Source: Archangium sp.
Lineage (GTDB): Bacteria > Myxococcota > Myxococcia > Myxococcales > Myxococcaceae
Direction of reading: 5' to 3'
NCBI GenBank assembly: GCA_031367385.1
Contig: JANLPS010000185.1
Coordinates: 1 to 20,920 of the forward strand
DNA length: 20,920 nt
Under the pieces are notes generated by a model that saw nothing but the letters and a program-made list of their open reading frames with translations, ran no database searches and was not told the DNA's origin. Below are positions 1-20,920 of this stretch, piece after piece. Position numbers and translations under genes: made by a program. The first letter of the stretch is position 1, and each line of letters opens with the position of its first letter.

Positions 1-300
1 CAGTGCGACCCGAGCGCGGCGACGTCGACCTGCCCAGCCGGCAGCGAGTGCCAGGCCTCGTCGGGGTCGAATTACTGTTTGCCTCCCAAGGCGACGGGGG
101 GTGGCACCGGAGGCGGCGGAGGCACCGTCGGCGGCGGTCAAGGTGGCGGCGGGTTTACGGGCATCAAAGACGCGGGTACTGGCGGTGGTACGGTGACGAA
201 CCCGACCCTGTGTGGTTGCACCTCGTTCACGCAGGTGCCGCTGCTGGGTGGGTTGTTCTTGCTGGCGTTCTTGCGACGTCGCGCCTACCGGCGCACTTGA
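1..300 (+). CDS. C-terminal part (5'-truncated by window) of a Cys-rich exported protein with Gly/Thr-rich linker and MYXO-CTERM-like sorting tail
   Basis: Frame 1 is open from base 1: QCDPSAATSTCPAGSECQASSGSNYCLPPKATGGGTGGGGG...NPTLCGCTSFTQVPLLGGLFLLAFLRRRAYRRT*. The CGC motif, hydrophobic segment and RRR match the MYXO-CTERM architecture. Confidence 0.75.
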   Translation, partial: QCDPSAATSTCPAGSECQASSGSNYCLPPKATGGGTGGGGGTVGGGQGGGGFTGIKDAGTGGGTVTNPTLCGCTSFTQVPLLGGLFLLAFLRRRAYRRT

Positions 301-1799
301 ACGACCAGCGACCGCCCGAACACCTCGCGAAACAGCTGCTCTTCGTGCGCCACGTCCCACAGCTCGAGGTCGACGGTGGTCTTGGCCTTGATGATGAGCA
401 CCGCCGTTCGCCCCCGCACCGACGCTTTGACCCACTTCACCGGCTGGTGGTGGCTGCGGTCGAGAGAGTCGGCCACGCGCAGCAGGGTCGCGCACTTTCG
501 AACCACCCGAATCTCGGTGAGCGTCAAGCCGGCCATCGCCTCATGCGTCGCCTCGGGGCTGCTGCGCCGGTGAAACCGGGCGATGGCCGCGACGATCGAC
601 CGCTCCCGCTCTGAAAACCCAGGCAGATCAACGTTCTGAATCAGGTAGTGCGTGTGCTTGTGGTGCCGCTGGTAGTTCACCGCGTGCCCGATGTCGTGCA
701 GCAGCGCAGCCGCCTCGAGTGCTGGGCGGGCCGCCGCCGGCAACTGGTGCATGGTCGCCAGGCCATCGAACAGCGACAGCGCGAGCGACGAGACCTGCCG
801 TGAGTGGGCCTCGCTGAACCCGAACCGCCGGCCAATCGACACCACCGCCTCGGTCAACGAGTGATCGTGCCCGTCGACGCCCCTGCGCCGAACCAGCTCG
901 AACAAGATGCCCTCTCGAAGCCCGCGATCGACCGCGGTGATCGTCTGCACCTTCAAATGCTTGAGCACCGCCTCGAGAATCACCGCTCCAGCGACCACGA
1001 TGTCGGCGCGTCGGGGGTCGAAGCGCTTGCGTCGCTGCTCAGAGGTCATCGCCGCGAGCTCGTTGACGGCTCGAGAGATCTCTTCAGTGGTCGCGTGCCC
1101 CATGCCCTCAGATCGCGCATACGCGACGATCGCCTGAATGGTGCCGCTGCTGCCGACCGCGGCCTTGGGCAAGCCGCTCAGCCCGCTCGCCATCGCCTCG
1201 CTCATCGCGTCGCGGGCGAAGTCGCGCAGCATCGCCAAGCGCTTCTTCGAGACCGATTCTTTGACGTCGAACAGCTCGCTGAGCCGCACCGCGCCGATGT
1301 CGACGCTCCAGAGGTCTTTTGGGGTCTCGCCGAGCGCGACGATGATCTCAGTGCTGCCGCCGCCGATGTCGATGCAGAGCGCCCGTTGCGTCGGGGGCTT
1401 GCCGTGCAGCACGCCCATGCAGATCAGCCGGGCTTCTTCGCGCCCCGAGACCACATCGAGCGCCAACCCCGCCTCGCGGCGCACCCGTTTGACCACATCG
1501 TCACGGTTTTTCGCCTCTCGTAACGCACTCGTTGCAACGGCCCGAACGCGGGCGCCGTAGCGTTTGCAGAGCGCAGCGTACCGGCGCAGCGTCGCCACGA
1601 GCCGATCGACCACCACCTTCTGCAAGATGCCGGTGGTGAACAGCCCTTCGCCGGGCCGAACCGGGTCGCGCTCGGTATGCAGCGTCTCGAGCGAGCCATC
1701 AGGAAAAACGCGGGCCAGCTCGAGCCGCACCGCATTGGTGCCGACATCGATGGCGGCCAAAATGTCATCTATTTTCTCAGGTCGACTGCGACGCGGCAT
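285..1799 (-). CDS. ppx: Ppx/GppA family exopolyphosphatase with C-terminal HD domain
   Basis: AAIDVGTNAVRL, ATSALREA, SGREEARL, DIGGGSTE, GLREG and LLHDIG motifs; divergent from ppk1. Confidence 0.93.
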   Translation of the reverse strand: MPRRSRPEKIDDILAAIDVGTNAVRLELARVFPDGSLETLHTERDPVRPGEGLFTTGILQKVVVDRLVATLRRYAALCKRYGARVRAVATSALREAKNRDDVVKRVRREAGLALDVVSGREEARLICMGVLHGKPPTQRALCIDIGGGSTEIIVALGETPKDLWSVDIGAVRLSELFDVKESVSKKRLAMLRDFARDAMSEAMASGLSGLPKAAVGSSGTIQAIVAYARSEGMGHATTEEISRAVNELAAMTSEQRRKRFDPRRADIVVAGAVILEAVLKHLKVQTITAVDRGLREGILFELVRRRGVDGHDHSLTEAVVSIGRRFGFSEAHSRQVSSLALSLFDGLATMHQLPAAARPALEAAALLHDIGHAVNYQRHHKHTHYLIQNVDLPGFSERERSIVAAIARFHRRSSPEATHEAMAGLTLTEIRVVRKCATLLRVADSLDRSHHQPVKWVKASVRGRTAVLIIKAKTTVDLELWDVAHEEQLFREVFGRSLVVQVRR

Positions 1800-1868
1800 G
1801 ATGAGGTAGCGGGCGACGTTAGCCGCTGTAGGGCTGCCTCAGCAGTGCTTTCGTTCAACGGAGTTCAC

Positions 1869-4025
1869 GTGGTCGAGCAAACCAGCGACAAACACCTCTT
1901 CATCAACCGCGAGCTGTCGTGGCTGGCGTTCAACGAGCGGGTGCTCGCTGAAGCGAGAAATGCCAGCATCCCCATTCACGAGCGCATCAAGTTTCTCGCG
2001 ATTTCGATGAGCAACCTCGATGAGTTCTTCATGGTGCGCGTGGCCGGTCTTCGTCAACAAGCCCTGGGCGGAGTGGCCGAGCTGCCCGCAGACGGCATGT
2101 TGCCTTCGGAGCAGCTGACCGCGATCGCCGACCGCACCCATCTGATGTCGACCGAGGCGTACCGGGTCTGGGGGCGCGAGCTGATGCCCCTGCTCGCCGC
2201 GAACGGGCTGCACCTGCTCGACCGCACCCAGCTGACCGCCGAGCAAAAAGCGGCCGCGAAGACTTTCTTTCAATCATCGGTCTTCCCCGCGCTCACGCCG
2301 CTGGCAGTCGACCCGGGTCACCCTTTCCCCCACCTGAGAAACAAGTCGATCAACCTGGCGATCGTGGTTCGTCGCAACGAGAAGCGCCGCAAGAAAGAAA
2401 TGGTCGAGAGCGCCCTGGCCGTGGTTCAGGTGCCGGCGGTGCTGCCGCGCCTGGTGGCGGTACCCTCAGCGACAGGCACGGCGTTTTTGCTGCTCGACGA
2501 TCTCATCGCCAACCACGTCGGAGACCTCTTCCCCGGGTTTTTGGTCGAACAGGTTGCCACCTTTCGTGTGACCCGAAACTGGGACCTCGACGTCGACGAA
2601 GAAGAGTCACAAGACCTCCTGGCGTCGATTCAGCAAGAGCTCCGACGCCGAGACCGTGGCGCGGCAGTGCGGCTCGAGATGGAGGCCTCCGCGTCTCCGG
2701 CGCTCGAAGCGCAGCTGACCGGCGCGCTCAAGCTCACACCGCCCGACGTGTATCGCGTGCAGGGCCCACTCAACCTGCCAGACCTGACCTCGATCGCCGA
2801 TGCTGACCAGCGCCCTGAGAACCGGGTGGAGGCCTTCGTGCCCGCCACGCCGCTGGTGCTCAAAGACGCCGATTCGATGCTGGCGTCGATCGCCAGCCGC
2901 GACATTCTGTTGCACCACCCGTACGAGTCGTTCGACCCGGTGATTCGCTTCTTGGAAGAAGCCGCCGACGACCCGAATGTCTTGGCGATCAAGCAGACGC
3001 TGTATCGAACCACCGGCGATAGCCCGATTGGCCGCTCGCTGATGCGCGCGTCAGAGAACGGCAAGCAGGTCACGGTGCTGGTCGAGCTCAAGGCCCGCCT
3101 CGACGAGGCCAACAACATCGCCTGGGCGCGCCGCATGGAGGACAACGGCGTTCACGTGGTCTACGGCATTCTCGGCCTCAAGACGCACTGCAAGGTGACG
3201 CTGGTCGTGCGCCGCGAGGGCAACGGCATTCGCCGCTACGTGCATCTCGGCACGGGCAACTACAACACCCTCACCGCCCGGCAGTACACCGACCTCTCGT
3301 ACTTCACCGCGCGCCCTGAGATCGCCGACGACGTCACCGCGCTCTTCAACATGCTGACCGGCTACTCGACCCAACCCAACTGGAAGCGGCTGGCGGTGGC
3401 TCCGACCACGTTGCAGACCAGGGTGCTCGAGCTCATCGAGCGCGAATCAGCCAAGGCCAAGAAGGGCGAGCCTTCGCGCATCATTGCGAAGCTCAACGCG
3501 TTGGTCGATGCGCCGACCATACGGGCGCTGTACGCGGCGAGCCAGGCAGGCGTCGAGGTCGACCTGTTGGTGCGCGGCATCTGCTGCCTGCGCCCCGGCG
3601 TAGCGGGCGTCTCGGAGCGCATTCGCGTCTTCAGCGTGGTCGATCGGTTTCTCGAGCACTCACGGGTCTTCGCCTTCGGCACCGGCCCGCAGACCGAGGT
3701 CTACATCTCGTCAGCCGACTGGATGCCTCGCAACTTTCACCGACGCATCGAGGTGTTGGCGCCGATTGAAGACCCGGGCCTTCGTCAGCGCCTGCTCGAT
3801 GAGCCGCTGGGCATCGGGCTCAAAGACAACGTGAAGGCACGACAGCTGATGGCCGATGGCTCGTACGTGATGGTCACCGCGGCCCCCGACGCCGCGGCCA
3901 TTCGCAGCCAGACCACTCTGCTCGAGCTGGCCAAGAAGACGATCACGCCCCCCGCGGAGCCAGTGATTCGCCACGTCGCGTCACCCCTCGAGAAGGCGCC
4001 TCCGGGCCCCAGCAGCGCAGCGTAA
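1869..4025 (+). CDS. ppk1: Polyphosphate kinase 1
   Basis: FINRELSWLAFNERVL, SNLDEFFMVRVAGL, DPGHPFP, LLHHPYESF, LKTHCK, HLGTGNYN, DRFLEHSR and SADWMPRN motifs. Start placed at GTG 1869 behind ACGGAG; the longer ORF from 1677 overlaps ppx. Confidence 0.96.
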   Translation: MVEQTSDKHLFINRELSWLAFNERVLAEARNASIPIHERIKFLAISMSNLDEFFMVRVAGLRQQALGGVAELPADGMLPSEQLTAIADRTHLMSTEAYRVWGRELMPLLAANGLHLLDRTQLTAEQKAAAKTFFQSSVFPALTPLAVDPGHPFPHLRNKSINLAIVVRRNEKRRKKEMVESALAVVQVPAVLPRLVAVPSATGTAFLLLDDLIANHVGDLFPGFLVEQVATFRVTRNWDLDVDEEESQDLLASIQQELRRRDRGAAVRLEMEASASPALEAQLTGALKLTPPDVYRVQGPLNLPDLTSIADADQRPENRVEAFVPATPLVLKDADSMLASIASRDILLHHPYESFDPVIRFLEEAADDPNVLAIKQTLYRTTGDSPIGRSLMRASENGKQVTVLVELKARLDEANNIAWARRMEDNGVHVVYGILGLKTHCKVTLVVRREGNGIRRYVHLGTGNYNTLTARQYTDLSYFTARPEIADDVTALFNMLTGYSTQPNWKRLAVAPTTLQTRVLELIERESAKAKKGEPSRIIAKLNALVDAPTIRALYAASQAGVEVDLLVRGICCLRPGVAGVSERIRVFSVVDRFLEHSRVFAFGTGPQTEVYISSADWMPRNFHRRIEVLAPIEDPGLRQRLLDEPLGIGLKDNVKARQLMADGSYVMVTAAPDAAAIRSQTTLLELAKKTITPPAEPVIRHVASPLEKAPPGPSSAA

Positions 4026-4179
4026 TGAACTGATTTTCGCCCTTTTTGCCCCCACAGAATGCCGCTGTGGTTGCGCGTCGTACCTGTGGGTGCCCCCGCG
4101 CAAATGACGGGTGCACGTGGTGGTGGTACAGCGTAAGGCTTACAGTTCACGGGTTCTTGCAGAACGAAGGAGTCGCTCC

Positions 4180-4413
4180 ATGGCGGGTATGAAGATGACC
4201 GAAATTCTGGTGATTCTGGCGATCGTCATGTTGCTGTTCGGAGCGACCCGCTTGCCGGCGTTGGGCAGCTCCCTGGGCTCCGCCATTCGCAACTTCAAGC
4301 GCGGGTTCGCGGGCGATGACGAAGAGAAGGCCGAGGCCGACAAGAAGCTGGCCGGCACCGGCGGCGTGGTCTCGAGCGATCAGCAAAAGGCCCGCGACAA
4401 CGACAAGGCCTAA
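4180..4413 (+). CDS. tatA: Twin-arginine translocase TatA/TatE subunit
   Basis: EILVILAIVMLLFG-x2-RLP-LG-SLG-AIRNFK (TM helix, FG hinge, amphipathic helix); AAGGAG RBS at 4167-4172 before ATG 4180. Confidence 0.92.
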   Translation: MAGMKMTEILVILAIVMLLFGATRLPALGSSLGSAIRNFKRGFAGDDEEKAEADKKLAGTGGVVSSDQQKARDNDKA

Positions 4414-6227
4414 AGCACCTTCTGGTCATACATGGCCTCGAGCAGAGGCCAGTATTTCTGGGTGCAGAACTTTCGCTTCACCTTGAGGGTCGGAGTCATC
4501 TCGCCACCCTCCTGTGAGAAGTCGTGATCGAGCAGCGTGAACTTCTTGAGTGAGTTGTACGGCGGCTGGTCTTTGTTCACGGCGTCGATGACCTGCTGCA
4601 CCGCTTCACGCACCGCCTCGTGCTTCACGATCTCAGGGTACGTCGCCGCGCTGACGCCCTTCTCTGCCAGCAGCTTCTTGGCGCCCTCTTCGTTCACGCA
4701 CACCAGCACCGTGAGGTACGGCCGCTTGTCGCCGTAGACCATCGACTGCGAGATGAGCGGGTAGGTCTTGAGCGTGTTCTCGAGGTTCTGAGGCGCGACG
4801 TTCTTGCCGCCGGCGGTGACGATGATGTCTTTCTTGCGGTCGGTGATGCGCAAGTACCCGTCGGCGTCGATCTCTCCGATATCGCCCGAGTGAAACCAGC
4901 CGTCTTTTTCGAGCACCTCGTCGGTGGCGGCCTGGTTTTGGTAGTAGCCCTTCATGATGTGCGGGCCCCGCATCATGATCTCTCCGTCACTGGCGATTTT
5001 GCACTCGGAGCCGGTGAGCGGTTTGCCGACCGTGCCGAGCTTGAACGCTGACGGCGTCGAGATGCTCGAGGCGGCGCTGGTCTCGGTGAGCCCATAGCCT
5101 TCGCAGACGTTGAAGCCGAGCAGGTCGAAGAAGTACGCGATCTTCTTCGACAACGGAGCGCCACCCGAGGCGAACAACCGCATCTTGCCTCCGAGCTTCT
5201 GGTCGAGGCCGGCCCTGACTTTGCTGAAGACGAGGCGCTTGGCGAGCTTCCACCCCAGGGTGTCGTAGGTGCGGCCGGCGTCGCGCGCTTCGCAGTATTC
5301 GTCGAAGAGCGAGAACGCCCAGCGGCCCAGCGCACCTTTGATGCCCGAGGCGGTGGTGACGTTCGCGTGCGCTCCGGCGAAGACTTTTTCGAACACGCGC
5401 GGCACGGCGGGCAGCAACGTCGGGCTGGTCTCGGCCAGGTTCGAGACGACCTTGTCGACCGACTCGGCGATGACCAGCGTGCACCCGATTGACAGCCACC
5501 CGGCCTTGACCAGCTGCGCGAAGGAGTGCGCCAGCGGCAAGAACAGCATGATCACTTCGCCCGGCTGCATCACCTGGGTCGAGCGCAGCACCAGCGCCTC
5601 GAAGGCCCAGTTGCCGTGGGTGAGCATCACGCCTTTGGGGTCACCGGTCGTGCCCGAGGTGTACAAAAAGTGTGAGAGATCATCGCTCTGAATGGCCTTG
5701 GCGCGATCATCGAATGCGGCCTCGGCGCCGCCCATCGTCTTGGTGGCGAGCGCAACGAGCGCTTCGAGGCCAAGCTCACGTTCACCTGACGCAGCACCCT
5801 CGAAGAGCACCACCTGCCGAAGCCCACCGAGCTGGTCGAGCTTCGAGCGGAGCCGGCTCAGGCGGCCCTCCTGCTTGGCCTCGGGCACGTCGTTGTCGAC
5901 GAAGACGAGCACCGAGCCGGAGTTCTGGATCACGTATCGGGCCTCTTCGGCGGTGTTCGACGAATACACCGGCACGACGATCGCCCGGGCCGCCATGATC
6001 GCGAGATCGGCGATGACCCACTGAATGCTGGTGCTGCCGTAAATGGCGACACGGTCGCCGGGTTTCACGCCCCACGCGACCAGGCCGTTGCTGACCTTAC
6101 GAACTTGCTCCGTGAGCGCGGCCCACGAGAGGTCTTGCCAGCCTGAAGCAGTCTTGTAGCGGGCGGCAGCGGCCTTTTGGGTCGCGGTACACGACAGCAG
6201 CATCTCAATCAGATTTGGCGTGGTCAT
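4410..6227 (-). CDS. Long-chain fatty acid--CoA ligase (AMP-dependent synthetase, FAA1/FadD15-like)
   Basis: YTSGTTGDPKG P-loop, EGYGLTET, GWFHSGDIG, RITDRKKDIIVTAGGKNVAP and TPTLKVKR. Start at ATG 6227 (MTTPNL) preferred. Confidence 0.92.
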   Translation of the reverse strand: MTTPNLIEMLLSCTATQKAAAARYKTASGWQDLSWAALTEQVRKVSNGLVAWGVKPGDRVAIYGSTSIQWVIADLAIMAARAIVVPVYSSNTAEEARYVIQNSGSVLVFVDNDVPEAKQEGRLSRLRSKLDQLGGLRQVVLFEGAASGERELGLEALVALATKTMGGAEAAFDDRAKAIQSDDLSHFLYTSGTTGDPKGVMLTHGNWAFEALVLRSTQVMQPGEVIMLFLPLAHSFAQLVKAGWLSIGCTLVIAESVDKVVSNLAETSPTLLPAVPRVFEKVFAGAHANVTTASGIKGALGRWAFSLFDEYCEARDAGRTYDTLGWKLAKRLVFSKVRAGLDQKLGGKMRLFASGGAPLSKKIAYFFDLLGFNVCEGYGLTETSAASSISTPSAFKLGTVGKPLTGSECKIASDGEIMMRGPHIMKGYYQNQAATDEVLEKDGWFHSGDIGEIDADGYLRITDRKKDIIVTAGGKNVAPQNLENTLKTYPLISQSMVYGDKRPYLTVLVCVNEEGAKKLLAEKGVSAATYPEIVKHEAVREAVQQVIDAVNKDQPPYNSLKKFTLLDHDFSQEGGEMTPTLKVKRKFCTQKYWPLLEAMYDQKVL

Positions 6228-6272
6228 GGTGGGGGCACACTGCCTCGACACCCGCCAAAAGCAACCGCTGCG

Positions 6273-7010
6273 TTACGCGACCATGTCGCTCGGCACGCCT
6301 TCGGTCTCTTCATTCTGGTTGTACGCGCCCAGGTACCGAGCCAAGAAATTCTTGGTCTTCAGCTCGACCTGACGAACCCGCTCACGCGAGACGCCCCAGC
6401 GCTGGCCCAGTTCTTCGAGGGTGCGGGGTTTGTCTTGGGTCAGGCGCTCTTGAAGAATGTCCCACCCGAGGTCGCCGAGGCGGCGCTTCACGCGGTGCAA
6501 CGCTTGCGAGACTTCTTCGTCTTGCTCGACCTTCAAGAACGAGACGTCAGGGGTGACGCCGCCGTCTTCGATGCGGTCGAGGTAGGTCGCGTCAGAATCA
6601 TCGTCCAACGGGGCGTCGAGCGAGAAGTCGCTCATCGAGATGCGCTCGTGCTCTCCACCGCGAACGTGGCTGCGATTGTCCTTCAAGTAGCGGGTGATGT
6701 ACGCGCGAATCCACCAAACGGCGTAGGTGGCGAAGCGCACGTTCTTTTTCGAATCGAAGTGCTCAATCGCCTTCATCAAGCCGACGTTGCCTTCTTGAAT
6801 GAGGTCATCGAGGCGGGCGCCTCGGCTGGCGAACTTCTTGGCCACCGCCACGACGAAGGGGAGGTTCGAGCGTGCCAGGTGGGTGCGGGCCGCCTCGTCG
6901 CCTTTGCGGGCGCGTTTGGAGAGCTCGTACTCTTCTTCGCGCGTGAGCTGTTTGTGACCGCCCATGCTGCGCATGTAGTGAGAAAGACCTTCTGAATCTC
7001 GGGTACGCAT
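6273..7010 (-). CDS. Sigma70-family RNA polymerase sigma factor (compact, 245 aa; regions 1.2, 2 and 4 present, region 3 largely missing)
   Basis: LTREEEYEL (1.2), DDLIQEGNVGLMKAIEHFD and FATYAVWWIRAYI (2.2-2.4), TLEELGQRWGVSRERVRQVE (4.2). GAGGAG RBS (7020-7025, minus strand) precedes ATG 7010. Confidence 0.92.
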   Translation of the reverse strand: MRTRDSEGLSHYMRSMGGHKQLTREEEYELSKRARKGDEAARTHLARSNLPFVVAVAKKFASRGARLDDLIQEGNVGLMKAIEHFDSKKNVRFATYAVWWIRAYITRYLKDNRSHVRGGEHERISMSDFSLDAPLDDDSDATYLDRIEDGGVTPDVSFLKVEQDEEVSQALHRVKRRLGDLGWDILQERLTQDKPRTLEELGQRWGVSRERVRQVELKTKNFLARYLGAYNQNEETEGVPSDMVA

Positions 7011-7187
7011 GGCTTGTATCTCCTCACCGAACTCGCTTCGTTCTGGCGTGAACAAAAGATGCGCGTGATTCGATTCAGTTTCGGCGCTCAACATGAATTT
7101 CTCTCGGTCGATTGTGCGCCTGACCGGAAAGCGGCTCTCGCACGTGAGGGAGCCAGCTGCCAAAGTCGAATACTCCAGCAAAAGCAG

Positions 7188-8567
7188 TTACTTCGAGCCC
7201 TTGGGGAACATTTTGCCCGGGTTTAGGAGCGCTTGTGGGTCGAAGAAGGCCTTCAACTTCTCTTGGAGCGCGATCAACTCCGGGCTCTGTTCGAGCGAGA
7301 CGAACCTCGCCTTGGCGACCCCGATTCCATGCTCGCCGGAAATGGTGCCGCCCAACTCGACCGTGATGCGCATGATGTCGGCCAGAGCCAGCTCGACGGT
7401 GGGGCGTTCATGCGGGCCCGCGTACAAGACGTTGGTGTGCAGGTTGCCATCGCCGGCGTGCCCATAGGTCGCGACGGTGAGCCCGTGTTTCACGCCGATG
7501 GCCTTGAATCGCCGTATCGCCTCGGGAATCTGGCTGCGCGGCACCACGATGTCTTCGGAGAACTTGAACTTCTTCACCGCGCGCAGCGACGGCGAGACCA
7601 AACGCCTGACCGCCCAGAGCTTCTCGCGCTGGGAGTCGTCTTGAGCGATCAGGGCGTCGAGCGCGCCGCTGTGGGTGCACAGCTCACAGAGCCGGGTCAG
7701 CTCGGCCAGCACGCCCTCGCTCGAAAAACCGTCGATTTCGGCGATGAGGCAGGCGCCACAGCCTTCGGGAAAATTGAAGCCCTTGCCGTCAATGGCGGCG
7801 ATCGACACGTCGTCGAGCAGCTCGAGGCACCTCGGCAACACGCCGTGCGTGAGCACCTGGCCGACGGCCTTGGCCGCGTCATCGACCGAACGAAACGGCA
7901 GCAACGCGGTCATCACGACCTGCGGTTTCGGCAGCAATTTCAAGGTGATCTCGGTCGCTATGCCGAGGGTGCCTTCACTGCCGACGAACAGCCCGACCAG
8001 GTCGTACCCGACCACGCCTTTGCTGGTGCGTTTACCGACGCGAACCACCTCGCCCGAGGGCAGCACCCACTCGAGGCCGAGCACGTAGTCGCGGGTGACG
8101 CCGTACTTGAGGGCCCGGGGGCCTCCGGCGTTTTCGGCGATATTGCCGCCCAGGGTGCAGGTCTCCCAGGAGTTCGGGTCGGGCGGGTAGAACAGCCCCT
8201 GGGCTTCGACCGCCTTCATCAGGTCGCCGAGGACCACTCCGGGCTGCACGACCACCGTGAGATCGTCGGGCCGCAGCTCGATGATTCGATTCATCTTTTC
8301 GAGGCTGAGGCAGACGCCGCCGTTCACGGGCAGCGAGCCACCACTCTTGCCGGTGCGCGCGCCGACCGGGGTCACCGGCACCTGGTGCTCTGCACACAGC
8401 TTCAGCACCGCCTGCACCTGCTGCGTCGAGGTCGCGAAGACGACGAGCTCGGGGGCGAAGTCACCCTGATCAGACTCGTCATGGCCGAACCTCGCCACGG
8501 TCTCGGCGTCAGCGCGGCACTCGAGCCCCGCGGCCCGCAGCGCGGCGATTACCGAATTCGTGCCCAC
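7188..8567 (-). CDS. FAD-linked oxidoreductase, GlcD / D-2-hydroxyacid dehydrogenase family
   Basis: YPPDPNS, TLGGNIAENAGG, KYGVTRDYVLGL, GSEGTLG, GHAGDGNLH, GEHGIG and DP-x2-LLNPGK motifs. Start overlaps the folE end by 19 nt. Confidence 0.9.
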   Translation of the reverse strand: MGTNSVIAALRAAGLECRADAETVARFGHDESDQGDFAPELVVFATSTQQVQAVLKLCAEHQVPVTPVGARTGKSGGSLPVNGGVCLSLEKMNRIIELRPDDLTVVVQPGVVLGDLMKAVEAQGLFYPPDPNSWETCTLGGNIAENAGGPRALKYGVTRDYVLGLEWVLPSGEVVRVGKRTSKGVVGYDLVGLFVGSEGTLGIATEITLKLLPKPQVVMTALLPFRSVDDAAKAVGQVLTHGVLPRCLELLDDVSIAAIDGKGFNFPEGCGACLIAEIDGFSSEGVLAELTRLCELCTHSGALDALIAQDDSQREKLWAVRRLVSPSLRAVKKFKFSEDIVVPRSQIPEAIRRFKAIGVKHGLTVATYGHAGDGNLHTNVLYAGPHERPTVELALADIMRITVELGGTISGEHGIGVAKARFVSLEQSPELIALQEKLKAFFDPQALLNPGKMFPKGSK

Positions 8568-9130
8568 AGCTCAGCTCGCAGCCCGGCGTCTTTGAGCACG
8601 CCTTCGTACGCCTCGGTGTGGGTAACGGCCTGGTGCTGCTCGCCTCCGCGCAAGCGCAGACAGGTCTGCTCGGCCTCGATCACGCAGGCCGCGCCCTGGC
8701 TCTTGAGGTGCGTTGACAGTGCCGTCGCGACGTTGCGGGCGAGCTCTTCTTGCAGCACCAGCCGATGCGCGAACGCGTCGAGCAAGGCGCCGATGCGGCC
8801 GAAGCCGACCACGCTCTTGCCCGGCACGTACGCGATGTGCGCCTTGCCCGAGTACGGCATCAGGTGGTGGGGGCACATCGATCGAAAATGCAGGTTGGTG
8901 ATGACGACCAGCTCGCGGTCACTGCGCTTGCTGACGGGGAACTGTTCGCCGAGCACCTCGGCGGGGTCGAGGCCGTAGCCATTGAGAAACTCGTCGGCGA
9001 AAGCTTCGGCGACCCGGCGCGGCGTGTCTTGGAGGTTCTCGTCATTCGCGTCGAGCCCAGCCGAAGCCAAGAAGCGGCCAATGTGCTTGGCCATCATCTT
9101 CACCCGGGGCTTGGCAGGCGCGCGCTTCAT
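8549..9130 (-). CDS. folE: GTP cyclohydrolase I (FolE family), divergent active-site motifs
   Basis: DTPRRVA, SMCPHHLMP, HIAYVP, LQEEL and EAEQTCLRLRG. ATG 9130 overlaps the queD stop (ATGA). Confidence 0.85.
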   Translation of the reverse strand: MKRAPAKPRVKMMAKHIGRFLASAGLDANDENLQDTPRRVAEAFADEFLNGYGLDPAEVLGEQFPVSKRSDRELVVITNLHFRSMCPHHLMPYSGKAHIAYVPGKSVVGFGRIGALLDAFAHRLVLQEELARNVATALSTHLKSQGAACVIEAEQTCLRLRGGEQHQAVTHTEAYEGVLKDAGLRAELWARIR

Positions 9131-9477
9131 ACGCGATAGGTGACGCAGTACTCCGGCGTCTCCCACAGCTTGATCTCTTTGAGCCCCTCGATGATCGGCG
9201 CGAGGCGCTCCCACATCCACACCACGAGGTTCTCGGCGGTCGGGTTCTCGACGATGTCGTTGAGGTGGTAATGGTCGACCTTCGAGAGCACCTGTTCGCT
9301 GACGGTGCGCTTGATCTCATCGAAGTCGCGAATCATGCCGTCTTTGGGCGAGGGCCTCCCGGCGAGCGTGACCTGCAGCACGTAGTTGTGACCATGCAGC
9401 CGCTTGCACGGCCCGTCGTAAAACGGCAGCAAGTGCGACGCGCTGAAATGAAAATCAATGGACAGCAGCATTTCCAT
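9127..9477 (-). CDS. queD: 6-carboxy-5,6,7,8-tetrahydropterin synthase (QueD / PTPS-I type)
   Basis: FSASH, C-x3-HGHNY (CKRLHGHNY), DHYHLND, NPTAEN and LWETP motifs. Confidence 0.9.
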   Translation of the reverse strand: MEMLLSIDFHFSASHLLPFYDGPCKRLHGHNYVLQVTLAGRPSPKDGMIRDFDEIKRTVSEQVLSKVDHYHLNDIVENPTAENLVVWMWERLAPIIEGLKEIKLWETPEYCVTYRV

Positions 9478-9497
9478 TCGAGCGCCTCTAGCAGGTT

Positions 9498-10244
9498 TTA
9501 GAAAAAGCGAATGGGTTCGGGCCGCTGCAGTTTCTCGACCGGTACATCGACCTCGACCTCATCGGTGGGGATGAAGGCCGGCCGGTCGATGCAGAGAAAG
9601 CTCTGCTCGATGTCGGTCACGTTTTCATAGCGGTGGGCGAAGCCTTTGGGCCACGAATGGGCCAGCCCCGCGGCGACCGGGTGGCCCTGCAGGAGCAGCC
9701 CGTCTCCTAAGACCAGCTCTGACTCGTCGAGATATTGGTGGGAGTGGGTGGGGAGCACGGTCTTGGGGCTGATGCGCTCGCGGTACACGCCGCATTCTTT
9801 GGTCTCGAAGATGATGTCGACCGCGCCGAAGCCCTTGCGCTCGGTGAGCATCTTGAAGTCACCCTGTTCGCGGTGAATCTCGAGGGTGGGCACCGCGGCG
9901 CCCGACAGGGCGACCAGCTTCGAGAGCCGAACGTCGACCTGGGCGATCAGCGGCCGGGGCACGTCGTGGCTGGGAGGTGCCAGAATCCACCCTGCGACCG
10001 CTTCGGCAGCGCTCTCGAGGAGCCGAAAACGCGACGCCGTGAGAATGAACCGCAGCTCACCCAACAGGCGCGAATAGTCGACGGTGTGAATCAATTTGCC
10101 CAGGCGCGCGGCTTCACGGGTGTCGAAGTGGAGCGTGACGTCGAGCTCGACGGGCTGCGGCGTGTTTCGCTCGAAGTCGAAGAGGCCCACGATGCAGTCG
10201 AAGCGCATGCCGCGCAGAGAGAGTCGGTCGAGTTGGTTGGTCAT
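9498..10244 (-). CDS. folB: Dihydroneopterin aldolase (FolB) fused to a C-terminal cupin-like domain
   Basis: N-terminal ~125 aa: VGLFDFER..PQ, TVDY, LLESAAE and catalytic-type K in VRLSK. C-terminal PTHSHQYLDESELVLG and WPKGFAHRYEN resemble the two cupin motifs. Confidence 0.82.
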   Translation of the reverse strand: MTNQLDRLSLRGMRFDCIVGLFDFERNTPQPVELDVTLHFDTREAARLGKLIHTVDYSRLLGELRFILTASRFRLLESAAEAVAGWILAPPSHDVPRPLIAQVDVRLSKLVALSGAAVPTLEIHREQGDFKMLTERKGFGAVDIIFETKECGVYRERISPKTVLPTHSHQYLDESELVLGDGLLLQGHPVAAGLAHSWPKGFAHRYENVTDIEQSFLCIDRPAFIPTDEVEVDVPVEKLQRPEPIRFF

Positions 10245-10957
10245 GCGACGCTGAGGCCTCCGTCGACGCGCAGGGTTTGGCCGGTGATGTAGCCGTGGGT
10301 CGCCAAAAAAACGACCGCTCGTGCGACATCGTCGGGGCGGCCTTCTCGGCCGAGGGGCACGCGCTTCAGAATTTCGGCGCGTTGGGTGTCGGTGGTCTGC
10401 GCGGCCATCGCCACCGGCCCTGGAGCGACTGCGTTGACCCGAATCGACGGGCCCAGCTCGAGGGCCCAGGCGCGGGTGAGCTGATCGAGCGCGGCCTTGC
10501 TGGCGAGGTAATGGGCGAAGAAGTGACTCGAGGTGTAGGCGTGTGTGACGGCCATGTCGGTGATGTTGACGATCGCTCCCTGCTTCGAGGCCTTGAGCTT
10601 GGGCACGAGCGCCTGCGCCAAGAAGAACGGAGCCGCCACGTTCACCGCCACCATTGCGTCGAACTGCGCGCGTGAAATGTCAGTGAAATCAACGTGCTCG
10701 TAAGCGGCCGCGCTGTTGACGAGCAGGTCGAGGGCGGCGACGCGGCTGGCCAGCTTCGCCGGGCCATCGGGCTTCGAGAGATCTTCGCGCTCGACCCGTG
10801 CGGTGCGGCCGAGGGCCTTGAGCTCGGCGGCGAGGGCTTGGGCCTGATCACCTGAGGTGTGGGCGTGAATCACGACCTCGAACCCGGCCTCCGCGAGCGC
10901 GATGGTGATGGCGCGGCCGACTCGAACGGCGCCTCCGGTGATGAGTGCGACGGGCAT
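10241..10957 (-). CDS. Pteridine reductase-like short-chain dehydrogenase (FolM/PTR1 family)
   Basis: TGGAVRVG (Arg-containing Rossmann motif typical of PTR1/FolM), LVNSA, VNITD, YLASK (YxxxK), IRVNAVAPG and ITGQTLRVDGG. ATGA overlap with folB. Confidence 0.85.
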   Translation of the reverse strand: MPVALITGGAVRVGRAITIALAEAGFEVVIHAHTSGDQAQALAAELKALGRTARVEREDLSKPDGPAKLASRVAALDLLVNSAAAYEHVDFTDISRAQFDAMVAVNVAAPFFLAQALVPKLKASKQGAIVNITDMAVTHAYTSSHFFAHYLASKAALDQLTRAWALELGPSIRVNAVAPGPVAMAAQTTDTQRAEILKRVPLGREGRPDDVARAVVFLATHGYITGQTLRVDGGLSVA

Positions 10958-11044
10958 GGCGCACAGACCTAGCCCGGCAGGTGCCCCATGGCCACTGGGA
11001 CGCCGTGCATTCGGCGGTGTCGGCGCTTCTGAGGAGAAGAAGCC

Positions 11045-11605
11045 ATGTCACTCTCGGTCGAGATCACCAGCCCCACAATCGACGTCGCGGCGCTCGAGGC
11101 AGGCCACCAGGCCCCCGACGTGCTGTTTCGCGGCGCGATCGTGAGTCAGGGCTTTCGCAAGCTGCACGTCGCGAAGGCGATGCTGGCGTTCGCGGTCGAC
11201 GAGAGCTGGGCGGGGCGCAGCGGCGAGGCGGTGCTGCGAGACCAGGGCTCGGTGCAAGACCGGGCGGTGTTCAACGGGGCTCTGCAGTATGACTGCCTGT
11301 TGATTCGCGGCGAGGGCAGTGCGCTGACCGCGGTCTACGCCGAGGGCATCGGCGCCGAGCTGAAGGTCGGCTCGCTGTTCACCGGCACTGGCAAGGGGCC
11401 GAGCGGCACGTTGGTGATGATCTACCGGGCTCGGAGGAGGGATTCGGCCGCGGCGATGTTGCTGGCGAGCCGGTGTGCGCCGGGCTCGCTCGTCTTCGGT
11501 GGCGGCGGGGCCAAGCGAAGTGAGGAGGCTTGGGCTGCGCGGGCGCGGGCGATGAGACCCTTCGCGTTCTTGCGCTCGGCCCTGCACTCACTGCCCGGGC
11601 AGTGA
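11045..11605 (+). CDS. Hypothetical protein (186 aa)
   Basis: GAGGAG RBS at 11031-11036 before the ATG; fills the gap between the pterin operon and rarA; no family recognised. Confidence 0.7.
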   Translation: MSLSVEITSPTIDVAALEAGHQAPDVLFRGAIVSQGFRKLHVAKAMLAFAVDESWAGRSGEAVLRDQGSVQDRAVFNGALQYDCLLIRGEGSALTAVYAEGIGAELKVGSLFTGTGKGPSGTLVMIYRARRRDSAAAMLLASRCAPGSLVFGGGGAKRSEEAWAARARAMRPFAFLRSALHSLPGQ

Positions 11606-11653
11606 GTGGCCCAAAGGTGGGCAATCTCGCGCGATTCGAGTACGTGACCGCGC

Positions 11654-12982
11654 GTGGATCTCTTTGATCGCGCTGCACAAAACGACGCTGAAGGCCGCGC
11701 ACCACTGGCTGAGCGGGTCAGGCCGCGCACGCTCGATGAGTACGTCGGGCAGGAGCACTTGACCGGGCCCGGCAAGCTTTTGCGGCGCGCGATTGAATCA
11801 GACCATGTGCCGTCGATGGTGTTCTGGGGGCCTCCGGGCACGGGCAAGACCACGCTGGCGAAGATCATTGCCAACGCGACGGGTGCGCATTTCGAGTCGG
11901 TGTCGGCGGTTCTCGCGGGCGTGAAAGATCTGCGCGAGGCCGTCGCGGGCGCGAACGAGCGGTGGAAGATGAACCGCAAGCGCAGCATCTTGTTCGTCGA
12001 TGAGATTCACCGCTTCAACAAGGCGCAGCAAGACGCGCTGCTGCCGCACGTCGAGAAGGGCACGATTACCTTGCTCGGCGCGACCACCGAGAACCCGTCG
12101 TTCGAGGTGAACGCGGCGCTGCTGTCGCGAATGCGGGTGGTGACGCTGCGCGGCCTCGAAGAAGAAGAGCTGCGAACGGTGATGATGCGGGCGATCGCCG
12201 ACCCGCGCGGGTTCAATGGGGCGTTGAAGATCGATGACGACGCGATGGCCTTCATTTCGAACATCGCGGCGGGTGATGCGCGCAAGGCGCTGACCGCGCT
12301 CGAGGTAGCGGCGCAGTACGTGGGCGATCAGCATGTGACCCGCGTTGCTGCTGAAGAGGCCGTTCAGCAACGCACCCTGCTCTACGACAAGGGCGGCGAG
12401 GAGCACTACAACGTCATTTCGGCCTTCATCAAATCGATGCGCGGCTCAGACCCTGACGGCGCCGTGTATTGGATGGCACGGATGATCGAGGCCGGAGAAG
12501 ACCCGCGCTTCATCGTTCGGCGCATGGTGATTTTCGCGAGTGAAGACGTCGGCAATGCCGACCCGCGGGCGCTGCAGGTGGCGATCTCTGCGTTGCATGC
12601 GGTCGAGCTGGTGGGCTTCCCCGAAGGGACGCTGCCATTGACGCAGGCGGTGACGTATTTGGCGCTCGCTCCGAAGGCGAACACGGCGCTCACCACGTAT
12701 GCGAAGGCCCGTGAGGCCGTGATGCGAGACGGCCCCTTGCCGGTGCCGATGCATCTGAGAAATGCGCCAACGAAGTTGATGAAGTCGCTGGGCTACGCTT
12801 CGGGGTATCAGTACCCGCATGACTACGAGGGTCACTACGTGGTCGAGACGTATCTGCCTGATGGGCTGCGGGGGGCGCGGTTTTATGAGCCTTCGACGCA
12901 GGGTGAAGAGGCGCAGTTGCGCGAGCGCATTGATGAAATTCGCGCGATGCGGGCGCCCAAAGAGCCTGGCGAAGATGGGTAG
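11654..12982 (+). CDS. rarA: Replication-associated recombination protein A (RarA/MgsA AAA+ ATPase)
   Basis: PLAERVRP, GPPGTGKTT, FVDEIHRFNKAQQD, GATTENPSF, HYNVISAFIKSMRGSDPD and HLRNAPT motifs. Confidence 0.96.
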   Translation: MDLFDRAAQNDAEGRAPLAERVRPRTLDEYVGQEHLTGPGKLLRRAIESDHVPSMVFWGPPGTGKTTLAKIIANATGAHFESVSAVLAGVKDLREAVAGANERWKMNRKRSILFVDEIHRFNKAQQDALLPHVEKGTITLLGATTENPSFEVNAALLSRMRVVTLRGLEEEELRTVMMRAIADPRGFNGALKIDDDAMAFISNIAAGDARKALTALEVAAQYVGDQHVTRVAAEEAVQQRTLLYDKGGEEHYNVISAFIKSMRGSDPDGAVYWMARMIEAGEDPRFIVRRMVIFASEDVGNADPRALQVAISALHAVELVGFPEGTLPLTQAVTYLALAPKANTALTTYAKAREAVMRDGPLPVPMHLRNAPTKLMKSLGYASGYQYPHDYEGHYVVETYLPDGLRGARFYEPSTQGEEAQLRERIDEIRAMRAPKEPGEDG

Positions 12983-13009
12983 CGTCACCACCGCTTCGGA
13001 GATGATGCC

Positions 13010-13879
13010 TTGATACGCGCGTTGAAACCGGGCGACGAAGGGCGCCTCGACCAGTTTCTTCGCCGACACGCCGACTCCTCGCTGTTCCTCCGCTCGAATG
13101 CGCTCAACGGCGGCCTTCGTGATGAAGGGCGCAGACTGCAGGCCACCTATGTCGCAGAGGTCGCCGACGAAGAGGTCATTGCGGTCGTTGCACACGGGTG
13201 GAATGGCAACCTCCTGCTCCAGGCACCTGTGAACACCGGCGAGCTGTGCCGCCGGGCCGCCGCCATCACCGGCAGGCCGGTCGCAGGGCTCATCGGCCCG
13301 TGGGATCAGGTGCTGCTCGCCCTGCAGGAGCTCGGGCTTGCCGCGGCCGAGATGTCACTGCGGAGCCGTGAGGATTTGTTCGCGGTTGACCTGAACTTGA
13401 TGCGGGTGCCGGAGCGGCTGACCCAGGGGTCGCTCATTTGCCGCCCAGCCTCAGCAGGTCACGGCGACGTGCTGGCCGAATGGCGGAGGGCATACCGAGT
13501 TGAGGCGCTCGGCGAGGTCGACCGCCCAGAGTTGCTGGTCACCAGCCGCGAAGACATCATTCGAGGCCAGTCGAGTGGCGACCTGTTCGTGCTCGAAGAC
13601 GCGGGCCAACCCGTGGCGACCTGCGCCTTCAACGCCCGCCACCCAGCGTGCGTGCAAATCGGCGGGGTGTGGGCGCCGCCGGAGATGAGGCGTCGCGGGT
13701 ATGGGCGAGCCGTCGTTGCGGGGGCACTCGTGGTGGCGCGTACTGAGGGCGTGGCTCGCTCGGTTCTCTTCACCGACGAAGAGAACGTGGCGGCCCGAAC
13801 TGCGTACCTGTCGCTTGGCTATCAACGGGTCGGCGACTATGGGCTCGTGTTGTTTCGAGAGGGCCAACAACCGCGGTGA
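13010..13879 (+). CDS. GNAT family N-acetyltransferase (C-terminal GNAT domain)
   Basis: VQIGGVWAPPEMRRRGYG (acetyl-CoA motif A) and N-x-AA-x2-Y-x2-LGY. TTG start preceded by GGAG. Confidence 0.85.
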   Translation: MIRALKPGDEGRLDQFLRRHADSSLFLRSNALNGGLRDEGRRLQATYVAEVADEEVIAVVAHGWNGNLLLQAPVNTGELCRRAAAITGRPVAGLIGPWDQVLLALQELGLAAAEMSLRSREDLFAVDLNLMRVPERLTQGSLICRPASAGHGDVLAEWRRAYRVEALGEVDRPELLVTSREDIIRGQSSGDLFVLEDAGQPVATCAFNARHPACVQIGGVWAPPEMRRRGYGRAVVAGALVVARTEGVARSVLFTDEENVAARTAYLSLGYQRVGDYGLVLFREGQQPR

Positions 13880-13906
13880 GGGTGGTCTTGTGGCGCCAGC
13901 GGTGGG

Positions 13907-14329
13907 TCAGGCGGGCTCCCAGCCGCCGCCCTGGGCGCGCTGGCGACAGCCTGGTTTGAGCTCGCTTCGCGCGTCGTCGGTGAGCAGCTCGCACGGGTTG
14001 AACCAGTGTTCTTTGCGCCATGACATCGTCATCGCGGGGAGCTCACCCGAGAAGTCTGCGTTGTCGGGGCAGCGCCATTTCCAGAGTGCCCAGCGCTCGG
14101 GGGCCGCGTCGAACCAGAGCACTTCTTTGATGCCCGCGTTGCAGTTGGTGGCGATGACCACGACGGGGCCGGGCAGGCCTTCGGGTTGACGCACGCGGAG
14201 GACGAGGTCGTGGTGGAATTCGCCCTGCTGCCAGTGCTCGAGCACGTCGTACGGGCCGAAGGTGCTCGACAGGGTGTCGAGAAACGGGCCGAGGCCGGAG
14301 GGTTCTTGCAAGGCCGAGAGCGTCTGCAT
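13907..14329 (-). CDS. Hypothetical protein (140 aa, His/Cys/Trp-rich motifs)
   Basis: Protein-like composition and GC-rich third positions; convergent with the GNAT gene; no family recognised. Confidence 0.7.
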   Translation of the reverse strand: MQTLSALQEPSGLGPFLDTLSSTFGPYDVLEHWQQGEFHHDLVLRVRQPEGLPGPVVVIATNCNAGIKEVLWFDAAPERWALWKWRCPDNADFSGELPAMTMSWRKEHWFNPCELLTDDARSELKPGCRQRAQGGGWEPA

Positions 14330-14366
14330 TGGCGGAGCGTAGGGCCTGGCGGGGGGCCGTGGCGAA

Positions 14367-14411
14367 TCGTGGGTCGTGGTTCGTGGTTCGTGGTTCGTGG
14401 TTCGTGGTTCG
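14367..14411. repeat. Tandem 7-bp repeat (TCGTGGT)n, 6 units plus a partial
   Basis: TCGTGGG at 14367, then five exact TCGTGGT units (14374-14408) and TCG. Confidence 0.95.
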
Positions 14412-14426
14412 ACAGGCTCACCATGA
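14405..14426. repeat. REP-like short imperfect palindrome TGGTTCGACAGGCTCACCATGA
   Basis: TGGT...ACCA arms around TCGACAGGCTC. Resembles, from recall, a dispersed intergenic repeat (GTGAGCCTGTCGAACCA on the minus strand); single copy in this window. Confidence 0.5.
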
Positions 14427-14433
14427 GAGTGGG

Positions 14434-14457
14434 GCTACGTGGTTACGTGGCTACGTG
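14434..14457. repeat. Tandem 8-bp repeat G(C/T)TACGTG x3
   Basis: GCTACGTG-GTTACGTG-GCTACGTG, flanked by the inverted repeat GTGGGGC (14429-14435) / GCCCCAC (14466-14472). Confidence 0.85.
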
Positions 14458-14502
14458 GAGCGGTGGCCCCACGTGCCCACCCCAGTGAACACCTCTGACG
14501 CT

Positions 14503-16005
14503 CTAGGTTTCGGCGTTGGCGTCGTCGAACTCGAGGTCGTCGTTGGCGTCGTCGATCGCCGGGTTGTACCCCGGGTCGCCTGGGCGCTTCATGGTGCGAC
14601 CGCCAACTTCGTATTGCTTGAGCAGCCGCCGAAAGTTCGAGCGATCGACGCCTGCCGCCCGGGCTGCACTCGACACGTTGCCGATCGACTTCTCGAGCAG
14701 GGCCGACAGGTACCGACGCTCGAAGGCACGCATGGCCAGCTTCTTCGCCTGCGCGTACGGCAAGTGCGCAAGGCTGAAGACCTCGACTTCTCCCCCGCCG
14801 CGTTGGTTGTTGCGAATTTCGGGTGGCAGATCTTCGAAGTCGATGGTCTCACTCGCGGTGAGCACGACCGCTCGTTCAATGCAGTTCTCGAGCTCGCGCA
14901 CGTTGCCGACCCAGCGCGCCGTGGTCAGCGCCTCCATCGCAGAAGGCGTGATCGTCAGCACCTTCTTGCCGATCTTCTGAGCGTAGATTTTCAAGAAGTG
15001 GTGCGACAGCAGGGGGATGTCTTCTGGCCGGTCGCGCAGCGGCGGCAGCTGCACCGTGATCACGTTGAGCCGGTAGAACAGGTCTTCGCGAAACTTGCCC
15101 TGCTCCTTGGCGCGGGTCAGGTCGACGTTGGTCGCGGTGATCACCCGCACATCGACCTTCAGGGTCTCATTCGCACCGACCCGCTTGACCTCGCCCTCCT
15201 GCAGCACGCGCAGCAACCGCACCTGCGTCGCCTGGGGAATGTCGCCGATCTCATCGAGAAAAATCGTGCCGCCGTCAGCCGCCTCGAACAGGCCCTTCTT
15301 GTTGCCCGTCGCGCCGGTGAAGCTGCCCTTCATGTGCCCGAACAGCTCGCTCTCGAGCAAGGTGTCGGTGAGCGCCGAGCAGTTGACCGCCACGAACGGC
15401 TTGTCTTTGCGCGGGCTGCGGTAGTGAATGGCGCGCGCGACGAGCTCTTTGCCGGTGCCGCTCTCGCCCTGAATCAGCACGGTCGCGGTCGAGTAGCTCA
15501 CCGTTTCGACCAACTTGAACACCGAGCGCATCTGCTGCGATTGGCCGACCAGATCTTCGAACTGGTCGCGCGCCGACAGCGCCTCTTCGAGCACCCGGGT
15601 GCGGTCGCGCATCGACTTCTTCTCGGCCGCGCGGGCCACCGCGAGCGAGAGCACATCGATGTTCTCGAAGGGTTTGGTCAGGTAGTCGTACGCACCCGCC
15701 TTGACCGCCTCGACGGCCGTCTCGACCGTGGCGAACGCGGTCATCATGATCACCTCGACGTCGGCGCGGGTTTGCTTGAAGGCCTTGAGCAGATCCATCC
15801 CCGAGAGGTTGGGCATCTTGATGTCGAGCACGGCAACGTCGAATGACGGGTCTTTGACCGCCGAGAGCCCTTCGACCGCGTCATCAATGGCGACGACGCT
15901 GTACCCCTCGCGTTGCAGAATCTCAGAAGCGGCGCGAAGCACGATCTTGTCGTCATCGACGATCAGAATCTTCGCCTTCTTGGTGGTGGTCGGAACGGGG
16001 CTCAT
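14503..16005 (-). CDS. hsfA: Sigma54-dependent enhancer-binding response regulator (REC-AAA+-HTH, NtrC family), probable HsfA orthologue
   Basis: REC (LIVDDD, LDIKMP, YLTKP), GESGTGKE, ESELFGH, GSFTGA, FLDEIG, FREDLFYRL, WVGNVRELEN and a Fis-type HTH NVSSAARAAGVDRSNF. The hsfA name rests on recalled similarity and synteny with Myxococcus xanthus hsfBA and is less certain than the family call. Confidence 0.9.
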   Translation of the reverse strand: MSPVPTTTKKAKILIVDDDKIVLRAASEILQREGYSVVAIDDAVEGLSAVKDPSFDVAVLDIKMPNLSGMDLLKAFKQTRADVEVIMMTAFATVETAVEAVKAGAYDYLTKPFENIDVLSLAVARAAEKKSMRDRTRVLEEALSARDQFEDLVGQSQQMRSVFKLVETVSYSTATVLIQGESGTGKELVARAIHYRSPRKDKPFVAVNCSALTDTLLESELFGHMKGSFTGATGNKKGLFEAADGGTIFLDEIGDIPQATQVRLLRVLQEGEVKRVGANETLKVDVRVITATNVDLTRAKEQGKFREDLFYRLNVITVQLPPLRDRPEDIPLLSHHFLKIYAQKIGKKVLTITPSAMEALTTARWVGNVRELENCIERAVVLTASETIDFEDLPPEIRNNQRGGGEVEVFSLAHLPYAQAKKLAMRAFERRYLSALLEKSIGNVSSAARAAGVDRSNFRRLLKQYEVGGRTMKRPGDPGYNPAIDDANDDLEFDDANAET

Positions 16006-17555
16006 TGGTTTTGCTCTCCAGGCTGAACAGGAATCATGACGGTGAAATCGCTGCCCATGCCGACCGATGACTCGACGGCAAAGTGCCCGCCATGGTCTTC
16101 GACGATTCGGTACGCGATTGAAAGACCAAGCCCGGTGCCTTCACCGGGGGGCTTGGTGGTGAAATGGGGCTCGAAGATGCGCGGCAGGTGCTCAGCGGGT
16201 ATGCCGCAGCCCTTGTCGCTGACCTTGATGTAGCAGTGCGCGTCTCGCACACCGGTCTCGACGTAAACGGTGCCGTCGCTGTTCGGCGTGGCCTGGAGCG
16301 CGTTCTGCAACAAGTTCAACGTGACTTGCCCCATCTGCGACGAGTCGCCGTACACCTGCGGCAGGTTGGCCGGCAGCTTCAGCTCGAGCTTGGCGCGGGG
16401 GTACTTCTTGATCTGCGCCTTGAACAACACCGCGGCATCTTCGACGCACTTCGAGAGGTCGAACAACCGCCGGTCTTCGGCCTTCGAGCGCCGGCTGAAC
16501 TTGAGCAGGCTCTCGACGATGCGTTTGCACCGCAGGGCGCTCTCTTCAATCAACGCGAGCGACTCGAGATCGCTCGGCGTGCGGCCCTGATCGCGCTTCA
16601 TCAGCTGCGAGAAAGCGAGAATGCCACCCAATGGGTTGTTGATTTCATGCGCCACGCCGCCGGCCAAATTGCCAATGGCGATCATCTTCTCGTTCTCGAT
16701 CTGTCGGCGAATGACCGCGCGCTCTTCGGTGACGTCACGGTAGCTGCACACCGCGACGGGCTCGTCGTCCATCGGGTAGAGGCTGACGACGTAGGTGCGG
16801 TCGCCGTGCGTTATTTCAGCGCTGGCGGGCTCTTTGATCTCGGGGCCAATCGGGCAACCGACGCACTTCTCGGCGCGGCCGAAGATGAACTGGTGGCACT
16901 TGGGCCGCTCTTGCACCTCGGAGATCTCGCGACCGGTGACCCGGGCCGCCGCACGGTTGGCGCGTCGCACCATCAACCCGTCGGTGTGAACGACGGCCAG
17001 CGGGCTGTCGATGGTATCGAAGGTCAGCTCCCAGTCGCGCTTAGCGCGTGAGAGCATCACGGTGCGTTGCGCAACGCGTTCTTCGAGCTCGCCGTTGAGC
17101 TTGCGCAGGTCGCCGTTCTGCTGCTGGCTGAGCGCGAACAGCCGCTCGTTCTCGGTGACCAGGTGGTGCTGCTCGAAGGCGCTGCGCACCATCAGCAACA
17201 GCTGCGCGTCGTTCCACGGCTTGGAGATGAAGCGAAAGACCTCGGAGCGGTTGATCGCTTCTTCGATGGCCTGCTGATCAGCCTGACCCGTCAGCATGAT
17301 TCGCTGGGTGCTGGGCGAGAGCCCTTTGATCGCCGCCAGCAGCTCGACCCCGTTCATGCCGGGCATGCGAAAGTCAGAGATGACCACCGCCGGCTGAAAC
17401 TGCTTGAACAGCGCGAGGCCCTTCTCACCGTCGGCAGCGACCTCGATCTCCCACTCGCCGCGACGCAGCACCCGGCGCAGCGAGCGCAGAATGTTCTCCT
17501 CGTCGTCGACGAGCATCAGACGACCCGGCTTGAGAGCCTCAGGGAGCGGCGGCAT
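16002..17555 (-). CDS. hsfB: Hybrid cytoplasmic sensor kinase (REC-PAS-like-HisKA-HATPase), probable HsfB orthologue
   Basis: N-terminal REC (MLVDDE, SDFRMP, FISKPW), H-box GVAHEINNPL, N-box NLLQNA, DKGCG and FEPHFTTK..GEGTGLGL. ATGA overlap with the activator gene. Start 17555 is supported by the upstream sigma54 motif. Symbol is tentative. Confidence 0.88.
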   Translation of the reverse strand: MPPLPEALKPGRLMLVDDEENILRSLRRVLRRGEWEIEVAADGEKGLALFKQFQPAVVISDFRMPGMNGVELLAAIKGLSPSTQRIMLTGQADQQAIEEAINRSEVFRFISKPWNDAQLLLMVRSAFEQHHLVTENERLFALSQQQNGDLRKLNGELEERVAQRTVMLSRAKRDWELTFDTIDSPLAVVHTDGLMVRRANRAAARVTGREISEVQERPKCHQFIFGRAEKCVGCPIGPEIKEPASAEITHGDRTYVVSLYPMDDEPVAVCSYRDVTEERAVIRRQIENEKMIAIGNLAGGVAHEINNPLGGILAFSQLMKRDQGRTPSDLESLALIEESALRCKRIVESLLKFSRRSKAEDRRLFDLSKCVEDAAVLFKAQIKKYPRAKLELKLPANLPQVYGDSSQMGQVTLNLLQNALQATPNSDGTVYVETGVRDAHCYIKVSDKGCGIPAEHLPRIFEPHFTTKPPGEGTGLGLSIAYRIVEDHGGHFAVESSVGMGSDFTVMIPVQPGEQNQ

Positions 17556-17591
17556 GACGGCGAGAGCGGAGGCCACGGTAGCAAATGACCT

Positions 17592-17608
17592 AGCAATGGG
17601 TCGGCCAG
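17592..17608 (-). promoter_or_regulatory. Sigma54 (-24/-12) promoter for the kinase/activator pair
   Basis: Minus strand reads CTGGCCGACCCATTGCT = TGGC-N7-TTGCT with exact GG-N10-GC spacing, ending 36 nt upstream of ATG 17555. Confidence 0.7.
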
Positions 17609-17632
17609 CCCCAGAGTCAGCCGAAACCCACT

Positions 17633-17648
17633 GAATCATTCATGATTC
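17633..17648. promoter_or_regulatory. Perfect inverted repeat GAATCAT-TC-ATGATTC, candidate transcription-factor site
   Basis: AT-rich 7-bp arms with a 2-bp spacer in a high-GC intergenic region just upstream of the sigma54 motif. Confidence 0.5.
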
Positions 17649-17742
17649 TGGCGTAAGCGGCTCGAACGGCCTGGGTCGACACCTACCCTTGGCTCGCAAT
17701 CGGGTCACTTCAGACCCCACCAGGCCGTGCGAAAGAGCGCGC

Positions 17743-18657
17743 CTACACGGCGAGAAGGTTGGCCTGATGCAGGCTGATCTTGTTGCGACCCTCGTTTTTC
17801 GCCCGGTACATGGCGTCGTCGGCGGTCTTCAACAACTGCTCGGGGCTGCTGATCGACCGAGTGGGGAAGCACGAGATACCGAAGCTGGCCGTGACGCGCA
17901 GGTGCTTGAGCGAGCTGAGCTGCATTCGGTGAATGTCGTGACTGATGCGTTCTGCAACGGTCAGCGCCCCGGCGAGGTGGGTGTGCGGCAGGAGCACGGC
18001 AAACTCTTCACCGCCGTAGCGGGCGAGAAAATCAGTCTCGCGAACGGCCTGTTTGAGCACCTCGGAGAGGCCGCGGAGCACAGCGTCTCCGACCTGGTGA
18101 CCGAACTGGTCGTTGATCTGTTTGAAGTGATCGAGGTCGAGCAGAATCAGGGCGACGGGGTCGTCGTAGCGCTGGGAGCGGCGAAACTCTTCGCGCAGAC
18201 GTTCTTGAAACGCGTGGTGGTTGAAGAGTTGGGTGAGGCCGTCGGTGACCGAGAGCTCGCGCAGGCGGCTGACGTCTTGTTCAAGCGCGATGCGGGTACG
18301 GGCTGCGTTTTGCGCACGGCGGGCGCGCGAGATCAGCTCGGCGTCACTGACTGACATGGGCACCGCGTCGTGGGCCCCGAGCTCGAGGGCTTCGATGCGG
18401 CCAGCCGCGTCATCGGAGCGCACGATGGCCTGGGTGTGCGAGCTGACTTGACCGGCGAGGTGCTGCAGCACGGCGAAACCGGTTTCTCCGGGGAGATCTT
18501 TGTCGGTGACGACGAGGTCGACCTTGTGTTCGAGGCACACGCTGATCGCCTGACCGGCGCTCTGGGCGCGCAGCACGTTGGCCTTGGCGGCCTCGAATGC
18601 TGCGATGGCCCCCGAGGGCGTGGCTTCGACGATGAGCACGGTCCACCGGTCGGTCAT
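17743..18657 (-). CDS. Diguanylate cyclase with atypical N-terminal receiver domain (REC-GGDEF)
   Basis: TDGLTQLFN, DLDHFKQINDQFGHQVGD, RETD I-site five residues before GGEEF, and ADDAMYRAKNEGRN. Confidence 0.92.
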   Translation of the reverse strand: MTDRWTVLIVEATPSGAIAAFEAAKANVLRAQSAGQAISVCLEHKVDLVVTDKDLPGETGFAVLQHLAGQVSSHTQAIVRSDDAAGRIEALELGAHDAVPMSVSDAELISRARRAQNAARTRIALEQDVSRLRELSVTDGLTQLFNHHAFQERLREEFRRSQRYDDPVALILLDLDHFKQINDQFGHQVGDAVLRGLSEVLKQAVRETDFLARYGGEEFAVLLPHTHLAGALTVAERISHDIHRMQLSSLKHLRVTASFGISCFPTRSISSPEQLLKTADDAMYRAKNEGRNKISLHQANLLAV

Positions 18658-18736
18658 GTCGTGGCGTCCTAGTCAATTCTGGAGCGGAAACAACACCCCC
18701 CTTTCACATTCGTGACTCTCTGTGATTCAACGCGGC

Positions 18737-19519
18737 ATGGCTCGACCCTCCCTGACCCTGTTCATGCCGGCCTGGAACGAGGAGGAGTACGTCGAGCGAG
18801 CGGTGAGCCGGGCGGTCAAGGTGCTCGAGCGGCTGACCGACGAGTGGGAGCTCTTGATCATCAACGACGCCTCGACCGATCGCACCCGCGAAATGGCCGA
18901 AGGCCTCGCCGCGAAAGACTCGCGCATTCGGGTGATCAGCCACGAGGTGAACCAGAAGCTCGGCGGCGCGATGAAGACGGGGTTCAGCTCGAGCAGCAAA
19001 GACATCGTCATTTACACCGACATCGACCTGCCCTTCGACCTGAACGAGCTCGAGCGGGCACTGCACCTGATGAGCTACCTCGAGGCCGACGTGATCTGCG
19101 CGTTTCGCTTCGATCGCACCAGCGAAGGCCTGAAGCGCATCGCCTACTCGTACGTGTACAACACCCTGATTCGCGGGCTGTTCGACGTGTTCATCAAAGA
19201 CGTGAACTTCAGCTTCAAGGTGGTGCACCGCCGGGTGCTCGAGTCGATCGAGCTGAAGAGCGAGGGCAGCTTCGTCGACGCCGAGCTGGTGGTGAAGGCG
19301 ATCAAGCGGGGCTTTCGGGTCTTTCAAATGGGAGTCGATTACTTCCCCCGCACCCGAGGCATCTCGACGCTGGCGTCACCCTCGGTGATCGTGAAAATTC
19401 TGCGAGAGCTGGGCGAGCTGTATTCTGAGGTGAAGACGCCGCAACAGCCGGTTCGGCCGACCCGGTTGCCGGCCTCGGTCAAGCCCATCGCCCGCAGAGG
19501 CACCGCGAAACGCGCATGA
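18737..19519 (+). CDS. Glycosyltransferase family 2 (DPM1/polyprenol-phosphate glycosyltransferase-like)
   Basis: MPAWNEE, INDASTDRT, N-x2-LGGA-x2-TG, YTDID (DxD) and DVNFSFK motifs. Confidence 0.9.
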   Translation: MARPSLTLFMPAWNEEEYVERAVSRAVKVLERLTDEWELLIINDASTDRTREMAEGLAAKDSRIRVISHEVNQKLGGAMKTGFSSSSKDIVIYTDIDLPFDLNELERALHLMSYLEADVICAFRFDRTSEGLKRIAYSYVYNTLIRGLFDVFIKDVNFSFKVVHRRVLESIELKSEGSFVDAELVVKAIKRGFRVFQMGVDYFPRTRGISTLASPSVIVKILRELGELYSEVKTPQQPVRPTRLPASVKPIARRGTAKRA

Positions 19520-20340
19520 TTCAGCTCGTGATCAACGCCGACGACCTCGGCCTTCACCCCCGAATCGACGAAGGTATCTTCGAGGCACACGCGCACGGCA
19601 TCGTGACCAGCTCGACGTTGCTGGCGACCGGGCCGACGGCGCACGGGGCCGCGAAGCGCGCGCGCCGAGAAGCGCTCCCGGTGGGGTTGCACCTGTGCTT
19701 GACGACGCACCTGACACCGGCGGCGAAGACGACAGACGTACGGTGGCTGGCGCCCGGGGGCCGGTTTCGCCGCAACTGGGCCGAGCTGTCGCTTGCGTGG
19801 CTGAGCCGGTTGGTGCCGCGCGAAGAGGTCGAGCTCGAGTTTCGGGCGCAGATCGAGCGCACCCGCCAGCTGGGGCTTACGATCGATCACCTCGACACCC
19901 ACCAGCACCTGCACCTGCTGCCGGGGCTGACGCCGATCGTCGAGGCGCTGGCGACCGAGCTGGGCGTGCCGGTTCGCTGGCCGACCGAGCGACCCAATGC
20001 GCATTGGTTGATGCACCCGAAGTCGGCGCTCAAGTCGGCGCTGCTCTCTGGCCTGGCGCGCTCGAAGCCGATGGGCACGGCGCGGCGGGTGGCGGCCTCG
20101 GGAGTCTTCGAGTCGGGGCGCCTGTCAGAGCCGCGGCTGCTCCGGTTGCTTGCCGGGCTGACCGACGGCCAGCACGAGATTGCGTGTCACCCCGGGTTCG
20201 AGCCGGGGGTGGTGAAGCACGACCCGCACTGGCATTACGACTGGGAGACCGAGCTGACAGCGCTCACCAGCACCCGGGTGCGCGCGGCCATCACCGAGCG
20301 GGGCATCGCCCTGTGTAGTTACCGTGAGCTGACCTCGTAA
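19516..20340 (+). CDS. YdjC/ChbG/HpnK family carbohydrate deacetylase
   Basis: INADDLG, VGLHLCL, HLDTHQHLH and EIACHPG motifs; ATGA overlap with the GT2 gene. Confidence 0.9.
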   Translation: MIQLVINADDLGLHPRIDEGIFEAHAHGIVTSSTLLATGPTAHGAAKRARREALPVGLHLCLTTHLTPAAKTTDVRWLAPGGRFRRNWAELSLAWLSRLVPREEVELEFRAQIERTRQLGLTIDHLDTHQHLHLLPGLTPIVEALATELGVPVRWPTERPNAHWLMHPKSALKSALLSGLARSKPMGTARRVAASGVFESGRLSEPRLLRLLAGLTDGQHEIACHPGFEPGVVKHDPHWHYDWETELTALTSTRVRAAITERGIALCSYRELTS

Positions 20341-20407
20341 CCTGCCGTTCTGCGGGCTGATTCGGTGTGGGACGGATCAGCGCCGGCACCGGTGGCAACC
20401 TACCGGC

Positions 20408-20920
20408 ATGCGCCTCCCCCGCTCCGTCGCACCGGCCGTGTTGATGCTGGCTGCCTGTGGCAGCTTCATTCCCAGTCAACAGACGGAGCGCCTGGGGCCC
20501 GATGATGTGAGCTGGCACCCGAGTGGGAGCCTGACCGTGCCCAGGGCTTCTCCTGACGTGGTGACGCTGCCCGATGGTCGGGTGTTGGTGCTGGGCGGCC
20601 TCGAGTCGGTACCGACGCCAGTCGAGGCCTACGACCCGTCGACCGGCAAGTGGAAGACCTGGGGTGACGCGCTTCAGCGCACCGAGGCGCCGGTGGTGCT
20701 GGCCGACGGGCGGGTGTTGGTGTCGAATGAGCGCGCTCCGAAGCTGCTCGACCCTGTGACCCACGACATCACGTCGGCAGGAGCCTTCGTCGACGCGCGA
20801 ACGGGGCACACCGCGACCTTGCTGCACGATGGGCGGGTGCTGGTCACCGGAGGCGCGATCGCCGAGCAGCCCACGCCGCGCTGCGAAATCTACGACCCTG
20901 CGAGCAACACGTGGAGCGGC
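20408..20920 (+). CDS. Kelch-repeat lipoprotein (3'-truncated by window)
   Basis: Absent from the ORF track because it has no stop in the window. Reads MRLPRSVAPAVLMLAAC (lipobox LAAC), then Kelch repeats TLPDGRVLVLGG...EAYDPSTGKW and RTGHTATLLHDGRVLVTGG...EIYDPASNTW. Confidence 0.85.
   Translation, partial: MRLPRSVAPAVLMLAACGSFIPSQQTERLGPDDVSWHPSGSLTVPRASPDVVTLPDGRVLVLGGLESVPTPVEAYDPSTGKWKTWGDALQRTEAPVVLADGRVLVSNERAPKLLDPVTHDITSAGAFVDARTGHTATLLHDGRVLVTGGAIAEQPTPRCEIYDPASNTWSG

What the first reader, a model, noticed from the sequence alone, without database searches (positions are those of the whole stretch)
9498..10244. Dihydroneopterin aldolase fused to a metal-binding cupin domain
Seen: the protein is 248 aa, about twice a normal FolB. 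The extra C-terminal half has H-x-H-x4-E (PTHSHQYLDE) and P-x-G-x2-H-x3-N (WPKGFAHRYEN), a complete 3-His/1-Glu cupin metal site. Known: common FolB fusions are with FolK, FolP or a second FolB; I do not know a characterised FolB-cupin fusion. Inference: the cupin could act as an epimerase, isomerase or dioxygenase on the pterin side chain or on released glycolaldehyde, or as a ligand sensor.
Basis: partly seen in the sequence, partly recalled or inferred. Interest (0 to 1): 0.7.

Follow-up and report, generated by a model that had tools for sequence, protein, structure and literature searches.

The report
Cupin stand-in for pterin synthase
A folate enzyme in myxobacteria carries an extra, uncharacterised cupin domain that decays in lineages that have gained a known pterin-remodelling enzyme, so it is likely a new kind of metal enzyme that would start making a biopterin-like cofactor.

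Summary
The fusion is real. Residues 5-126 are a FolB with intact catalytic residues, the genome's only one. Residues 130-248 model as a cupin whose site (H167, H169, E174, H204, plus E176, C218, D220, D228, E229) is nearly invariant in a family of 338 clusters reaching Oligoflexales and a protist. The cupin is not an accessory: the FolB half is often eroded while the cupin stays, and other forms fuse it to a Nudix or an SDR. Of 144 Myxococcota genomes scored, 41 have a dead cupin site; 38 of these carry a Plasmodium-like PTPS with its own SDR, against 5 of 94 with an intact site. A second SDR travels with the intact cupin and is almost never found with that cassette. Best reading (0.45): the cupin is a non-homologous PTPS-like enzyme that makes 6-pyruvoyl-tetrahydropterin for a biopterin-type cofactor. 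Main rival (0.2): it cleaves the same substrate for folate. Nothing is assayed, the correlation is not significant after allowing for kinship, and the window's own clade lacks the second SDR. No description was found in ten literature searches.

The parts
9498..10244 (-). folB-cupin fusion gene, 248 aa
9867..10232 (-). FolB (dihydroneopterin aldolase) half, residues 5-126, with E25, Y57, E77, K109; only FolB-family match in the genome
9501..9857 (-). cupin half, residues 130-248; predicted metal ligands H167 (9744-9746), H169, E174, H204 (9633-9635); conserved pocket residues E176, C218, D220, F224, D228, E229; clade-specific E156
10241..10957 (-). pteridine reductase/FolM-like SDR (SDR1), stop overlaps the fusion's start; upstream neighbour in 42 of 51 close loci
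   Evidence: (PRK09135 219 bits, below cut-off 288)
9127..9477 (-). queD (PTPS-I, CxxxHGH motif); only PTPS-family gene found in the genome
8549..9130 (-). folE, GTP cyclohydrolase I (likely start at 9130, overlapping the queD stop)
7188..8567 (-). GlcD-like FAD-linked oxidase, last gene of the run; found beside the fusion only in the window's clade

Best explanation
The gene encodes a dihydroneopterin aldolase fused to a cupin whose His/His/Glu/His site is conserved, and the cupin likely binds a metal and likely does the job of a PTPS enzyme, which would turn dihydroneopterin triphosphate from FolE into 6-pyruvoyl-tetrahydropterin for a biopterin-type cofactor. Shown: fold model, conserved residues, operon, and the either/or pattern with a PTPS+SDR cassette. 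Inferred: the metal holds the 1',2'-diol, E176/D220/C218 act as bases, the phosphate group is eliminated, a dedicated SDR (SDR2) reduces the keto side chain, and the pteridine reductase keeps the ring reduced, while the FolB half serves folate. In the window's own clade the side-chain reductase is unidentified.
For: (1) Of 41 genomes with a dead metal motif, 38 carry a long ExxHGH PTPS ('P3', closest solved relative Plasmodium PTPS 1y13); of 94 fully intact, 5 do. Of the other 3, G249 and G301 have a tandem queD duplicate. (2) P3 lies beside its own SDR in 10 of 10 loci read; SDR2 lies behind or is fused to the intact cupin. 72 of 74 genomes of the core clade have exactly one of P3 and SDR2; in independent pairs 4-5 of 5 go opposite ways, none the same way. 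(3) FolB stays under selection when P3 is present: EYEK in 36 of 38; the other two hold paralogs that lost complementary halves of the shared active site (site split between subunits in PMC4176595), so P3 does not seem to replace FolB. (4) G017 has an eroded FolB half, a hybrid CExxHGH PTPS and folK, yet keeps cupin and SDR2. (5) Second-shell residues are lost together with the histidines; C218 is kept in 144 of 149 representatives, and PTPS/QueD use a catalytic Cys (PMC9894224). (6) The window genome has a PhhA-like hydroxylase and PhhB but no PTPS other than QueD.
Against: No assay. After allowing for kinship the correlations are not significant: SDR2 vs P3 p 0.06-0.125, dead cupin vs P3 p about 0.6 (fewer pairs). 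ExxHGH is the PTPS-III motif, assigned to folate, not biopterin. 42 intact genomes, the window's included, have neither SDR2 nor P3 by these queries. Five genomes show second-shell changes or truncation with no replacement (G083, G114, G118, G329, G353). The cupin occurs in families mostly without PhhA (f3 6/7 vs 1/7). Nudix fusions would remove the triphosphate that PTPS uses. P3+SDR3 usually sits beside queD, so it may have moved as a queuosine cassette. SDR2 and SDR3 match no solved sepiapterin reductase. The cupin AzaA keeps the motif but needs no metal (PMC13749301). G314 (dead, SDR2) has no PTPS gene assembled at all.
Confidence: 0.45

Rival explanations
1. The cupin is a PTPS-III analogue: it would cleave dihydroneopterin tri- or monophosphate directly to 6-hydroxymethyl-dihydropterin for folate, bypassing dephosphorylation and FolB.
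For: The replacing enzyme has the PTPS-III motif and is closest to Plasmodium PTPS. FolB erodes where the cupin stays. Nudix fusions in 16 of 21 long forms would supply the monophosphate, which archaeal PTPS-III may use.
Against: FolB is kept in P3 genomes (36 of 38). G017 keeps the cupin despite a hybrid PTPS-I/III. A folate bypass needs no dedicated SDR, yet both cupin and P3 travel with one.
Confidence: 0.2
2. The cupin is a side-chain isomerase or epimerase that works on a keto-pterin together with SDR2, as the CapF cupin does with its SDR, downstream of QueD or FolB.
For: Closest folds include phosphomannose isomerase, CapF and KdgF; co-loss and fusion with SDR2.
Against: Does not explain why a PTPS-family gene appears when the cupin dies; fold scores are tied across many functions.
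Confidence: 0.13
3. The cupin is the missing dihydroneopterin phosphate phosphatase that feeds the fused FolB.
For: It sits between Nudix and FolB in fusions; this step is ascribed to non-specific phosphatases; a PTPS-III bypass would make it dispensable.
Against: Kept in many proteins whose FolB half is eroded; no conserved Arg/Lys among the family's invariant columns; SDR swap unexplained; I recall no cupin phosphatase.
Confidence: 0.08
4. The cupin is an oxygenase or detoxifying enzyme for glycolaldehyde or damaged pterins.
For: GlcD-like gene in the window's operon; dioxygenases among fold matches; AzaA oxidises a GTP-derived pyrimidine.
Against: GlcD adjacency is limited to one clade; dead-cupin lineages keep FolB and so still release glycolaldehyde.
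Confidence: 0.08
5. The cupin is a ligand sensor or a structural domain for the FolB oligomer.
For: The domain is kept after its site dies; the model packs the halves tightly (pTM 0.91).
Against: It persists with a full site where the aldolase residues are gone, and its loss tracks enzyme genes.
Confidence: 0.05

Closest known systems
Dihydroneopterin aldolase FolB (S. aureus 1dhn, E. coli 2o90)
   Same: N-half fold (TM 0.86-0.92 to target) and catalytic Glu/Tyr/Glu/Lys; sole FolB in a genome with folK, folP, folA.
   Different: Carries a C-terminal cupin; below the TIGR00525 equivalog cut-off (51 vs 72 bits).
PTPS-II plus sepiapterin reductase (tetrahydrobiopterin route)
   Same: Proposed reaction and pairing with an SDR; three-His metal site with Cys and carboxylate nearby (PTPS chemistry partly recalled).
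   Different: Cupin barrel, not tunnel fold; no CxxxxxHGH motif; SDR2 is no recognised sepiapterin reductase.
PTPS-III (Plasmodium 1y13, ExxHGH)
   Same: A member of this group appears where the cupin site is dead.
   Different: Described as a FolB bypass for folate; here it coexists with intact FolB and lies beside an SDR.
FolX/FolM tetrahydromonapterin route (recalled)
   Same: FolB-like gene coupled to a pteridine reductase and folE.
   Different: N-half is closer to FolB than to FolX; that route has no cupin.
Small metal cupins: type II phosphomannose isomerase (7zvy), CapF, DddK, Pac13, AzaA
   Same: Fold (Z 12-14) and HxH-E-H motif.
   Different: 13-24% identity; the C-x-D-x-P-x-F-x3-DE motif is this family's own; none is known to act on pterins.

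Membership tests
FolB dihydroneopterin aldolase | PF02152 above cut-off and tunnel fold | tested here: met
FolB dihydroneopterin aldolase | catalytic Glu21/Tyr53/Glu73/Lys98 (E. coli numbering) | tested here: met
   E25, Y57, E77 align to 1dhn; K109 by position and conservation 120/121; residue list
FolB dihydroneopterin aldolase | TIGR00525 equivalog score | tested here: not met
   51.3 vs 72.15 bits; the domain model TIGR00526 is met
FolB dihydroneopterin aldolase | aldolase activity, octamer | not testable with these tools
   needs assay
Cupin superfamily (metal-binding) | double-stranded beta-helix barrel | tested here: met
Cupin superfamily (metal-binding) | motif 1 HxH-x4-E and motif 2 His conserved | tested here: met
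Cupin superfamily (metal-binding) | bound metal | not testable with these tools
   AzaA shows the motif does not prove it
Pfam Cupin_2 / MannoseP_isomer | curated cut-off | tested here: not met
   window protein 13.7 vs 27.2 bits
PTPS (COG0720, PF01242) | tunnel fold with HGH motif | tested here: not met
   no PF01242 hit on the fusion; not a member, the claim is that it works like one
PTPS (COG0720, PF01242) | turns over dihydroneopterin triphosphate | not testable with these tools
   inferred from displacement
Canonical tetrahydrobiopterin pathway | PTPS-II and sepiapterin reductase genes in the genome | tested here: not met
   only QueD; TIGR01500 best 66 vs 206 bits
FolX epimerase | closer to FolX than to FolB | tested here: not met
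   PRK11245 19.8 bits; 1b9l E 0.13 vs 1dhn 8e-8
Pteridine reductase/FolM (neighbour SDR1) | PRK09135 score and closest solved relative | tested here: inconclusive
   best NCBIfam model but below cut-off; best PDB hit FolM 5tgd, near-tied with other SDRs

The most novel reading that the evidence does not exclude
A cupin family spread over predatory bacteria and some protists is a non-homologous 6-pyruvoyl-tetrahydropterin synthase which, with an unrecognised SDR, forms a third route to biopterin-type cofactors, wired by fusion to FolB so that one protein splits pterin flux between folate and cofactor.
Probability: 0.4. Interest if true: 0.85.

Novelty: new variant of a known kind. Interest (0 to 1): 0.72.

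Why it matters
All described enzymes that remodel the side chain of dihydroneopterin triphosphate in the papers I read belong to the tunnel-fold PTPS family. A cupin doing this would be a new enzyme class in pterin metabolism, would fill a pathway hole in myxobacteria (a pterin-dependent hydroxylase but no PTPS-II), and would give a function to 338 unannotated clusters, including Nudix fusions in eukaryotes. It also suggests that some ExxHGH 'PTPS-III' genes are mis-assigned to folate. The claim is directly testable with one purified protein.

Tried and rejected
Link to PhhA: present in all sampled g3/g5/g10/g15 genomes whatever the cupin state, and missing in several cupin-bearing families. 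SDR beside an eroded cupin (L155) as a Chlorobium-type sepiapterin reductase: a recalled likeness, not found among 31 PDB hits at E<=1e-12. SDR2/SDR3 orthologue in the window genome: best 175 bits vs 311-385, and that gene lies in an acyl-carrier/ligase cluster. YtkD-like Nudix orthologue in the window genome: only generic hits, 40 bits or less. No cupin relative in plasmids, phages or viral contigs. Free-standing cupin near-length search gave 10 hits, fragments or eroded fusions. ESM Atlas gave only generic PMI-like cupins. Fold search did not single out a function. QueD duplicates keep the motif residues, so a changed activity is not shown. Phylogenetically corrected tests lacked power; the upstream DNA is not homologous for some rows, which distorts branches; the careful protein tree did not finish. 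No complex prediction was sent.

Full report
Observation. The minus-strand ORF 9498-10244 encodes 248 aa. Residues 9-116 match Pfam FolB and keep E25, Y57, E77 and K109. The C-half has no Pfam hit above cut-off, but 34 of 36 homologous halves hit Cupin_2 at E<=1, the two-motif pattern arises in 0 of 100,000 shuffles, and AlphaFold2 models match cupins by Foldseek and VIA-align (best Z 14.2 to an archaeal phosphomannose isomerase, then CENP-C, CapF, DddK, with no function standing out). The gene lies in a coupled run: pteridine-reductase-like SDR, folB-cupin, queD, folE, glcD-like. It is the only FolB-family and queD the only PTPS-family gene found in this 98% complete genome, which also has folK, folP, folA, a PhhA-like gene and phhB.

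Distribution. 311 near-length homologues were found; the titled records are Myxococcota. The cupin half matches 162 of 401 sampled genomes of the phylum. The pteridine-reductase-like gene is adjacent in 42 of 51 close loci and queD follows in 38 of 51. A profile search found 338 clusters at 50% identity, with named members in Oligoflexales and the protist Plasmodiophora brassicae. In the 150 best representatives H167/H169/E174/E176/H204 are all present in 145, C218 in 144 of 149, D228 in 145 of 148; the four FolB residues are all present in only 37. The search favours intact cupins and some rows are fragments. Many N-halves keep only the two FolB helices. Of 21 long members, 16 carry a C-terminal Nudix domain (YtkD-like, below cut-off) and 2 an SDR.

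Loss and replacement. I scored residues in 144 of the 162 genomes; 18, mostly the weakest hits, were not fetched. 41 have lost the metal motif, together with D220/F224/D228/E229, while keeping the domain; 94 are fully intact; 8 keep the motif with second-shell changes or truncation; 1 is frameshifted. A second SDR (SDR2) follows the fusion in many loci and is found in 47 intact, 3 dead and 2 intermediate genomes. A Pfam PTPS search of 48 chosen genomes found two or more genes in 18 of 18 dead and 8 of 29 intact genomes. The extra gene is mostly a 165-aa ExxHGH protein (P3), closest to Plasmodium PTPS, next to its own SDR in 10 of 10 loci read. P3 is in 38 of 41 dead and 5 of 94 intact genomes, those 5 lacking SDR2 by this query. 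Two of the three dead genomes without P3 have a tandem queD duplicate beside the fusion; the third has no PTPS gene assembled. In the core clade 72 of 74 genomes hold exactly one of P3 and SDR2.

Limits of that pattern. Kin are not independent. On a DNA tree of 75 rows there are 8-9 changes per trait; SDR2 and P3 go opposite ways in 4-5 of 5 supported pairs and never the same way (p 0.06-0.125); dead cupin against P3 is weaker (2.6 same, 0.8 opposite, 1.6 unchanged, p about 0.6). Second paralogs were left out of both trees. Outside the core clade the cupin shows second-shell decay without replacement in G083, G114 and G329. The window's clade, marked by Glu156 where others have Leu, has an intact cupin but neither SDR2 nor P3 by these queries.

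Which reaction. PTPS-I, II and III all act on dihydroneopterin triphosphate; ExxHGH marks PTPS-III, assigned to folate (passages of PMC5041015, PMC5445326, PMC9894224, PMC4674097). That favours a folate bypass. Three things favour the pyruvoyl product instead. FolB stays intact in 36 of 38 dead+P3 genomes, and in the other two, as in two sister genomes, paralogs have lost complementary halves of the active site that FolB builds between subunits (passages of PMC4176595), so aldolase seems still needed. G017 (89% complete) has an eroded FolB half, a hybrid CExxHGH PTPS and folK, yet keeps cupin and SDR2; this is one case. Both cupin and P3 travel with a dedicated SDR, which a keto side chain needs and a folate bypass does not. 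I recall, without a call, that the Plasmodium enzyme makes some pyruvoyl product and that QueD passes through it. The mechanism (metal on the diol, Cys and carboxylates as bases, phosphate elimination) is by analogy and untested. The cupin AzaA keeps the motif yet needs no metal (abstract and passages of PMC13749301). The Nudix fusions and the users of the cofactor in genomes without PhhA stay unexplained; Nudix genes are also reported beside PTPS-II, and the monophosphate step is ascribed to non-specific phosphatases (passage of PMC6451014).

Novelty. Ten full-text searches of the open library gave no description of the fusion or of a pterin cupin (listings only unless named above). Subscription papers, including the primary PTPS-III work, were not searchable, and no supplements were read. 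Earlier scan notes held no report on this protein. G193 is flagged unpublished and enters only the 401-genome tallies.

Verdict. A real, conserved, undescribed FolB-cupin fusion whose cupin likely is an enzyme of pterin side-chain chemistry interchangeable with a PTPS-family protein (about 0.65 for either PTPS-like reaction; 0.45 for the pyruvoyl product). Interest 0.72.

Noticed in passing
L086 5233-6039 and L087 4897-5727 (G180); L103/L104, L105/L229, L106/L228: Paralog pairs of the fusion that lost complementary halves of the FolB active site (one keeps the Tyr loop, the other the Glu/Lys side): a likely obligate heteromeric aldolase.
   Followed up: partly
L170 3511-4742, L172 3269-4463, L177 2485-3703: ExxHGH PTPS paired with an uncharacterised SDR in genomes with intact FolB; may be mis-annotated as a folate bypass.
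   Followed up: partly
L120 875-1617, L112 845-1627, L121 3080-3820: Tandem queD duplicates with changed N-terminal strand and DF-to-DL change, beside dead-cupin fusions.
   Followed up: partly
proteins P0211, P0223, P0258, P0260, P0271 and others: Eroded-FolB, cupin, YtkD-like Nudix triple fusions, at least one from a protist.
   Followed up: partly
L108/L109 and L107/L248 (G221, G199): Two fusion copies, both with intact FolB, one with live and one with dead cupin.
   Followed up: partly
L083 3467-4213, L084 4105-4848, L094 5871-6614: A membrane protein resembling queuosine-precursor transporters (recalled likeness, not scanned) recurs beside the fusion.
   Followed up: no
window 11045-11605 (+): 186-aa ORF without a Pfam hit, with a 36% paralog on contig C8.
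   Followed up: no
window 285-4025: Divergent exopolyphosphatase-like and polyphosphate-kinase-like genes (read from sequence, not scanned).
   Followed up: no
window 13907-14329 (-): 140-aa ORF with several Cys and Trp and no convincing Pfam match.
   Followed up: no
G000 C121 4276-5805: 510-aa aromatic amino-acid hydroxylase with a split Biopterin_H match, the long type common in the family.
   Followed up: partly
L098 5049-6044 (G123): Fusion with a frameshift inside the cupin; error or pseudogene.
   Followed up: no
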